A DNA stretch of 62,607 nucleotides from a candidate division WOR-3 bacterium (lineage in GTDB: Bacteria; Hydrothermota; Tepidihabitantia; Tepidihabitantales; Tepidihabitantaceae), in the NCBI GenBank assembly GCA_039801245.1, contig JBDRUF010000003.1, positions 1-62,607 on the forward strand, in the 5' to 3' direction. Shown here piece by piece: positions 1 through 62,607 of this stretch. Made by a program: the position numbers and the translations under genes. A model generated the notes under the pieces. The model was given only the letters and a program-made list of their open reading frames with translations. It made no database searches and was not told the origin of the DNA. Each line of letters opens with the position of its first letter. Position 1 is the first letter of the stretch.

Positions 1-1777
1 GAAACCAGTTTTCACCACCATCGGTTGTCTTGTAAACCCTGCCGCGGCTGCCAACTGTGAGATAAAGGGTTGAGGGGCTGTCAGGGTCAATTGCCATTAT
101 TTGGGGACGGGACTGGACAAAGGAGTCGCTCCCCGGAGTTATTCCCAGACCGTTGTTTTTCCAGAGCCAGGTGCTGCCGCCATCGGTGGTCTTGTAAACT
201 CCGTATCTGTTCAGCCAGATGTAGATAACGCTTGGGTTGGTCGGGTCAATGATAATCGGTCCAATCGTATGTCTGGGCAGTTCATTGGTTAAAATGCCCC
301 AGGTTTCACCGCCATCGGTGGAGCGAAACAGAAGCCCGGAGTCAACAACCCAGGGACCGGCACCGGCATAGATGATATTTGTGGAATCGGGGTGGATGGC
401 AAGGTAAAAACAGGTGTTGCCATAGCGCTGCAGTTCGTCGTGAATCCATTTAAAGGACTGTCCCCGGTCGGTGCTCTTCCAGGTGCCGCCATCACCAAGC
501 CCGACATAAATCAGATTGGAGTCAACCGGGTCAACAAGGATATGCCTGATACAGGTCACCTCAAGACCCCGGCCTTTCCAGTTGTCATCCGGACCGATGG
601 ATTCGGTATAGCACTGGTGCCAGTTAAGACCGGCATTGGTGGTTTTGACAACCGCCTCGGCTGAACAGTAAAAGAGCATCGCGGTATCTGCCGGGTTTAG
701 GGTCAGGGCATAGGGCTGGGGCGTGCCATAGAAGCGGACCCAGCCTGGTAGAACATTGAGGGTGGTGGTAATCCTTGCCCAGGTCTGTCCGCGGTTAATA
801 GACTTGTAAACCCCGCCGGAGCCAAAGTGAATCGCACCGGTGTAAATAACCGCAGGGTTTTTAGGGTTGATGACAATGTCAATGTATTTTGACGGTCTTA
901 AACCGGTGGTGCAGGCAAACCAGAGTTCACCGCCATTTGTGGTTTTAAAAACGCCGCCCCGCCAAGAGGGGATGGTGTCGGAGATGATGGTGAGATAGAG
1001 TTCATCTGGGTCTTGGGGGTTGATGGCGATATTCCTCGGGGTGATGGTGTCGGAGAATGGTGGCAGACCGTTGTTTTTCAATGTCCAGGTCTCACCGCTG
1101 TCGGTGCTTTTGTAGACGCCGTTATGGGCAACCGCATACAGGATGTGGGCACTGTCAGGGTGAACTATAAGGGCGGAGATGAGCGCGGTGGTGTCAATCC
1201 CGGTGTTGCGAATCATCCGCCAGTTTTCACCGCCGTCGGTGCTTTTAAAGATTGCGCCCTTGGTAGGAACCGGTGCCCAGCGGCTAACATCATTATGACC
1301 GAGCCTGGGCATACCGATGCCGGCATAGACGGTTAATGGGTTTTGCGGGTCAACCGCTATTGCGCCAACCGGGGCGGTGTAGTTGTAAACCCCGGGCGGT
1401 GGAAACCCATTTCTTTTTGGCACCCAGGTCTCACCGCCATCAGTGCTCTTGTGCACACCACCCCAGGTGCCAAGGAAGAGCGTGCCAGGCTCCTGGGGAT
1501 GGGGCACAACCCTTTCCACATAATAGTCGGTAAGACCGCTGTTAACGATGCGCCAGGAGAGACCATAATCGGTGGTTTTATAAACACCACCAACATCCGA
1601 GCCCACAAACACCGTTCCTGGATTGAGTGTGTCAAACGCCACAGTTGTAAACCAGCCACAACCACCTGGACCAACTGAATGCCAGCTGATGTCAGCCTGA
1701 GCAAAGGATGGGCTAAAGTTGAGAGAGAGGGAAAATAGGAGCAGATTGAGCCACCGCTTAGCCACTTTTCTCACCAT
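1..1777 (-). CDS. Secreted BNR/Asp-box repeat beta-propeller protein (sortilin/VPS10- or GH74-like); the C-terminal part lies beyond position 1
   Basis: By hand translation the frame is open from ATG at 1777 (MVRKVAKRWLNLLLFSLSLNFSPSFAQA, signal-peptide-like) down to position 1. There are about ten S/T-x-D-x-G-x-T-W Asp-box units (KSTDGGETW, KSTDGGENW, KSTDSGETW, KTTNGGELW, RSTDGGETW, KTTDGGSTW, KTTDGGENW and others). It is missing from the ORF track only because no stop codon lies in the window. Confidence 0.8.
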   Translation of the reverse strand, partial: MVRKVAKRWLNLLLFSLSLNFSPSFAQADISWHSVGPGGCGWFTTVAFDTLNPGTVFVGSDVGGVYKTTDYGLSWRIVNSGLTDYYVERVVPHPQEPGTLFLGTWGGVHKSTDGGETWVPKRNGFPPPGVYNYTAPVGAIAVDPQNPLTVYAGIGMPRLGHNDVSRWAPVPTKGAIFKSTDGGENWRMIRNTGIDTTALISALIVHPDSAHILYAVAHNGVYKSTDSGETWTLKNNGLPPFSDTITPRNIAINPQDPDELYLTIISDTIPSWRGGVFKTTNGGELWFACTTGLRPSKYIDIVINPKNPAVIYTGAIHFGSGGVYKSINRGQTWARITTTLNVLPGWVRFYGTPQPYALTLNPADTAMLFYCSAEAVVKTTNAGLNWHQCYTESIGPDDNWKGRGLEVTCIRHILVDPVDSNLIYVGLGDGGTWKSTDRGQSFKWIHDELQRYGNTCFYLAIHPDSTNIIYAGAGPWVVDSGLLFRSTDGGETWGILTNELPRHTIGPIIIDPTNPSVIYIWLNRYGVYKTTDGGSTWLWKNNGLGITPGSDSFVQSRPQIMAIDPDSPSTLYLTVGSRGRVYKTTDGGENWF

Positions 1778-2138
1778 CGGTTCATATTATCATAACCGAA
1801 ACAAAAGGGAAGACAAAGAGATGCCAGGTTAACTAAAAGGAGGGCAACGGGTTAGACCCTGATGAGGGCTAATATATAGAGAGTCGGGGATAGTGTAATC
1901 AGGGCAGGGGTGGAAAGGGTTTTGGGCGTGGTTTCAGAGAAAATCTGGGAGATTGATATCGGTGCGGTTTTGGGCGGGGAAAAGGGAAGGGCAAGGGGTA
2001 TAACAGGATAAATGGTGTTCAGGGCAGAGCCTGAAGCCCAACCTGAGACAGCACCCAAAAGGGCATCAGGGAGAAAAGCGGAGATGGTAGGGGGGACTGT
2101 CCCCGGGATGACCCCTGGGCTGGTCACTGACCGGGATT

Positions 2139-2168
2139 TTGGCACTTTCTCTATAATTTGCGTATAAA
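2139..2168 (+). promoter_or_regulatory. Sigma-70-type promoter TTGGCA-N18-TATAAA for the small-protein gene at 2195
   Basis: TTGGCA at 2139-2144, an 18-nt spacer ending in TGCG, and TATAAA at 2163-2168. The SD aaaggagggg follows. Confidence 0.5.
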
Positions 2169-2194
2169 TATGTGAGAAGAGAAAGGAGGGGAAA

Positions 2195-2569
2195 ATGGCA
2201 GAGCAAAATAATAGGATTAACCTGAACCGGCAGTTTGCGGGTGTTCTTAGAGAACTTGCCGCCAGTCCGGAAAATAACCCTTTTGCCGTTGTTGAACAAA
2301 AGGAGGCGGAGATTTGCTCCTGGCAGGAGATTGAGCCGCTCTTAAGGGGTATGGGTCTGAGTCTGGTGCGTCAGAACCAGTGCCGCTGGTTTCTGAGAGA
2401 GGTTATCAGGCTTTTGTGCAGCCAGTCACCCTATCTTGCCCAGCATATCAAGTTCTGCATCGGCAAATGGCAGGGGTTTGGACTGAATAGGGAGCTTTTG
2501 CAACTATTAGTGTGCGAGGTTTATGAATGGGCAAAGAGGCAAAAGAGGGATGATGCCAGGGCGGCTTGA
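2195..2569 (+). CDS. Small helical protein, paralog family member A (unknown function)
   Basis: 124-aa ORF with a strong SD. The C-terminal KWQGFGLNRELLQLL matches the KW-x-x-x-GL-x(3,4)-L motif of the ORFs at 2523, 11945 and 52712. Confidence 0.6.
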   Translation: MAEQNNRINLNRQFAGVLRELAASPENNPFAVVEQKEAEICSWQEIEPLLRGMGLSLVRQNQCRWFLREVIRLLCSQSPYLAQHIKFCIGKWQGFGLNRELLQLLVCEVYEWAKRQKRDDARAA

Positions 2570-2945
2570 TAGCGGTTTCAGGCTCAGGGCAAAAGGGGTT
2601 GCAGATGTTGCGGCAGAAAGGTATTTACGCCGGCTGGTAAATGGTGAATGCAGCCGGCGCTGGGATGAGGACATCAAGGGACAGGTTGAGGCATATCAAC
2701 AGATGCGCAACTATCTGGAGAACCTTTGGTTAGAGGTAAGGCGCATCCTTGAACAGCGAAGGGTTCCGGTTTATCAGTTTCTGTACTATCGCAACTTTGC
2801 CCAGCACATTGACCGGCTCTGGCGTCACTATTCAGGGAGGCAACTTGTGCTGCAGGTGCAACTGGCAATAGAAAAATGGCAGGGCTACGGGCTGAGAAGG
2901 GAAATCCTGAGAGAGATAATAGGTGTAATCAGTATTCCCGCTTAA
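2523..2945 (+). CDS. Small helical protein, paralog family member B (unknown function); start uncertain (ATG 2523, 2550 or 2553)
   Basis: VRRILEQRRVPVYQFLYYRNFAQHI...SGRQLVLQVQLAIEKWQGYGLRREILREI aligns by eye with the cores of the 11945 and 52712 proteins. Its stop TAA (2943-2945) overlaps the convergent methyltransferase stop in a shared TTAA. Confidence 0.6.
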   Translation: MNGQRGKRGMMPGRLDSGFRLRAKGVADVAAERYLRRLVNGECSRRWDEDIKGQVEAYQQMRNYLENLWLEVRRILEQRRVPVYQFLYYRNFAQHIDRLWRHYSGRQLVLQVQLAIEKWQGYGLRREILREIIGVISIPA

Positions 2946-5900
2946 ACACTTTTGGCTTTGGTGAGGCGGGCGTGAACCAATTCGGCAACTGCCCAGTAGA
3001 CCTCTTTCCGCTCCTCTTCGGTTAATCCGAGGGCATCAAAGACAACCTCATCAAGTGCTTTGCGGTCTGGTAATGGCTTTGGCTCCTGCTCCCTGATGGG
3101 CTTATTAGGGTCAAAACCGAGTTCGGTGAAGATGGGGTGGATTTCTTTAAAAATGAAGTTAGCAAAAATTTTTTTATTAAATTTAATATTTTCTATTGGA
3201 GGTATTGGCATTTCGTTATAATGACATACTTTCATTTGTATTGGTCCGCCTCCACCACCTTCGGGTGGACGACATAGAAGTTCTTTCCATAATCCTATAA
3301 GGCTGCTATTTAAAAACATATTCAACGATTCATCTTCTATATCGCACTTTTTATATACCCAATATAAGGCAGCATCTATGAAAGCATTTGCTTGATTATA
3401 AAAACAATATTTTCTTTCTCTTTCAAACATTGGCAGGATATTTTTGCTAATTTCCCATTCACCTAACTCCCACCATCTTGGTCTTCCTTTACAAGTGGGT
3501 CTTTTGTCAAATCCTTCCCTTTCTCCCCATTTTATATATTCCCAAGCCTTTGCTCCTTTTAATTCCTTTTCCGATTTATGGCACATAAAGACAAGGTAGT
3601 TTAAGTCTTCAAGTTTTACAATTATTGTCTTTAATTCCCTCGGGCTTTTTATCACCGGCTTTAAAAACTCTGCCTCAATTTCACCTTCCCAGCCCGCACC
3701 ATTTTGGACAGGAATCAGGCGAGAAGGCTCCTTCTCTGAAATCTCAGCAACCTGTTTAACGGTCATACCAACAGGTTTTAGATAGAAGAACTCATTGGCA
3801 CCGGTTTTAATACCAAACCTCACCTCAGCAATATCTCCCAATCTTACCAGTTTCCCTTTCCCTTTTTCAAGAATCTTGAAATAAATATCTGGCGCCCTTA
3901 GGTATTTTCCGCCCCATTTGTCGCCGATGTAGCGGGCAGATTTGATTAATGGGGCAGAAGAGCCGCGTTTGGTTTCGTCAGGTTCAGGTAGTTCAATGCC
4001 GTTTTCCCAAAGGGTGCGCTGGCGGATGGGGGTGACCCGATATTCTTTGGTAATGGCTCTTTCTTTTGCTTCCTCAATCTCCTCAAATATGACCGGGGAG
4101 AGGACCTGCTCAAATGGCACCTTGAACATCACGAACCGGGCGATTTTGTCCAGTCCGGCATCGCGGCGCTCTTCAGGGGCGGCGAGGAGGACGATGACGG
4201 TGTTGACATCTGCCCGGGCAAAGGTGCGTTTGGTCTCGTTGTCAATAATCATCTTGACATTGCTCTGTCTGAGGAGAAACTCCTGGAGGTCTTTGCCGTA
4301 GCCGACATCAAGCCAGGAGTTGGAGGTGATGAAGCAGAATGAGCCCTTTGGGTTCAGGAGGGACAGACCGTGGAAGTAGAAGTAGATGTAGAGGTCGCTT
4401 TTGGCATCGGGCTGCCGTCCCTTGAAGAAGTCGGGCCAGGCAGAAATGACCGAGAGGCGCAGTTTCTCCTTATGCATCTTTTTCAGTTCGCGCCAGTCGT
4501 CTTTGGAATACTCATCCTCGGGCAGCAGCGGCGGGGCAATCATCTCCTGACGGACATAGGGCGGGTTGCCGATGACGATGTCAAACCCTTCCTTTTCGCC
4601 CTCAAACACCTCCACAAAGGCGATGTCCCAGACAAACGGGATGTCCTTAACCGTCCTGATGGTATTGAGTGCCTGTTCAACCCGCTCAAGTTCTGCCTCC
4701 TTTTTTTCTTTTTCCGCCTGCCATTGGGCAATAAGGAGGTTTAACTCCTTTGGCTTGCCGGTATCGGCAAGGGTTAATTGGTCGTATAGTGACTCAATCT
4801 TACAGGTAAGGGTTTTGATTTCCTCGGAGAGGGCGTGGCGTTTGTGGAAAAGCGCATCCTGAAACAGTTGTTTTTCCTCCTCTTTGAGAAGTTCCTCGCT
4901 CAAGCCTTTTGTCTCCCCATAGAAATAGCGTAGTTTCTTGCCCTTCAACTGGGTGATTTTGCCTTTAAGATAAGGGGGCAGGTCCAGATGGGTGCGGTGG
5001 AGGTTGAAGTTGATGCCGCCTATCTCCTGGAGCAGGCTGTCACCTTGGCGCAATTTGAAGTTGAGATTGGGCAAAAGTGGGACCAGGGCTCTTTCAGCAG
5101 GTTTGAGTTCGGTCTCAACAACCAGTTGCAGCCAGAGGCGCAGTTCGGCAATATGGACCGCCCATTCCATTACATCAACGCCGTAGAGGCTTGAGCCGAT
5201 GATTTTGCGCCGGCGCTGGTAAGGGGTTTCCTCTATACCCAACTGGTAATTGGCACGGGCAATCAGGTCGTCTAAGACAAGAAGCATTCCTACCAGAAAT
5301 GAGCCGGAGCCGCAGGCAGGGTCGCACACGGTAACCGAGCGCAAAAGGTCGTTGAGTTTGTGCCAGAGGTTGAGGCGGGCGATTTCGTTGTCGGCTGACT
5401 CCTTGTCCGGCTGGTCATAGGCAAAGACTGCCCGATATAGGAGCGGTTTGTGGTTTTCGCCCAGATGATTGGCGAGCCAGTCAACAAGAGCCAGTCGGCA
5501 CATCAGGTCTATCTCCACCCTCGGGGTGTAAAAGATACCGGCTTTGCCGCGCTGGTCCTCCTTGGTAATGCCCTCAGAGGTGATGTTCACCAGTTGCTCA
5601 TAGACAATGCCAATCATCTCCGGGTCAACCGCAACCTCAACATCAAGGGGCGATGACTCGGTGATGGTGAAGTTGTGTCGCTCCAGGAAGCCGGGTTGAG
5701 TGCCTTGAAAGGAGTCAAAGAGAAGGGCAAAGAAACTGTCCGGGACAATTGGGTCGTATTTTTCGTCAAGTTTGTTGCGGGAGAAGAGACCGCCGTTGAG
5801 ATAGGGCGCGGTTGCCAGGGCGGTGCGAATTTCTTCAGGCAGGTGTTTGCGGTCCTGTCTGCCCGCCTGGAAACTCTGATTGAAGGCTTCAAAGAAGAGG

Positions 5901-6736
5901 ATGGAGAGCCAGTCAGAGAAGAAGGTGTCTTTGGGCTGGTTGGAGTTCTGGTAGGCTTGCCAGAAGGTGCGGATAAAGTTCGGGTTATTACCAAGCCACC
6001 GTTTCTTCTGGATGAAGTAAAGGAACATCAGCCGGTTCAGTAACTGGAGTGCGTAGTCGTGCGCCCAAACCTTGTCCTCCGTTTGTTCCATTAGGAGTTT
6101 TTGCAGGGTCTCAAACACATCTTGATAGCCGTCAAAGAACTCCTCGGTTACCGCCTCAACGCTGAAGGCATCCTCAATCCGCTGGAGTGTCGGGTCGGTT
6201 GCGTCATCCTCAAGGATGGGCAAAAGTCGGGACTGGGCGGTGTGACTGCCTTCATCTTTGCCAACCAGATAGGAGAAGCGCTTGGTGGGTGTGAGCTCGG
6301 GTTTAGCAGCAACCCTGCCGCTGGGTGTTGTGTCCAAGCGGTAGGCAAGTTTGACAAGGGAGAAACGCCAGGTGTCGGACTCGGGTGGGACAAATGCTAC
6401 CAGCGCCGCATCGGCAGGGTAGCCACCAATCCGCTGGTTGAGGTAGTAACCGATGAGGTTGCGCTGCATTGCGCGGGCGTGATAAAGTGAGGTTTCTTTT
6501 TGAAGTTGGACAACGAGCACATCAAGGCGGCTGTTAAACGGCTCCTGATAGAAACCGATGCGTTCAAGCGTTTTGACATAGGGCTGAAATGAGGCGGGAA
6601 GTTGGCTGGGGGGGATGGTCAGGGTTGACTCCTCCAGCCGATTAAGGAGATTTTTGATGAATTCCCGGAAAAGGGCAGGGTTAAACGGGTTTTCAAAAGT
6701 CTCGCTTATAAGGCGGACCGCCTGGTCGTGGGTCAT
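2942..6736 (-). CDS. Large gamma-class N6-adenine DNA methyltransferase, Eco57I / PglX-like (no BREX partner genes present)
   Basis: 1264 aa. SAM motif I is VCDPACGSGSFLV and catalytic motif IV is FDIVIGNPPYVRQE. There is a coiled-coil insert between the motifs and a large C-terminal region typical of type IIG/PglX-like enzymes. Confidence 0.85.
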   Translation of the reverse strand: MTHDQAVRLISETFENPFNPALFREFIKNLLNRLEESTLTIPPSQLPASFQPYVKTLERIGFYQEPFNSRLDVLVVQLQKETSLYHARAMQRNLIGYYLNQRIGGYPADAALVAFVPPESDTWRFSLVKLAYRLDTTPSGRVAAKPELTPTKRFSYLVGKDEGSHTAQSRLLPILEDDATDPTLQRIEDAFSVEAVTEEFFDGYQDVFETLQKLLMEQTEDKVWAHDYALQLLNRLMFLYFIQKKRWLGNNPNFIRTFWQAYQNSNQPKDTFFSDWLSILFFEAFNQSFQAGRQDRKHLPEEIRTALATAPYLNGGLFSRNKLDEKYDPIVPDSFFALLFDSFQGTQPGFLERHNFTITESSPLDVEVAVDPEMIGIVYEQLVNITSEGITKEDQRGKAGIFYTPRVEIDLMCRLALVDWLANHLGENHKPLLYRAVFAYDQPDKESADNEIARLNLWHKLNDLLRSVTVCDPACGSGSFLVGMLLVLDDLIARANYQLGIEETPYQRRRKIIGSSLYGVDVMEWAVHIAELRLWLQLVVETELKPAERALVPLLPNLNFKLRQGDSLLQEIGGINFNLHRTHLDLPPYLKGKITQLKGKKLRYFYGETKGLSEELLKEEEKQLFQDALFHKRHALSEEIKTLTCKIESLYDQLTLADTGKPKELNLLIAQWQAEKEKKEAELERVEQALNTIRTVKDIPFVWDIAFVEVFEGEKEGFDIVIGNPPYVRQEMIAPPLLPEDEYSKDDWRELKKMHKEKLRLSVISAWPDFFKGRQPDAKSDLYIYFYFHGLSLLNPKGSFCFITSNSWLDVGYGKDLQEFLLRQSNVKMIIDNETKRTFARADVNTVIVLLAAPEERRDAGLDKIARFVMFKVPFEQVLSPVIFEEIEEAKERAITKEYRVTPIRQRTLWENGIELPEPDETKRGSSAPLIKSARYIGDKWGGKYLRAPDIYFKILEKGKGKLVRLGDIAEVRFGIKTGANEFFYLKPVGMTVKQVAEISEKEPSRLIPVQNGAGWEGEIEAEFLKPVIKSPRELKTIIVKLEDLNYLVFMCHKSEKELKGAKAWEYIKWGEREGFDKRPTCKGRPRWWELGEWEISKNILPMFERERKYCFYNQANAFIDAALYWVYKKCDIEDESLNMFLNSSLIGLWKELLCRPPEGGGGGPIQMKVCHYNEMPIPPIENIKFNKKIFANFIFKEIHPIFTELGFDPNKPIREQEPKPLPDRKALDEVVFDALGLTEEERKEVYWAVAELVHARLTKAKSV

Positions 6737-6787
6737 AGGGTTTTAGAGGAGATAAGACGGATGGGGGGAGAAAAAAGGGGCATACCG

Positions 6788-7201
6788 TTAGCCTTTTTGC
6801 CGGGCGCGTTCAGCCAGGCGTGCCTTCATCATCCTTTCGCGCAAACCACCCTCTTGCCCGAAACTTTCTTCAAGGCGCCGCAGTTGCTGGTCAAGGAGAT
6901 AGTTTGCCTGATGGATAAGACAGACGATGGTATTAGCCGCAGTTTCCGGGTCGCCCTGCTCAATATAGGACGCATAGGTCCCATAGGACACATCAGACTT
7001 CTGGCACAGTTTTCTTATCTTTAGTGCCTGAGGGTGATTCTTGTTCCAAAGCGGAAGTGACCTGGTTCGCAAAAAGTCGCGGTAGTCGGCAAGCAACTCC
7101 TCAAGGCTGGCGCGGGCAATATTGGTTAGTTTGATTTCGGTGCGCTGGTAGGAAAGGAGTTTGTGATAACCACCGTGAGGGGGAATGAAGCGTTCAGGCA
7201 T
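6788..7201 (-). CDS. Four-helix-bundle protein with four-helix-bundle suffix domain (family common inside R-M/defence operons); apparently internally shortened
   Basis: GGYHKLLSYQ...TEIKLTNIARASLEELLADYRDFL...FGQEGGLRERMMKARL matches my recollection of the TIGR02436 core plus suffix-domain family. The segment normally containing DQMVQAARSGKQNI.EGS is absent. Confidence 0.6.
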   Translation of the reverse strand: MPERFIPPHGGYHKLLSYQRTEIKLTNIARASLEELLADYRDFLRTRSLPLWNKNHPQALKIRKLCQKSDVSYGTYASYIEQGDPETAANTIVCLIHQANYLLDQQLRRLEESFGQEGGLRERMMKARLAERARQKG

Positions 7202-7212
7202 AATTCGCCTCT

Positions 7213-10200
7213 TTAAGCGGGGTGATGGTATTCAGACAAAATGACCTCGCGGGGACCAGCGGTCTGAGCGGTGGTCTGCCCATATCGTTCGCGCAGGTGT
7301 TCGGGCGGGATGTGATGTTTGAGGATTGTTAGGACCTTTTGCGGGTCACGCCCGGTTTTCAGTTCCTCTTGGAGCGCTCTTAGAAGCCGGGAGCAGGTCC
7401 GTTTTGGGATACCACCCTCCTCCAGTTCCTTCTTCACCTGCAATAAATAGGCTTCACTGTCTTCGGTATAACCCTGATAGTTTCTGATTTCCGGGACTTT
7501 AAGGATATGCAAAATTCGGGTTGCCGCATCGCGGGAGCCCGGTGGATTGCGTTCTATTGACTCTTCTGCAGTTGCTGCGGCAAAGGCGCTTTTATTACTT
7601 TCAAGGAGGTCATGGTAGTCTGGACCAGGGGGAATCCGGGGTTCGGTTTCGGTTGCCTCAAGTCTCTCCGCCGCAGTTAAAAAGTCCAGTTCCTGGGGCT
7701 CCTTGCCGGGCTCAACCTGAAAGAATTTGGTCAACTTGCCTTTGCGGAAGAAGGTTATAAGAGCCGGTGCTAAAGAGTTGCTCTGGCGACCGGTGCGTGC
7801 TTTTTTCGGCAGGCGCTTGATGCGCTCAAACAGGTCGGGCTGGGTGTTGCGGATTGACTTGATAAGTTGCAGATATTTGAGTTCACTTTTTGCCTGTGGG
7901 TCTTCACCGGTTAAGGTCTGTTTGGACAATAGGCGGTTGAACAGTTCATAGGAGGTAATCTCCTCGCCTTCGGTGAGTAAGCGGGAGTCGGCGCCGAGCA
8001 TTGAGATGAAGCCGGCAATCTTTGCCTGTGCCGTCTCACGGAGTTTGATTTCGTCATTGGACTGTTCAGTGGGAAAGAAGTTGTAGGTGTAAATGGCGGC
8101 GTGTTTTGTGTCAACGCGGTTGACCCGACCGACACGCTGCATCAACCGGGTGGGGTTCCAGGGGATGTCATAACTGATGACCACATTCGCGCGGTGCAGG
8201 TTCACGCCTTCACCTAATACTTCGGTAGAGACAAGGATACGATACTCATCGCTGGGGTTGCGGGCACGGGCATCAAAATTGGCGGTAACCTTGGCTTTGA
8301 GTGCTGCGCCCGCAGAACCATAAAATTTAAGGACCTTGCCCGGATACTTCTCACCGAGTTTGTTGGAGAGATAATCGGCGGTCTCTTTGGATTCTGTAAA
8401 GATAATCAGTTTGGAGTTTTGCAGAACCGGGTCGGAATCAAGTAGTTCATTAAATGCCAGCCATTTCGGGTCGCGCTCAATTCCCGCCCAGGTTTGGGCG
8501 ATATCCTCCAGGATTTGCAGGTCGGAGGCAAGGTCTTGGCGGAAGTTGGGACTGAATGAGTCGGCGGGGTATCTTTCAACCCTACCTTCTTCAATTAGAC
8601 GCTCAATCCCTTCAATGTCGTCCTGTTCAAGAAGTTCAAACACCTTGCTGAAATGCTTCTTGCTGACATAGACATTTCCCTGGTCAAACGCCTGGATGAA
8701 GAGTCGGTATGACCTGATGAAGCGGTCGATGGTGAGCCGAAAAGCATAGAAACTGCTCTCAAGGCGTTTGACCAAGAGGATGCGCATAATGGTGCTTAAG
8801 TTTTTTTCTGACAGCCTTTCAATCTGGGTTACATCACCGGTATAATAGGATAGGGGCGTATAGCGGGCATATTTCAGGTCGCGAACCAGCCGGCGGAGGG
8901 TGTTGTTGAAAGCGGTATTTTCGGTTTCATTTAACTGATAGAAGACCGGTACCGGGTCTTTGACCTCGGGAAACCTGAGACCTCGTTGTTTTAAGTCTTC
9001 GGAAAAGTAGCGCTCAATTTCGGTGCGGGTGCGGCGCACAGTTAAATACCGGAGAACCTTCTCCCGGACCTCCTGGGCATTTTCTTTCACCACTTGGACA
9101 TATCTGTCGTATTCAGTCTGTCGGTCAAGTCCACGCAAACGCTGCTCCAATCGGTTGAAGAACCCCTCCAGATTGGGCAGGTTGGGAATTGTGCTGCGCC
9201 GTGCCTTCTGGAAAAGTTTTAGCATTGCTAAGATGTCACGGGGACGGTTGTTGTAGGGGGTGGCGGTAACAAGAACAACCTTGCGTCCCCGACAGATAAG
9301 GGAGAGCTGCTCATAACTTAGGGTGTCCTCAGTGCGAAAGCGGTGCGCCTCGTCAATAAAAACATTCGGGTAAGTTTTCGGGTCCTCATTCACCGCTTCT
9401 TCAAGTTTGCCAATTGACACAAAACGCGGACCACGGACGCCAAAGCCACGGAAAACCTCGGGCCAGGAGCCAGGGTTGTTTTCATCCAAGAGTGCTGGTG
9501 GCGCGATAACCAGGGAGCGACCCGGGAGTTCTGAGGCGAGCATTGCGGCAATGTAGGTTTTGCCCAGTCCCACCACATCGGCAATAATTACACCACCATA
9601 TTCCTCAAGGATGCGCTTGGCATTGAGCACCGCCTGTCTTTGATACTCAAGGTCAAGAAAACCCGGTGGTCGGTAGTCTTGAAATAACTCAGTGGGCTGG
9701 TCAAGTTCGTCACGAAAGTATTCGTAAAGCGTCTTGAGGTAAAGTTCATACGGAGTAATGGTGTCGCAGAGCCAGGTTTGCTTCTCAATTGTGTCAATGT
9801 AGGTCTGTTTAACATCTACCGACTTTTCCCAGAGTTCGTTGAACTTTCTCAAGGCAAATTCATAGTCGGCACGATTCTTTAGTTCCACATTGAATTCAAG
9901 GTTGTCAACCAGACCGGCTTGGGAGAAATTACTTGAGCCAGTGATAACCCTGCCAACATCCCGGTCGCCCTCGGAAAATGTCATAATATACAGTTTAGCG
10001 TGAATGTTGGCACTGGGATAGGCGCGGATTTCCAGTTTGCCTGAGCGGAGCCATTCAACGAACTTTCGAGCGCCAGTTTCAACGATTCGGTCATCAGCAG
10101 GTGCCTCAATTTCCAATTTCAGTGCCTTGGCAAACTCCTCTTTTGTCTCCTTGTGGGATAACTGAAGTCGTTGCGGGATGTTGTTTTTGGCTTCAGCAAT

Positions 10201-10452
10201 CAGGTTCGCAGTTACTGGGTTAGTTCCGATTCCGATGAGGATGCGGATGCGTTCGGTAGCGGATAAAGATTCGGCAAGGGCATAAAATCCACTGGTGTAA
10301 AAATAACCTATCAGGACATCAAAGAGGCGGGTGTCCTTGATAAGCATTTTAAAGCGGTCAAGCAGGGTGCGGTTGGGTTCGTTGGTAATGAAAGTTAAGT
10401 CAGTGCTCGCCTGTCTTTGACCTAAGTACGGGTTGTCAGATAGGGGAGGCAT
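7213..10452 (-). CDS. PLD-family (single HKD) nuclease domain fused to an SNF2-family helicase
   Basis: The HKD motif is HAKLYIMTF...GSSNFSQAG. SNF2 motifs are GLGKTYIA (I), FIDEAHRFR (II) and LVTATPYNN (III). The helicase-C region has STEVLGEGVNLH and YDIPWNPTRLMQRVGRVNR. I placed the start at ATG 10452 (MPPLSDNPYL) with AAGGAG 8 nt upstream; the track start at 10491 is a TTG. Confidence 0.85.
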   Translation of the reverse strand: MPPLSDNPYLGQRQASTDLTFITNEPNRTLLDRFKMLIKDTRLFDVLIGYFYTSGFYALAESLSATERIRILIGIGTNPVTANLIAEAKNNIPQRLQLSHKETKEEFAKALKLEIEAPADDRIVETGARKFVEWLRSGKLEIRAYPSANIHAKLYIMTFSEGDRDVGRVITGSSNFSQAGLVDNLEFNVELKNRADYEFALRKFNELWEKSVDVKQTYIDTIEKQTWLCDTITPYELYLKTLYEYFRDELDQPTELFQDYRPPGFLDLEYQRQAVLNAKRILEEYGGVIIADVVGLGKTYIAAMLASELPGRSLVIAPPALLDENNPGSWPEVFRGFGVRGPRFVSIGKLEEAVNEDPKTYPNVFIDEAHRFRTEDTLSYEQLSLICRGRKVVLVTATPYNNRPRDILAMLKLFQKARRSTIPNLPNLEGFFNRLEQRLRGLDRQTEYDRYVQVVKENAQEVREKVLRYLTVRRTRTEIERYFSEDLKQRGLRFPEVKDPVPVFYQLNETENTAFNNTLRRLVRDLKYARYTPLSYYTGDVTQIERLSEKNLSTIMRILLVKRLESSFYAFRLTIDRFIRSYRLFIQAFDQGNVYVSKKHFSKVFELLEQDDIEGIERLIEEGRVERYPADSFSPNFRQDLASDLQILEDIAQTWAGIERDPKWLAFNELLDSDPVLQNSKLIIFTESKETADYLSNKLGEKYPGKVLKFYGSAGAALKAKVTANFDARARNPSDEYRILVSTEVLGEGVNLHRANVVISYDIPWNPTRLMQRVGRVNRVDTKHAAIYTYNFFPTEQSNDEIKLRETAQAKIAGFISMLGADSRLLTEGEEITSYELFNRLLSKQTLTGEDPQAKSELKYLQLIKSIRNTQPDLFERIKRLPKKARTGRQSNSLAPALITFFRKGKLTKFFQVEPGKEPQELDFLTAAERLEATETEPRIPPGPDYHDLLESNKSAFAAATAEESIERNPPGSRDAATRILHILKVPEIRNYQGYTEDSEAYLLQVKKELEEGGIPKRTCSRLLRALQEELKTGRDPQKVLTILKHHIPPEHLRERYGQTTAQTAGPREVILSEYHHPA

Positions 10453-10625
10453 TAAAAGTGCTCCTTCTTTATTACGGTCTTCATTTGACAATCTTTAACT
10501 TTTTAATGTTAGACATCTTGTTACTTTTGTCAAGCGAAGGTTGAATTAGAGGCATCGGTGATGGCGCAACATCCATTAGGGGATAGGTGTGTCTATTTGT
10601 TAGAACCTTAAATTCGTCAGTTTCT

Positions 10626-10655
10626 TTGTCACTTTTTGCCGATGTTGCGTATAAT
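10626..10655 (+). promoter_or_regulatory. Sigma-70-type promoter TTGTCA-N18-TATAAT upstream of the sigma-factor gene
   Basis: TTGTCA at 10626-10631, an 18-nt spacer ending in TGCG, and TATAAT at 10650-10655. It is followed by a ~140-nt leader before the SD ggaaaggaggg. Confidence 0.5.
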
Positions 10656-10799
10656 ATAGTGAGGGCGAAAAATGGGGAAAGATATTAAATGGCGAGTAAA
10701 TTTTAATGGGTTTGGTCGTATCGGCCGGAATGTAGGTCGGTTGCTCCAAATCCACACCCCAGATTTATTTTTAAGGCATCAATTTGGAAAGGAGGGCGT

Positions 10800-11396
10800 A
10801 TGCCCATGCATTTGCCCCGGGATGCCGACCGAGATAGGGTTATGGCAATATACAACCCGGATGTTACAAGGAGGCTCATGGAGAAAGTTGTTCGGGGGTT
10901 TAAATTATGCGAGGCAGATGCTTTTGAGATAGTATCTATTGCACAGTCAAAGGCTTACCGCAAGTGGGAACGGTATAACCCCAAGAGGCTTGACATATTC
11001 GCCTGGCTATGGGTCATAACCAATAGGGTGGCAATAGACTGGTTGCGCAAGCACAAGGGTATCACTATCTGTAGCATCGACACTATTGAGGATTTAACCA
11101 CATCGCTTCATCCAACAAGCGAGGATCCAGCAGAGATTTACCGGCAGAAGGTAAGAAAAGAGCGATTATGGAGATTGCTCAACCAGTTGCCCATGATGGA
11201 GCGCTATGTTCTTATTCTCCATTATATGGATGGCTATTCCTATAAGAAGGTTGCCCAAAGATTCCATATCACACAGAGACAGGTGCGATATTTACAAGCC
11301 AAGGGTCTGGCAAGAATCAGACAGAGGTATGGCTTAAAGGAGGTAAGGAGAAATAAAGTGGAGACAAAGAGGGTAAAGCTCTCGAGAGCGGCTTAG
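10800..11396 (+). CDS. Sigma-70 family RNA polymerase sigma factor (ECF-like, regions 2 and 4 only)
   Basis: The region 2 candidate is FAWLWVITNRVAIDWLRKHK. The region 4 HTH is ERYVLILHYMDGYSYKKVAQRFHITQRQVRYLQAKGLARIRQ. The SD AGGAGGG lies 3 nt before the ATG. Confidence 0.8.
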   Translation: MPMHLPRDADRDRVMAIYNPDVTRRLMEKVVRGFKLCEADAFEIVSIAQSKAYRKWERYNPKRLDIFAWLWVITNRVAIDWLRKHKGITICSIDTIEDLTTSLHPTSEDPAEIYRQKVRKERLWRLLNQLPMMERYVLILHYMDGYSYKKVAQRFHITQRQVRYLQAKGLARIRQRYGLKEVRRNKVETKRVKLSRAA

Positions 11397-11429
11397 GTAA
11401 CCGTATAGAAAATAGAAAAAGGAGGTAAA

Positions 11430-11735
11430 TTGAGAAAGAGTTACCGCCGCTTGCGCTTGGGAATCTCCGACGCCGAACTGGATGTGATGGATAGATTCAT
11501 CCGGATGGTTAAGAGTTATCGGCGGGCGGGGACAAATTCCCAATGTTGCATTGTTAAAAAGTGCAAGACCGTAAGGCGCCCAAGTGTTGAGCAGTTCTTG
11601 AAGCGTTATCCTGATTTCGCTAAGACGCTCACACCGGTGCTGGAGGGTGCACTGATACTGGACGCCGAATTTAGGCGATTTCAGAGGAAATACCCGGATG
11701 TTGACTTGGAGAAACTGTTCAACGTCCCGAAGTAG
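11430..11735 (+). CDS. Hypothetical basic 101-aa protein immediately downstream of the sigma factor
   Basis: TTG start preceded by AGGAGG at 5-nt spacing, followed by an intrinsic terminator. No recognisable motif; it is not a classical HxxxCxxC anti-sigma. Confidence 0.5.
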   Translation: MRKSYRRLRLGISDAELDVMDRFIRMVKSYRRAGTNSQCCIVKKCKTVRRPSVEQFLKRYPDFAKTLTPVLEGALILDAEFRRFQRKYPDVDLEKLFNVPK

Positions 11736-11754
11736 CGGCAACAGTCGCTTAAAG

Positions 11755-11784
11755 AAGCCCCTGTTTATAGGGGCTTTTGTTTTT
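11755..11784 (+). terminator. Rho-independent terminator
   Basis: AAGCCCC-tgtttata-GGGGCTT followed by TTGTTTTT. Confidence 0.7.
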
Positions 11785-11812
11785 GGCAGATTCCTGATTT
11801 TGTGCGTATATA
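11783..11812 (+). promoter_or_regulatory. Sigma-70-type promoter TTGGCA-N18-TATATA for the gene at 11945
   Basis: TTGGCA at 11783-11788, an 18-nt spacer ending in TGCG, and TATATA at 11807-11812. Confidence 0.5.
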
Positions 11813-11944
11813 TGTATGGAAGCAAAGAAAGTAATGCTCTTTGACAATCAGGAGCTCCGCAGCAGACCTGACAGCGGGTCTGCTGCAGCGACAGCCGCCC
11901 CTTGCGGCAGGGGCGGCTACCGCCGCAGGAAGGAGGGATAAAAG

Positions 11945-12313
11945 ATGATTGATCTGATAAGGCGCATCACCAAGTGGACCAACAAGACCGACCCGCAGAA
12001 GATAGCGGCAACCCTTACCGGATTGCGGGAGATGATGATTGCCAATGTGCAGGCGACATTTCCTGAGATTGTGGCGATGGAGACCCAGGTGAAGCAGGTG
12101 CTTGATGGCGAGGGTGTGTCGGTGATTGACTATCCGTTCTACCTCTCGTTTGCCCGGGAGTTGTGGGCAAAGCAGCGGGCAGGGTTGTCTGGCGACTCAC
12201 TGGCGATTGAGGCTCAGACCTTAATCCAGAAGTGGGTTGCAAGGGGTCTTGCCCAGCCGGTTCTTGAGGTGATTCGCACCCAGGTGTTCAACATCTCACC
12301 GATTGGTCCATAA
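11945..12313 (+). CDS. Small helical protein, paralog family member C (unknown function)
   Basis: 122 aa with SD GGAAGGAGGG. About 36 of 72 aligned core residues are identical to the 52712 protein by eye (AME.Q..QVL...Y..YL.FAR.L.A..R.G.SG.S...A..L..KW.ARGL...VLE.IR..VF). Confidence 0.7.
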   Translation: MIDLIRRITKWTNKTDPQKIAATLTGLREMMIANVQATFPEIVAMETQVKQVLDGEGVSVIDYPFYLSFARELWAKQRAGLSGDSLAIEAQTLIQKWVARGLAQPVLEVIRTQVFNISPIGP

Positions 12314-12330
12314 CCGCGCTTAACAGGAAA

Positions 12331-12367
12331 AAGGGCGGGCGGGCTGTCACGCCCGTCCTTTTTATTT
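12331..12367 (+). terminator. Rho-independent terminator
   Basis: A 10-bp stem AAGGGCGGGC/GCCCGTCCTT (one G-U pair) with a 10-nt loop, followed by TTTATTT. Confidence 0.7.
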
Positions 12368-12395
12368 GACAGGGAGGCGGGTAAAAGGGTAAACT
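12366..12395 (+). promoter_or_regulatory. Promoter TTGACA-N18-TAAACT ending 8 nt before the rbsK ATG (leaderless-type)
   Basis: TTGACA at 12366-12371 and TAAACT at 12390-12395. There is no SD between the -10 and ATG 12404. Confidence 0.45.
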
Positions 12396-12403
12396 TTGTA
12401 ATT

Positions 12404-13324
12404 ATGAAGTCTGATAGACCAAAAATCTGTGTTGTTGGTTCGTTTATGACCGATATGGTTTTCAGGGTAAAGAGGCTGCCCAGACCGGGTGAGTCAATGC
12501 CAGGTGAGGAGTTCGGGCTTTTTTTGGGTGGTAAGGGTTTTAATCAGGCGGTTGCCTGCCATCGTCTCGGGGCTGAGGTTGTAATGGTGGGTAGATTGGG
12601 GCAGGACTATTTTGGCGATTTGTTTTTAGAAAAGATGGCAAAAGAGGGGATGAGAGCCGATTTTGTCAGGCGCGACCCGAAACAGGGGACCGGTGTTGCC
12701 TGTCCGATTGTTGATGAGAAGGGGCAGAATGCGATTATCGGGGTTTCGCGGGCAAACCTGCATTTAAGCCTTGAGCAGGTTGAGGAGGCAAGGAAAGAGA
12801 TTGAGGCGGCGGATGTTTTGATGCTGCAGTTTGAGATTCCGAAAGAGGTATCCTTTCGGGCAGCGGCGATTGCCAAGGATGCCGGGGCAGTTGTTTTGCT
12901 TGACCCGGCACCGTTTCATAATGTCCAGATGCCGATTGCTGAGGAGATTGACTATATCGTTCCCAATGAGATTGAGGCCGAGGGGCTTGCCCAGGGTAAA
13001 TCGGTTGACCTTTGGGCTGAGGGAGAAATTAGAAAGGGGAGGAAAGGGATAATCATCTCGGTGGGTGCCGAGGGTGCGATTGTTTATGACCAGAGGGGCA
13101 GGCGCAATTTTCCACCATATCAGGTGAAGGTTGTTGATTCTACTGGTGCGGGTGATGCGTTTCGCGCGGGGCTGGCGGTAAGTTTTGCCGAGGGCAAGAC
13201 GGTTGATGAGGCGATTCGGTTTGCCAATGGCTGCGGTGCGCTTGCCTGCTCGGTTTTGGGTGCTGAGCCGTCAATGCCAAGAAGGGAGCAGGTTGAGGAG
13301 TTTATCAGGCAAAGGGAGGGTTGA
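12404..13324 (+). CDS. rbsK: Ribokinase (PfkB family)
   Basis: GGKGFNQAVA and the C-terminal DSTGAGDAFRAG PfkB signatures; 306 aa. Confidence 0.85.
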   Translation: MKSDRPKICVVGSFMTDMVFRVKRLPRPGESMPGEEFGLFLGGKGFNQAVACHRLGAEVVMVGRLGQDYFGDLFLEKMAKEGMRADFVRRDPKQGTGVACPIVDEKGQNAIIGVSRANLHLSLEQVEEARKEIEAADVLMLQFEIPKEVSFRAAAIAKDAGAVVLLDPAPFHNVQMPIAEEIDYIVPNEIEAEGLAQGKSVDLWAEGEIRKGRKGIIISVGAEGAIVYDQRGRRNFPPYQVKVVDSTGAGDAFRAGLAVSFAEGKTVDEAIRFANGCGALACSVLGAEPSMPRREQVEEFIRQREG

Positions 13325-13980
13325 TGATATTGATTGACAGCGCTGATATTGAAGAGGTGAGGCAGGCGGTTGAGTTGGGCTTTGTGCGGGGCTGCACAAC
13401 CAATCCGGCGTTAATGGCAAAGGTTGGAGATGAGCCGGCAAAGGTGATTGAGGAAATATGCCAGGTTGTGCCTGGTCCGGTTTTTTATCAGTTGACAAAA
13501 GGTTCGGTTGAGGAAAGGGAGGTTGAGGCAAAGGAGTTTTATGAGATTGCCCCGGATAAGGTGGTGCTGAAGGTGCCGATGACCACTGAAAATATGGGGC
13601 TGGTGACAAGGCTGGTGCCAGAGATTCCCTGTGCGGCAACCGCGGTTTTCAGTGCCCATCAGACCGTTTTGGCGATTGAGGCGGGCTGTACCTATGTGAT
13701 TCCCTATGTGAACCGGGCAACAAGGTTATTGGGTGATGGGTTGAAGTTGGTGCGGGAGATGCTTGAGGTGATCAGGGCTGCGGGCAGACCGGTGGAGATT
13801 GTGGCGGCAAGTATCAAAACTCCAGAGGAGGCTGCTGGTGCCTTCCTTGCTGGTGCCCATCATCTGACTTTACCTCTGGATGTGATTCTTAATCTTGGTG
13901 AGCATCGGTTTTCCCGAGATGCGATTGCCGAGTTTGATAGGGTGATAAAGGAGCGGAATGGTTTTGAGTCCAGTGGTTGA
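13324..13980 (+). CDS. Transaldolase / fructose-6-phosphate aldolase family (short type)
   Basis: MILIDSADIEEVRQAVELGFVRGCTTNPALM with a KVP Schiff-base lysine region. ATG 13324 overlaps the rbsK stop (TGATG). Confidence 0.8.
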   Translation: MILIDSADIEEVRQAVELGFVRGCTTNPALMAKVGDEPAKVIEEICQVVPGPVFYQLTKGSVEEREVEAKEFYEIAPDKVVLKVPMTTENMGLVTRLVPEIPCAATAVFSAHQTVLAIEAGCTYVIPYVNRATRLLGDGLKLVREMLEVIRAAGRPVEIVAASIKTPEEAAGAFLAGAHHLTLPLDVILNLGEHRFSRDAIAEFDRVIKERNGFESSG

Positions 13981-14011
13981 TAAAATAAGGTGGATAACCA
14001 GCGATAAGACA

Positions 14012-14040
14012 TTGACACTTGTAAGGGGAGATTATATTAT
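14012..14040 (+). promoter_or_regulatory. Promoter TTGACA-N17-TATTAT ending 5 nt before ATG 14046 (leaderless-type)
   Basis: TTGACA at 14012-14017 and TATTAT at 14035-14040. Confidence 0.45.
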
Positions 14041-14045
14041 AGATT

Positions 14046-16310
14046 ATGCGCGGGAAATACCCCTTTAATAAAGTAGCCTTTATCGGCACATATATACCGC
14101 GGCGGTGCGGCATCGCCACCTTTACTGCGGATTTGTGCGAAGCGGTTGTTCAGGAGGCGCCAGAGCTTGACTGCTTAGTGGTGGCATTGAACGACACGCC
14201 TGAGGGTTATCAATATCCGGAAAGGGTGCGGTTTGAGGTGGCCCAGAACAATAAGGACTATTATCGCCAGATGGCGGAGTTTCTGAATATGACGAGAGTG
14301 GATTTGACCTGTCTGCAGCATGAGTACGGGATTTTTGGTGGACCAGCAGGCAGCCATATTCTCATTGCCCTGCGCCGATTGCGGATGCCGGTGGTTACCA
14401 CCCTGCACACCGTGCTTGCCGAGCCGGATGAAAACCAGCATCAGGTGTTGGAGGAGATCTGTCGGATTTCTGAACGGGTGGTGGTGATGAGTGAGCGGGC
14501 GGCAAGGTTTCTCAAGGAGATTTATCAGGTGCCGGAAACCAAGATCGACCTGATTCATCATGGGATTCCAGATATGCCCTTTGTTGACCCGAATTATTAC
14601 AAGGACCTTTTCGGGGTTGAGGGTAGGCGGGTGATTCTTACATTTGGACTGCTTTCACCCAACAAGGGGATTGAGTATATGATTGATGCCCTGCCCGCAA
14701 TTGTCAAGCGTTTTCCTGATGTGGTTTACATTGTTCTGGGTATTACCCATCCTAATGTCAAGCGGGAGCAGGGCGAGGAGTATCGACTTGGCTTGCAGCG
14801 CCGGGCAAGGGAGCTTAATGTTGCCGCCAATGTTGTCTTTCACAACCGGTATGTCAGCCTGGATGAGCTGTGTCGTTTTTTGGGTGCGGCGGATATCTAT
14901 GTCACCCCCTATCTCAATCCGCACCAGATTGTCTCGGGAACCCTTGCCTATTCAATGGGTGTTGGCAAGGCGGTGGTTTCCACCCCTTACTGGTATGCTG
15001 AGGAAATGCTTGCTGATGGCAGGGGTAAACTGGTGCCTTTCCGGGATGGGCAGGCGCTGGCCGAGACGATAATTCAATTGTTTGAGCAAGAGAGCGAACG
15101 GCATGCGATGCGTAAGCGCGCCTATGCCTTTGGCAGAAGGATGATTTGGAAGGAGGTGGCGCGCGCATATCTTGACACTTTTGTGCGGGCGGCTGAGGAG
15201 CGGATGCGCGGACCGGTGGTTTTGTATTCACCGCTACAGACCGCCGACCCTCTGGATATTGAACTGCCTGAACTGAACCTCAGCCATCTTTTAACGATGA
15301 CCGATGATACCGGGATTCTCCAGCATTGCCGAAGGACTGTGCCCAACCTGAGTGAAGGCTATACCACCGATGATAATGCCCGGGCACTTTTGGTGGCGCT
15401 CCGTGCTCAGGAAATACAGGAGGAGAAAGGCCTTTTAAACCGGCTGGTCAGGCGCTACCTGGCGTTTATTGATTTTGCCTTCAACCGTCAGAACGGTCGT
15501 TTCCGCAATATCCTTTCCTATGACCGACGCTGGGTTGAGGAGTATGGTTCTGAAGACAGTCATGCGCGGGCGCTCTGGGCTTTAGGTTATGCGGTCGCCT
15601 CAGCCGCAGAGGAGGGGGTGGTTGCACTCTCAGTCAATCTTTTTTCAGCTGGTTTGCCCGCAGTGGAACTTTTCACCAGCCCTCGCGCCTGGGCATATAC
15701 CTTACTAGGTCTCTGTGCATATAGCCGGCGGTTTCCCGGTGACAGTAATGCCCGGCGCTTTCGGGAACTGCTCGCGGAAAGGCTTTATCAGTTATACAAA
15801 GGTAATAGAACCGAAGACTGGCGCTGGTTTGAGCCGATGCTTGCCTATGCCAATGCGCGACTGAGCGAGGCTTTAATTGTGGCGGGAAAGGAGTTAAAGA
15901 GCAAGGATTTGCTTGATGCTGGTCTTGAGTCCTTGGACTGGCTTATTAAGGTCCAGACCGCGGAGCAGCGCCATTTTATCCCGATTGCCAATTCTGGCTG
16001 GCATCGTGGGACTGCCCGCGCCCGTTTTGACCAGCAGCCGATAGAGGCGCACTGTGCAGTTGAGGCTTGTTATCAGGCATACTTGGTTACGCATGAACCA
16101 AGGTGGCGGGAGGAGATGCGCCGGGCGTTTGAATGGTTCTTGGGCAGAAATGACCTCGGTCTACCCTTGTATGACTATGCGACTGGAGGTTGCCATGACG
16201 GATTACATCCTGATGGGGTTAATGGGAACGAGGGGGCAGAGGCAACCTTGTCTTTTATTGCCTCCCTGTTGACAATGTACGCTGCCCAGTCACCTACAGA
16301 GAATCGATGA
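14046..16310 (+). CDS. Glycosyltransferase family 4 domain fused to a ~350-aa C-terminal domain of unknown function
   Basis: 754 aa. The N-terminal half has a GT-B/GT4 pattern (FIGTYIPRRCGIATFT...; YLNPHQIVSGTLAYSMGVGKAVVSTP). I did not recognise the C-terminal half (TTDDNARALLVAL...). Confidence 0.7.
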   Translation: MRGKYPFNKVAFIGTYIPRRCGIATFTADLCEAVVQEAPELDCLVVALNDTPEGYQYPERVRFEVAQNNKDYYRQMAEFLNMTRVDLTCLQHEYGIFGGPAGSHILIALRRLRMPVVTTLHTVLAEPDENQHQVLEEICRISERVVVMSERAARFLKEIYQVPETKIDLIHHGIPDMPFVDPNYYKDLFGVEGRRVILTFGLLSPNKGIEYMIDALPAIVKRFPDVVYIVLGITHPNVKREQGEEYRLGLQRRARELNVAANVVFHNRYVSLDELCRFLGAADIYVTPYLNPHQIVSGTLAYSMGVGKAVVSTPYWYAEEMLADGRGKLVPFRDGQALAETIIQLFEQESERHAMRKRAYAFGRRMIWKEVARAYLDTFVRAAEERMRGPVVLYSPLQTADPLDIELPELNLSHLLTMTDDTGILQHCRRTVPNLSEGYTTDDNARALLVALRAQEIQEEKGLLNRLVRRYLAFIDFAFNRQNGRFRNILSYDRRWVEEYGSEDSHARALWALGYAVASAAEEGVVALSVNLFSAGLPAVELFTSPRAWAYTLLGLCAYSRRFPGDSNARRFRELLAERLYQLYKGNRTEDWRWFEPMLAYANARLSEALIVAGKELKSKDLLDAGLESLDWLIKVQTAEQRHFIPIANSGWHRGTARARFDQQPIEAHCAVEACYQAYLVTHEPRWREEMRRAFEWFLGRNDLGLPLYDYATGGCHDGLHPDGVNGNEGAEATLSFIASLLTMYAAQSPTENR

Positions 16311-17287
16311 GCGGCGACCGGCAGGTTCTACTTCAACGATACGAGAAAAACCCCGTTCTTACCGCTGCTGACTGGCCATATCCGGTAAACACGGTATTTA
16401 ATCCTGGGGCGATGCTCCTCCCCGATGGCACAACCTTGCTTCTGTGTCGGGTTGAGGACCGCAGTGGGATATCCCATCTCTGTGCTGCCCGTTCTGATAA
16501 TGGGGTTGACAACTGGCACATTGACCCTGTTCCTACCTTTCTCCCGGACCCGCTAAATCATCCTGAAGAGATTTGGGGAATAGAGGATCCACGGATCACT
16601 TATATTGAGGAACTTAAGAAATATGCTGTAACTTATACCGCCTATTCACGGGCGGGTCCAGCGGTGGCGCTCGCGCTCACCGAGGACTTTAGAAATTTTG
16701 AACGGTTAGGGGTGGTGATGCCACCGGCAGATAAGGATGCGGCACTTTTACCCCGGCGGTTTAACGGCTACTGGCTGATGATCCATCGCCCAACTACCTC
16801 TTTGGGTGCCCATATTTATATCTCCCAATCACCGGATTTAATTCACTGGGGTAGACATCATTTAGTACTCCCAGCCCGTCGCGGTGCTTGGTGGGATGCA
16901 AGTCGGGTGGGTCTGGCAGCACCACCAATTGAGACGGAAAATGGGTGGTTGATGTTTTACCACGGGGTGAAGGAAACCCCCAGCGGTTCAATCTATCGGG
17001 TGGGGTTGGCGCTATTAGACCGCGAACGGCCGTGGCGTTGTGTGCAGCGAGGAACAGAGTGGATTTTCGGACCGGTGATGCCCTATGAGAGGGTAGGGGA
17101 TGTCAATAGCGTAGTTTTCCCCTGCGGCAGTGTCTTGGAGCCGGATGGCGAGACGATTCGTGTGTATTACGGTGCGGCAGACACCTCAATCTGTCTTGCC
17201 CGCGGCCGATTGAGCGAACTCCTTAAATGGCTGGAAGACCATTCCGTTTCCACTTGTGAGGCTACCAGCGAGCCGATGATTACCTGA
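16307..17287 (+). CDS. Glycoside hydrolase family 130-like phosphorylase/glycosidase
   Basis: NPGAMLLPDGTTLLLCRVEDRSGISHL, EDPRITYIEE and YYGAADTSICLA. An ATGA overlap joins it to the upstream GT gene. Confidence 0.75.
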   Translation: MSGDRQVLLQRYEKNPVLTAADWPYPVNTVFNPGAMLLPDGTTLLLCRVEDRSGISHLCAARSDNGVDNWHIDPVPTFLPDPLNHPEEIWGIEDPRITYIEELKKYAVTYTAYSRAGPAVALALTEDFRNFERLGVVMPPADKDAALLPRRFNGYWLMIHRPTTSLGAHIYISQSPDLIHWGRHHLVLPARRGAWWDASRVGLAAPPIETENGWLMFYHGVKETPSGSIYRVGLALLDRERPWRCVQRGTEWIFGPVMPYERVGDVNSVVFPCGSVLEPDGETIRVYYGAADTSICLARGRLSELLKWLEDHSVSTCEATSEPMIT

Positions 17288-17301
17288 ACTATGTTACACC
17301 T

Positions 17302-18075
17302 TTAAAGTTCACTGTGATTAGTTTCATCCCAACGTTCATCAGTTTGATTCCTTAAATGTTTTGCCAGGTCTGGGTTGCGATAGGGTGATTTTTCTGCCTG
17401 ATGTCGGCTGGCTTCAAAGAAGACTATCCAGACGAGAAATGAGAAGACAATCAGGCTGCCGGTTAATAACGGTCGATAGGGCAGGGCGATGACTAAAAAG
17501 TCGTAAATGCCGTGGGCGACGATAGCCAGACCCAGACCGATAAGGGCAAAAAGGTTTTCTTCAGCGGTCGTTTTGGCAAACTTCGCCTCACCAAGAAAAT
17601 AACCCATCAGGACCCCATAAAAGGCATGACTGGGGACAGCAAGAAATGCCCTTAATATACCGGTGCGCAAGCCACCAAGTAGGCTAGGGCTAAAGACATA
17701 AAGGATGTTTTCAATGGTGGCAAAGCCCAATGCAACCGCGGTTGAGTACATTATCCCATCATAGGGTTCGTCAAACTCTGGGCGGTTATAGCAGTATAAG
17801 CGGACAACAAAGAACTTCCAGCCTTCCTCGATAAGACCGGCAATAAAAAAGGAGCCAAGAAAAATTGTAAGGAGATCGGGTTTTCGGTAATACCATCCGG
17901 TGAGACGCTGGACTAGGTTAGCTGTTGCGGAGGCGGGCAGAAGAATAAAGGCACCCAGGATAAAGGCAAGAAAGATGGGCCAGAGCGGTTCCTTTTTATA
18001 ACGGTCGCGGAAATAGAAAAAGAGTAAAAGCCCAAGCCCTGGGAGTATGGCCAATATTAATAACCAGATATTCAA
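17302..18075 (-). CDS. PrsW-family intramembrane metalloprotease
   Basis: Multi-TM protein with the EEGWKF, HAFYG and HGIYD motifs. Confidence 0.75.
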   Translation of the reverse strand: MNIWLLILAILPGLGLLLFFYFRDRYKKEPLWPIFLAFILGAFILLPASATANLVQRLTGWYYRKPDLLTIFLGSFFIAGLIEEGWKFFVVRLYCYNRPEFDEPYDGIMYSTAVALGFATIENILYVFSPSLLGGLRTGILRAFLAVPSHAFYGVLMGYFLGEAKFAKTTAEENLFALIGLGLAIVAHGIYDFLVIALPYRPLLTGSLIVFSFLVWIVFFEASRHQAEKSPYRNPDLAKHLRNQTDERWDETNHSEL

Positions 18076-18130
18076 TACTATATTTTGTTAAAGTTAGGGC
18101 AGGAGTCAATGTCTTGGTTATGGCGTTCGC

Positions 18131-18159
18131 TTGACCGTTGGCATTTAAGAATTTAAGAT
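18131..18159 (+). promoter_or_regulatory. Promoter TTGACC-N17-TAAGAT ending 8 nt before ATG 18168 (leaderless-type)
   Basis: TTGACC at 18131-18136 and TAAGAT at 18154-18159, with no SD. Confidence 0.4.
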
Positions 18160-18167
18160 AAGCATCA

Positions 18168-19286
18168 ATGCGGATTTTAGTTGTGAATTGGCGCTGCATT
18201 AAGAACCCGCTCGCAGGTGGGGCAGAGATTTATTTGCAGGAAATCTGCCGGCGGCTGGTGCAACGCGGGCATGAGATAACCCTTGTTGCCGAGCGGTTTG
18301 CCGGTTCAGCGTTAGAGGAGGAGATTGATGGGGTCAGGGTGAAGAGGATGGGGGGAAAATGGACATTTAACTGGACGGTCTACAGGCAGATTGGCAAACT
18401 GGTAAGAGAGGGTGATTTTGACATTGTGATTGATGACCTTAACAAGATTCCTTTCTATTCCCCCTGGTTTACGGATAAACCGGTTTTGGTGCTTTTAATG
18501 CACCTTTTCCGAAGGAGTATTTTTCGGGAAGCGATAGCGCCTTTTGCCCTTTATGTTTATTTGACCGAAAGCCTTATTCCCCTTGCATACAAGAAATGCT
18601 TGTTTGCGGTGCTTTCTGAGAGTTCAAAAAGGGATGTTGTGCGTTTGGGTATTCCTCCAGAACAAATAACAGTTGTTCCGCCGGGGACAGATTTTGAGCG
18701 TTATCAGCCTGACCCACGAGTGAAAAAAGAGCCGGTTGTGCTCCATGTGGGGAGACTGAAGAAATATAAATCAACCGAGCAGCTGTTATATGCGGCACGC
18801 CTCTTGAAGGAGAGGGGTAGGGTATTCCAGGTGGTGGTGGTGGGGACTGGGGATGACCTGCCCCGGCTTGAGCGGATTGTAGAGAAGTTGGGGTTAAAGG
18901 AAACCGTTCGTTTTACTGGCTTTGTGTCAGAGGAGGAGAAGATTCAATGGTACCGGCGCAGTGCGCTCTTGGTGGAGAGTTCAATCAAGGAGGGGTGGGG
19001 GTTGATTGTGATTGAGGCAAATGCCTGTGGTACGCCAGTGGTTGTTGCCCGTTCACCGGGATTGGTTGATTCCTCGCGCGATGGGGTAAACGGCTTTTTC
19101 TATGATTATGGTGATATCCCCCAGCTGGCAGAAAAGATTGATTTGCTACTAAGAGATGGGGCACTGCGCACTCGGCTGGGTGAGCAGGCGGTTTCTTGGG
19201 CAAGGCAGTGGACCTGGGATGGTGCCACTGATAAAATAGAAGTCTTGATCAAGGAGACGGTAGAGAGGCATAAATGGGCGCACTGA
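18168..19286 (+). CDS. Glycosyltransferase family 4
   Basis: 372 aa with the EGWGLIVIEANACGTPVV E-x7-E region. Confidence 0.8.
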   Translation: MRILVVNWRCIKNPLAGGAEIYLQEICRRLVQRGHEITLVAERFAGSALEEEIDGVRVKRMGGKWTFNWTVYRQIGKLVREGDFDIVIDDLNKIPFYSPWFTDKPVLVLLMHLFRRSIFREAIAPFALYVYLTESLIPLAYKKCLFAVLSESSKRDVVRLGIPPEQITVVPPGTDFERYQPDPRVKKEPVVLHVGRLKKYKSTEQLLYAARLLKERGRVFQVVVVGTGDDLPRLERIVEKLGLKETVRFTGFVSEEEKIQWYRRSALLVESSIKEGWGLIVIEANACGTPVVVARSPGLVDSSRDGVNGFFYDYGDIPQLAEKIDLLLRDGALRTRLGEQAVSWARQWTWDGATDKIEVLIKETVERHKWAH

Positions 19287-20281
19287 TGCCAGCGATTGAT
19301 TGTCAGGGTGTTGTCAAGGATTTCCGGCGGGGGCGGGGTCTGAAAAGGCGGGTTGTGCGGGCGCTGGATCGCGCTACCCTCACTCTCAAGCAGGGTGAGT
19401 TGTTCGGGCTTTTAGGCCCGAACGGCGCGGGCAAGACCACATTGGTGCGGTGTATTGCAACACTATTAATACCGGATGCGGGGACAATACGGATTTTTGG
19501 GCATGACGCATTTAAGGAGTCGCTCTTCTGCCGGCAGTGTATTGGGCTTTTGACATCCGGAGAGCGGACCCTTTACTGGAAACTATCTGCACGGGATAAT
19601 CTGCGTTTCTTTGCCGCACTTTATGGTTTGACGGGTAAAGAAAGGGACAGACGGATTGAGTATCTGTTGGAGCTGTTGGGTCTGAAGGATGTCGCCAACG
19701 AACGGTTGGAGCGCTACTCATCAGGGATGAAGCAGAAGGTGAGTCTGGCACGGGCGATGTTACATAACCCACAGATTCTTTTGCTGGATGAACCCACCCT
19801 TGGTCTTGACCCGCAGTTCGGCAGGTTTATCCGTCGGTTCATCAAGGAGGAGTTGAACCAAAAGCAGGGGAAGACGATTCTTCTGACCACTCATTATATG
19901 GACGAGGCGGACGAGCTGTGCGACCGGATTGCTTTTATCAACAGGGGCAGAATTGTGGATATTAAGACACCGGAGCAGTACAAGAGGGACATACCCCATA
20001 CCGAGGTGCTGGAGGTGCGCTGTTTGGGACAGCCGGACATTAGTAGTTTGAAAAGCCTTGACGGGATTGAGCGGGTTCAGGCAGAGTTCAATGATGGTAT
20101 TACCACCCTGCGGATTGTTGCCCCGCGGGCAGAACGGGTTTTGAGTGAGGTGATTGAGTCGGTCCGGTCCCAGGCGCGGATTTTGGGGATTGATGTCAAG
20201 GAGCCAACCCTGGAGGATGTTTTTATCTATATGACCGGGACATCATTAGGTGAGGATACGGCAAATAGCGAAGGTAAGTGA
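19286..20281 (+). CDS. ABC transporter ATP-binding protein (ABC-2/DrrA-like)
   Basis: Walker A GPNGAGKTT, signature YSSGMKQKVSLA, Walker B ILLLDEPT. I preferred ATG 19286 (TGATG overlap with the upstream stop); the track start is 19274. Confidence 0.85.
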   Translation: MPAIDCQGVVKDFRRGRGLKRRVVRALDRATLTLKQGELFGLLGPNGAGKTTLVRCIATLLIPDAGTIRIFGHDAFKESLFCRQCIGLLTSGERTLYWKLSARDNLRFFAALYGLTGKERDRRIEYLLELLGLKDVANERLERYSSGMKQKVSLARAMLHNPQILLLDEPTLGLDPQFGRFIRRFIKEELNQKQGKTILLTTHYMDEADELCDRIAFINRGRIVDIKTPEQYKRDIPHTEVLEVRCLGQPDISSLKSLDGIERVQAEFNDGITTLRIVAPRAERVLSEVIESVRSQARILGIDVKEPTLEDVFIYMTGTSLGEDTANSEGK

Positions 20282-20282
20282 T

Positions 20283-21119
20283 ATGGCACGCCGGCAGCTA
20301 GGTGTTGAGCTACAGGTTGTTGGTGCAGAGTTTGTCAAGACTATGCGCATCTGGTTTTCCTATCCGATTATGATTGTCTTCTGGGCAATATTCCCCCTTC
20401 TCTGGGTTCTGCCCTATGTGTTTCAGGGTAAGGCGCTGGTTGGCGGGGCATCAAGTGAGGCGTTCCGGCAACTCACCGGCTCGGGCAACTATCTGGCGTT
20501 TGTGCTGATTGGTGCGATGATATCAACCTTTGTCTTCTCTGCACTCTGGGGCGTGGGCAACTCTTTGCGCGAGGAAACCTACTGGGGTACAATGGAATAT
20601 ATTATCGCCTCGCCAACCCATCCCTTGGTAATTCTCATCGGCAAGACACTGGCAGAATGGGCATGGTCAAGCGTGATGGTAGTTTTTCAGGCGCTCATCA
20701 TCGCCTTGTTTTTCGGGGTTCAGTTTACGCTCGCAAAGATTCTGCCGGTTCTCCTCCTGGTGGTGCTTTTGATGATTGGGTTTTACGGGTTTGCGATTGC
20801 CTTTGCCGGGTTTACCCTGTTAATCAAGGAGGTGCACGGCTGGGTTCATACCCTGGAGTGGATATTCTTTCTCTTTTCACCAATCCGCTACCCGGTGCAG
20901 GTGAATCCAATCACCGCTTTCGTCTCGACCCTGATTCCCTTGACCTGGGCACTGGTGGCAATTAGAGGGATAATTCTCTTAAATAAAACCGAGGTCAATC
21001 TCTATCAGACTGTTCTTATCCTCTTGGTGATGGATGCGGTGCTTTTGGTTGCCGGTTATTTCCTTTTTGTCTATCTTGAGAAAAAGACCAGGCGGGATGG
21101 CACCGTCGGGATGCACTGA
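20283..21119 (+). CDS. ABC-2 type transporter permease
   Basis: Polytopic membrane protein. ATG 20283 (MARRQLG) lies 1 nt after the ATPase stop. Confidence 0.75.
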   Translation: MARRQLGVELQVVGAEFVKTMRIWFSYPIMIVFWAIFPLLWVLPYVFQGKALVGGASSEAFRQLTGSGNYLAFVLIGAMISTFVFSALWGVGNSLREETYWGTMEYIIASPTHPLVILIGKTLAEWAWSSVMVVFQALIIALFFGVQFTLAKILPVLLLVVLLMIGFYGFAIAFAGFTLLIKEVHGWVHTLEWIFFLFSPIRYPVQVNPITAFVSTLIPLTWALVAIRGIILLNKTEVNLYQTVLILLVMDAVLLVAGYFLFVYLEKKTRRDGTVGMH

Positions 21120-21120
21120 G

Positions 21121-21975
21121 ATGGCAAGGGTAGAAAATCTCATCAAGAGGGTCAGGCATTATGCAGCTGCGGTCTGGGCAGAGAATATCAAAGAGTGGAA
21201 ATTGGAGCTGACCTATAAGGCGGATTTTGCCCGGGGTTTGATCGACCCGGTCGTCTATCTTCTACCATATCTGCTTTACGGTGTTGCTCTTGTAGGGGGC
21301 AGGGAGTCAGAAAACCTTGCTCGGCTGGTGGGCACGACCGATATCGTTACCTTTATTACCCTCGGCTATCTGTTTATCGGGTTTCTCAATATGGCGCTCT
21401 GGGCGATGGGCTTCAGTCTGCGCAAGGAGCAGTTTTATGGCACGCTGGAATCGGTTTTTGCCGCACCCGTTCCCCGCTGGGTTTTTACGATGGGGATGTC
21501 ACTGCATTCAATTCTCCATCAACTCCTGATGATTGCGGTGCAGATTGTTTTTATACTTTTGGTTTTCAGCCTTAAGGTCAATCCACTTGGTATCTTGCCC
21601 ACCCTGCTTGTCATTGGATTGATGCTAATAGCCCTTTACGGCATCGGCATGTTTATGGCATCCTTTACCCTGATTTTCAAGCAGGGCTGGCTGGTGAGCG
21701 AGGCGTTGTCAAGCATAATGATGATTCTGACGCCGATTGCCTATCCCTTGGCGGTGCTGCCGGCGTTTATGCAGAAGCTGGCACTTTTTGTGCCTACCAC
21801 CTATGGCATCTTGACCGCACGCCACTTTCTGATGGGGGAGAGGATTGATTTTACCCTCAGGGATGCCTTTGTTCGGCTCGGACTTTTGTCGTTCTTGTGG
21901 GTGGGCTTCGGGCTCGTGGTTTTTATGCTCATTGACCGGTGGACAAGGCGTTCAGGCACCCTTAGCCATTATTAA
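21121..21975 (+). CDS. ABC-2 type transporter permease (tandem paralog)
   Basis: Polytopic membrane protein. ATG 21121 (MARVENL) lies 1 nt after the upstream stop. Confidence 0.75.
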   Translation: MARVENLIKRVRHYAAAVWAENIKEWKLELTYKADFARGLIDPVVYLLPYLLYGVALVGGRESENLARLVGTTDIVTFITLGYLFIGFLNMALWAMGFSLRKEQFYGTLESVFAAPVPRWVFTMGMSLHSILHQLLMIAVQIVFILLVFSLKVNPLGILPTLLVIGLMLIALYGIGMFMASFTLIFKQGWLVSEALSSIMMILTPIAYPLAVLPAFMQKLALFVPTTYGILTARHFLMGERIDFTLRDAFVRLGLLSFLWVGFGLVVFMLIDRWTRRSGTLSHY

Positions 21976-21981
21976 AATAAA

Positions 21982-22935
21982 ATGGGTGGAGTGAGCCAGC
22001 CGCCTTCAGCTAAAAGCCATCAGCCCCCACTTGGCATCACGATTGGTGACCCGGCAGGAGTAGGGCCAGAGATTACCTTAAAGGCGCTGGCGCAGCTGAA
22101 ATGGAGAAATGTGGTGTTGATCGGTTCAAAGGCTGTTTTGGAAAGAGAGGCAAAAAGGCTTGATTTGGATTTCAATCTGGAGATGGTGATTGACACCGGA
22201 CCATTGGGCAGGTTTGATTATGGACGGGTGCAGAAAAGATGCGGTGAGTCGGCTCTTGCAGCTTTGGAAGTTGGATTGAAGATGTTAAAGAAGGACGAGA
22301 TTTCAGGACTGGTAACCGCACCGGTTTCTAAGGAGGCGCTGCGGCTTGTCGGTTTCAAACATCCGGGTCAGACCGAGTTTCTTGCCTGGGGTCTAAATGT
22401 CAAGCGATATGCGATGCTTGCCTGGACACCTGATTTCAAGGTTGTGTTTGTGACAATCCATCTGCCCCTGGCGCTGGTGCCGGCACAGATTACCACCAAA
22501 AGGGTGCTCGAGAAGATTTTTCTCCTGGATGATTTTCTGAATCTTGAAGGTAAGCCCGCACCGAAAATCGGTGTTTTTGCCCTTAACCCGCATGCAGAGG
22601 AGTTCAGCCTTGGCGAAGAGAAGCGCATCGCCTTAGCGATAAAAAGGGCAAGAAAAAAGGGGATAGATGCCCAGGGTCCTTTTCCCGCAGACTCAATTTT
22701 TGCCCGGCTCAAGGAGTTTGACGGGTTCGTGGCGATGTATCATGACCAGGCGATGATTCCGGCAAAAGTTCTCGGTAGGGGTAGGGGGGTAAATGTTACC
22801 TTAGGGTTGGGCAAGGTTCGCACCTCACCATTGCATGGTGTTGCCTTTGACATCGCGGGCAAAGGTATTGCGGACGCCACCTCAATGAAATCGGCAATCA
22901 TCCTTGCACAAAAACTCACCCGCCGGGCTGGTTAA
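21982..22935 (+). CDS. pdxA: 4-hydroxythreonine-4-phosphate dehydrogenase
   Basis: GITIGDPAGVGPEI, HPGQTEFLA and the YHDQAMIP motifs. Confidence 0.85.
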   Translation: MGGVSQPPSAKSHQPPLGITIGDPAGVGPEITLKALAQLKWRNVVLIGSKAVLEREAKRLDLDFNLEMVIDTGPLGRFDYGRVQKRCGESALAALEVGLKMLKKDEISGLVTAPVSKEALRLVGFKHPGQTEFLAWGLNVKRYAMLAWTPDFKVVFVTIHLPLALVPAQITTKRVLEKIFLLDDFLNLEGKPAPKIGVFALNPHAEEFSLGEEKRIALAIKRARKKGIDAQGPFPADSIFARLKEFDGFVAMYHDQAMIPAKVLGRGRGVNVTLGLGKVRTSPLHGVAFDIAGKGIADATSMKSAIILAQKLTRRAG

Positions 22936-22990
22936 GCCGCAAAAAACAAAAGATAAGTCACCTATATTTAAATACTTATGAAATAATAAA

Positions 22991-23123
22991 GTGAGGCGAA
23001 GTCGGCCAGGGCTGGTTTCAGGCGAGGCTGTTTTGGTGGGATCGGAATGCGAGGGCATTCCATTGGGCTTTTGAGGAGGTTGAGATGCCGTTCCGTCGCC
23101 TGAAACAACCGGCTCCGCCTCAC
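22991..23123. ncRNA. Candidate structured RNA or MITE-like long imperfect hairpin (class unknown)
   Basis: GTGAGGCG (22991-22998) pairs with CGCCTCAC (23116-23123). AGTCGG pairs with CCGGCT, and GTTTCAGGCGA (23015-23025) pairs with TCGCCTGAAAC (23096-23106). An apical hairpin GGAATGC-gagg-GCATTCC lies at 23044-23061. The element sits between convergent genes. Confidence 0.35.
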
Positions 23124-23146
23124 CAAATTGTCTAAGACAATATTAA

Positions 23147-23185
23147 CAAATTTTTAAAACCCTGTCAAATATTTCTTAACAGGGT
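23147..23185 (-). terminator. Rho-independent terminator of the TPR gene
   Basis: On the minus strand: ACCCTGT-13 nt-ACAGGGT followed by TTTAAAAATTT, starting 2 nt after the stop at 23187. Confidence 0.6.
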
Positions 23186-23186
23186 C

Positions 23187-24422
23187 TTATTCAATCTCAT
23201 CGTCATTCCCGGCGAACCTTTGCTGATACCGCTGCCAGGCTTCATCACGGGCAAGTTCCATCTCCCGGGCTGCAGCCTGCGCCTCATCAATCCTGCCCAA
23301 AAAGAGCAGGGCATCGGCAAGGATGCCGTAAGCCTCCTGGTCGTAGCGGTTGAGGTTGATTGCCTGTTGCGCCGCGGCAATCGCATTTGGAAAGTCGCGG
23401 GTGTGATAATAAAGCCGGGCGAGGTCGGTCCAGAGGGAGGGGATATCCGGCAGGTAATCGAGCGCCCTTTTTAAATTGGCAATTGCCTCCTCAATTTTAC
23501 CGGTCTTTTGGTATGCCTGGCTGAGGCGGACAAGGAGCTCGGGGTCATTGGGATTGTCATTAACCATTTTCTTGAGGAGAGGGATTGCCTCATTATATAG
23601 TCCAAAGGACTCATAACACTGGCTGAGGGTTTCCTCATATTTGCCAAAGCGCTGTTTGATGGTTTCGTAGATGTCAAGCGCCTCGTCAAAGCGGTTGAGC
23701 CTTTTGTAGCAGTCCATCAGGTAGAAATATGCCAAGGGTTCGTCCGGTTCCTCAAGAAGCGCCTGAGCAAACTCCTGGGCGGCTTCGGCAATCAGACCTT
23801 CGGCATAGAGGTCCCTGCCAAGATGCTGGTGGGGGTTTTCCACATTCGGGTCAAGCCTTTTGGCGTACTGGTATTCGGCAAAGGCGTTGAGAAATTCACC
23901 GCTCAGGGCCAAACTGGTGCCCAGCCAGATGCGGGCGCGGATGTTGTCAGGGGAGAGTTCCAGGACCCGGCGGTAGACCTCAACACATTTCTCCTCGCTG
24001 CCCATATATTCATAAAGGATGCCCAGTCCTAAATTGAGGTCGATGTCTTCAGGGAGGGAGCGGAGCGCACTCTGAAAGAGGTGTTCGGCGCGCTGGTAAT
24101 TGGCATAATAGAGGGCGCGCACCGCCTCGCAGCCGATGGAATAGGGGTGGCGGGGTTTTTTTCTTTTCACCCGGGAGCACACCTCTTCAAGGGTCTCCTC
24201 ATCGTTGAGGAGGGAGGCGCAGAGGGCGGTGAGGTAGGAGAGGCGGAGGTTGTCGGGGTTGGTGTCAAGGAGTTCAAGAAAGAGTTCGAGCGCGGTTTCG
24301 TCGTCATCGCGGTAAAAGGCGTTGAGTGCCTCCTGCAATAGATTGCTTACGGGCGCGGTGTTTTTGTCCGCCTCGTTTTGTGGTCTTGCCTTACCTTTGC
24401 CAGGAATGAACGGATTGCGCAT
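23187..24422 (-). CDS. Tetratricopeptide repeat protein
   Basis: 411 aa with repeated TPR-like A-x3-Y/F...A...P units throughout. Confidence 0.75.
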   Translation of the reverse strand: MRNPFIPGKGKARPQNEADKNTAPVSNLLQEALNAFYRDDDETALELFLELLDTNPDNLRLSYLTALCASLLNDEETLEEVCSRVKRKKPRHPYSIGCEAVRALYYANYQRAEHLFQSALRSLPEDIDLNLGLGILYEYMGSEEKCVEVYRRVLELSPDNIRARIWLGTSLALSGEFLNAFAEYQYAKRLDPNVENPHQHLGRDLYAEGLIAEAAQEFAQALLEEPDEPLAYFYLMDCYKRLNRFDEALDIYETIKQRFGKYEETLSQCYESFGLYNEAIPLLKKMVNDNPNDPELLVRLSQAYQKTGKIEEAIANLKRALDYLPDIPSLWTDLARLYYHTRDFPNAIAAAQQAINLNRYDQEAYGILADALLFLGRIDEAQAAAREMELARDEAWQRYQQRFAGNDDEIE

Positions 24423-24471
24423 AAACTAATTTTAGCCAAAACCTAAGGGATGGCAACAGGTGAATGGGTTG

Positions 24472-24927
24472 TTATTTACCCCAGACCGGTTTGCCGAGGC
24501 TGTCGTAAACAACAAGTTGGAGCCCATCAGATGTAAGGGTGAGAAAGGCGGTGCCTTTGGTTTTATCGTCATAAAGGGAAAGGGCGAATCGGTCCTTAGT
24601 GATTGTGAGGCTGCCTTTGGGCGCCCTTTCATCTTCACCGAGCGGGATGTTGAGGCTCTCGGGTTTGAATGCCAGTCCGATATGGGCGCTGTCAATCTCA
24701 ATGGTGGCGCGGAGGTTGTCCTTTTCGTCATAGAAGTTGACGGTGAGACCGTCATTTGTGATGGTGAAGGTGCCTTTGAGTTTGACCGAATCTGGTGGGT
24801 TATCAAGAGCGGTTGTACCCCTGTTTTCTTTCGCACCAACGGTGGCACAGGATGAAATCAAGGCGCAAATTAAAACCGTGAAGGTGATAACCATCAGAAA
24901 GCGGGCGCAAGTGGTTTTTGTTATCAT
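24472..24927 (-). CDS. Hypothetical lipoprotein with internal repeat
   Basis: Lipobox LICALISSC. Repeated units are G(S/T)(L/F)TIT.D...(L/V).(F/L)YD. GGAGG lies 5 nt before ATG 24927. Confidence 0.55.
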   Translation of the reverse strand: MITKTTCARFLMVITFTVLICALISSCATVGAKENRGTTALDNPPDSVKLKGTFTITNDGLTVNFYDEKDNLRATIEIDSAHIGLAFKPESLNIPLGEDERAPKGSLTITKDRFALSLYDDKTKGTAFLTLTSDGLQLVVYDSLGKPVWGK

Positions 24928-25166
24928 CGCTGCCTCCATTTTTGTTTATCTAAATAATAGGAGAGGGTTTGATTTTGTCAAGTAGTGGCTGTAATTAATA
25001 AGTTCTTGCCGTTCAAGGTGTTATGAATTCAGGGCTGGTTTGGTTTTTAATAGGGGCTGGTCCCCTCCACCATCCCGGTGGTGGGTATGGCTTTACCTTT
25101 TGGTATTTTAGGAAGGTTGATATAAGAGAGATAGGTGCAAGGGGGAGTCTGTTTTCGGTTTATTTT

Positions 25167-25195
25167 TTGACTTGGTTTAGATTTTGGGTTAATCT
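25167..25195 (+). promoter_or_regulatory. Promoter TTGACT-N17-TAATCT ending 5 nt before ATG 25201 (leaderless-type)
   Basis: TTGACT at 25167-25172 and TAATCT at 25190-25195. Confidence 0.45.
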
Positions 25196-25200
25196 TTTTT

Positions 25201-25647
25201 ATGATGGGTGTATTAACAACGCTTGGTATAACGATTTTAGGGATGGTGGCAAACCCGGGTTTTTTGACGGTGAGGTCAAGACCTGCCGGTTTTGCGGTTT
25301 ATGTTGAGGGCGAGAGTATCGGGACAACACCGATTGAAAGGTATCAGTTTGCGCCGGGGAGGTACTGGGTGACGGTTGTCTCCAATGACAGTCTGGAGGT
25401 GCTTTATAAAAGGTTGCGCTACGCCGGGGTTGGGGCAAAACTTGCCGCGCTCTGGAGCCTTGCCCGGATAGATGCCGCCAGCACCCAGGTTGACCTTTTG
25501 CCCGGGTTTGAGACCAAGGTTGAGATTGATAAAAAGGTGATGGACAAAAGCGCCTGTCGGGCAAAGTGGATTTTCGGCGGGACTGTTGGTGGTATCTTCG
25601 GGCTGGGTGTGATAATCGGTGTGGTCGCGGGTCTTATTGCCAATTGA
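25201..25647 (+). CDS. PEGA domain protein with C-terminal TM anchor
   Basis: GFLTVRSRPAGFAVYVEGESIGTTPIERYQFAPGRYWVTV is PEGA-like. The C-terminal segment GGTVGGIFGLGVIIGVVAGLIA is hydrophobic. Confidence 0.65.
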   Translation: MMGVLTTLGITILGMVANPGFLTVRSRPAGFAVYVEGESIGTTPIERYQFAPGRYWVTVVSNDSLEVLYKRLRYAGVGAKLAALWSLARIDAASTQVDLLPGFETKVEIDKKVMDKSACRAKWIFGGTVGGIFGLGVIIGVVAGLIAN

Positions 25648-25649
25648 GG

Positions 25650-26732
25650 ATGCTGAGGCTTTTCGGATTTAGCGGGCTTTTGCTTTTAATGCTTGTCACT
25701 ACCGGGCAGAAACAGAAGGAAAAACTGCAGGAGGCGCGCTGGTATCAGAAACTTGACAACAAGAGGGTGCAGTGCCAGCTGTGTCCAAGGCGGTGCGTGA
25801 TTTTGCCTGGGAAAAGGGGGTTCTGCCGGGTGCGGGAGAACAGGGACGGCAAACTATATTCCCTGGTTTATGGCAGGCCCTGTTCAATGAACCGTGAGCC
25901 GATTGAGAAGGCGCCGTTTTTTCATTTTCTGCCCGGTTCCCAGCGTTTGACTCTGGCAACCGTTGGCTGTAATCAGCGCTGCAAGTACTGCCAGAACTGG
26001 GAGATTTCGCAGGCAAGCCCAGAGGAGGTGCCGAGTGAGGAGTTTTCACCTGAGGAGGTTGTCGGTCTTGCCGAAAGGCTGAAACTGCCGATAATCTGCT
26101 TCACCTATACCGAGCCGGTGGTTTTTTATGAGTATATGATTGACATCGCCCGTTTGGCAAGAACAAAGGGGATTAAGACTGCGGTTGTTTCTGGTGGCTA
26201 TGTGAACCCTGAGCCTTTAAAGGCGCTGTGTGCAGTTGTGGATGCGATTAAGATTGACCTGAAGGGGTTTACACCGGAGTTTTATCAAAATGTGTGCGGT
26301 TCGAGTTTGGAGCCGGTGCTTTTGGCATGCAGGACGGTTGCCCAGAGCGGGTGCCATTTGGAACTGGTCAATCTGGTTGTACCGGGTTATAACGACGATA
26401 CCACCACAATTAAAAGGATGTGTGTCTGGATTAAGGAGAACCTTGGCGATACGATTCCTCTGCATTTCACCAGGTTTCATCCTGATTACCGGCTGCAGAA
26501 CAGCCCGCCAACGCCAATTGCCACGCTTGAGCGGGCGGTGGCAATTGCGCGCCGGGTCGGGCTCAAGTTTGTCTATATTGGCAATGTGTTTGGGCACAGG
26601 GATGAAAGCACCTATTGCCCCAATTGCGGCAGGGTAATGATTAAACGCCAGGGGTTCTCGGTTCTGGAAAATAACCTTGTTGATGGCAGATGCAAATTCT
26701 GCGGGGCAAAAGTGCCTGGGGTGTGGAGATGA
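25650..26732 (+). CDS. AmmeMemoRadiSam-type radical SAM enzyme (PFL-activase-like)
   Basis: N-terminal CQLCPRRC...GFCRVRENRDGKLYSLVYG and the radical SAM cluster GCNQRCKYCQNW. ATG 25650 follows the PEGA gene stop. Confidence 0.75.
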   Translation: MLRLFGFSGLLLLMLVTTGQKQKEKLQEARWYQKLDNKRVQCQLCPRRCVILPGKRGFCRVRENRDGKLYSLVYGRPCSMNREPIEKAPFFHFLPGSQRLTLATVGCNQRCKYCQNWEISQASPEEVPSEEFSPEEVVGLAERLKLPIICFTYTEPVVFYEYMIDIARLARTKGIKTAVVSGGYVNPEPLKALCAVVDAIKIDLKGFTPEFYQNVCGSSLEPVLLACRTVAQSGCHLELVNLVVPGYNDDTTTIKRMCVWIKENLGDTIPLHFTRFHPDYRLQNSPPTPIATLERAVAIARRVGLKFVYIGNVFGHRDESTYCPNCGRVMIKRQGFSVLENNLVDGRCKFCGAKVPGVWR

Positions 26733-27760
26733 GCCCGGCAATTGTCTGGTTTGTGCCGGTTTCAAGGATAAAAGAGGGGCTTGGTGTCATCTTAGAGGAT
26801 TCCGGTTTTTTTCAGCGGACCAAACCGAAGAAGAAATTGGGGATTAAGGTCCATTTCGGTGAAGAGGGGAACAACAATCACCTTGACCCGGATTTTGTCC
26901 GCATTGCTGCACTCAGGGCGGTGAAGCACGACCTGCAGCCGGTGGTGATTGAAACCACCTCGCTTTACCGGGGAAGAAGGCAAAGGGCAAGCGAGCATCT
27001 CAAACTGGCAAAGGAGCACGGGTTTACCATTGAGCGGACCCTGGTGCCGATTGAGATTCTTGATGGCGAGTTCGGAGAAAGGTATTACACCGTAGAAGTT
27101 CAATCACCGCAAGTGTCCAGGGCTTTTCTTGCCCAGGGCTTGCGCTTCATCCGCTATCTCATCAACCTTACCCATTTCAAAGGGCACTTTGTTTGCGGAT
27201 TCGGCGGGGCGATCAAAAACCTGGCGATGGGGCTGGCGGCAAAGGCGGGAAAACTAGCAATGCACTCCTCATCCAAGCCTTATGTTGAGGAGAGCAAGTG
27301 TGCCAGTTGCGGCACCTGTGTTGACTACTGTCCGCATGATGCGATTGACTTCTTTCAGTATGTTGCCCGCATCGGTAAAGCCTGCACCGGTTGCGGCTCC
27401 TGTGTAGCGGTCTGTCCTTATGGGGCAATCAGGCTGAAGTGGGACGAGGCATCAGAATCGGTGCAGAAAAAGATGGCAGATTACTGCCTCGCAGTCCTTA
27501 CAAACCGGCAGGCGATTCATTTTAACTTTGCTATTAACATTACACCTAACTGCGACTGCAACACCAAAACCGAAAGACCGATAATGCCGGATATCGGGCT
27601 TTTCGCCTCCTTTGACCCGGTTGCCTGCGACCAGGCGGTTCTTGACCGCACCCAAGAAAAGCTCAAGGAGCTCTATCCAAATCTCAACCCCGAGATTGTT
27701 TTGGAAAGGGGCGAGGAGATTGGGCTGGGCACGAGGAGATACGAACTGAAAGGCTTATAG
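26729..27760 (+). CDS. DUF362-like protein with 2x[4Fe-4S] ferredoxin insert
   Basis: CASCGTCVDYCPHDAI and CTGCGSCVAVCPYGAI. An ATGA overlap joins it to the radical SAM gene. Confidence 0.7.
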   Translation: MSPAIVWFVPVSRIKEGLGVILEDSGFFQRTKPKKKLGIKVHFGEEGNNNHLDPDFVRIAALRAVKHDLQPVVIETTSLYRGRRQRASEHLKLAKEHGFTIERTLVPIEILDGEFGERYYTVEVQSPQVSRAFLAQGLRFIRYLINLTHFKGHFVCGFGGAIKNLAMGLAAKAGKLAMHSSSKPYVEESKCASCGTCVDYCPHDAIDFFQYVARIGKACTGCGSCVAVCPYGAIRLKWDEASESVQKKMADYCLAVLTNRQAIHFNFAINITPNCDCNTKTERPIMPDIGLFASFDPVACDQAVLDRTQEKLKELYPNLNPEIVLERGEEIGLGTRRYELKGL

Positions 27761-27785
27761 TGCCCCAAACCAAGGACTAAGAACT

Positions 27786-28493
27786 ATGAACCACGAACTA
27801 TCTATCAGGCTTGACCTTTTTGAGGGTCCGGTAGAACTCTTGCTCTATCTTGTGCGCAAGAACGAACTTGATGTCCTTGATGTTCCTATCGCCCGGCTGA
27901 CCGACGACTACCTCGCCTATCTCAGAGCGGGCGAACCCTTAAACCTTGATGGTGCCCTGGATTTTATGGTGATGGCAGCGGTCCTGATGCGGCTTAAGGT
28001 TCGTGCCCTTTTGCCGCACCAGGAGGATGAGGATTTGTCAACCCCACAGATTTCCCTTGAGCAGATTCTTGACTCCTATCGCCAGTTTCAAGAGGCGGCA
28101 CGCCTCTTGGGTAAAAAGGAGGCGGACCAGCGGTTGCGCTTTCCCCGCAAAGGGATTCAGCCGCCAGCGCAACTGGCAGAGGGTGAGGATTTAGCCCTTT
28201 TGACCCAGGCTTTCAGCCGCATTCTGGCGCGGCTGAAAACAGAACCGGTTGTAACCATCACCCCGCAGGCGGTTAAGATTGAGGACAAGATTGAGCGGCT
28301 GCGGTTTTTGCTAAAGGAAAAGGGGGTGGTGGATTTTGAGGTAGCGGTTAGCGGTGCGACCCTCACTGAGCTGATTGTTACCTTTCTTGCGCTCCTGGAA
28401 CTGGTGCGGCTGGGTGAGGTCAAGGTTGAGCAAAGTGAAGAGTTCGGACCGATAAGGCTTATTAGGCGCGGTGAGCAAATTGCATCGGCTTGA
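27786..28493 (+). CDS. scpA: Segregation and condensation protein A
   Basis: LDLFEGPVELLLYLVRKNELDVLDVPIARLTDDYL is a typical ScpA N-terminus. Confidence 0.85.
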   Translation: MNHELSIRLDLFEGPVELLLYLVRKNELDVLDVPIARLTDDYLAYLRAGEPLNLDGALDFMVMAAVLMRLKVRALLPHQEDEDLSTPQISLEQILDSYRQFQEAARLLGKKEADQRLRFPRKGIQPPAQLAEGEDLALLTQAFSRILARLKTEPVVTITPQAVKIEDKIERLRFLLKEKGVVDFEVAVSGATLTELIVTFLALLELVRLGEVKVEQSEEFGPIRLIRRGEQIASA

Positions 28494-28522
28494 CAAGGGC
28501 AGAGGGCTGTTTAACATCAGTT

Positions 28523-28867
28523 ATGACAATTAAGGCGACCGGTTTTGGCTGGATTGAGACCGACAGGGCGAGGTTTGATTATGACATTGTCATCTATCCG
28601 GATGGACGGGTTGAAAGCCGGTTTCCCAATCGGTTTGGTGACAGCCACACCATCACCCTGAAAGAGGTACAAAGGGTGCTTGCCAACACCAAAGCAAGCC
28701 TGGTGATGGGCACCGGGCAGGCGGGGGTCGCCGAGCTTGCCAAAGAGGCAAAGGATTTTCTCAAGGCAAACGGCATTGAGTTTAAAATCGCGCCCACACC
28801 TGAGGCGATTTTAATCTACAATCAACTTTCAGAGCCGAAGGCCGCGATATTCCATATAACCTGCTAA
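28523..28867 (+). CDS. Mth938-like (DUF498) domain protein
   Basis: YDIVIYPDGRV...SLVMGTGQAGVAEL...GIEFKIAPTPEAILIYNQL. ATG 28523 is preferred over the TTG at 28490. Confidence 0.6.
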   Translation: MTIKATGFGWIETDRARFDYDIVIYPDGRVESRFPNRFGDSHTITLKEVQRVLANTKASLVMGTGQAGVAELAKEAKDFLKANGIEFKIAPTPEAILIYNQLSEPKAAIFHITC

Positions 28868-28874
28868 GACAAAA

Positions 28875-29360
28875 GTGAGAATTTATACCTTAGGCATCGG
28901 GCAAAGACCAGGCTATGAGTTCACCCGGCTTTTAGCAAAGTTCGGGATACAGGTCCTTTTTGACATCCGGGCAAAACCGCCGGCAGCGCCGATCAACCCT
29001 TCTTCACCTTATGAAAAAGAGAAGACCGATTACAGCCGGGCGGCGTTAGAAGGGTTGTGTTCTGCAAACAGAATCAACTATGTTTACTTGGGCAACGAAC
29101 TGGCACCACCAGAGCGCAACAACATTAAAACCTGGCTGGAAAGAGAGGGTGTGAAGCGCGGCCTGAAAATCATTGCGAGCAAAGTCCCAATCAGGGTATG
29201 CTGCCTTGTCTGCTCCTGTTATCTGCCAGAACATTGCCACCGGCTTATCATTGCCGATGCGCTTGCGAAGCAGGGAATAGAGGTTGTTCATATCCTTGAG
29301 GAGAATCGGTTCTGGTTACCACGAGACAACAGGCAGCGAAAGGATAGCCGCAGGCGATGA
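28875..29360 (+). CDS. DUF488 family protein
   Basis: [11 protein letters not shown]...[17 protein letters not shown] is a typical DUF488 N-terminus. GTG start. Confidence 0.65.
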
Positions 29361-30265
29361 AGAATACCGCTGGGCTTATTAGAGAGATCTTGGAATTAAA
29401 ACAGCGGCGCCGAGCGATTATCCTTGCCCACAACTATCAAAAACCGGAGATTTATGAGGTAGCTGATTTTATTGGCGACTCACTTGAACTTGCGCGCAAG
29501 GCGCAAAATGTCAAAGCCGAACTTATTGTCTTCTGCGGGGTAAAGTTTATGGCGGAGACCGCCAAGATTTTAAACCCAGAGACAATGGTTATGCTTGCTC
29601 AACCCGAGGCAGGCTGTCCGATGGCAGATATGATTACCCCTGATGCCCTGCGCCAAAAAAAGGCGGAGTTGGGTGATGTCTTTGTTGTTGCCTATGTCAA
29701 TACCACGGCGGCGGTAAAGGCAGAGGCGGATATCTGCTGCACCTCTGCCAATGCGGTCAAGGTTGTTGCCTCTTTGCCAAAGGATAAAAAGATTTTATTT
29801 GTCCCGGACAAAAACCTTGCCCGCTGGGTTGAGTATGAGACCGGGATTAAGATAATTCCCTGGGAGGGGTTCTGCTATGTCCACGCCTTTTTTACGCTTG
29901 AGGATGTCGAGCGGGCAAGGAGGGAGTATCCTGAGGCGCTGATTGTCTGCCACCCAGAATGTTCACTTGAGGTGATTAAAGCGAGTGACAGGGTTGCCTC
30001 AACCAGCGGCATGGTGAGACTTGCCCGGGAGTATGATGAACTGGTATTGGGCACCGAGATTGGGATGTGTAACCGTATCCTGCGGGAATACCCGGACAGG
30101 AGGTGCCATCCGCTGCGGCGCAACGCCATCTGCAGGAACATGAAGTTGACCGGTCTTGAAGATGTGCGGCTGGCACTCTTGGGTAAGGTGGCGGAGATTT
30201 CAATCCCCGAGGAGGTGTCAACAAAGGCGAGGCAGGCGTTGGAGCGGATGCTCGCCATTTCTTGA
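29357..30265 (+). CDS. nadA: Quinolinate synthase
   Basis: ILAHNYQ, CPMADM, VAYVNT and CHPEC motifs; 302 aa. Confidence 0.9.
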
Positions 30266-30807
30266 CAATTACCCGAAACGAGCGTAATGTTTTTATAGTG
30301 GTGAATTTATTGATTGTCTCTTTTTTGCTTTTCAACGGTTTTGACCTTGGCGGCAGGGTAGGTATCGCCTTTCCCACAGGTGGTATCAATAGGACAACGC
30401 GCTCAAGCACAGTTATTGGCGCTCAGGCTGGTTATGGTTTTGGTCGGCACCGAACGGAACTGGGCTATTCCTTTTTCAGTTTTCCCAGCAAGGGGACAAC
30501 CCCTTATGAGCTGATAATCCAGGAGATAGCCCTCGCTTATAACTACGAGGTTTTTTCGCGACCGGTTTGGGGGATAAATTTAAATACCGGTCCGGGGTTT
30601 GGTTTTATAAGAAGGGCATTCGGCAGCTCAAAGGAAACGGGGCGTGCACCCAACTGGCACTTGGGGATATTCTTTGTCCAGCATGAGGGGAAAAGCCGGG
30701 TAGGTGCGGGTTTGGACAATATCATCTATCTTGAGGGGATTACTGCAAAAAGGTTGGCAATAACATATTTCCCAGTAATCAGGGCGGAGGTCGCCTATGC
30801 GTTTTAA
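30262..30807 (+). CDS. Hypothetical outer-membrane beta-barrel-like protein
   Basis: Signal-like N-terminus, alternating beta pattern, and a C-terminal ...RAEVAYAF ending in Phe. The TTG start forms a TTGA overlap with the nadA stop. An alternative start is GTG 30298. Confidence 0.55.
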
Positions 30808-31411
30808 GCCGATTTTGATAACAGTGCTTATTTTCCTTGGCTGCTCAGATATGCTCCTTTACCGTTCCGGTGCCAATTACTTTCCTTTGCCGCAAGGTGC
30901 AACCTGGAAGTATCTTTTTGAGAATGACACGATTTATGTTCAGGTTGACACCTCGCCAGCGGTGATTGCTAATAGAAATTGCATCCGCGTGTATCGCAAT
31001 TTTGCTCCGGAATATTACACTGTCAGCCCGACCGAGATTGAGAAGTTGATAATTACTGAGATACCCAGACCAAATAAGCCGGATACGGTTGAGTTCAGGT
31101 TTGGCTTGCGTTATCGGCAGCCGTTGGTTCTTGGTGACAGTTTTCAGGACAGTTTTGACACGACCCTTTTCTGGGGGCAGGATTCGGTTAAATTTCTCCA
31201 CAGTCTGAGGGTTAGGGTGAGTGCGATTGATTCGGTTCTGGTGCCGGCAGGGAAGTTTTATGACTGCTACCGGCTGGAGTTCTGTGAGATGGTGGTTAAA
31301 CCGGAGACAACAATCACTCAGTGGATTGAGTTTCTGGCACCGGATGTGGGTGTTGTCAAGCGGGAATATCATTCTGGGGAAAAAGAGTGTCTGATTGAGT
31401 ATCAACGGTGA
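30797..31411 (+). CDS. Hypothetical lipoprotein
   Basis: [18 protein letters not shown] lipobox; 204 aa. Confidence 0.55.
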   Translation: MRFKPILITVLIFLGCSDMLLYRSGANYFPLPQGATWKYLFENDTIYVQVDTSPAVIANRNCIRVYRNFAPEYYTVSPTEIEKLIITEIPRPNKPDTVEFRFGLRYRQPLVLGDSFQDSFDTTLFWGQDSVKFLHSLRVRVSAIDSVLVPAGKFYDCYRLEFCEMVVKPETTITQWIEFLAPDVGVVKREYHSGEKECLIEYQR

Positions 31412-32172
31412 TTTTTATTCCTGATCGAGATTACATACCTGTCGCCCCTGCCTGGGAGCGAAAGCCGGATGACCCTGATATCTGGCGCCGGGTGACGGTA
31501 ATGCCCTCGCTGGCGCTTAATAAGGCGGAGATGGAGTTTTTGGGTGCGGTGGCAGGGAAGAGGCTGGCGGTTTTGGGGAGCGGTGATGGTATTATTCCTC
31601 TGGCGCTTGCCGCGATGGGCGCAAAGGTTACGGTGATTGACCCGACAAACAGCGGCTTGGATGTGCTTTTGGTGCGGACCCAGATTGTTGGTGTTGAACT
31701 TGATTTCCGCCAGGCAGAGCTCACCGACCTTTCATCCTTGGGTGTGGACTGGTGCGAGGTTGCCTATGCGGGTCAGGTTGCGGGATTGATTGATGACTTG
31801 GGCAGGTTTTATCATGAGATTTATAAGATGCTTGTGCCTGGCGGCAGGCTGGTGATTAATGAGTACCACCCTTTTCGGCGCATATTTAAGGAGGAGCCGG
31901 GTCAGCCAAGGGTTGGTCGGTCCTATTTTGAGCGGCACCGTCTCCGTTCCCAGGAGGATGATGAGATGGATGTCACCTCTCCGGGCAGGGTTTCAAAAAG
32001 GTATGAATACTTTTGGACCGTGTCTGACCATTTTTACTTTCTTAGCCGGGCAGGATTCCAGGTAATAGGGATGGAGGAGGTTGGGGATGCGCGGCAGGTC
32101 TGGGAGATGCCCAATCTTACAGGGATGCCAGAACAGGTTGTCTTTGCCGCGCACAAGCCGGAGAGAAGTTGA
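31408..32172 (+). CDS. Class I SAM-dependent methyltransferase
   Basis: Motif I RLAVLGSGDGI and post-I VTVIDP, plus LVPGGRLVINEY. GTGA overlap start. Confidence 0.7.
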   Translation: MIFIPDRDYIPVAPAWERKPDDPDIWRRVTVMPSLALNKAEMEFLGAVAGKRLAVLGSGDGIIPLALAAMGAKVTVIDPTNSGLDVLLVRTQIVGVELDFRQAELTDLSSLGVDWCEVAYAGQVAGLIDDLGRFYHEIYKMLVPGGRLVINEYHPFRRIFKEEPGQPRVGRSYFERHRLRSQEDDEMDVTSPGRVSKRYEYFWTVSDHFYFLSRAGFQVIGMEEVGDARQVWEMPNLTGMPEQVVFAAHKPERS

Positions 32173-32390
32173 TTAAGTTTCATATATTCATAACTTAGCG
32201 ATTACCGGGTTTACCGAGGGGGTCACTCCCCCAGTGGTTTTAAGGTGGGCGTCGGTTTTGGTGGTAAAATGGCAACCTTGGCAATGCCAAATTTTGCCTT
32301 GCTCAATATAGGGGCGGTTCATTGTTTGACAATAAAAGTGGATGTTCTATAATAATAAATTATAAACCGTTAAATAACAGGAGGCATTTG

Positions 32391-35069
32391 ATGAAAGTGA
32401 AAATCTTAGCGGTAATCGCCCTGGTTACTGCCACCTTGTTTGCCTGGCCTGACCTGAAAAGACCGGTAGTAACGTCAAAGGATGGCGAGGAGTATATTGC
32501 CGGGCAGTTGATAATTGAACTGGCCCCGGAGTGCCGAGGCCGGGTCCAAATTTCCGAAAGGGATGGGATTGCCCTTTTTGGGATTGAGGCACTTGATGAG
32601 TTGCAGAGGAAGTGGCGGGTGGAGGAGATTGCACCCTTGTGGCGTAATCCGGTTGTTGACCCGGTTGCCAAGAAGTATGGGTGTGATTTGCAGTTTCTGA
32701 TTCAGTTTAATGTTGAGCAGGACATTACACCGGTGGCAAGGGATTATGAGCGGCTGAAAGAGGTTGTCGTTGTCTGCCCGAATAGCGTGATGCGGTTGGA
32801 TGAGGTGCCGAATGACCCGTCTTATAGCAGGCAGTGGCACTTTGTGAATTTAAATGCGCCCATCGCCTGGGGGATTGCCAAAGGGAAGACGAGCGTGATT
32901 AACTGTGTTCTTGATGATGGGGTGGATCTGTTTCATCCCGACATTGAGGCGAATCTCTGGATTAATGCCGCGGAGGACAGAAATGGGAATGGCAGGTTTG
33001 ATACCCTTCCCTATCCTGATGGCGACATTGACGGTGTTGACCAGGATATGAACGGATATGCGGATGATGTTGTTGGCTGGGACTTTATTGGCGCGGACCC
33101 GGTGCCGATGTGTGAGGGTAGTGACGACCATGGGACGCATTGCTGGGGGGTTGTGAATGCGGTGACAAACAACGGTGAAGGTGTTGCCGGTACAACCTGG
33201 AACAGCCGCTCAATGGCTTTGCGCTGTGGTGGCGGCGGCTCGGTGAATGTGTATGCAGCGGCAGCGGCGATATACTATTTTGTGCCGATGCATGCTTGGG
33301 CAGTTTCAATGAGTTTTGGCTCTGGTAGCCCGAATCAGGTGATGGCTGATGCCTGCCTTTATGCGTATGAGTCGGGTTTAGTCCTTTTTGGTTCTGCGGG
33401 TAATGATGGGTTAAGGGCGGTCCGTTATCCCGCCTGTTATGAAGGTGTGGAGAATGTTGCCGCATCTGGTCCTACTGACCGCAAGACATCCTGGTCAAAC
33501 TATGGACCCTGGGTTGATGTGACCGCACCGGGAGAGAACATCTATTCGACCGTGCCGCGCAGCCAGGGCTATTATCGTTCTATGGATGGGACATCAATGT
33601 CTGCGCCCCTTGCCGCTGGGGTTGCCTGTTGGATTAAATGCTTTGACACCACCGTTTCCAACGCCACCTGCCTGCAGATGTTGCATGATGCCTGCGACTC
33701 AATGCCTGATAGCCTTTATCTCGTGGGAGAGTTAGGTGCGGGCAGGGTTTCAATGGCAAATGTGGTTCTACCGTTATTCTACTGCAACCTGAAACTGACC
33801 GACTGGCGGTTCAACGATGGCGGTGGCAATGGCAGACCTGATCCAGGCGAGACGGTGTCATTGATTGTCACCTATACCAACAGCGCGGGCTGGCGCGATG
33901 CCACCAATGTCTCTGCCACCCTCGGCGTTTTGGGCACCGATGTGACAATCCTAAAAGGAAATGCCACCTTTCCCAATATTCCTGCCGGCTCAAGCGCAAA
34001 CTGCGCCGCAGACTCCTTTGTGATTCAGATTGGTCCGGATGCGCCCCCGGAGAGGATACGGTTCTTTTTGACGGTTAGCGCCCAGCCTCAGGCTGCCTAT
34101 CCTGACACCAATTTTCTTGTTCAGTCAGGCTCGCCCCGGGTCTTGGTTGTTGACGACGACGGTGGCCAGACATACGAGCGCTATTACACCAATGCCCTTG
34201 ACTCGAACCGCATCCTCTATGACATCTACTCGGTGCAGACATCCGGTTCACCATCGGCCGAGACCCTGAGGCATTACCCGGTGGTTATCTGGTTTACCGG
34301 TGACACCCGCACCAATACCTTGACCCCAACCGACCAGGCAAACCTCACCTCCTATCTTGACAACGGCGGCAAACTGATTCTCTCTGGGCAGAATATTGCG
34401 TTTGAACTTCAGGGAAGTCAGTTCCTTGCTGACTATCTCCACTCTTCATTTGTCACCGACTCCACTGGCAAACCCTATCTCGTTGGCATCAGTGGTGACC
34501 CATTGACAAGGGGTGATACGATGGTTCTCGGCGGTGGCGGTGGCGCCAACAACGCCCGTTCCAGCGATGCTGTCCTTCCGTTAGGTGAAGCGGTAGCCTG
34601 TGCCCGTTTCAAAGATTACCCTGACCCCAATGCCACGCCGATGATTCGTTATTCTGGCAATTACAAACTGGTCTTCTTCTCGGTAGCTTTTGAGGCGATT
34701 GACCATTCCAGCCGTTATCTCCAGCGCTGGACATTAATCAGGCGCATTTTTGAATGGTTTGGCGAAAGGCTCCCCGGGGTAGAGGAAATGCCCCCGGTAA
34801 CAGGGAGGCGACCTTATGCCTTGCATATCAGTCCGAATCCTTTCACGAAAGAGACAGGAGTTGGTTTTACTGCGCCAACAACAGGTTCGGTTGAACTACG
34901 GGTCTATGCACTCAACGGCAGGTTGCTGAAGACGATCAGGAGGGAGGTCAGGTTTGGTGAATATGTGCGGATTAAGGTTGATGCTGAGGATACGGCAAAC
35001 GGTATCTACCTTTTCCAGTTGGTAACATCAGATGGTGTTTACGCCCAGAAGGCGGCGGTGCTGCGTTAG
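32391..35069 (+). CDS. Subtilisin-like serine protease (S8) with T9SS-type C-terminal sorting domain
   Basis: Catalytic triad contexts VLDDGVD, DDHGTHCWG and GTSMSAPLAAG. The C-terminus reads ISPNPFTKETGVGF...VELRVYALNGRLL...GIYLFQL. ATG 32391 (MKVKILAVIAL) has AGGAGG upstream. Confidence 0.85.
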   Translation: MKVKILAVIALVTATLFAWPDLKRPVVTSKDGEEYIAGQLIIELAPECRGRVQISERDGIALFGIEALDELQRKWRVEEIAPLWRNPVVDPVAKKYGCDLQFLIQFNVEQDITPVARDYERLKEVVVVCPNSVMRLDEVPNDPSYSRQWHFVNLNAPIAWGIAKGKTSVINCVLDDGVDLFHPDIEANLWINAAEDRNGNGRFDTLPYPDGDIDGVDQDMNGYADDVVGWDFIGADPVPMCEGSDDHGTHCWGVVNAVTNNGEGVAGTTWNSRSMALRCGGGGSVNVYAAAAAIYYFVPMHAWAVSMSFGSGSPNQVMADACLYAYESGLVLFGSAGNDGLRAVRYPACYEGVENVAASGPTDRKTSWSNYGPWVDVTAPGENIYSTVPRSQGYYRSMDGTSMSAPLAAGVACWIKCFDTTVSNATCLQMLHDACDSMPDSLYLVGELGAGRVSMANVVLPLFYCNLKLTDWRFNDGGGNGRPDPGETVSLIVTYTNSAGWRDATNVSATLGVLGTDVTILKGNATFPNIPAGSSANCAADSFVIQIGPDAPPERIRFFLTVSAQPQAAYPDTNFLVQSGSPRVLVVDDDGGQTYERYYTNALDSNRILYDIYSVQTSGSPSAETLRHYPVVIWFTGDTRTNTLTPTDQANLTSYLDNGGKLILSGQNIAFELQGSQFLADYLHSSFVTDSTGKPYLVGISGDPLTRGDTMVLGGGGGANNARSSDAVLPLGEAVACARFKDYPDPNATPMIRYSGNYKLVFFSVAFEAIDHSSRYLQRWTLIRRIFEWFGERLPGVEEMPPVTGRRPYALHISPNPFTKETGVGFTAPTTGSVELRVYALNGRLLKTIRREVRFGEYVRIKVDAEDTANGIYLFQLVTSDGVYAQKAAVLR

Positions 35070-35087
35070 ACATTGCTAAGTTTTATG

Positions 35088-35120
35088 CGGGGCGTGAAAA
35101 AGCGCCCCGTTTTTATTTTT
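35088..35120 (+). terminator. Rho-independent terminator of the S8 protease gene
   Basis: CGGGGCG-tgaaaaag-CGCCCCG followed by TTTTTATTTTT. Confidence 0.75.
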
Positions 35121-35847
35121 ATATTCCCAATTCAAGCCGCTCTATCAGCGGTCTTGGTAAGCCAAAAGTAAACATCTTCTTTTGGGTGGTAAGGATATCG
35201 TAAGGAATGCGGTGGAAAGAGGCCCGTTTTTCTTTCAGGTCGATAAGCGCGCAGCAGGCACGCGGGTCACCGTCTCTTGGCTGCCCAACACTCCCAATAT
35301 TGATGAGATAGCGGGCATCTGGCTGGAGAGAAAATGCAGGGGTAGGTATTGTCCGTACCGGTCCAATCGGAGGCTTTTCTACTATTAGCGGCCGGTGGGT
35401 GTGACCCACAAGGCAAATTTCAAAAGGGCAGGCGCGAAGTTCGGAAAAAGCCTCTTCAATTGTGAAGATGTATTCCCAGTTTTGCGGGGCAGAGGGGGAG
35501 GCGTGGACAAGGTGAAGTGAGTTGAGATTCATCGTTAAAGGAAGGCTGGAGAGGAACAAGAGGTGCTCTGGTTTTAGTCTTTTTTGCGTCCACTTTAGGG
35601 CAGCCACGGCCAGATGATTAAAGTGGCTTATTGGAGTTTTACCTAGGGTACCCCAGTCGTGGTTGCCGGCAACAACCTTTGCCTGCGCCTGTTGTAAAAG
35701 TTCGATGCAGGCTTCAGGGTCGGGCCCATAACCGACGACATCACCTAAAGATATGACTTGGTCCACCCCCTCTTGGCGGAAGAAGTTGAGGACAGCGGTG
35801 AGTGCCTCAAGGTTGGCGTGGACATCGCTGATTGCGCCAAGCTTCAT
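35119..35847 (-). CDS. Metallophosphoesterase (calcineurin-like, YfcE/MJ0936-like)
   Basis: [19 protein letters not shown] and GHTH motifs. Confidence 0.8.
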
Positions 35848-36275
35848 CGGGGCGAATCGGTCTTTACTGCCTTGTTTCTTCCCTTGAAGACGCCGTCAAG
35901 GACGCCATTGACAAATTTACCAGCCTTGTCATCACCGAACTTCTTTGCCAGTTCTACCGCCTCGTTAATCGCCACCTTCGGTGGAATGTCATCAAAGTAG
36001 AGGATCTCGGCACAGCCGATGCGGAGTATCGCCCGGTCAAGGTAGGTGAGTCTTTCAAGGCGCCACCGTTTGAGATGGCGGCGGAGCGTGGCGTCAATCT
36101 CAGCGAGGTTTTTTTCGACCGTATCAACAAGTCGGCGGAGATAGGTTTCAGCCTCTTCTGATGGATTTTTGCGGGCGCAGATTTCCTGGATGGTATCGGT
36201 GGGCTCATCGCCAACCAGGTCAAGCCGGTAAAGGACCTCAATCGCACTTTCCCGGGCGAGCCGGCGCTGGGTCAT
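35844..36275 (-). CDS. nusB: Transcription antitermination factor NusB
   Basis: 143 aa with [17 protein letters not shown]...[12 protein letters not shown]. Confidence 0.85.
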
Positions 36276-36292
36276 CGAGCGAGGTATTTTAT

Positions 36293-36757
36293 TTAACCTT
36301 CATCCCAAGGGATGTTAGTAAGTTCGATGGCGGAAAGGGCAGCGTTCCAGCCTTTGTTGCCTTGTTTGGCACCTGCCCTTTCCAGTGCCTGCTCGAGGTT
36401 GTCAGCGGTGATGATGCCGAATGTTACAGGGACACCGGTTTTGAAGGCCACTTTGGCAAGCCCTTTCGCGACCTCGGCGGAAATGTATTCGGCATGGGGT
36501 GTATCACCCCGGATTACCGCACCAAGGCCAATCAAGGCGTCGTATTTTTTGGTGGTGGCAAGGCGTAGGGCAACGGGCGGGATTTCAAACGAACCCGGTA
36601 CCCAGACAACCGTGACCTCACGGGCGTTATGGCGCTCAAGGCAGTCAAGCGCGCCCGCGAGAAGTTCCCGGCTGATGAGTTCGTTAAACCTTGAGACCAC
36701 CAAGGCGAATGTTTTGCCGGTGGCATCTAACTTACCTTTCAATTCATATCTTTCCAT
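36293..36757 (-). CDS. ribH: 6,7-dimethyl-8-ribityllumazine synthase
   Basis: [12 protein letters not shown]...[10 protein letters not shown]...[11 protein letters not shown]... Confidence 0.9.
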
Positions 36758-38014
36758 TTACACTCCTTTCTCAATTGGACCCAAAAGATGCCCCAGGCGG
36801 TCCCTTTTGGTTATCAAATATTTCAGGTTTTTGCGATTGGGTTTGACCACAATCGGCACCCTTTCGACAATCTTAAGACCAAACCCAGCGAGTCCAACAA
36901 CCTTGCACGGGTTGTTGGTCAAAAGCCGAATAGAGGAAAGACCAAGGTCAGAGAGTATCTGGGCACCAATGCCATAATCACGGAGGTCGGGTGGGAAGCC
37001 GAGTGCCAGATTGGCATCAACCGTATCAAGCCCTTTGTCTTGGAGGGCATAGGCACGAATTTTGTTCGTTATGCCGATGCCCCTTCCTTCTTGGCGCATA
37101 TATACTAAGACACCCAAGCCCTCCTCGGCGATCATCTTCAGCGCCTGGGCAAGTTGCTCGCCGCAGTCGCAACGCAAGGAGTGAAGAACATCGCCGGTGA
37201 GACATTGGGAATGGACACGCACAAGGACCCTTTCCTTCCCCTTAACCTCTCCTTTAACCAGTGCAAGATGGGCATAACCTTCGACCTTGTCTTCGTACAC
37301 AATCAGACGGAAATCACCAAACTTTGTCGGGAGGTTGGTCTCAATCAGGCGCTGAACGAGGATCTCTCGGTGGCGCCGGTAGTCAATTAAATCCTTGACG
37401 GTGATAATCTTGAGCCCAAACCTTTTTGCCAACCGCTTTAGTTGTGGCAGGCGCGCCATTTTGCCATCATCAGCCATAATTTCACATATGACACCCGCGG
37501 GTTGGAGACCGGCAAGGCGGGCGAGGTCAACAGCGGCTTCAGTATGTCCTGCACGTACCAATACCCCACCTGTACGGGCCATCAGCGGGAAAATGTGTCC
37601 GGGGCGGGCAAGGTCAGAAGGCTTGGTTTTCGGGTCAACCAAGGCTTTTATTGTGATTGCCCGGTCATGGGCAGAAATGCCGGTGGTTGTTCCCCTCACT
37701 GCGTCAACGGAAACGGTCCAGGCGGTACCATGGAGCGCAGTAGAGTTGGTGGTCTGGGCAACCAGTTCCAGTTCTGCACATCGCTCCGGGGTAAGGGCAA
37801 CGCAGATTAAGCCGCGTGCATACTTTGCCATAAAGTTGACCTTTGCTGGGGTGATTTTTTCTGCAGCACACACAAGGTCACCTTCATTTTCCCTTTCCTC
37901 ATCGTCGACCACAATCAGAAGCCTACCTTGCCGTATTTCCTTAAGCGCTTCAGAAACCGAGGCAAATCCGCTATTTAACTGTTGACAAGGGCGTTTTTCC
38001 TTAACTCGGGGCAT
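36758..38014 (-). CDS. ribBA: Bifunctional 3,4-dihydroxy-2-butanone-4-phosphate synthase / GTP cyclohydrolase II
   Basis: DDEERENEGDLV (DHBP synthase) and VRVHSQCLTGDVLHSLRCDCG (GTP cyclohydrolase II zinc site). Confidence 0.9.
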   Translation of the reverse strand: MPRVKEKRPCQQLNSGFASVSEALKEIRQGRLLIVVDDEERENEGDLVCAAEKITPAKVNFMAKYARGLICVALTPERCAELELVAQTTNSTALHGTAWTVSVDAVRGTTTGISAHDRAITIKALVDPKTKPSDLARPGHIFPLMARTGGVLVRAGHTEAAVDLARLAGLQPAGVICEIMADDGKMARLPQLKRLAKRFGLKIITVKDLIDYRRHREILVQRLIETNLPTKFGDFRLIVYEDKVEGYAHLALVKGEVKGKERVLVRVHSQCLTGDVLHSLRCDCGEQLAQALKMIAEEGLGVLVYMRQEGRGIGITNKIRAYALQDKGLDTVDANLALGFPPDLRDYGIGAQILSDLGLSSIRLLTNNPCKVVGLAGFGLKIVERVPIVVKPNRKNLKYLITKRDRLGHLLGPIEKGV

Positions 38015-38100
38015 AATTAATTAAAAGATACCCTATTAGGGTGGAAAGTCAAGTCTTAGGTTGTGACCGCAGAAGGAAATTCCGATTGCCATTTAGAAGT

Positions 38101-38128
38101 TTGACACTAAAAAGAAAGAGGGTATTAT
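38101..38128 (+). promoter_or_regulatory. Promoter TTGACA-N16-TATTAT ending 6 nt before ATG 38135 (leaderless-type)
   Basis: TTGACA at 38101-38106 and TATTAT at 38123-38128. Confidence 0.4.
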
Positions 38129-38134
38129 TAAAAT

Positions 38135-39637
38135 ATGTGTTTATTGAAAAAGAAAAGTCGGGAAGTTATTATTGTTCTCCTTATTTGTCTTTTTATGCCC
38201 GCTTGGGGCTTGATTAAAATCAATCAGGAGACTCTGCCTGCACCGGTTATTCATCCCCACTCATTTGAACTTCTTGCCAACAGCCGCTATTCGGTTCATG
38301 CTGGTTTTGAGGGCAGGTTACCGGTGCAGGTACTTGCCAATATCCTCTGGGCGATGAGCCATGTGCCCCACTTAGGGGGGTATCAGGAGTTATATGTTGC
38401 CACCGAAGAAAATGTCTATCTTTATCAGCCCGGGAGCCGAACATTGACCCTGCACCTTGCCGGTGACCATCGATACAACTCTGGGTCTGCATTTGAAGTC
38501 GGGGTGGCAACACCGAGGCATGAGGAGGCGGGTATGGCAGTTCAGGCGGGGCTTTTGGCAGCCATTGCATTCTGGGATGACACCGCTGAAGTTGTCTGCT
38601 GTCCGATGAAATGGGCGGCAGATTATGCCAACCGCAACTGGCACCCCAGACACGAAATAAAAATGGTGAATGTATTTGGCAGGGCGCCGGCACGCGGGCT
38701 GGATACAACCTTGGTGGCAATCTCCTCTGACTCCAGCCTCCCTCCACCATTTACTAATGGCACGGACACCTTTGAACTGATTTTGATGGATTTGACGCAG
38801 GACTCGGTTTTCTCGAACGCAAGGCTTTCGCTTGAGACCGTTTCCCAGCTCCTCTGGGCTGGTTACGGGGTCACACCGCATATCACCACCAATGGTCGCC
38901 AGGGGTTGGTTGTCCCTAGTGCGCTTGCTGGTTATTTCCTGACGAGCAAGATATATCTGGTGAGGGAGGAGGGGGTTGACCGGTATTATAACCGTCTTCC
39001 CGGGGACACAAACTTAAGAACCAAAGATCACCGACTCGAGCGGTTTGTCTGGGGTGACCGGCGCAATGATTTGCGGCTTGCCTGTGAAAGGGTTCCTTCG
39101 TCCGCTCCGGTGTATATTGTTGTTTGTGTCAATGACACCTCCTCTTATCGGACGATGCAGGAGGCGGGGTTTGTGGCCTTTAATCTTTTGATGCAGGCAA
39201 GGGCGCTCGGGCTTGGTGGGTATATTACCATGCCATTGACTCCCCAGGAGCGGAGTGCAATTAAGAATGCGCTCCTTTTGCCGACAAGCCACCATCCGGT
39301 TTTTGTTTTTTCCTGTGGGGAGCTGACGGCCGGGATAAAAGGGCAGGCAGTGCGCCCGGGGGTGGTGCAGATTGTTCGCGCCCAGCCAGCGGTACGAAAG
39401 GGTAATTTGAAGGTGGAGTATTTGTTGCGTCAACCCGCTCTTGTCCAGGCAGAGGTGTTTGACCTCTTGGGGAGACCGGTGAAGACCATTTTTGAGGAAA
39501 AGCAGGCGCCTGGCTACCATTCGTTTATATGGGATGGCACCAACGAACAGGGTCGGCCGGTGCGCCGGGGCAGTTATCTTATTACCATCTCGGCAGGTGG
39601 GAACTTTGCTCAGCACAAGGTGACCTGGGCAAGGTAA
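38135..39637 (+). CDS. Secreted SagB/ThcOx-like nitroreductase-fold protein with FlgD-Ig/T9SS-type C-terminal domain
   Basis: Signal-like N-terminus VIIVLLICLFMPAWG. Nitroreductase-family patterns are LANILWAMSHVP, VSQLLWAGYGVTPH..GRQGLVVPSALAGY and AGFVAFNLLMQARALGLGG. The C-terminus reads EVFDLLGRPVKTIFEE...GYHSFIWDGTNEQGRPVRRGSYLITI. Confidence 0.65.
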   Translation: MCLLKKKSREVIIVLLICLFMPAWGLIKINQETLPAPVIHPHSFELLANSRYSVHAGFEGRLPVQVLANILWAMSHVPHLGGYQELYVATEENVYLYQPGSRTLTLHLAGDHRYNSGSAFEVGVATPRHEEAGMAVQAGLLAAIAFWDDTAEVVCCPMKWAADYANRNWHPRHEIKMVNVFGRAPARGLDTTLVAISSDSSLPPPFTNGTDTFELILMDLTQDSVFSNARLSLETVSQLLWAGYGVTPHITTNGRQGLVVPSALAGYFLTSKIYLVREEGVDRYYNRLPGDTNLRTKDHRLERFVWGDRRNDLRLACERVPSSAPVYIVVCVNDTSSYRTMQEAGFVAFNLLMQARALGLGGYITMPLTPQERSAIKNALLLPTSHHPVFVFSCGELTAGIKGQAVRPGVVQIVRAQPAVRKGNLKVEYLLRQPALVQAEVFDLLGRPVKTIFEEKQAPGYHSFIWDGTNEQGRPVRRGSYLITISAGGNFAQHKVTWAR

Positions 39638-39648
39638 TCCGCTTTCTG

Positions 39649-39676
39649 TTGACAATTCTTTTTCTCTGCTTAGAAT
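39649..39676 (+). promoter_or_regulatory. Promoter TTGACA-N16-TAGAAT for the yebC-ruvCAB operon (leadered, SD present)
   Basis: TTGACA at 39649-39654, TAGAAT at 39671-39676, and AGGAGG before ATG 39721. Confidence 0.5.
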
Positions 39677-39720
39677 CTATTAAAAGCAGGTGATGAAAAA
39701 CTTGAATTCAGGAGGATTTT

Positions 39721-40479
39721 ATGTCTGGACATTCGAAATGGGCAACGATTAAGCACAAAAAGAGTAAACTTGATGCTGCTCGCGGTCGGGCATTTTCCAA
39801 GTTGATACGGGAGATAACCACCGCTGCCCGGATCGGGGGTGGTGATATTGAGGCGAATCCACGGCTGCGCACCGCAGTAGAGGCGGCACGGGCGATAAAT
39901 ATGCCCGCGGAAAATATTGAGCGGGCGATCAAGCGTGGAACAGGTGAACTTCCTGGCGTCTTTTATGAAGAGGTCTTTTATGAAGGGTATGCACCGGGTG
40001 GGGTGGCGCTTTTAATTCGGGCTTTAACCGATAACAAGAACCGGACCACCGCGGAGATTCGCCATGTGTTTGACAAGTACGGTGGCTCAATGGGGGCTGC
40101 GGGCTGTGTTGCCTGGCAGTTCAAGCCCAAGGGGATAATTGTGATTGACCGGGCAAAGGCAGAGGAGGATACGGTCTTGGCAGCGGCGCTTGAGGCTGGT
40201 GCGGATGATGTTCAGAGCGACAAGAGCAACTTTACCGTGGTTACCCCGGTTGAGAGTTTTGAGGCGGTAAAGCAGCAGCTGAAAAATTTGGGGATTGAGT
40301 GGGAAAGGGCTGAGTTGACACAAATTGCCACCAATACCGTCCCGGTTTCTGAGGCGGATGCACCTAAGGTGTTGAAACTTATTGAGATGCTGGAGGAGTT
40401 GGAGGAGGTGCAGCAGGTCTATGCCAACTTTGATATCCCAGATGAGGTCTTAGAGAGGGTTGGTTCCGCGGGCGGATAG
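39721..40479 (+). CDS. yebC: YebC/PmpR family DNA-binding transcriptional regulator
   Basis: MSGHSKWATIKHKK N-terminus; 252 aa. Confidence 0.9.
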   Translation: MSGHSKWATIKHKKSKLDAARGRAFSKLIREITTAARIGGGDIEANPRLRTAVEAARAINMPAENIERAIKRGTGELPGVFYEEVFYEGYAPGGVALLIRALTDNKNRTTAEIRHVFDKYGGSMGAAGCVAWQFKPKGIIVIDRAKAEEDTVLAAALEAGADDVQSDKSNFTVVTPVESFEAVKQQLKNLGIEWERAELTQIATNTVPVSEADAPKVLKLIEMLEELEEVQQVYANFDIPDEVLERVGSAGG

Positions 40480-40961
40480 TGCGAAAAGGAGCACCGGGCA
40501 GGATATTAGGGGTTGACCCAGGGTTGAGCGCTACCGGTTTTGGCATTATTGATAAACAGGGCGGGGTTTTGACCCAGGGGGTGATAAAAACCGACCCATC
40601 TTGGGAGTTGCCGGTAAGGCTTTTTTATTTGGGTCAGGAGATTAATAAGATATTGAGAAGGTATCAGCCCGAATGCTGCGCAATCGAGAGCCTTTTTTTT
40701 AAAGGTGGCGGTGCGCGGAGTGTGATTCTTTCCGCAGAGTCCCGCGGGGTAATATTGGCGGCTTTAGCCAGGAATAAGATTCCGGTTTATGAAATTACCC
40801 CTGCCACGGTGAAACTGGCGGTCACCGGCTCAGGCAGGGCATCAAAGCGGCAGTTGAATTATATGATTAGAAAGATACTGAAATTTGATGACGGACTTTC
40901 CGAGCATGCCGCAGATGCCCTGGCTGTTGCCTACTGTCTGAGAAACCGGCTTAAGAGATGA
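40479..40961 (+). CDS. ruvC: Crossover junction endodeoxyribonuclease RuvC
   Basis: ILGVDPGLSATGFGII, with AADALAVAYC near the C-terminus. GTG start. Confidence 0.85.
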   Translation: MRKGAPGRILGVDPGLSATGFGIIDKQGGVLTQGVIKTDPSWELPVRLFYLGQEINKILRRYQPECCAIESLFFKGGGARSVILSAESRGVILAALARNKIPVYEITPATVKLAVTGSGRASKRQLNYMIRKILKFDDGLSEHAADALAVAYCLRNRLKR

Positions 40962-41542
40962 TCGCCATTTTGAGGGGAAGGGTTTTAACAAAGGAGCCGA
41001 CAAGGGCGGTCCTTGATGTTAATGGCATCGGTTTTGAACTTAGGGTACCGCTTTCCACATCCAGCCGGTTGCCAGAGCCGGGTAATGAGGCAACGGTTCT
41101 CGTTGAGGTGGGGTTCACTAAGGCTGGTGTTGAGCTTTTCGGCTTTTTTGATAAGAAGGAGCAGGAGGTTTTCCGGCTAATAACCGCGGTAAAAGGGGTT
41201 GGTCCAAGGGCGGCTCTGAACCTACTTTCAAGGTTTGAGCCGGAGGAGGTGGTGGAAGCAATTAAAAACAAGGATGTGGGGTTTCTCCGCTCAGTTCCCG
41301 GTATTGGCGAGAAAAAGGCGGGCGAGATAATCAAGCGTTTTGAGGGCGAGAAAAAGGAGTTTGCCAGGAGAGCGGTAAAACTGCCCGAGAGGCTTTCCCG
41401 GCTCAAAACTGATGCGGTTAATGCACTTGTCTCCCTTGGTTTGAGCAGGAGGGAGGCGGAGGAAAGGCTGAACCGGCTGGAGCTTAAGGAGGAGATGAGC
41501 CTGCAGGAGGTTTTGAAAAGGGCGCTCAGGCAGGGAAAATAG
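40958..41542 (+). CDS. ruvA: Holliday junction branch migration protein RuvA
   Basis: MIAILRGRV...GIGFEL...VKGVGPRAALNLLS...VPGIGEKKAGEI (HhH motifs). Confidence 0.9.
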   Translation: MIAILRGRVLTKEPTRAVLDVNGIGFELRVPLSTSSRLPEPGNEATVLVEVGFTKAGVELFGFFDKKEQEVFRLITAVKGVGPRAALNLLSRFEPEEVVEAIKNKDVGFLRSVPGIGEKKAGEIIKRFEGEKKEFARRAVKLPERLSRLKTDAVNALVSLGLSRREAEERLNRLELKEEMSLQEVLKRALRQGK

Positions 41543-41548
41543 TAGGTT

Positions 41549-42577
41549 ATGAAGAAGTTGGTGGAAAGGGTGTCATCACCACAGCGGCTTAACGGCGAGG
41601 AGAGGTTTGATGAGACCTTAAGACCGAGGACATTAAAGGAGTTTATCGGGCAGAAAAAAATTAAGGAGAACCTGAGGATTTTTATTGAGGCGGCGCGGAT
41701 GAGGCAGGAGCCGTTGGAGCATATCCTCCTTTCCGGACCACCAGGGTTGGGAAAGACAACCCTTGCCCATATCGTTGCCCAGGAGATGCAGACCGAGATT
41801 CGCTGTTCCTCAGGTCCGGTGTTGGAAAGGCCGGCTGACCTTGCCGGAATCCTGACCGGTCTTAACCCGGGCGATGTTTTTTTTATTGATGAGATTCACC
41901 GGACAAACAAGGCGGTTGAGGAGTTTCTATATCCGGCACTTGAGGAGTTTGCCATTGATGTGATGCTTGATCGGGGACCGGGTGCGCGTTCGGAAAGGAT
42001 TGCCCTTTCAGCATTTACCCTTATTGGCGCAACAACCCGGACCGGTCTTTTAACAGCACCATTGAGGTCGAGGTTTGGAATTTCACTGAGGCTTGATTAC
42101 TACCCGGCAGAGGAGCTTTATGAGATTGTCCTGCGCAGCGCGAGAATTCTTAAAATCGGTATCAATGATGAGGGTGCCTATGAGATTGCCAGGCGCTCAA
42201 GAGGGACACCAAGGATTGCCAATAGACTATTGCGCAGGGTAAGGGATTATGCCCAGGTTAAGGGTAATGATTTGATTGATAAGGAGATAGCGCAATATGC
42301 CCTTGCCCAACTTGATGTTGATTCACGGGGGCTGGATGAGATGGATAAGAGGATAATTTTGACCGTTATTGATAAGTTTGGTGGGGGGCCAGTGGGGATT
42401 AATTCCATTTCCGTTGCGGTTAGCGAGGACCCAGGAACAATTGAGGAGGTTTACGAGCCATTTTTAGTCCAAGAGGGGTTTATCCAGCGCACACCAAGGG
42501 GCAGGATAGCAACCCCGCTTGCTTATAGGCATTTTGGCAGAAAGCCTCCTTTCTCGGACCAGTCCGCTCTTTTTTGA
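41549..42577 (+). CDS. ruvB: Holliday junction branch migration DNA helicase RuvB
   Basis: [28 protein letters not shown] and [16 protein letters not shown]. Confidence 0.95.
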
Positions 42578-42767
42578 TTTAAGAAAAAGCCCAGTTTAAG
42601 GGTAGCATCAATTTAAAATTTTAAACGGGCAACATATCTATATCTTTCGCTGATACAAGAGTTATCCTAATTTCTCCGCCACGATAAGGGGGGTGACCCC
42701 CGGGGTGGATTGGAAGGGCAGGGTTTTGGCATATGTTAACCTATTGTTAAGGTTAAGGCAGATTTTC

Positions 42768-42796
42768 TTGACAGGTGGCTGATATAAGGATAATTA
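42768..42796 (+). promoter_or_regulatory. Promoter TTGACA-N17-TAATTA ending 5 nt before ATG 42802 (leaderless-type)
   Basis: TTGACA at 42768-42773 and TAATTA at 42791-42796. Confidence 0.4.
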
Positions 42797-42801
42797 TTGG
42801 T

Positions 42802-43446
42802 ATGAGCAGATGGGCATTTTGCCTGGTTTTTCTGTTTGCGGGCTGTTTGGGACCTAATGTCCAGACCGCAATTGTGAGCCCAAGCCGGCAGTTGCCGCCG
42901 GCATGGCTATTTTCCGGGGCTGGAGAGGCGAAGGCGGTGCGCTCTGCCCGGTATCTGGGCAGGTTCAAGGTTACATTTTACTGGGTTGTTGAGGAAAAGG
43001 ATTATCCTCAGACCAAGAGCACGCCCCTTTATGCTCAGGATGGGAAACTTATCGGCAGGTTTTCCTCATCATTTGTGAAGGATTTTAAGATTGAGTCTGC
43101 TGCCCGGTTAAGGGACGGCAGGTGTTTGAGTTATCTTAAGAAACAGAATCGTGCCCAGGTGGTGGAGCGGTTTTTGGGTCATGGTGGGTATACACTAATT
43201 GACCTGAAGTCAATTGCGGTGGACCCGATGGTAATTCCTTTAGGTTCAAAGGTTTACATTCCGCAGCTGGAGAATGTTACGGTTCAGGGCAAGGTTTTGA
43301 ACGGTATTTTTTATGCCCATGATGTTGGAAGTGCGGTTAAGGGCAATCACATCGATATTTTTATCGGGGTTAAGGATAACATCCAGGCTTTTGCGTTAGC
43401 GGGGGTTAAGAGTTCTGGTAGCGTCGATGTGTATCTTTTGGAGTAA
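42802..43446 (+). CDS. 3D-domain (MltA-like) lipoprotein
   Basis: MSRWAFCLVFLFAGC lipobox. GRFKVTFYW and YAHDVGSAVKGNHIDIFIG are 3D-domain aspartates. Confidence 0.7.
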   Translation: MSRWAFCLVFLFAGCLGPNVQTAIVSPSRQLPPAWLFSGAGEAKAVRSARYLGRFKVTFYWVVEEKDYPQTKSTPLYAQDGKLIGRFSSSFVKDFKIESAARLRDGRCLSYLKKQNRAQVVERFLGHGGYTLIDLKSIAVDPMVIPLGSKVYIPQLENVTVQGKVLNGIFYAHDVGSAVKGNHIDIFIGVKDNIQAFALAGVKSSGSVDVYLLE

Positions 43447-44238
43447 TGATTCTGGCTCAAAAACGGGCAGGGTTTTGGTTCGCTCCTGAATCATCCTTTT
43501 GACAACATCCTCTCGCCATTCGTAATATAGGTCGGCAAGGGTCAGGGTCTTTATTTGGTTTGCCGCAAGCCATTCAATCAGGGCGGCAAAGTTTTCCAAA
43601 GACCACTCGGTAAAGACAGCGGGCTGGGGAACAATCCGGTGGAGGAGCAGAATTGAAACCGGGTTGTTTTTGATATGCTCCTTTACCGCCTCCAGGCTTG
43701 TTTCCTTGCGCAGTTCAAAGATGGGCAGCTGGTAAGGCTCAACCCAGAGGTTAATTTCACCCGTTTTAACCGCCCGACCGAGCCGATAGCCTGCTCTGCG
43801 CACCATTCTGATGACCCGGGGGTTACGGTCGCCATAAGGGTAAACGAAGGTGATAACCGGAACCCCAAAAACCGATTCAAGAAAAGTCCTGGAGCGGTAA
43901 ATCTCGTGCCAGGCTTGGGCACTATCCAGGCGGGTAAGATAGGGGTGGGAAAGGCTGTGGCTGGCAATTTCAATCCCGGTTGAGTCAATCATCTCCTTTA
44001 TCTGGTTGTAACTCAGAAATGTGTTGGGGTTGCCATAGCCAGTTTTGATGCCGGCAACATAGTCAACAATCAGAGCAATGGTGGCGGTCATTTTGTATTT
44101 CTTCAAAAGGGGATAGACATTGTCGTAGATGCACCGGTAGCCGTCATCAATGGAAAGGATAACACGGTGTTCAGAGCCAAGGGCTGATTCGGGTGCAGCC
44201 GAGAAAAGGTAGGTTAAGAGAAGGCAAATGCGCATCAT
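43396..44238 (-). CDS. Polysaccharide deacetylase (NodB homology domain)
   Basis: LSIDDGY and IASHSLSHP motifs. The 3' end overlaps the convergent 3D-domain gene by 51 nt. Confidence 0.75.
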   Translation of the reverse strand: MMRICLLLTYLFSAAPESALGSEHRVILSIDDGYRCIYDNVYPLLKKYKMTATIALIVDYVAGIKTGYGNPNTFLSYNQIKEMIDSTGIEIASHSLSHPYLTRLDSAQAWHEIYRSRTFLESVFGVPVITFVYPYGDRNPRVIRMVRRAGYRLGRAVKTGEINLWVEPYQLPIFELRKETSLEAVKEHIKNNPVSILLLHRIVPQPAVFTEWSLENFAALIEWLAANQIKTLTLADLYYEWREDVVKRMIQERTKTLPVFEPESLLQKIHIDATRTLNPR

Positions 44239-44296
44239 TTATTTGACTACCTTAGACAATTGACAAGTTCACTATCTTTGGCACACTATAATATAT

Positions 44297-45946
44297 ATGA
44301 AAATTGCCATTGCTCAACTTAACCCGACGGTTGGTGACATCAAGGGTAATATTGAACTGGTGAGAAAAACCATCACTAACCTTGAACCGGAACAGCCCGA
44401 TTTAGTAATATTTCCAGAGATGTTTTTGACCGGTTATCCGCCAGGGGATTTATTGGAAAGGAGCTGGTTTATCCAAAGGGCAGAACAGGGTATGATAGAG
44501 GTGGCGAAAATCTCTAAGGGGTGTAGTTGTGCAATTTTAATCGGCGGGGTGGCGCGCAGCAACCAAAAGTTTGGCAGGGGGCTTTATAACTGCGCGTTTG
44601 GGTTTTATCAGGGCAAGGAGGTTTACAGGCAGGCAAAGTGGCTGCTTCCCTTTTATGATGTGTTTGATGAGGTGAGGTATTTTGACCCGGCAAGAGAGGT
44701 GAGGCTTTGGGATTTCAAGGGTGAGCGCATCGGGGTTTCCATCTGCGAGGATGCCTGGAATGTTTTGGAATTTGGGGGGAAATACCGCTACGATTTTGAC
44801 CCGATTGGTGAACAGGCACGGCAGGGTGCAACCCTTTTTATCAATATTGCGGCATCACCGTTCTGGCTGGGTAAGCCAGAGCTGAGGCTGAAACTGATTA
44901 AGGGGCATAGCCTGAAACACAAAAAGCCGTTTATTTTTGTTAATCAGGTGGGTGGGCAGGATGAGCTTATCTTTGACGGCAGGGGTTTTGCAACAAATCC
45001 TCAAGGAGGGTTGGCATTCTTTTTGCCTGAATTTGAGGAAAGGGTTTTTGTGTTTGAGAGTGAAATTTTCCAGAGAGAGGTGGCAACAGGTGAGGATATT
45101 GGCTCAGGGATTAAGGACGTGTATCAGGCACTGGTTTTGGGCATTAAGGACTATTTGCATAAGTGCGGGTTAAAAAAGGCGGTTATTGGGCTTTCTGGTG
45201 GGATTGATTCGGCGGTAACCGCCTGTCTGGCGGTTGCAGCCTTGGGCAAGGAGAATGTGTTAGGTGTAACGATGCCTTCAGAGTTTTCATCAAAAGGTAG
45301 TGTTGAGGATTCAAGGATACTGGCAAACAATCTTGGGATTGAGTTTTTGATTATACCGATTACCCCGATTTATCACTGTTATCTTGAGGCGCTGAAGGGC
45401 GCTTTTGCCGGTAAGGGAGAAGACACCACCGAGGAGAACATTCAGGCAAGGATCAGGGGAAATATTTTAATGGCGATTGCCAACAAGTTCGGTTATCTTG
45501 TCCTGACAACCGGGAATAAGAGCGAGCTGGCGGTTGGTTATTGCACCCTTTATGGTGATATGAGCGGTGGTCTGGCGGTTTTAGGTGATGTGCCGAAGAT
45601 GATGGTTTACCAGCTTGCTGGATATATTAACCGTGAGAAGGAAATAATACCAATGGCAATTATTAAAAAGCCGCCTTCAGCAGAACTGAAGCCAAACCAG
45701 CGGGACCAGGATACGCTGCCGCCATATGAGATTCTTGACCCAATCCTTGAGCATTATATTGAGGAGGGGCTTTCACCAGAGGAGATTGTCAAAAAGGGGT
45801 TTAAAAAAGATGTTGTGGATTGGGTTGTTTCTCAGGTGGCAAGGATGGAGTATAAGAGGCGGCAGGCCCCGGTGGTTTTAAGGGTAACAAGCAGGGCTTT
45901 TGGGACCGGCAGGCGGTTTCCGATTGCGGCGAGATACCGGGATTAA
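44297..45946 (+). CDS. nadE: Glutamine-dependent NAD+ synthetase
   Basis: N-terminal CN-hydrolase domain (FPEMFLTGY, ICED) plus the C-terminal NAD synthase P-loop GLSGGIDSAV. A perfect TATAAT (44287-44292) lies 4 nt before the ATG. Confidence 0.9.
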   Translation: MKIAIAQLNPTVGDIKGNIELVRKTITNLEPEQPDLVIFPEMFLTGYPPGDLLERSWFIQRAEQGMIEVAKISKGCSCAILIGGVARSNQKFGRGLYNCAFGFYQGKEVYRQAKWLLPFYDVFDEVRYFDPAREVRLWDFKGERIGVSICEDAWNVLEFGGKYRYDFDPIGEQARQGATLFINIAASPFWLGKPELRLKLIKGHSLKHKKPFIFVNQVGGQDELIFDGRGFATNPQGGLAFFLPEFEERVFVFESEIFQREVATGEDIGSGIKDVYQALVLGIKDYLHKCGLKKAVIGLSGGIDSAVTACLAVAALGKENVLGVTMPSEFSSKGSVEDSRILANNLGIEFLIIPITPIYHCYLEALKGAFAGKGEDTTEENIQARIRGNILMAIANKFGYLVLTTGNKSELAVGYCTLYGDMSGGLAVLGDVPKMMVYQLAGYINREKEIIPMAIIKKPPSAELKPNQRDQDTLPPYEILDPILEHYIEEGLSPEEIVKKGFKKDVVDWVVSQVARMEYKRRQAPVVLRVTSRAFGTGRRFPIAARYRD

Positions 45947-45954
45947 TTCGGAGT

Positions 45955-47787
45955 TTAATCCCTGTTTGTGCGGAGAAGGGGCTGGAGTTCTGGTAGTTGT
46001 TGGATGTGCGGCTGGATTTTCTTAGCACGGGTGAGTAATTGGAGCGCTTTTGCCGTGTCTTTGCGCGCAAGGGCAATGAGTGCAAGGTTGTAGAGCGCGG
46101 GTAGGCAGTTGGAGTCAAGTTGGAGCGCCTTTTGGTAACAGGTCGAGGCGGCGGCGGTGTCACCAAGGGAGAGGGGTATTGTGCCCAAGCGGCTGAACAG
46201 GAGGGCTTGGTTGGGTGTGGAGGTGAGGGGTTGAAGTAGGGTGGAGTCGGGGGGTGATGCCCGCTGAAGGGCAAGAAGGGCGCTGTCTATCTCACCAGCA
46301 AGGAGAAAGGTATAGGTCAGGTGGGTATGGATTAGCGGGGAGTTTGGCTGGAGTTCGTTGGCAAGCCGGAGGTGGTGAAGCGCACGGCGAAAGTCGCCTT
46401 TGTTGGTGTAGAGAACCGCGATGTTGATATGGGCGCGGGCGAAGCCCTGATCAAGGAGAATCGCCCGGTTGTAAAGTTTTATCGCGGAGTCCGGGAGGGT
46501 TGGGCTAAGTGCCCGCGCAAGGTGGTAGTAGGCGGTTGGTGCTTTTGGCGCCTCGTTTACCATTGCTGAGAAAAGTGTTACTTCATTGCGCCAGACCCCG
46601 AGCCGTTTTTTAGTATTGAACCCGAAGGCAATTGCCGCTATCAGAAGCAGGGTTCCAACCACCTCTCTGATGCGGTGATGGGCAACAAGGAGCCGGGAGA
46701 GGATAACAATAACCAGTGCAATCAGACCAACTGAAGGCAAAAAGAGTAGTCTTTCTGCCGCCTGGAGACCAAGGGGAAAGATATTAATCACTGGCAGGAG
46801 AAAGATGGTAGTCCAGGTATATGGCCAGAGAGCGATCTGGAAACGGCGGCGCAGGGCAGCAAGAGGCACAGAAATCAGAAACAAGAGTGCCCAAATAAAG
46901 TGATTGGAAAGTTCGAGGAAATTAGGGTCAGGAGGAATCCGGGCATAGTGGGTAAACGGGACAAAAAACATCCTGATGTAATAGCCAAAGGTATTGGCAA
47001 TGTTCAAGAGGTTAAATGCGGTTAAGGTGGTTGGTAATGGGAGAAAGGTGTTAAAGAGTAGCTGGCGGAGATAAAGGTAAGCGAGGGCAATCGCTATTAG
47101 AATCAGGACAAGAAGCCAGTATTGTTTTTGAGGTCGACTCTGGATAAAAAGTGGAGTAAAGGAAACCAGGAGTGGGAAAAGTATCGCGGTTTCCTTACTT
47201 AAGAGGGCAAGTGCAAAACAGGTTGGGAGGACAAGCCACCAGAGCCGATTTTTTTTACGGAACGATCGCAGCAGGGCAAAGGACGCAAAGCCCAAAAAGA
47301 GCGTTGCCAACAGGTCGGTGCGTCCAGAAATATAAGCCACCGCCTCAACATGGGCGGGATGGGTGGCAAAAATGGTGCCGGCAATAAATGCCCAGACCGC
47401 AGAATGAAGTAATTCCCAGACAATCAGTGCCCCAAAGATAGCGGCAGCAGTGGCAATAACGAGATTGATGAGGTGGAAGTAAAGGGGGCTTAAACCGGCA
47501 AGCTTCCAATCGAGCCAGAATGAAAGGGTGGCAATTGGGCGGTAATAGGCGGCAACAGGACCTTCTTCCACCTCTTCGACCCCTGCCCAGTAGCCACGGG
47601 TAAAAATCTGCGCGAAACTGGATTCCTGGAGGAGGCGGTTGTTCACAATCAACAGGTTATCATCCCAGACAAAGTCGAATCTGAGCGTCGGTAGGTAGAG
47701 GATGAGATTAACGAGAGCAACAGCCGTCAGGACCAATGCCATACCCCGACGGTTGCGTAACCAGTCGGCAAGGGATTGGCTGTTCAC
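45955..47787 (-). CDS. Polytopic membrane protein (TMTC/PMT_2-like glycosyltransferase fold) with C-terminal TPR repeats
   Basis: FDFVWDDNLLIVNN motif near the N-terminus, about 10 TM segments, then TPR units. Confidence 0.65.
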   Translation of the reverse strand: MNSQSLADWLRNRRGMALVLTAVALVNLILYLPTLRFDFVWDDNLLIVNNRLLQESSFAQIFTRGYWAGVEEVEEGPVAAYYRPIATLSFWLDWKLAGLSPLYFHLINLVIATAAAIFGALIVWELLHSAVWAFIAGTIFATHPAHVEAVAYISGRTDLLATLFLGFASFALLRSFRKKNRLWWLVLPTCFALALLSKETAILFPLLVSFTPLFIQSRPQKQYWLLVLILIAIALAYLYLRQLLFNTFLPLPTTLTAFNLLNIANTFGYYIRMFFVPFTHYARIPPDPNFLELSNHFIWALLFLISVPLAALRRRFQIALWPYTWTTIFLLPVINIFPLGLQAAERLLFLPSVGLIALVIVILSRLLVAHHRIREVVGTLLLIAAIAFGFNTKKRLGVWRNEVTLFSAMVNEAPKAPTAYYHLARALSPTLPDSAIKLYNRAILLDQGFARAHINIAVLYTNKGDFRRALHHLRLANELQPNSPLIHTHLTYTFLLAGEIDSALLALQRASPPDSTLLQPLTSTPNQALLFSRLGTIPLSLGDTAAASTCYQKALQLDSNCLPALYNLALIALARKDTAKALQLLTRAKKIQPHIQQLPELQPLLRTNRD

Positions 47788-47843
47788 TATTAGTGAAGTT
47801 TGGCTAACTACCAGAAGGTGTCAAGAATAGTTATTGGTGCATA

Positions 47844-50800
47844 TCAGTGAATCCGCACCACCTTTTCTACCTTTTGGCCAACGGCGATGAAAAGGACACC
47901 ATTTTGGCTATTTTGGGGCTGGTAGGTAAAAGCGCCGGAAAGGTTTGAGACCGGCAGTTCAAACTGGTCGACGATTCTGCCGGTAACATCGCGGACAGTA
48001 ACAAAGAGCGGCTGGATTTTATTGAGCGTGTAGTGAATTGTCACCTTGCGGTTAAAAAGTTTGGGTCTGATTGCAATTGAGCCGATGCTAGTAACCTTTG
48101 CCTTTTCCTCAACAATACCCACCTGCGGTTCGTACCAGTTAAATGCGCTGTCTGAACTGGCTGCCATCTGGTTGAAAGTCCTGCCGCCACAGATGACAAA
48201 GGCAACAATCTGGCTGTCGCCGGCAGGGATGGTATAGGGTCCTGAGGAGACAAGGGCATGCCAGTTGCCTTGAGTTGTACCGGTTGTTGAACGGAGTCTG
48301 CCGTCAAGAAACATCATCTTTTCACTCTTGGTAAACCCGTCGTTGATATAGGTTGTGTGATTGATGCAGTTTGCAAAGCCACCAGACTCTAATGGGTAGA
48401 TGGGTCTGACACCGAGTGCAAGGGTTTCGGGTGAGGCTTTGATATAGGCAAGGGTGCGGGCAGAGTCGGTGCCGGCATAGTCGTACTGGTCAAGGGAGTT
48501 CCAGGGTGCGGTTCTGAAGTCGCAGGCAATACCAGCCCAGAGGCCGGAGATTTCAGCGGTGTCGTTGTTGTGAATCCGGTACTCAAGGACGATGAAGTCC
48601 TTGTGCTGGGTCTGGGCACTGACAAACGAGCGCTGGGTAACGGTGATGCCTTTGGGCTCGGGATGACGGGCATCTGAGAACACGCACACATACTCCTGGT
48701 CACCAAGTTCAGGGTTAATGACCGGTCTTAATGATTCCACGATGGCAAAATCCTGGGATGTAACCTGCCAGGGTGTGCCGTAATAGTTGTCTGCGAGCCA
48801 GAAGGTGTCGGGTTGGGCAACGCCCAAGAGAAATGAGCCGTGCATCATCGCTGATGATGACCATTGCCTGCTTTTTGGATAGATGAAGCCAAGACCCTGA
48901 CCCCGCCAGGTGGTTGTGCCAATCCCGCCATTCGCGCAGACGCCAATCACAAAGTCAGCGGTGTCATGGACCGCCCAGATGCCGCTTCTGGCATAGGGCA
49001 TCCCGATTACCATTTCAAACTGCGATTCATAGGAGCCGAAACTGGAACTGACAAGCAGGTTCATTTCCACCGTTTGACCGTGCGGGCAGTTGCTGTTTAC
49101 CCTGACACAGTAGGCATCACCCTGAGAGGTGTCGCCAATTCCAAGGGAGTCGTAATGGCTGATTGAGTCCAATATTGTCAGATAGGGAGAACTGGTGCGC
49201 AGAAGACCGATGGTGTTTGTGCTTGACAGGTTGCCCTTGTTGATAACAACAATATAAAGGTCTGACTCCTCATTCGGGTCAAGTCTGCCATTCTCGTCAT
49301 CAACCCAGTGATGGTCATAGACAACCAATGGGCTTGCACCACCGGTCTGGGTGTAGATGTTTTTTTCATAAGGGGCGCCGTCCTGAGCGGTTATGGAAAG
49401 GGTTAATGTCTGAGTGTCCTCAATCGCGCTCAGGCAAACCTTTGCTATGCCCAAGGAGTTAGTTAATGCCCGACCAAGAAGCTGATTCTGATGCAGGATT
49501 GCCACCCTTGCCCCTGCAGCCGGCTGATAACCTTCATAGTTAACCTCAACGGTCAAAACCTGCGGTTTTGCTTCAATTGTGTCCGGGCAGGTGACCACAA
49601 GTTCCTTTGGGATTGTCCGCCACATAAGCATTGTCGGGTCACCCTGAAGTGTCCAGTCATAAAGCGACCAGCGATAGGTCATCTGGCTGAAGGCGGCGTT
49701 GCGTAAAAAGTCTTTGGCAAGGGCATAGGCTCTTCCCTGATTAAAGCCCTTCACATAGTTATTATAGAACTCCATACAGAGGTTTTCTGATGGTCCCATA
49801 TTTGGTGGGGCACCCCAGCCATAACGGGCATTAAGGCAGGTGGAGACCGCACCGCCATTGGTGGCGTTGACAAACTGTTCGCCAAGGCAGTCATACTGGT
49901 CAAAGTTGCCGCAGTCACAAGCCATGGAGTTGACGATGCAGGGCATATTGACATTGGTCAAGGATGAGAGATTGGAGGTGGAGAATGTTGAGCCGAAGGC
50001 GCTGGTTGAGCCATGACCGGCAAAGTGGAAGAGGTGCCTGCCGGAGTTGATGCTCGTTACACACTGGGTCGGGGTCATATTATAGACCGAATCCACGAGC
50101 CAGTTTGCCATCTCCGAGAGGGCAATGGCAATGTTTTTGTTCACAATTCTGCCGTAGTAGTCAATGTTTGTCCAGAGCCCCTCAAAGGGGAGAAGGACAT
50201 TGTGCAGATAGGTGGTGTCAGGGTGGCGCTCATAAAGCGAGTCCTTTTTTAAGAAGTTGGCGCAGTTGGATGAGTCGTCAAAAGGTAACCTGCCAACAAC
50301 AATGTCAGAATAGAGGTCAACCGAGTCGGGATTGAAATTGGTGTAGTCATACTCGCCGAACTGGCTGTTGTTGTTCGCATCCCAGGTGCCATCCAAATCT
50401 GAATAATAGAGGTCTGCCGGGACATTGTAAGGTGAATAGGGAAGATAGCCATAGCGGCAGGGAACATGCTGGACATCACCGGCCAAGATAACATATTTCA
50501 AGCCCCGGTGGGCGTAACAGTCCTTTAAGAAGTTTCTGATTTTTTCAGGGTTGTCCCTGCCGGAATAGCGGGCATAGATGGTCTCGGTTGGCATCACCTC
50601 GGTAAAATAGCCCTTGCGCTGGAGATAGTCGGCAAACGGGGCAACGGCACTGACGAGTGCGGATGATGTTACAATAGCCACATCCAGTTCCTCCTGGTCA
50701 AGTTCGGCAACAATTGGTGAAAAGCGGTTTAAGTCATTATTGTTCACCACTAAATGGTGAACATCCTCCTTGAAAGCCTCAAACTGTCCCAGAGTCAAAA

Positions 50801-51350
50801 CATTAGCCGGTGCGGCATTCTCATCATATTCAACTTCAATTTCTGCACCTGTTGCCAAGAGGAGCCTGCCTGATTGGGGATAGTATTGGAAAGGGCAGAA
50901 GAGAAGGCCGGCAATCCTGAAGCCCGACTTTGTTCCTGCGGGAACCGGGTTCAGAACCTCTGCCGGATAGGGAACATCACTCTGATAAATCTCGGGTTTG
51001 GGTTGAACAAAGGGAACGGAGTTAAACTGGGAAACAGGTCTCATTGGCTGACAGGGATAGAGGCTTAAGCCGGTTGCGATCTCCTGCCAATGGACATTTT
51101 TCAAAACAACCCTTTTTAATTTGGCATCGGGCGGAATCAGGACATTTCCTGAGATAACCGGCAAAAGCGGCTCACCCGGTGCGGTTGTTGTTACACAGAC
51201 CATACCATTCTGGTCAAGGTTCAATTTCACCACCGACCAGCCATCATAACTTACCACACTCACCTGTTCGGGTGAGATTGTAATCGGGAGATTAACAACA
51301 CCGGCAAGGCAGACCCCTGCCATCAGGATAACAGCACAAAAAAACTTCAC
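47844..51350 (-). CDS. Peptidase C25 (gingipain-like) family protein with T9SS-type C-terminal sorting domain
   Basis: FHFAGHGS (His) and NSMACDCGNF (Cys) contexts, plus VILAGDVQHVP. The C-terminus reads VTIHYTLNK...VTVRDVTGRIV...GVLFIAVG. GTG start with AGGAGG. Confidence 0.75.
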   Translation of the reverse strand: MKFFCAVILMAGVCLAGVVNLPITISPEQVSVVSYDGWSVVKLNLDQNGMVCVTTTAPGEPLLPVISGNVLIPPDAKLKRVVLKNVHWQEIATGLSLYPCQPMRPVSQFNSVPFVQPKPEIYQSDVPYPAEVLNPVPAGTKSGFRIAGLLFCPFQYYPQSGRLLLATGAEIEVEYDENAAPANVLTLGQFEAFKEDVHHLVVNNNDLNRFSPIVAELDQEELDVAIVTSSALVSAVAPFADYLQRKGYFTEVMPTETIYARYSGRDNPEKIRNFLKDCYAHRGLKYVILAGDVQHVPCRYGYLPYSPYNVPADLYYSDLDGTWDANNNSQFGEYDYTNFNPDSVDLYSDIVVGRLPFDDSSNCANFLKKDSLYERHPDTTYLHNVLLPFEGLWTNIDYYGRIVNKNIAIALSEMANWLVDSVYNMTPTQCVTSINSGRHLFHFAGHGSTSAFGSTFSTSNLSSLTNVNMPCIVNSMACDCGNFDQYDCLGEQFVNATNGGAVSTCLNARYGWGAPPNMGPSENLCMEFYNNYVKGFNQGRAYALAKDFLRNAAFSQMTYRWSLYDWTLQGDPTMLMWRTIPKELVVTCPDTIEAKPQVLTVEVNYEGYQPAAGARVAILHQNQLLGRALTNSLGIAKVCLSAIEDTQTLTLSITAQDGAPYEKNIYTQTGGASPLVVYDHHWVDDENGRLDPNEESDLYIVVINKGNLSSTNTIGLLRTSSPYLTILDSISHYDSLGIGDTSQGDAYCVRVNSNCPHGQTVEMNLLVSSSFGSYESQFEMVIGMPYARSGIWAVHDTADFVIGVCANGGIGTTTWRGQGLGFIYPKSRQWSSSAMMHGSFLLGVAQPDTFWLADNYYGTPWQVTSQDFAIVESLRPVINPELGDQEYVCVFSDARHPEPKGITVTQRSFVSAQTQHKDFIVLEYRIHNNDTAEISGLWAGIACDFRTAPWNSLDQYDYAGTDSARTLAYIKASPETLALGVRPIYPLESGGFANCINHTTYINDGFTKSEKMMFLDGRLRSTTGTTQGNWHALVSSGPYTIPAGDSQIVAFVICGGRTFNQMAASSDSAFNWYEPQVGIVEEKAKVTSIGSIAIRPKLFNRKVTIHYTLNKIQPLFVTVRDVTGRIVDQFELPVSNLSGAFTYQPQNSQNGVLFIAVGQKVEKVVRIH

Positions 51351-51434
51351 GAATCCTCCTTTTTATCAGGGTTTGGATTTGCAGACATTTTATAATTTTA
51401 AATTATCTCCTGCCGGATGCAAATGTCAAAGGAT

Positions 51435-52439
51435 TCAGCCCCTTTTCTGCCAGACATTTTCCCAGACACGCAAAAAGTTAAGTCCAAGAATCCCTTTAAT
51501 ATCACCGTCTTTATAGCCCAAATCAATCAGCCTTCTGGTAATTTCCGGCAGCATACTGGCATCCTCAAGCCCCTTGAGCCTGCCGGAGAAGCCGTCAAAG
51601 TCCGAGCCCAGACCAATAATGTCCGGTCCGAACCGCTGGACAACAAAGTCAATTGATTTTACCACATCATCAATGCTTGCCTTCTTGGGAAGTGGCTTGA
51701 GAAATCCGGGCAGAAAAGCCTGTCCCATCAAGCCGCGTCTTTCCTTTAAAGCCTGCAACTGGTTCAGTTTCAGGTTGCGGTTGTGTCTCCTTAATGCGTA
51801 GACACCGGAATGGGAGGCGATGACCGGTGCCCGGCTTGCTTGAACAATCTGGTAAAATGACCGCTCTGAGGAGTGGGAGACATCAACAATCATTCCCAAG
51901 CGGTTCATTATCCTTATCGCCCTTCTGCCCAATTCAGAAATCCCGTTGTGCGGCTTTTTTCTGTCCCAGGAGGCGTCGGCAAGTTCATTGGAGTTGCACC
52001 AGGTGATGGTGAGAATCCTTACCCCTGCGCGCCAGAAATGAAACAGCCGGGCAAGATTGCCTTCAAGTGCATGCCCACCTTCAACGCCGATGATAATTCC
52101 GATTCTCTTGGAGTTGACAATCCGTTTCAGACCTGCGGGTGAAAGGGCAAGACCAACCTTATCAGAATTTTCCTTGCAGAAGTTTTTGATTGCCCTGACC
52201 GCATTGAGGACAAACCGCTCATACTCACCGGGCTTAATCTTTTTCGGGTCAGGAAAGATGGCAAAGACCTGGGCTTTCAAACCACCCTTTATCATCTTCG
52301 GAAGGTCAAGATGCCCCTTGGTGTTTTTACTGATGTCCTCATTTTTCTCAATATGCCTTAAGATGGAGTCGCAGTGCATATCGATCACCAGTGATTGTTG
52401 ATGGAGTTTTTGATAATGAGCCGGATTGGTTTTTGCCAT
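51435..52439 (-). CDS. Membrane dipeptidase (peptidase M19)
   Basis: VIDMHCDS, VDVSHSS and GLGSDFDG motifs. Confidence 0.85.
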   Translation of the reverse strand: MAKTNPAHYQKLHQQSLVIDMHCDSILRHIEKNEDISKNTKGHLDLPKMIKGGLKAQVFAIFPDPKKIKPGEYERFVLNAVRAIKNFCKENSDKVGLALSPAGLKRIVNSKRIGIIIGVEGGHALEGNLARLFHFWRAGVRILTITWCNSNELADASWDRKKPHNGISELGRRAIRIMNRLGMIVDVSHSSERSFYQIVQASRAPVIASHSGVYALRRHNRNLKLNQLQALKERRGLMGQAFLPGFLKPLPKKASIDDVVKSIDFVVQRFGPDIIGLGSDFDGFSGRLKGLEDASMLPEITRRLIDLGYKDGDIKGILGLNFLRVWENVWQKRG

Positions 52440-52648
52440 AACAGTTCAGTTTACACCCTGATTTAGACCGGTCAATCAAATTAGGGGAGTTTTTCAGATG
52501 CCAGCCCCTGAATGTGTTTTCATCCGAATCCAACCCCGATTTGACTCTCCGGGTCACTCCCCCGGTAAAAACTTGGATTGGAGTTCAAATCGCTAACAGT
52601 ATGAAGAGTCGTATTTTATCACAAATAAACCAAAAGTGGGCAGAGGTC

Positions 52649-52683
52649 TGGCGTTAATTTTTTTAATTTTTGGGCTCTTAATG
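52649..52683 (+). repeat. 35-nt intergenic repeat, copy 1
   Basis: tggcgttaatttttttaatttttgggctcttaatg matches 56041-56075 at 30 of 35 positions. It ends 29 nt before ATG 52712. Confidence 0.7.
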
Positions 52684-52711
52684 TATAGAAGGCAATGAAA
52701 GGAGTAATATT

Positions 52712-53083
52712 ATGGCAGATTTAGATAAAATGGTGAAGAGATGGCTGAAAAAGTTTACGCCGGCAAGGGCAAAACAAACCCTTGAGGCGGTGTATGATGA
52801 GATGGCGAAGAATTATGCCCGGGCGATGGTGGATTTGCTGGCAATGGAAGACCAGACAAGGCAGGTTCTGAACCAATCCGGGATTCAGAGCGCGCTCTAT
52901 GTCCCCTATCTTGATTTTGCCCGGCAACTTTTTGCATTAAAAAGAAAGGGGATTAGCGGCAGGAGTTTTCAAATGGCGGCAGATGTGCTTCTGGCAAAAT
53001 GGTCAGCACGCGGTCTTAACCCCATTGTTTTGGAGAAAATCAGGCAGGAGGTGTTTGATAGCCAAAAGCAAAAAGACCTTTGA
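52712..53083 (+). CDS. Small helical protein, paralog family member D (unknown function)
   Basis: 123 aa with SD AGGAG. See the alignment with 11945. Confidence 0.7.
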   Translation: MADLDKMVKRWLKKFTPARAKQTLEAVYDEMAKNYARAMVDLLAMEDQTRQVLNQSGIQSALYVPYLDFARQLFALKRKGISGRSFQMAADVLLAKWSARGLNPIVLEKIRQEVFDSQKQKDL

Positions 53084-53177
53084 ACCTCTCTGGTTTAAAT
53101 TGCAATTAGCGCAAATTGGTGTTATAGTTCAATTGAGCCCCATCTATGGCGAGGCATAAAACCAAAAAGGAGGCACA

Positions 53178-53864
53178 ATGAGCCAGAAAGCCTGGAGAAG
53201 ATGGCTTGCCGAACTCATCGGCACATTCTGTCTGGTTTTCATCGGCTGCGGCAGCGCGGTGATTGCCGGCAGTCATATCGGGTTTGCCGGTATCTCGCTG
53301 GCGTTCGGGTTGGCGGTCCTGGCGATGGTCTATGCTATCGGACCGATTTCCGGCTGTCATATCAATCCGGCAATATCAGTGGCGATGCTCGTTGCCGGCA
53401 AGCAGAAGTTTACCGAGACGATTGCCTATATCATCGCCCAGTGTATCGGTGCGATTCTTGGTGCGATTGTCCTTTTTGCCATTGCCAGCACTCTGCCGGA
53501 TTATTCGCTTAGTGTTAACGGTCTGGGTCAGAACGGTTTCGGTGCACATTCGCCCGGTGGTTATTCTTTGGTGGCGGCGCTGGACGCTGAGGTTATCCTC
53601 ACCACGCTCTTTGTCTTGGTGGTGTTGGGCGCAACGAGCGAAAAGGCACCGGCTGGGTTTGCCGGCGTGGCAATCGGTCTTGCGCTCACCTTTATCCATC
53701 TTGTTGGCATTCCGATTACCGGGACATCGGTGAATCCGGCGCGCAGCCTTGGACCAGCCCTGATTGTCGGCGGTCCAGCACTTCAACAGGTCTGGCTGTT
53801 TATCCTTGCACCCCTTGTCGGTGGTGTTCTTGCCGCGCTCATCTGGCGCCTGCTAAGTGAATAA
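53178..53864 (+). CDS. aqpZ: Aquaporin Z (MIP family)
   Basis: Two NPA boxes: HINPAISV and SVNPARSLGPAL. Confidence 0.9.
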   Translation: MSQKAWRRWLAELIGTFCLVFIGCGSAVIAGSHIGFAGISLAFGLAVLAMVYAIGPISGCHINPAISVAMLVAGKQKFTETIAYIIAQCIGAILGAIVLFAIASTLPDYSLSVNGLGQNGFGAHSPGGYSLVAALDAEVILTTLFVLVVLGATSEKAPAGFAGVAIGLALTFIHLVGIPITGTSVNPARSLGPALIVGGPALQQVWLFILAPLVGGVLAALIWRLLSE

Positions 53865-53937
53865 AAAGAAGGAGAGTTGAAGGTCTTTCTGCCTTAAATA
53901 TTTTCTTGACCAGGTTCGGTGGCAGGGTGGTGCAAAA

Positions 53938-55200
53938 TCAAGCCGATTTGTAGTAGCGGGCTGCCCTGCCTTTGCCTTTAAGGGTGAGTTTGCCCTTTTT
54001 GACCAGCCCGGCAAGGATGTAGCCTGCCTGATGGGGTGAGACGCGCAAAAGGGTGCGGACAATCTCGTTGGTGATGAACCGCTCCTCATCAGGACCGGTC
54101 AGCTCCTCAAGGTAGTTGATAATCGTGCTTTCCGCATAGGCAGATTCGGCACGGCGGAAGGGGTAATAGCTCACCGATTTGCGCAACTGGGCATAGACCC
54201 TTTTAGAGAGCCGGTAAACCCTGCCCTTTTTCTCGCCAAACTGCTCCAAGAGCCCGCGGTTGACCATTGAACTTAAGACCTCGTGCGCCTCCTTCTCGCT
54301 TCTGCCCAAAATGGTCTTGGCTTCGGTAACATCAACCTCGCGGTTACGCTTGAGCCAGTTGAGAATCAAGAGGTCGGGCAGTTTCAGTTCCCGGCCCTCC
54401 TGCTGGCAGCGGACAACAAAGCGGGCAAAGTTTTCATCAAGTTTGCCTTCGGCACGACCGGAACGGATTGTTACCCGGACATAATCTGCACCGGCTTCAT
54501 AGGTTGGTGGCTCCTTGCCATAGGAGAGAAGAATCTGAAACATCCTTTTGACACCCATTCCCGCCCTTTCCACGAGCCGGATGCGTTCAAGGACCTCAGC
54601 AAGAAAGGGGTTGCGGCTGATGGGCTCATGACCGACGATGTTTTCCGGGGTGACATCAGAGATAAAGCCACCCGGGGATGAGACCTCAAGCCTTTCCGGA
54701 AAAAGGCGGAGATAAACCGGGCTCTGGATTGAGTAGTCGCGATGGGTAAAGGCGTTGAGGAGCGCCTCGCGGTAAACCTCGGGCGGAAAGTCAAAAATCT
54801 CAAAGTGAAAAAGCCCGAACTTGAGGGTGAAGATGCGGTTGTGCGGTTCAACCGAGGCACTGAACTCATCCAGCATCGCCAGGAGCGGTTTAAAGGAGTC
54901 AAGCCGGCGGTCGTATTCAACATCATTTTTCATATGCAGAAAGATGGCGCTGTGACCGGGAATCATTTTGCGCAGAAACTCCTCCTTGCCCAGAAGCAGA
55001 AGGCCAGCAGCCTTTATTTTGCCTTCAGGAGAAATAAGACCAAGGCGGGTGAGGAGTTCCTCAGCACTTAAACCGGAATCGGGCTCTTTGGCGCTCTTGA
55101 TGCGGCGCAGCCTTTCTATCTCCAAAGGGTCAATCGCCTCAATCCCGCAGTCAAGGACCTGGGAGGAGAAGTCTGATTGTAGGGCGACACTCATCGGCAT
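53938..55200 (-). CDS. Putative transcriptional regulator with HATPase_c_4 (RecG-C-like) domain and C-terminal wHTH; lacks the usual N-terminal AlbA_2/Schlafen domain
   Basis: The EALLNAFTHRDYS motif followed by ISRNPFLAEVL..L..VERAGMG. Confidence 0.6.
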   Translation of the reverse strand: MPMSVALQSDFSSQVLDCGIEAIDPLEIERLRRIKSAKEPDSGLSAEELLTRLGLISPEGKIKAAGLLLLGKEEFLRKMIPGHSAIFLHMKNDVEYDRRLDSFKPLLAMLDEFSASVEPHNRIFTLKFGLFHFEIFDFPPEVYREALLNAFTHRDYSIQSPVYLRLFPERLEVSSPGGFISDVTPENIVGHEPISRNPFLAEVLERIRLVERAGMGVKRMFQILLSYGKEPPTYEAGADYVRVTIRSGRAEGKLDENFARFVVRCQQEGRELKLPDLLILNWLKRNREVDVTEAKTILGRSEKEAHEVLSSMVNRGLLEQFGEKKGRVYRLSKRVYAQLRKSVSYYPFRRAESAYAESTIINYLEELTGPDEERFITNEIVRTLLRVSPHQAGYILAGLVKKGKLTLKGKGRAARYYKSA

Positions 55201-55238
55201 AGAATAGCCCGAATCAAGTCGCAGTCAAGGGTTAGCAA

Positions 55239-55736
55239 CTAAAAATCAATCCGAAAAGGGCTGTTGGGGTCATCCTCATAGCGGATTTCATCAACCGCCT
55301 CGGTGCGGTTCCAGCCGCGGAAGAGTTTGTCAGGAAAGTTGTGAACCAATCCGGGCTCATTGCCGATGTTTTTATAACCGTGGACAACACCGGGCGGGAC
55401 AATCAGAATTCCGGGTGCGCTTGCGCCCAGGACAAGTTGGAGATGGGTCTGAAAACTGGGTGAATCCGGGCGATTGTCCCAGAGGTAGATTTTGAAGTCT
55501 GAGGGTCCAATAAAGGCAAAGCAGTCGGTCTGGAATCTGTGGTCATGCGGACCGCGGGCAACCCCGGGATTGGTTAATGAGACATAGCCCATTGCCGGCT
55601 GCAACCTCTCCAGACCCAAACCGGCAAGCCAGTCAGCGCGAAAGGTCTCGCAGAGCCAGCCCCGGGTGTCAGAATGGATTTCTGCGCGGGCAAGAAAGAC
55701 GCCTTTGATTTCAAGTTCCTTGAAAGGGTTATTCAC
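55239..55736 (-). CDS. RmlC-like cupin (dTDP-4-dehydrorhamnose 3,5-epimerase family), orphan
   Basis: HSDTRGWLCETF and VPPGVVHGY. GTG start. No rmlA/B/D genes are nearby. Confidence 0.7.
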   Translation of the reverse strand: MNNPFKELEIKGVFLARAEIHSDTRGWLCETFRADWLAGLGLERLQPAMGYVSLTNPGVARGPHDHRFQTDCFAFIGPSDFKIYLWDNRPDSPSFQTHLQLVLGASAPGILIVPPGVVHGYKNIGNEPGLVHNFPDKLFRGWNRTEAVDEIRYEDDPNSPFRIDF

Positions 55737-55741
55737 ATTTA

Positions 55742-55770
55742 ATTATCCTGTTCTGTTTTACTGCTGTCAA
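55742..55770 (-). promoter_or_regulatory. Promoter TTGACA-N17-GATAAT ending 5 nt before GTG 55736
   Basis: On the minus strand, TTGACA at 55770-55765 and GATAAT at 55747-55742. Confidence 0.4.
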
Positions 55771-55775
55771 GGAAA

Positions 55776-55817
55776 CTAAAAATAAAAAGTTCGGCTCCCA
55801 CCAAAGGCAGGAGCCGA
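55776..55817 (-). terminator. Rho-independent terminator with no annotated upstream gene
   Basis: On the minus strand: TCGGCTCC-11 nt-GGAGCCGA followed by ACTTTTTATTTTTAG. Confidence 0.7.
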
Positions 55818-55849
55818 CAGCATTTTGCAGCCGGACTAAAAGTAGAGGT

Positions 55850-55909
55850 TCAAGCCGAGGGTGGTGGTAATCTTATGGATTTATTTTCAGATTCCACTCT
55901 AAATTTCAT
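55850..55909 (-). CDS. Possible 19-codon mini-ORF MKFRVESENKSIRLPPPSA (no SD; speculative)
   Basis: Hand translation gives ATG at 55909 and TGA at 55852-55850. It lies 32 nt upstream of the orphan terminator. Same length and same PP[ST]A end as the mini-ORF at 60176-60235. Confidence 0.2.
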   Translation of the reverse strand: MKFRVESENKSIRLPPPSA

Positions 55910-56040
55910 GAGAAAATCAGGGTGATAATGGGGGTGGTGGGGTGGACCTGCCCGGAAAGGAAAAATAAAACCAGGTGCAACTCTTCAACCCATTGCCAGT
56001 TTAGAAGTTAGCAAACAGCCCTGCGCAAAATCGAAGATTG

Positions 56041-56075
56041 TGGCGTTAATTTTTGCCATTTTCTGGCTCTTAATG
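56041..56075 (+). repeat. 35-nt intergenic repeat, copy 2
   Basis: tggcgttaatttttgccattttctggctcttaatg, 138 nt upstream of ATG 56213. Confidence 0.7.
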
Positions 56076-56212
56076 GAGGGGAGCGGTATTTTCTTTGACT
56101 TGGGGTGAAGCAGGGTTAAAATGGAGGGGAGGGCGAGAATTTTATCTGCTTGTCAAACTTGGCAAGAAAAACACGGGTCGGTAAGGTTTGAAAACATAAA
56201 TCAGGAGGAAAG

Positions 56213-57046
56213 ATGAGGAAAATGATAGTGATGGTTTTAATCAGCCTGCTCTTTTTGTCAGCGGGCGCACAGATCAACAATCCGCGCCACCGCTATGAGT
56301 TGCGGGGCGTGATTGAGACCGGCGCAATCGGCGTTGAGGTGCATCACATCAAGTTCGGCAGGGAGGGGACCAGTTTTGATTATGTCAAAAACGGCAGCCA
56401 GAACATCCTCTTTCCATTTGAGCGCTATTCATTGGAGTTGCACCTTATGCCGCGGCACACATTTATCGGGCTTTATCAGCCGCTTGATTTGCGCACCGCC
56501 GCAACCCTGACCGATACCCTTGTCCTTGACACCGACACATTCCTGCCGGGAACACCGATGAATCTGCGCTACGGGTTTGACTTCTACCGGGTGTCCTGGC
56601 TTTATGACCTCTGGGCGCTCGCAGAAAGGGAACTGGCTATCGGTCTTTCTCTGCAGTTGCGCAACGCCAGCATTGTCTTTGCCACGGCTGATGGCGAAAG
56701 GCAGCGGGTGTATCAGAATTTGGGACCGGTGCCGATTGTCAAGGCAAGGCTGAAACTGCCGCTAAACAACTGGCTCTGGTTTGGCTCGGAGATTGATGGC
56801 TTTTATGCGCAGGGTGCGGGTGTCACCGGTTCAACCAATGTGGAAAACTCCTTCAAGGGTGCGATCCTTGATGGCTCGGTCAGGCTGGGTGCGCGGGTGA
56901 ACAACTTTCTTGATGGGTTTGTCAACCTGCGTTATATCGGTGGTGGTGCCGAAGGAACCCAGAAAAAGCCGCAAAATCCGGGTGACGGCTACACCTCAAA
57001 CTGGCTCAGCACTTTGTCCTTTTCACTGGGCATTATGATGCACTGA
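56213..57046 (+). CDS. Hypothetical secreted/outer-membrane beta-rich protein
   Basis: Signal peptide MRKMIVMVLISLLFLSAGAQ and SD AGGAGG; 277 aa. Confidence 0.6.
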   Translation: MRKMIVMVLISLLFLSAGAQINNPRHRYELRGVIETGAIGVEVHHIKFGREGTSFDYVKNGSQNILFPFERYSLELHLMPRHTFIGLYQPLDLRTAATLTDTLVLDTDTFLPGTPMNLRYGFDFYRVSWLYDLWALAERELAIGLSLQLRNASIVFATADGERQRVYQNLGPVPIVKARLKLPLNNWLWFGSEIDGFYAQGAGVTGSTNVENSFKGAILDGSVRLGARVNNFLDGFVNLRYIGGGAEGTQKKPQNPGDGYTSNWLSTLSFSLGIMMH

Positions 57047-57065
57047 GAAGCGACTTCTGGTTGGA

Positions 57066-57686
57066 CTAAAGTCCTAATAACTTATTAAGCGGATTAACAA
57101 TTAACTCTTCAATGGTTTTGTTCAGCGCCTGTTCCAGTCCGATGTTTTCTTCTTTTGCTCTCTCTTCAAGTTTCTGCCGGCTGAACGCATAGAGCGGAAC
57201 GACAAAGCCTTTGAAATCACCACCTGTTAAATCGCCGGTGTCTGTATACCGACCAGAAAAGGTGGTATTATCATTTACAACAAAATTATCAATAAAGCGT
57301 TTATTATTTATTACTACATAGTAAGCATAATGATGTTTTGCTGGTCTCGGGGTGCGGAGATGGCTCGCAATCACTATCACAGCAGGTTCTGTTATTATAT
57401 TCTTTAGGGTATCGTTGTAGAACTCTGTAGCCCTATCTGGACACAATATACACACTAAACCTACTATCCACTCTGGTTTTTCTTTAAGTTTAAAAGCACA
57501 ATAATATGGGTCGGGGAGTAAGGGCGGACCTACAGACTTGCTCTGGTAGTAAAGATCCGATACTTTCACCTTATAACGGTTACTTATTACAGTTAATAAG
57601 CCGTGGATGTCCTTGAACAATTGGTCGAACCATCTATAGGTTTTATAAAAATTGTTTACTTTGTGCTCATCCATTCCGCTAATCAT
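57066..57686 (-). CDS. Hypothetical 206-aa protein, translationally coupled partner of the nuclease-like gene
   Basis: ATG 57686 overlaps the upstream stop by 8 nt (ATGATTAG). AAGGCGG lies 5 nt upstream. Low GC. No motif recognised. Confidence 0.6.
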   Translation of the reverse strand: MISGMDEHKVNNFYKTYRWFDQLFKDIHGLLTVISNRYKVKVSDLYYQSKSVGPPLLPDPYYCAFKLKEKPEWIVGLVCILCPDRATEFYNDTLKNIITEPAVIVIASHLRTPRPAKHHYAYYVVINNKRFIDNFVVNDNTTFSGRYTDTGDLTGGDFKGFVVPLYAFSRQKLEERAKEENIGLEQALNKTIEELIVNPLNKLLGL

Positions 57687-58431
57687 TTTTGCCGCCTTTA
57701 TCTATTCCCAACCTGAAATCAGGCGGGTTTGGTATGTTTTTGAAATCAATCCCGGCAAATGCGGGCACATAAATCTGCCAGTCTGGGCATTCAGTTATTT
57801 GTTCAAAATCAAACCCCTTGAAAATACGGTAACCGTAAAAGCCAAGAAAGTCCCGGAAATTTTCAAGGACATACCGCTCCTGCTCATTAGTGTTGTATAT
57901 CCGTTCCTTGGGAAAATCGCTGACGAACTTTTCTATTACCCAGAGAACCTCACCCCAGGTTAAATCCAGCCTTTTTTCCTTTAGCTCGTTATCATTAAAC
58001 CCGAAGTAATTCTTCGCGTGTTTAATTATCTGTTCTTCAATCACCGGATTCCCGCCCCTTTTGCACTCAATCAGAAAGCAATAATCTTGCTCTTTATATA
58101 TCCAGGCATCGGGCGAAGAACCGCCTTCAGCGTTTATATCTTTTGTTTCCTTTTTCTCTTCTTCTGGTGGATTGGTTGCGATAGTAACAAGATATTTGTT
58201 GCGGCAGTTTTTAGGGATATTTGTTTCAATATTGCCCTGGAGAGCGAATCCGGCATTTGGATAGTCATATTCAGGGAGTTTGCCAAAAAGCTCCTTGAGG
58301 AAATTTTGGCGGTTTTCCCCTGAAAGTATACGCAGGGTCTGGATAAAGGCACGGGTGAGGTTGTTTTCTTTAAGTTCGGCATCTTCGCTCAGGTTGTAGG
58401 AGTAGAAAAGATTGAGATGCCGGTCCTGCAT
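57679..58431 (-). CDS. PD-(D/E)xK nuclease-fold protein (restriction-endonuclease-like), unknown family
   Basis: ELKENNLTRAFIQTL helix, then SSPDAWIY ... DYCFLIECKRG (a PD...ExK arrangement). ATG 58431 (MQDRHL) is preferred; the track start TTG 58452 sits inside a TATAAT box. Confidence 0.6.
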   Translation of the reverse strand: MQDRHLNLFYSYNLSEDAELKENNLTRAFIQTLRILSGENRQNFLKELFGKLPEYDYPNAGFALQGNIETNIPKNCRNKYLVTIATNPPEEEKKETKDINAEGGSSPDAWIYKEQDYCFLIECKRGGNPVIEEQIIKHAKNYFGFNDNELKEKRLDLTWGEVLWVIEKFVSDFPKERIYNTNEQERYVLENFRDFLGFYGYRIFKGFDFEQITECPDWQIYVPAFAGIDFKNIPNPPDFRLGIDKGGKND

Positions 58432-58602
58432 TGACACAATATTATAATACAAATTTTAAAAGTCAAGGAGAGCAAAAAGCACCGGTTAATACTTGACAAT
58501 TGGCTTGCTATAGATATTATACTTCTGAGTTCAGGAGTTATGTGATGTTTTTCTGCCACTTTTTATTTCAGCAGTTGGGTCCGGGTTTGGAAAGGAGTTA
58601 AG

Positions 58603-59976
58603 ATGAGAAAGGGCGTCCTGGTTTTTGCCCTTGTTTTCCTATTTGCCTTGTGCGGGCGTAATAAGCCGCCAAGTGTGCCAGAGTTGAGTGGTCCGGTAAG
58701 CGGGCGCCCAGGTGAAAGGCTTGTATTTAATGTTGTCGCAACCGACCCGGAGGGAAAGGAGGTTTCTTATAAGATTTCCTGGGGTGACACATCCAGTGTT
58801 GACTGGTCTTCTTTTTATCTCAGCGGGCAGCCGGTTAGGCGCGAGCATATCTATACCGATACCGGTGTTTATGTTATCCGTGCAATGGCAAGGGACCCGG
58901 AGTTGAAGGAGTCGGGCTGGAGCGAGGACTGGAATGTAATTATAAAGTTTCTACCACCAAATGCGCCGCAGAAACCTGAAGGTCCATCGGTCTGCACCAC
59001 CGGTGTCAGTTATGAGTTTCGGTTCCGGGCATCTCATCCGCAGAATGACAGCCTCTGGTTTCAGGTTGACTGGGGCGGGGTGGTTGATGACTGGCGCGGG
59101 CCGGTGCCGAGCGACTCCTATCTACGGGTGAATCATTGCTTTGATACTGCTGGTTGCTATGGGATTGCGGTCAGGGCGCGGGACAGCCGGTTGCAGATGA
59201 CATCCTGGTCAGACACCTTGCTCGTTACAGTTTTCGCAATCCCGGGCGGACCACCAACCGGATTCAGGCTGGAAGCGGCAACTGATACAACGGTGCGGCT
59301 TTTGTGGGAACCGCCCTTAGAGGGGGAGCCAAACTTTTACCGGTTGATGTTCAAACAGGTGGGTGGCACAGGGTTTTCTGTCATTGCCGAAACCCTTGGC
59401 TATGTTTTTGAGCACAACCCTCATGGCTTGACCGGCACCTACAAGATTGCCGCGGTTTTCGGTGCTACCGCTTACGAGGATACTGTTTTGCTTTCGACTG
59501 TGCCGATTCAGACCGGCAGTGTGACTGTTAATGAACTTTCCACTGGTGCTGCCTGCGGTTGCGGCTGGAACCGGGATATGGGCATTGCCTATGCCTATCC
59601 GATGCTCGATACTATTTACTGCAGCAGTGTTGACTGGTACTGCACCGATTTTGCGGTTGGTTCCAATGGGCCGATATATTATGCGGCAAGCCCTGATACC
59701 GCTGTCTTTGATACCGGAGGGGCTGTGCCACCTGGTCCCTGGCACAACACACCCTTGGCATTGCTTTCCGACGAGCAGGGTCCGGTGCCGCCGGCTGGAG
59801 ATAGTGTTTATCAGAAGGCGGTGAGGCTGAATGCTGCTGGTGTCTGTTTCGGGCTCTGCACCGTTGATGGCTATTACTGCATTGTTAAGGTTACGCAGTT
59901 GCGCATCAATCAACAGGAGATCCGGGTCCGGGCATGGTTTCAACCAGTGCGAGGGTTACGGCTATTAAGGCATTAG
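58603..59976 (+). CDS. Hypothetical lipoprotein with PKD-like repeats and an Fn3-like domain
   Basis: Lipobox LFALCG. Repeated units are KISWGDTSSVDWS and FQVDWGGVVDDWRG. Fn3-like PPTGFRLEAATDTTVRLLWEPP. Confidence 0.6.
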   Translation: MRKGVLVFALVFLFALCGRNKPPSVPELSGPVSGRPGERLVFNVVATDPEGKEVSYKISWGDTSSVDWSSFYLSGQPVRREHIYTDTGVYVIRAMARDPELKESGWSEDWNVIIKFLPPNAPQKPEGPSVCTTGVSYEFRFRASHPQNDSLWFQVDWGGVVDDWRGPVPSDSYLRVNHCFDTAGCYGIAVRARDSRLQMTSWSDTLLVTVFAIPGGPPTGFRLEAATDTTVRLLWEPPLEGEPNFYRLMFKQVGGTGFSVIAETLGYVFEHNPHGLTGTYKIAAVFGATAYEDTVLLSTVPIQTGSVTVNELSTGAACGCGWNRDMGIAYAYPMLDTIYCSSVDWYCTDFAVGSNGPIYYAASPDTAVFDTGGAVPPGPWHNTPLALLSDEQGPVPPAGDSVYQKAVRLNAAGVCFGLCTVDGYYCIVKVTQLRINQQEIRVRAWFQPVRGLRLLRH

Positions 59977-60123
59977 GAAATAGATTGCCCTTATAATAAA
60001 ACCTACATTCCTCTTTTTTCTTAATAGAACGATTGCTCTTAATTAATTAAGATAAGAAAAGAAACGTTAAAGACCTATAAACTCAATACCTCTACTCCCC
60101 ATGACCTCCCCGTTTTAGTTGAG

Positions 60124-60157
60124 AAGGTTGCCAGCCCGGGTTCGGGCTGGCAACCTT
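60124..60157 (-). terminator. Perfect 15-bp hairpin ending the mini-ORF unit (no clear U-tract)
   Basis: AAGGTTGCCAGCCCG-ggtt-CGGGCTGGCAACCTT. Confidence 0.45.
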
Positions 60158-60175
60158 AAACCTATCCTTTCAAAA

Positions 60176-60235
60176 TTATGCTGTTGGGGGTGCAGGAATA
60201 GGTGGTGGATAGATTGGTGCAAACGGTCCGTCCAT
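60176..60235 (-). CDS. 19-codon proline-rich mini-ORF MDGPFAPIYPPPIPAPPTA
   Basis: Hand translation. AGGAGG (60246-60241) lies 5 nt before ATG 60235 and the stop is TAA at 60178-60176. It is downstream of a consensus sigma-54 promoter. Confidence 0.5.
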   Translation of the reverse strand: MDGPFAPIYPPPIPAPPTA

Positions 60236-60306
60236 TTTTACCTCCTTTTGTGTTTGATTTATGCCTAATATTTAAAATCTGCATTTTCATTGCTTAACAA
60301 ACATAA

Positions 60307-60321
60307 GCAATTTTTGTGCCA
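60307..60321 (-). promoter_or_regulatory. Sigma-54 (-24/-12) promoter
   Basis: On the minus strand, TGGCACaaaaaTTGC is an exact match to TGGCAC-N5-TTGC. It is adjacent to a sigma-54 enhancer-binding protein gene. Confidence 0.7.
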
Positions 60322-60699
60322 CATTATACTAAAATCATAAGTACATTTTTTTCATATAGTTATATATAAGAGACCTTTCTGAACGACACAGAAATAATGT
60401 TAAAATTTGTCGCTATTAGTGCGACTATTTTGTAAGTACAATTTAAATTGAGAGTTATATCATATGCGACAATTATGTGCTTTATTTTTGAGATTAGGGA
60501 TAATAGGTGTTGTTTTTTATTTGTATTTGAAAAATAATAACTTAATTCAATTTTACATCTCCTAATGAAGTAACAAAATATGTGGATTTGTCGCATGTTG
60601 GTGTGACATAGTAATAGATTGTTAGTTAGGAAAGTTTTTTGTTTGAGGATGGTGGTGGGGTTAGCAGAGATGGTGGGCTCCATAATGTTATGGAGGGGT

Positions 60700-62607
60700 T
60701 TACTCGGCTTCTGGGAGGTGGAAAGTGGATGGGTCGAGATTTAGCCGTTTTATAACCCTTTGTAGAGTGCGCCTGTGGGTAGAAAGGAGTTTAGCGGCAT
60801 GGGAGATATTACCGTTTGTCTTCTTTAACGCATCTATTACCTCCTCTTTGCGCAGGACGCGCCTCTTTTTCCTTTCGAATTTCGTCACATCTTTGCTGGG
60901 AGGTTTATTAAACGGGGGTCCAAAATCTTTAAGGGTAAGGATTCTGTTTGGGGTTAAAATCACCGCTCTTTCTATTGCATTCTGGAGTTCCCTGACATTT
61001 CCTGGCCAATTGTATCTTATAAAGGCAGAAATGACCTCATCCTCGAAACCAAAGACCGGCTTTTTGAACTTTACGGCATAACGGCGCAAGAAGTAATCGG
61101 CAAGAATAGGGATATCCTCAGTCCTTTCGCGGAGAGGCGGGACATGAATGGTAACCACATTTATCCGGTAAAAGAGGTCTTCTCTAAATCTGCCCGCTTT
61201 GACCTCTTCCATCAGGTCTTTGTTTGTGGCGCAAATCAGTCGGACATCAACTGTTCTTTGTTCAGTGTCACCAACCCTTCTGATTATTTTCTCCTCTAAT
61301 ACCTGCAAAAGTTTCGCCTGAATCAGCGGCGTGGTGTTGGTGATGTCGTCGAGAAAGACGGTCCCACCGTTGGCGGTCTCAAATATACCAACCTTGTCTT
61401 TAATAGCGCCGGTGAAACTTCCTTGGATGTAACCGAAGAGTTCTGACTCAAAGAGTGTTTCCGGGAGGGTGCTGCAGTTGACCGAAATAAATTTGTTGTT
61501 TCTCCGGTTACTTCGCTGATGAATGAGCTGTGCCAACACCCCTTTACCGGTCCCGGTTTCTCCAGTCAAAAGGACTGTGGAATCGGTAGGGGCGATGCGG
61601 TCAATTGCCTGATAGACATTGCCCATTACCTTTGACCTGCCCAGAACCACCTTTTCGTTGTCAATTAAAATCTCTTCACCCGGTAATCCTTCTTCCTCTT
61701 GAATCATCTGGAACGCCAGTGAGCGCTCAATGGTTGTGGCAAGGAGATTGGCAACCGCGATGAGTAAGTTACGGTCGTCTTCAGTCCAGAGGTGGGAGGT
61801 AATGCGGCTGTCAAGGTAAATAGTACCTAAAACCCGGTCTTCAACTATTAGCGGGACACACAGGAGAGAGCGAATCTTATTTAAGACGACGCTGTTGTAA
61901 CTGTTAAATCTGGGGTCGGTGAGCGCATTGGCGCTGATGAGCGGTTCACTCCGTTCCTTCACCTCCCGTAGAATAGAATAGGAAATTGCCTCGGCATCGG
62001 CCATCGTTGCCCGCTCGGTGCCACGGATAGCGACCGGGAAAAGCTGGTCGCGGTTGAGAAGGAAAATAAGCCCCCTTTCCGCCTTGGTAACTGCCAGAAG
62101 GCGGTCAAGGACCTGTTCCAGAAAGTCCTCTTTTTCAATAGCGGAGTAAATTAGTTCACTAATTTGGTAGAGGACTTTAAGGTACTCACTGCGCGCACCC
62201 GCCTTGAGCTGAGCCACCCCAAATACCCTTTTGACCTCGTTGAGGAGTTGATGGGCTCGGGCAATCTCTAATTTCGCATCAAGCTCCTGAAAGATGGTTA
62301 ATCCTTCATTTAGATTTCTCTCCACCTCTTGGAACTCATCAGGTTCGATCCTAAATTCCTCGCTTTTCCCATACTCATAGTCCCGAGCGATTCTGAGGAG
62401 CGCCTCGGCTGACGCTAAAAGGGATAGACCCAACTCATACTTTAGTCCGAGTTTGCGAAAGAGGCGGATACTCTGTTTTATCTCTTCCTTTCCCACTTCT
62501 GCGTAACCGAGATGGCATTTTGCCAAACCGGATAACCGCAAGGCAATTGGAAAACCTTTATCAGTGGGGTAACTCTTGAAGAGTTTCAGGGCACGGGTGG
62601 CGTCATA
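60700..62607 (-). CDS. Sigma-54-dependent transcriptional activator: TPR-like N-terminus, GAF sensor, AAA+ domain, Fis-type HTH; the 5' end lies beyond the window
   Basis: GETGTGKG Walker A, ESELFGYIQGSFTGA (the GAFTGA-loop region), VRELQNAIERAV, and the C-terminal GNISHAAKLLSTHRRTLQRVIKRL. The frame stays open upstream of the track start to position 62607. Confidence 0.85.
   Translation of the reverse strand, partial: YDATRALKLFKSYPTDKGFPIALRLSGLAKCHLGYAEVGKEEIKQSIRLFRKLGLKYELGLSLLASAEALLRIARDYEYGKSEEFRIEPDEFQEVERNLNEGLTIFQELDAKLEIARAHQLLNEVKRVFGVAQLKAGARSEYLKVLYQISELIYSAIEKEDFLEQVLDRLLAVTKAERGLIFLLNRDQLFPVAIRGTERATMADAEAISYSILREVKERSEPLISANALTDPRFNSYNSVVLNKIRSLLCVPLIVEDRVLGTIYLDSRITSHLWTEDDRNLLIAVANLLATTIERSLAFQMIQEEEGLPGEEILIDNEKVVLGRSKVMGNVYQAIDRIAPTDSTVLLTGETGTGKGVLAQLIHQRSNRRNNKFISVNCSTLPETLFESELFGYIQGSFTGAIKDKVGIFETANGGTVFLDDITNTTPLIQAKLLQVLEEKIIRRVGDTEQRTVDVRLICATNKDLMEEVKAGRFREDLFYRINVVTIHVPPLRERTEDIPILADYFLRRYAVKFKKPVFGFEDEVISAFIRYNWPGNVRELQNAIERAVILTPNRILTLKDFGPPFNKPPSKDVTKFERKKRRVLRKEEVIDALKKTNGNISHAAKLLSTHRRTLQRVIKRLNLDPSTFHLPEAE

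Follow-up and report, generated by a model that had tools for sequence, protein, structure and literature searches.

We describe a low-GC, two-gene cassette from a hot-spring WOR-3 bacterium. It probably represents a two-protein nuclease module that is accessory and has spread by horizontal transfer, and defence against phages or mobile elements is its most likely role. The cassette lies in a contig stretch of 62,607 nucleotides (hereafter the window) and had been singled out as a candidate defence module in a sequence-only reading, a proposal that comparative genomics now supports. The product of gene A is a predicted PD-(D/E)xK nuclease from a family without annotation, and gene B encodes a partner protein of no known family or fold. 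Conceptually the pair is not unprecedented, as nuclease-plus-partner defence modules form a well-populated class.

Both genes lie on the minus strand. Gene A (57679–58431) encodes 250 amino acids from an ATG at 58431, the length and start originally proposed; the open-reading-frame list also offers an upstream TTG at 58452, but the ATG is favoured because all A homologues start with M-x-D-[RK]-H-L-N. Gene B (57066–57686) encodes 206 amino acids and, as first described, overlaps A by 8 nucleotides: minus-strand positions 57686 to 57679 read ATGATTAG and contain both the ATG of B and the TAG of A. An alternative start for B at its fifth codon, ATG 57674, is where most B homologues begin, and its use would leave a 4-nucleotide gap after the stop of A instead of the overlap. 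Whichever start is right, the two genes are tightly coupled. A promoter-like site on the same strand (58439–58466; TTGACT-16 nt-TAATAT, matching 9 of 12 positions in a consensus scan) ends 7 nucleotides 5′ of the ATG of A, and a comparable TTGACA-16-TATATA lies immediately 5′ of A in a homologous locus, L001. This arrangement suggests that the A–B transcript may be leaderless or nearly so. Transcripts were sought in one metatranscriptome from the same study, in which coverage was zero.

The composition of the pair sets it apart from its surroundings. GC content is 0.43 in A and 0.39 in B against 0.505 for the window, and GC3 is 0.48 and 0.39, compared with 0.51–0.65 in the other genes measured and 0.54–0.65 in the nearest neighbours. 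Over 1.4 kb the module has a GC content of 0.405, within the lowest 0.65% of 1.4-kb windows, which bears out the foreign composition originally deduced from hand counts of three 60-nucleotide stretches (19/60, 25/60 and 34/60, all exact on recount). The low-GC inserted segment extends approximately from 57047 to 58602, that is, from the stop of a 277-amino-acid gene to the start of a 457-amino-acid gene, as judged from the GC profile and by analogy with a 1,588-bp segment that is specific to L001 relative to the empty site L033; on a further contig, X4, similarity to the window ends at 58425. The neighbours encode the 277-amino-acid signal-peptide protein (no Pfam match), the 457-amino-acid PKD/fn3 lipoprotein-like protein, an RfbC-like epimerase and a sigma-54 activator. 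Their earlier description as envelope genes is plausible for the first three, although it can be verified only in part. As had been noted, the pair is not accompanied by a methyltransferase, toxin–antitoxin (TA) domain or mobility gene, none of which lies within about 5 kb. No integrase or transposase occurs near the pair, the window contains no tRNA, no noteworthy direct or inverted repeats flank the pair, and nothing around the locus matches an Rfam family.

Gene A carries the residues expected of a PD-(D/E)xK nuclease. Across 86 divergent family members, E22, D108, E122 and Q134 are invariant, and the conservation of P107 and K124 is 90% or higher. The putative catalytic core (58030–58368, minus strand), defined by this conservation and by the structural model, comprises E22 (58366–58368) on helix 1, P107-D108 (58108–58113) on strand 2, E122-x-K124 (58060–58068) on strand 3 and Q134 (58030–58032) on helix 2. 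The motifs that had first drawn attention to the protein, ELKENNLTRAF (with E22), SSPDAWIY (with D108) and FLIECKRG (with E122 and K124), are therefore not only present but conserved, and A shows the catalytic pattern of the superfamily: an acid on helix 1, (P)D where strand 2 begins and (D/E)xK on strand 3. In the model, the core elements succeed one another in the canonical alpha-beta-beta-beta-alpha-beta order; D108 leads into beta2, E122 and K124 sit on beta3 and Q134 on the following helix, and the elements H24-35, E109-113 and E117-123 fit the catalytic residues. Model confidence is moderate (pLDDT 70 for A and 69 for B). The best BFVD match is a phage PD-(D/E)XK protein (prob 0.89, E 1.1e-2, TM 0.37–0.44), and no other fold match had appreciable probability. 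The restriction-endonuclease fold claimed for A is thus favoured by topology, conserved residues and the BFVD match, whereas a Foldseek search of the model against the PDB returned nothing at E<=1e-3, so that the fold is predicted rather than demonstrated.

Sequence searches point in the same direction. A had no significant match in Pfam, NCBIfam or PADLOC v2, none of the curated PD-(D/E)xK clan families matched it significantly at the profile level, and searches of the PDB with single sequences and with family profiles A1, A3, A6 and A8 gave sub-threshold matches only. The weak matches of the family, to the BpuSI nuclease domain (0.15), VRR_NUC (0.018), PDDEXK_4 (2.2e-4, sub-threshold and from a long relative), Shedu SduA and PDC-M15A, all lead to the PD-(D/E)xK superfamily, and the UniRef entry for one protein, P0009, is named 'Restriction endonuclease'. 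Set beside its relatives (the BpuSI N-terminal domain, PDB 3S1S; VRR-NUC, PF08774; PDDEXK_4, PF14281; and Shedu SduA, DUF4263), A shares the E...PD...ExK...Q order and the predicted core, and the D/ExK of its profile aligns onto the BpuSI nuclease domain. The family, which has 705 representatives at E<=1e-3, differs from these relatives in an invariant N-terminal DxHLNLFYSY and a C-terminal repeat tail, features that to our knowledge are not known from described families. In the window, the signature reads DRHLNLFYSY (residues 3–12; 58396–58425, minus strand); it is near-invariant family-wide, is also kept in long single-protein relatives and is modelled at pLDDT<50. The tail holds two 14-amino-acid motifs (57709–57813, minus strand), FDFEQITECPDWQI at residues 207–220 and IDFKNIPNPPDFRL at residues 228–241, in a region of low pLDDT. 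Copy number varies from 1 to 4 among homologues, with 98 motif matches in tails and none in heads, compared with 2.7+-1.7 in shuffled tails.

The partner has so far no counterpart. B had no significant match in Pfam, NCBIfam or PADLOC, its homologues matched none of the PADLOC models and Foldseek of its model against the PDB found nothing credible, in agreement with the initial impression of a protein without a recognizable motif. Family members are 175–215 amino acids long, typically about 190, and the predicted structure combines a six-stranded sheet with a long helix at the N terminus and further helices at the C terminus. Foldseek matches to START, Bet v 1 and Rpb8 were rejected (prob <=0.13, TM about 0.15), as was GNAT (a PDB match at 0.3, with the acetyl-CoA motif absent). 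There was no similarity to SRA, EVE, YTH, ASCH or other reader folds in a PDB profile search or by Foldseek, no match to HTH, RHH or AbrB domains, and there were no NTPase or helicase motifs. The conserved positions are hydrophobic residues, proline and glycine alone, so B is probably non-catalytic.

The pairing of A with B is obligate. Among the 54 distinct loci with an intact short A and downstream sequence present, B is adjacent in 52 and fused in 2, and none has A without B, such that an association first seen at a single locus recurs in all informative ones. At every locus the protein in the B position is a homologue, despite identities of 24–27%. Four A–B fusion proteins are found in total, with mutual identities of 25–32%, each with the nuclease N-terminal and B C-terminal. 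In long relatives of A (single proteins of 420–530 amino acids), another C-terminal domain takes the place of B; that this domain might be a divergent B was ruled out (hhalign prob 0.4%). In these comparisons B behaves like a swappable partner module. A third gene, C, which encodes a DEDD-type exonuclease of the RNase_H_2 family, is added in 7 of 41 loci.

Genome comparisons further indicate that the pair is accessory and horizontally transferred. The locus L033, from a close relative, is a precise, clean empty site relative to L001, and more distant WOR-3 genomes have a flanking gene and lack the pair, which places it outside the conserved core synteny. The GC content of the module is below that of its flanks in nine of nine loci, and the pair is scattered over WOR-3, Anaerolineae, Thermoflexales, Caldilineaceae and other lineages, with a patchy distribution in Chloroflexota and WOR-3. 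Together, these observations uphold the horizontal acquisition that had been proposed from composition. One genome has two paralogous copies, and decayed fragments are also found. At the same chromosomal site, flanks are 68–70% identical, A 49% and B 27%. We found no phage- or plasmid-borne copies among INPHARED phages, PLSDB plasmids or IMG/VR.

In other genomes, homologues of the pair lie inside DISARM arrays and beside McrBC, restriction–modification (R–M) and HEPN/MNT genes, as the sequence-only reading had anticipated for a defence module. In L018 the pair sits between drmMI and drmA/drmB and in L059 immediately before drmA/drmB, in both cases co-directionally and with gaps of -25 to 46 nucleotides to the immediate neighbours. 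In L021 it follows a DrmMI/type IIG-like gene and precedes a HamB-like helicase, and in L084 it comes directly after McrB-like and McrC-sized genes; McrBC-like genes also adjoin it in L085. It adjoins a Dam-type MTase with a SacI-like REase, and MNT/HepT, in L006, and AAA_14/DUF4143, PLD plus RNase_H_2 and Endonuc_Holl genes in L010. Counted as a raw share, about a third of the annotated contexts include defence genes. The pair of the window, like that of several other loci, is instead flanked by housekeeping or envelope genes.

By sequence, A–B is absent from Pfam, NCBIfam and PADLOC v2, save for weak, collinear matches to PDC-M15A, a roughly 230-amino-acid protein of the multi-gene defence candidate PDC-M15 (PADLOC-DB v2.0.0). 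These occur in 4 of 18 close A members (E 1.2e-4, the best, to 0.037) and link, in different members, A residues 22–68 to profile positions 31–73, 152–202 to 153–203 and 160–212 to 156–204. PDC-M15 is assigned when both proteins match its HMMs; A of the window had no match at E<=1, and the B family had none. The literature searched yielded no mention of PDC-M15 and nothing relevant on PF13482 in defence. In organization, the pair recalls Hachiman (HamA nuclease with HamB helicase) and McrBC, which likewise combine an accessory nuclease with an obligate, fast-evolving partner, lie in or beside defence islands and lack a methyltransferase. Unlike theirs, however, the A–B partner is about 190 amino acids long and has no NTPase or helicase motifs and no recognizable fold, and no relatedness in sequence to HamA or McrC was apparent.

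Several alternative explanations merit consideration. One sub-form of the defence reading, which we consider unlikely though well worth keeping in view, is a two-subunit, modification-dependent restriction system resembling Type IV enzymes, in which B would read modified phage DNA and bring A to it; no methyltransferase would be needed, as modified foreign DNA alone would be cut. Most loci indeed have no linked methyltransferase. The one in L006 has a SacI-like REase as its own partner, and with none among the window neighbours a Type II R–M system is not apparent. An N-terminal nuclease, as in PvuRts1I/MspJI-type architectures, is common in Type IV enzymes and is the order seen in the A–B fusions, and the McrBC-like genes of L084 and L085 and the fast divergence of B would also fit. 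However, B shows no similarity to any of the reader folds listed above, although a novel reader is conceivable, and, apart from its core hydrophobics, it conserves no polar or aromatic residues of a pocket. The DISARM embedding is no specific argument for modification dependence.

That the pair is a Type II-like TA system, with A as nuclease toxin and B as protein antitoxin in a selfish element that may or may not act in abortive infection, strikes us as decidedly unlikely. The two genes form one tightly coupled unit, with a predicted promoter of its own, that is accessory, low in GC and widely transferred; other TA genes (MNT/HepT) adjoin it in L006; and intact A never occurs without B, as expected were A toxic on its own. 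Yet B is large (175–215 amino acids), is encoded 3′ of the supposed toxin and contains no recognizable DNA-binding or antitoxin domain, neither protein matches a TA family, and the four divergent fusions and the B-swapped long relatives are easier to reconcile with a functional partner than with a labile antidote. A charge test, acidic antitoxin against basic toxin, was non-discriminating (median pI about 5.5 in both families).

There is only a slim chance that A–B is non-autonomous nuclease cargo of larger helicase or methylase systems such as DISARM, supplying or replacing their nuclease. The pair is tightly packed within the DISARM arrays of L018 and L059, and in the stretches examined there (DrmMI, DrmA, DrmB and DrmD only) no DrmC-type PLD gene is present; these stretches span 7–8 kb, however, and drmC may lie just beyond. 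Class 1 DISARM (DrmD/DrmMI/DrmA/DrmB/DrmC) does not include A–B as a core gene, and its genes flank the pair in L018, L059 and possibly L021 only. Most loci, including L001, L012, L114–L116 and the window, stand alone, with no DISARM or other large system nearby; DISARM is recognized by drmA, drmB and drmC plus a methylase, and no Drm gene lies close to the pair in the window. Independent systems are, moreover, commonly embedded within DISARM or BREX. Finally, a housekeeping role for A as a nuclease of DNA repair or recombination, with B as its accessory subunit, is hardly credible: many PD-(D/E)xK enzymes are repair nucleases and some loci lie amid housekeeping genes, but the empty site in a close relative, the patchy distribution, atypical GC, divergence exceeding that of the flanks, paralogous copies, decayed fragments and embedding in defence operons all speak against it.

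For the preferred reading, an accessory nuclease module in defence, we envisage the following mechanism. A would be the effector, a metal-dependent PD-(D/E)xK DNA endonuclease, and B a non-enzymatic, obligate partner that binds A, possibly at the repeats of its disordered tail, and either holds it back or guides it, acting as a sensor or specificity subunit. The two genes would share a short, possibly leaderless transcript, and coupled translation would fix the A:B stoichiometry. As there is no methyltransferase, self-DNA would presumably be spared by A remaining inactive or target-blind until B acts; recognition by B of an infection cue or foreign DNA would then release A. In some genomes C, as a DEDD-type 3′-5′ exonuclease, presumably extends the degradation.

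A plausible, if tentative, extension is that A–B, with C optional, is an autonomous anti-phage system outside current catalogues, whose new-fold partner is tethered through variable-copy tail motifs and swapped in the long relatives, making it a modular nuclease-plus-sensor platform that would span at least WOR-3, Chloroflexota, Desulfobulbales and Bacteroidota. If true, this would be a defence system of two genes within a compact 1.4 kb or so, from lineages that are little studied, mostly uncultured and in part thermophilic, joining a nuclease family of about 700 sequence clusters, currently without annotation, to a partner without a known fold. Its embedding in DISARM would be a further case of the 'systems within systems' pattern used in defence-gene discovery, and its strict pairing, natural fusions and domain-swapped relatives would provide a framework for how small nuclease effectors are silenced and triggered.

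The gene pair A-B is best read as a two-component nuclease defence module, in which A would act as the DNase effector and B, its obligate and non-catalytic partner, would restrain or direct it. Both minus-strand open reading frames lie where the sequence-only reading placed them, A (250 aa counted from the ATG) at 57679-58431 and the 206-aa B at 57066-57686, and the 8-nt overlap it reported (minus-strand 57686-57679, ATGATTAG) contains the stop codon of A and the start codon of B. A probably starts at ATG 58431 and not at TTG 58452 further upstream, because every homologue starts M-x-D-[RK]-H-L-N. B could instead start at its fifth codon, ATG 57674, as most homologues do, in which case a 4-nt gap behind the stop of A replaces the overlap. 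A promoter-like TTGACT-16-TAATAT, a minus-strand sequence match, ends 7 nt ahead of the ATG of A and so suggests a leaderless transcript.

That reading also called the cassette compositionally foreign from three manual G+C counts, all exact on recount. A and B have a GC of 0.43 and 0.39 (window, 0.505) and a GC3 of 0.48 and 0.39 (nearest neighbours, 0.54-0.65), and only 0.65% of 1.4-kb windows are equally low in GC. Around the pair we found no meaningful repeats and, as had been stated, no mobility genes; the whole window holds no tRNA gene. The sole stretch below the module in GC, falling as low as 0.27 (59977-60699; about 720 bp), separates the PKD/fn3 gene from the sigma-54 activator gene and contains a perfect 15-nt hairpin (60124-60157), with no convincing ORF and no Rfam match. 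Elsewhere in the window, a 420-aa protein (53938-55200, minus strand) combines a HATPase_c_4 domain (E 5e-20) with a weak MarR-type winged-helix match; putative DNA-binding ATPase-like regulators of this kind are common in variable regions. A 123-aa ORF (52712-53083, plus strand) has a borderline match (E 3.5e-5, 24.4 bits; cutoff 25.2) to Sulf_coat_C, the C-terminal domain of Sulfolobus virus coat protein.

Searches of Pfam, NCBIfam, PADLOC and PDB sequences gave no significant match for A. A word-indexed search returned 17 relatives; an exhaustive profile search raised this to 705 representatives (E<=1e-3), of which 301 reach E<=1e-10 and 95 reach E<=1e-30. Across 86 divergent members, N7, F9, E22, T26, D108, E122, Q134 and W159 are invariant, and conservation is 90% or higher at D3, H5, Y12, N24, R27, A28, P107, W110, L120 and K124. 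The AlphaFold model (pLDDT 70 overall, about 90 in the core) runs from helices 24-35 and 38-49 through strands 61-64, 78-85, 109-113 and 117-123 to helix 132-143 and strand 154-158. E22 falls directly before the first helix, and D108 directly before strand 109-113; strand 117-123 carries E122, with K124 right behind it, and the next helix carries Q134. With the motif residues conserved and their modelled placement following the canonical PD-(D/E)xK layout, the restriction-endonuclease fold first proposed from motifs is supported as a prediction. Foldseek found nothing significant for the model in the PDB, and a BFVD fold search gave one appreciable match (probability 0.89, E 1.1e-2), a phage 'PD-(D/E)XK nuclease superfamily protein', the remainder having a probability of 0.14 or less. 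The family's sub-threshold sequence matches all fall within the PD-(D/E)xK superfamily: the nuclease domain of BpuSI, where D...ExK aligns; VRR_NUC; PDDEXK_4, seen with a long relative; Shedu SduA; and the PADLOC candidate PDC-M15A, in three collinear segments. One member is named 'Restriction endonuclease' in UniRef. From conservation and model, A is predicted to be, very probably, an active PD-(D/E)xK nuclease, in a family that very probably lacks an earlier description. In one homologue (P0011), an N-terminal extension (residues 1-125) matches DUF3969 (PF13108, E 1.3e-10).

Two parts of A are not accounted for by the nuclease fold: the almost invariant N-terminal signature DxHLNLFYSY, and a disordered C-terminal tail, in which a 14-aa motif (hydrophobic-x-hydrophobic-x-x-hydrophobic-x(2-5)-P-x-[FWY]-x-hydrophobic) is present 1-4 times. 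A motif search places two copies at residues 207-241 of the window's A (57709-57813, minus strand); tandem copies here and in the homologues P0003, P0004, P0006 and P0010 are about 21-28 residues apart. The motif occurs 98 times in 100 tails, 0 times in the heads and 2.7 ± 1.7 times in shuffled tails. It is missing from three of four A-B fusions, a loss that fits, without proving, a possible role in tethering B.

For B, a single-sequence search found one relative only, and profile search recovered more; genes in the B position elsewhere are homologous (45% identity at L002; 24-27%, E about 1e-11, at L005 and L006). Conservation is limited to hydrophobic, Pro and Gly positions (W19, F20, P54, P101, G145, F158, F168), which argues that B is not an enzyme. 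In the model (pLDDT 69), a long N-terminal helix precedes a six-stranded sheet and C-terminal helices. B has no credible match in the PDB by fold or by sequence and none in PADLOC, in keeping with the earlier failure to recognize a motif. A rival reading makes the pair a modification-dependent restriction enzyme with B as its DNA reader; the evidence here fits B as a sensor or regulator and as a DNA-specificity subunit alike.

A and B are one unit. Among 84 distinct A-domain sequences from genomes and metagenomes, an intact short A was followed by an adjacent, co-directional B in 52 and fused to it in 2, and none showed an intact short A with downstream sequence present and B missing, so that the homologues co-occur as the proposal anticipated. 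The others were contigs stopping before B would be visible (11), decayed A fragments (4) and long single proteins of 416-529 aa without B (15). In adjacent pairs the B domain mostly starts -10 to +40 nt from the end of A. Two more fusions from a representative search bring the total to four, and these are not assembly artefacts because their mutual identity is just 25-32%. B and the C-terminal domain of the long proteins are not related (hhalign probability 0.4%). A toxin-antitoxin pair is a second rival, but the fusions and the domain-swapped long relatives speak more for a functional partner than for a labile antidote.

The long relatives form a sister group of 416-530-aa single proteins (P0125-P0175; loci L025, L028, L029, L031, L094, L100) in which the A nuclease domain precedes an unannotated domain of about 230 aa, with at least two sequence clusters and no Pfam match. 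Orphan N-terminal fragments or truncated copies of A without B (L014 226-309, L096, L105, L108, L080) look like decayed module remnants; the one in L014 lies 1.1 kb upstream of an intact A-B. A third gene, C, comes after the pair within 4 kb in 7 of the 41 loci with room for it and encodes about 165 aa (PF13482 RNase_H_2, E 4e-35) with the D-x-E, D and Y-x3-D motifs intact. It is absent from the window, where 19 nt separate the stop of B from a convergent 277-aa gene. In L010 (179-6643; WOR-3 JZ-4 genome, contig 23), a second nuclease/RNase_H_2 pair, PLDc_2 (396 aa) and RNase_H_2 (163 aa), lies about 2.8 kb downstream of an A-B-C operon, with AAA_14/DUF4143 and two Endonuc_Holl genes between the two sets, which suggests that the RNase_H_2 exonuclease is a module that can join different nucleases.

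When 133 neighbour proteins from 18 loci were scanned with PADLOC, they matched DrmMI, DrmA, DrmB and DrmD (two members each), type IIG R-M and PD-T4-6. At L018, PDB searches confirmed that the genes following A-B directly encode DrmA (1,135 bits to 7S9V_A) and DrmB (E 2e-181), and the array drmMI-TPR-A-B-146-146-drmA-drmB runs in one direction with gaps of -4 to 92 nt; L059 likewise has DrmA and DrmB downstream. At L021 a DrmMI/type IIG-like gene precedes A-B and a Ski2/HamB-like helicase follows. Just upstream of the pair at L084 lie a gene of McrC size and one for a McrB-type GTPase (E 1.5e-59). A Dam-type methyltransferase and SacI-like restriction endonuclease lie upstream and MNT/HepT downstream at L006, the AAA_14/DUF4143, Endonuc_Holl and PLD/RNase_H_2 genes at L010, and HNH and RmuC close by at L009. 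Housekeeping or envelope genes surround the pair at the remaining loci, the window included. Some homologues lie near DISARM, McrB-type, R-M and MNT/HepT genes, an 'enrichment' that is qualitative, being a listing of loci. The pair might instead be cargo that needs DISARM-type systems, against which speak the loci where it stands alone.

The pair is accessory and horizontally mobile. Where L001 (Usp-219-A-B-277-477-PMT2; its A 74% identical to the window's) has a 1,588-bp segment with promoter, A and B, L033 is an empty site of 51 bp, its neighbours 82-84% identical to those of L001. In more distant WOR-3 genomes that carry the 277-aa gene, no A-B lies within 7 kb of it, and the pair is thus not in the conserved core synteny of relatives. 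In 9 of 9 loci the module has a lower GC than the DNA around it. Where the chromosomal site is shared and the flanks are 68-70% identical, A is 49-74% and B 27-45% identical, which indicates that the cassette either was replaced or has diverged fast. Members of the family come from WOR-3, Anaerolineae, Thermoflexales and Caldilineaceae, and the long form from Desulfobulbales, Acidiphilium, Nitrolancea and Mucilaginibacter; phage, plasmid and IMG/VR collections yielded no A-B copies. The empty site and patchy distribution tell against a housekeeping repair nuclease. Two divergent A-B copies occur in a single WOR-3 genome, each on its own contig (L016, L024), and two A genes stand in tandem on a metagenome contig (L051). 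The window's bacterium, placed in candidate division WOR-3 by what its near-identical proteins are called, occurs in hot-spring metagenomes; a variant 32.8-kb contig from sequencing run X4 is about 92% identical over the 277-aa gene, B and A, and similarity ends at 58425, about 6 nt inside the start codon of A, which indicates another upstream neighbour and a recombination boundary at the module edge.

The predicted catalytic fold of A is a familiar one. Neither family, A or B, nor their pairing is listed in Pfam, NCBIfam or PADLOC-DB v2, and a search of the literature on PDC-M15 and on PF13482 in a defence context yielded nothing relevant. PDC-M15A is the nearest catalogued entity to A, at sub-threshold similarity, but PDC-M15 has no partner matching B, so that the pair does not qualify as that system. 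Pairing, accessory status and defence-gene company support the candidate defence module first proposed from the window, with its function predicted. The defence field holds many such candidates, among which experiment alone decides; with a partner of unknown fold, A-B joins them as a credible, well-delimited candidate defence system.

Follow-up and report, generated by a model that had tools for sequence, protein, structure and literature searches.

What does a sigma-54 activator control when the consensus promoter beside its own gene leads only into an open reading frame (ORF) of 19 codons? This question is raised by the spacer beyond the activator gene in the 62,607-nt stretch of DNA analyzed here (hereafter, the window), for which an initial annotation proposed that a sigma-54 promoter, a Shine-Dalgarno sequence, a proline-rich mini-ORF, and a hairpin form a stand-alone unit serving as the dedicated target of the neighboring activator, and that the unit might yield a small protein, a dual-function sRNA, or a sensor of EF-P activity or translation state. 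Comparison with related loci showed that the pairing of regulator and peptide is conserved as a two-gene cassette, very probably a regulatory one, of the candidate phylum WOR-3.

Reading of the sequence placed every element of the proposed unit where it had been annotated, all on the minus strand. The -24/-12 promoter at 60307–60321 reads TGGCAC-N5-TTGC (N5 = aaaaa), with its GG and GC dinucleotides 10 nt apart as in sigma-54 promoters, and the usual sigma-54 geometry predicts a transcription start at 60294–60298 (minus strand), about 11–12 nt past the -12 GC. The Shine-Dalgarno sequence AGGAGG (60241–60246, minus strand) lies 5 nt ahead of the ATG at 60235, which opens the 19-codon ORF (60176–60235 with its TAA stop at 60178–60176, minus strand) encoding MDGPFAPIYPPPIPAPPTA. 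A terminator-type hairpin with a perfect 15-bp stem and a 4-nt AACC loop follows at 60124–60157 (minus strand); the annotated stem is thus present in full, with the correction that no U-tract comes after it in the window, as one does in many orthologues. The stem sequence occurs only once in the whole window, which rules out a repeated element. The spacer is AT-rich as described, its G+C fraction being 0.255–0.33 compared with about 0.45–0.57 in the flanking genes, and the gene that comes next, at 58603–59976 and encoding a PKD-domain protein (Pfam, ORF list), does have the convergent orientation claimed for it. Two low-GC ORFs farther along, at 57066–58452, had no matches in PADLOC, Pfam, or NCBIfam.

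The promoter sequence by itself would not settle whether the unit is real. The exact pattern TGGCAC-N5-TTGC has its sole match in the window at this position (one in 62.6 kb against 0.13 expected), and at least one match arose in 12 of 100 shuffles; taken alone, its uniqueness is only suggestive. With one mismatch allowed, the window contained 11 matches against 5.5 expected, and the five other sites matching at 9 of 10 positions all fall within long ORFs. The other sigma-54-like sites of the window were accordingly set aside as candidates, all of them being inside long ORFs and none having a GCGAC site. An RpoN box was absent from the six-frame translation of the window. A chance origin of the promoter is instead made untenable by the comparative data from orthologous loci, in which an equivalent -24/-12 element was found.

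The gene upstream of this promoter occupies 60700–62607 on the minus strand. Pfam identified GAF, Sigma54_activat, AAA_lid_14, and HTH_8 domains in the part contained in the window, preceded by the end of a TPR region; the Sigma54_activat match (PF00158) had an E-value of 5e-67 and was accompanied by PF02954 and a GSFTGA loop. This combination of a Sigma54_activat domain carrying the GAFTGA-type loop with HTH_8 places the protein, by sequence, among the bacterial enhancer-binding proteins (EBPs) of the NtrC/NifA superfamily. The annotated GAF/AAA+/HTH activator is therefore borne out in its domains and needs amendment in its extent, as the gene is complete neither at 62541, where the ORF list begins it with a TTG, nor at 62607, the frame being open to the window edge. 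Full-length orthologues have 1,730–1,880 residues (about 1,750 typically) and the domain order Pkinase, AAA_16/nSTAND, TPR_12/TPR_MalT, GAF, Sigma54_activat, HTH_8, so that what the window holds is the 3′ third of the gene. The STAND NTPase with its TPR sensor was recognized in the orthologues only, this part of the protein lying outside the window. Across the aligned regulator sequences (29–37 per motif), the Lys, HxD, DFG, and APE motifs of the Ser/Thr kinase and the Walker A and B motifs of both the STAND and EBP modules are conserved, and the G[A/S]FTGA loop is intact in 37 of 37, an indirect hint that rpoN is present in the genome. These alignments show the regulator to have all of the motifs of an active sigma-54 activator, a STAND ATPase, and a kinase. 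No transmembrane segment was predicted in it. Its closest relatives are labeled candidate division WOR-3. The best NCBIfam match of the C-terminal part was TIGR01817 (nifA), whose score of 376 bits is under the equivalog cut-off of 529, and an identity as NifA was rejected on this basis. The TPR region resembles generic TPR_12 proteins rather than RRNPP receptors, its nearest sequence matches in the PDB being Pins/LGN and bacterial KLC-like TPRs.

The arrangement of the window recurs in relatives. About 45 related loci, mostly from WOR-3 metagenomes, combine the promoter with a strong Shine-Dalgarno sequence and a proline-rich ORF followed by a terminator hairpin. In each of the first three orthologues inspected, the -24/-12 element, GGAGG, proline-rich ORF, and hairpin lay downstream of the regulator gene, and a scan of a genome collection yielded two true orthologues, both with the cassette, which was found in none of about 78 loci of more distant EBPs in the same collection. 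A scan of metagenomes by alignment of the GAF region recovered 43 orthologous loci, 41 of them with usable downstream DNA, and in 39 of these 41 the orthologous regulator is followed by a proline-rich ORF of the family; the exceptions were L116, which is without such an ORF, and L113, which has only a fragment of one. In the reverse direction, starting from the longer forms of the peptide described below, the peptide directly followed the giant regulator in all three contigs that had upstream DNA. Carriers of the cassette include the MAGs GCA_037441285.1, GCA_039801345.1, and GCA_039801525.1 and the 735-kb contig Ga0209101_1000001. Within the cassette, the -24 element is usually 150–170 nt past the stop codon of the regulator (378 nt in the window), the ATG is 32–61 nt after the promoter in most loci, and the peptide gene is about 200–650 nt downstream of the regulator. 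GGAGG precedes every orthologous proline-rich ORF. Beyond the regulator, all-against-all BLAST found no conserved neighbors except a radical SAM and C25 peptidase pair in one subgroup, and no exporter, importer, or protease gene was consistently adjacent across the loci; elsewhere the genes next to the cassette differ (GlnA, SmpB, UvrB). The same architecture thus recurs beside the orthologous regulator in about 40 loci, and this recurrence, together with the peptide-preserving substitutions presented below, supports a stand-alone unit of promoter, Shine-Dalgarno sequence, mini-ORF, and hairpin that is the dedicated target of the neighboring activator.

Candidate binding sites for the activator were sought upstream of the orthologous promoters, with positions counted from where the -24 element begins (its first base). 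When 260 nt ahead of each of 28 distinct promoters were compared, GCGACA/TGTCGC was the 6-mer shared by most sequences (26 of 28); its density there was 6.6 per kb, compared with 1.06 per kb elsewhere in the loci, and GCGAC fell at -89 to -96 in 26 of the 28 distinct orthologous promoters, window included. The window has it as the right half of an inverted repeat, GTCGC-N7-GCGACA (60408–60425, minus strand), in which GCGACA (60408–60413) starts at -92 and so lies in the range of about 80–150 bp upstream of the promoter that would be expected of an upstream activator sequence. A distal copy of GCGACA is found at 60589–60594 (minus strand), about -273 from the -24 element, and a half-site TGTCGCA at 60465–60471 (minus strand), about -150; its GTCGC is at -149 in the window, and GTCGC recurs at about -158/-160 in many orthologous loci. 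A second kind of element is present as a direct repeat whose position is conserved in relatives: ATAACT-N15-ACTTAC at 60433–60460 (-137, -116) and ATAACT-N15-ACTTAT at 60338–60365 (-42, -21), both on the minus strand and spaced 95 nt apart, the positionally conserved short motifs being TAACT at about -137, ACTTAC at about -116, TAACT at about -42, and ACTTAT at about -21. A composite signature, requiring GCGAC at -97 to -83 and a promoter that scores 8 or more out of 10, gave 32 matches in 0.88 Mb of orthologous loci, 30 of which were directly ahead of the peptide ORF, compared with one match in 1.16 Mb of control loci. No second target beyond the peptide gene was seen within the loci examined.

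Whether the product of this unit is the peptide or the transcript itself was decided by the pattern of substitution. Pairwise comparison of 11 distinct ORFs of the window's subtype gave 107, 88, and 324 differences at codon positions 1, 2, and 3, respectively, and 259 synonymous against 101 non-synonymous codon differences. The ORFs also differ by in-frame indels (L086 and L087, for example, by one in-frame codon), and the non-proline residues D, G, and I/V are conserved, while PPP is missing in most types of the family. These alignments show purifying selection on the encoded peptide. What the substitutions leave intact is the amino acid sequence and not any RNA pairing, and the synonymous turnover and in-frame indels favor the small protein among the three functions originally offered.

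The RNA, in contrast, shows no comparable constraint. RNAalifold returned no conserved structure over the ORF in 11 close loci; depending on the locus, the ORF forms anywhere from 1 to 15 pairs with the 3′ region. The window transcript does fold better than its shuffles (z = -4.4), and its low folding energy comes from the terminator together with an unconserved local AAUCUAUCC:GGAUAGGUU helix; the pairing of CCT-ATT-CCT with GGATAGG noted in the initial annotation accordingly appears in the minimum-free-energy fold of the window as AAUCUAUCC:GGAUAGGUU, with no such pairing conserved in relatives. Rfam models run on 59900–60750 at permissive thresholds gave chance-level matches only, far below gathering scores. 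What most loci do share is a strong GC-rich hairpin 3–60 nt past the stop codon, many with a T-run, with the core CAGCCCG...CGGGCTG common to the closest group. With no conserved RNA structure and with substitutions that preserve the peptide, the product is therefore taken to be the peptide.

A transcript acting as a sigma-54-dependent sRNA, or as an EF-P or prolyl-tRNA sensor for which the ORF is a mere stalling device, is accordingly barely credible. Such sRNAs are well known beside their activators (CbrB-CrcZ, LuxO-Qrr, GlrR-GlmY), the ORF of the window does contain PPP, and its transcript has the favorable folding score given above, but that score stems from the terminator, the 11 close loci have no common structure, Rfam gave no match, and the mainly synonymous substitutions keep D, G, and I/V while PPP is mostly missing. 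With a terminator after the ORF and unrelated or convergent neighbors, there would also be nothing to attenuate. The locus was thus assigned neither to the trans-acting sRNAs, having no Rfam family, no conserved structure, and a coding-type substitution pattern, nor to the leader peptides and attenuators, as its hairpin terminator follows the ORF and the next gene is convergent and differs between loci. The dual-function sRNA and the EF-P or translation sensor of the initial annotation find no support, because PPP is missing from most members of the family, the ORF has no downstream gene to control, and sister lineages encode the unit as a putatively secreted tandem-repeat precursor.

These precursors belong to a peptide family defined by one conserved unit, D/N-G, 0–3 residues, and hydrophobic-P-hydrophobic-x-P-x-P-x-P-x-P-P, which the ORF of the window carries as DG-x(0-3)-hydrophobic-P-hydrophobic-x-P-x-P-x-P-x-P-P. 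The unit occurs in three forms. The first is a leaderless single unit of 16–25 residues, to which belong the window peptide, its nearest relative MDGPFVPVLPPPIPAPPMA (L085), and MDGIPIPPRPGPLGPP (L102). The second, in L093, consists of two tandem single-unit genes. The third has a Sec-type signal peptide followed by 2–6 tandem units, such as the four copies of QDGGIPIPPSPGPLPPCPPKVFAQ in L091 and the five copies of DGIVIPPRPKPGPS in L118. The long-form linkers repeat the hydrophobic-Ala|Asp/Gln junction seen at the end of the signal peptide, and because this resembles a signal-peptidase site we infer that lineages with a signal peptide export the unit and probably excise it. The window form and most others have no signal peptide, and the leaderless forms show no visible export signal. 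The absence of any described family, as claimed at the outset, was upheld by Pfam, NCBIfam, Rfam, and literature searches. Only seven long-form proteins, all unannotated, were found in a protein database, and among 1.84 billion representative proteins an HMM search recovered nine members of 41–98 residues, all named "hypothetical." The long-form peptides matched no Pfam or NCBIfam model of a peptide family; a Hap4 match was discarded as a low-complexity artifact. Searches of the literature on WOR-3 sigma-54 or quorum sensing, on proline-rich small proteins with EBPs, and on EBPs with kinase or TPR domains returned nothing that describes the cassette.

The radical SAM and Peptidase_C25 genes mentioned above lie just downstream of the cassette in 11 loci, all with the closest type of peptide, and they raise the possibility that the ORF encodes a RiPP precursor that is modified by the radical SAM enzyme and cut by the C25 peptidase. 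This is very improbable: the two genes are convergent with the cassette and not co-transcribed with it, neither occurs in the window or in L085, its nearest relative, and the radical SAM protein is without SPASM and falls under every matched NCBIfam cut-off, including those of the peptide-maturase models. The peptides of 16–19 residues are, moreover, too short for a leader and a core. The layout of RiPP precursors, with a co-oriented maturase and a leader-plus-core peptide, was thus not found, the radical SAM protein being generic and convergent.

A further alternative makes the peptide a pure output, in which case the regulator would sense some other cue through GAF or TPR and switch on a proline-rich effector destined for export, for instance one with antimicrobial, anti-adhesive, or surface-active properties. 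We consider this unlikely. The Sec signal peptides and tandem units of the long forms fit such an effector, as does a loose resemblance of the E-type units (GIVIPPRPKPGPS) to the PRP motifs of proline-rich antimicrobial peptides, but most units are neutral or acidic and not cationic, the 16-residue leaderless form would need an exporter besides, and immunity, export, and maturation genes are not consistently linked. The strict one-to-one link to a very large receptor-like regulator would also be left unexplained. Alternatively, the peptide may be a cytoplasmic partner that binds the regulator or substrates of its kinase, an intracellular feedback like that of MgrB on PhoQ. The lack of a signal peptide in the window form and most others and the cytoplasmic regulator with its TPR scaffold would both suit this alternative. 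Sister lineages, however, would export the unit via Sec as tandem copies, and because of these forms a purely cytoplasmic action is hard to reconcile with the family unless the peptide is re-imported; we regard it as improbable.

The explanation that we favor takes the peptide to be a signal or feedback ligand of the regulator, and it can be set out as a series of steps. Homology shows that the gene ending at 60700 encodes the last third of a soluble regulator that totals about 1,750 residues. The HTH domain of this regulator would bind the GCGACA sites, the best conserved of which is at -92 judging from the conserved positions, and the AAA+ ring would then remodel sigma-54 holoenzyme at TGGCAC-N5-TTGC. 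A monocistronic mRNA of about 175 nt would result, extending from near 60296 to the 15-bp hairpin, and its functional product is, as the substitution pattern shows, the 19-residue peptide and not the RNA. Lastly, the peptide may act in signaling or feedback, with the TPR or GAF region of the regulator itself as its sensor, giving an autoinducing loop with RRNPP logic in which the kinase domain could provide a second output. We hold the first four steps jointly, from regulator through activation and transcript to peptide product, to be highly probable, and give the whole explanation, a two-gene cassette with its signaling or feedback function, about an even chance.

The claim that the peptide is a ligand of the TPR or GAF sensor, considered separately, is plausible and falls a little short of even. 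Four observations lead to it. A leaderless peptide of 16 residues whose neighbors include no genes for immunity, export, or maturation is what one typically sees with signaling peptides; it is linked one-to-one to a receptor-like protein whose repeat scaffold is of a kind that binds peptides; the nearest solved TPR relatives by sequence are Pins/LGN, whose TPR domains bind extended peptides; and, just as in RRNPP systems (PMC10518010, PMC11343458), the unit comes in both leaderless and Sec/tandem versions. In a Mantel-type test, peptide distance correlated with the distance of each regulator domain at r = 0.47–0.61, with small partial correlations. Co-variation of the peptide with TPR or GAF was no stronger than with any other domain of the regulator, and therefore nothing in it points specifically to binding of the peptide by the sensor; this lack of a co-evolution signal with the sensor domains speaks for the pure-output effector. 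Other observations that count against the proposed explanation are that no transporter is linked, that rpoN does not lie in the window, that the window hairpin has no U-tract, that no export signal is visible in the leaderless forms, and that the repeats are of a generic TPR_12 type.

The pairing of regulator and peptide may be a previously undescribed peptide-signaling cassette. In it, a tiny peptide gene is conserved alongside one of the largest known one-component regulators, in an uncultured phylum. Peptide genes of such size escape standard annotation, and only the longer, putatively secreted forms are present in protein databases. A more far-reaching version, in which the regulator would be the intracellular receptor of its own proline-rich peptide, made as a leaderless form or as a Sec tandem propeptide, and peptide-based cell–cell signaling would occur outside Bacillota, is rather unlikely. 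If true, it would constitute an autoinducing loop with sigma-54 transcription and protein phosphorylation as its outputs; should the regulator indeed read the peptide as a signal, receptor–propeptide signaling would extend beyond Gram-positive bacteria and be tied to sigma-54 and Ser/Thr phosphorylation. Even a conservative reading is useful in providing a clean promoter, an upstream site, and a target set for sigma-54 control in WOR-3, and a defined peptide of 16–19 residues is amenable to synthesis and direct testing.

Several known systems share parts of this cassette. EBPs of the NifA type (GAF-AAA+-HTH) have the same domain order as the C-terminal third of the regulator, and JGI names its relatives "Nif-specific regulatory protein"; unlike NifA, the regulator carries about 1,200 further residues at its N-terminus (kinase, STAND, TPR), and no nif genes were seen among the neighbors examined. 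With the STAND NTPases that have TPR sensors, MalT, AfsR, and PknK, it shares AAA_16/nSTAND1 and TPR_MalT, and with PknK also an N-terminal Ser/Thr kinase, but its output is a sigma-54 AAA+ activator and not a LuxR or SARP HTH. Very short ORFs with consecutive proline codons are known from the leader peptides MgtL and MgtP of Salmonella and from EF-P-dependent polyproline stalling. The present ORF differs from MgtL and MgtP in having no downstream gene in its transcription unit, in amino acid conservation that goes beyond the prolines, and in the existence of putatively secreted multi-unit versions. In CbrB-crcZ, LuxO-qrr1, GlrR-glmY, and PspF-pspA, an EBP gene stands beside its own -24/-12 promoter with upstream sites, a very short transcript, and a terminator, and this layout of a short target adjacent to the EBP is shared by the cassette described here. 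Those systems make sRNAs or the sizeable PspA, whereas this one encodes a conserved peptide of 16–25 residues, and its activator, unlike theirs, has kinase and STAND modules in the same polypeptide.

The RRNPP receptor–propeptide cassettes for quorum sensing in Bacillota (Rap-Phr, PlcR-PapR, NprR-NprX, Rgg-SHP, RopB-LCP, AimR-AimP) likewise place a cytoplasmic TPR-type regulator beside a tiny peptide gene, and several of their receptors directly activate that gene. In the WOR-3 loci, too, a TPR-containing cytoplasmic receptor-like protein adjoins a small propeptide gene. Membership by homology to Rap, Rgg, NprR, PlcR, PrgX, or AimR was not borne out, Pfam recognizing generic TPR and MalT-type repeats only. 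RRNPP systems include very short leaderless peptides (PMC10518010) as well as tandemly duplicated propeptides (PMC11343458). The signal peptides and tandem units of the long forms suggest export in some WOR-3 lineages. In contrast with the HTH-TPR receptors and Rap proteins of the RRNPP systems, the present regulator is a kinase-STAND-TPR-GAF-sigma-54 protein of about 1,750 aa, and it is paired, in the phylum WOR-3, with a proline-rich peptide whose secretion, re-import, and binding are putative.

The peptide cassette and the adjacent sigma-54 regulator have had decoupled histories, as is seen in two pairs of related loci carrying the orthologous regulator. Between L089 and L125, the 3' end of the regulator differs by 0.4%, the mini-ORF by 11.7%, and the 3' region by 10%, with the two peptides differing by a Leu-to-Arg and a Met-to-Ala substitution, both at variable ("x") positions of the conserved proline-rich unit. 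The reverse pattern was found between L102 and L103, in which the regulator differs by 14.7% and the spacer by 27% and the ORF is identical (0/51 nt). These sequence comparisons suggest either allele exchange or episodic selection acting on the variable positions.

The layout of the peptide gene also varies among relatives. Locus L093 carries the mini-gene in two tandem copies (5690-5850, ~215-375 nt 3' of the regulator stop), each with its own GGAGG and TTG start and encoding the peptides NDSYPILPQPGPIAPPLGI and NDSYPILPQPGPIAPPLY, an arrangement that may represent an intermediate linking the single-unit and tandem-repeat forms. In L113, only the C-terminal part of a peptide of the repeat type (...GGIIIPPRPRPGPSWVS; 4306-4450) was recovered, immediately 3' of the regulator stop and lacking the promoter region; this remnant reflects either decay of the cassette or collapse of the repeats in the assembly. 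Locus L116 (Ga0335071_10000065, ~5944-6300) contains an orthologous regulator with a GAF identity of 56% and a TGGCAC-N5-GTGC element ~266 nt downstream of it; no proline-rich ORF was found in this downstream region, only an 8-codon ORF (MPCIDLLR), and the L116 regulator may be a paralogue with a different target.

In the predicted folds of the mini-gene mRNAs of L086, L089, L092, L001, and L112, the GGAGG Shine-Dalgarno sequence is paired with an intra-ORF CUUCC or UCUCC formed by Leu-Pro codons, which could mask the Shine-Dalgarno; this pairing is absent from the predicted fold of the window mini-gene. Upstream, the window carries a 28-nt direct repeat (ATAACT-N15-ACTTAY; 60338-60365 and 60433-60460, copies 95 nt apart), with one copy on each side of the GCGACA site, the candidate upstream activator sequence. 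The positions of its half-motifs are kept in many relatives, and the repeat is a candidate that could serve as a bending-protein site or a second regulator contact.

The regulator had been listed as a complete 613-aa ORF with a TTG start at 62541, but its minus-strand frame continues without a stop through 62541-62607 to the window edge; the true protein is ~1,150 residues longer. In the closest subtype, 11 loci (L001, 6325-9992; corresponding position in L005, L086-L090, L092, L108, L112, and L125) carry two genes that are convergent with the peptide gene, one for a radical SAM protein with a TrmB-like wHTH at its C-terminal end and one for a ~970-aa Peptidase_C25 product; this pair is missing in the window and in its nearest relative, L085. 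Within the window, two overlapping minus-strand ORFs of 206 and 257 aa (57066-58452) had no match in Pfam, NCBIfam, or PADLOC; this segment has 38-42% G+C, is bordered on either side by regions of ~52-57%, and may comprise recently acquired genes.
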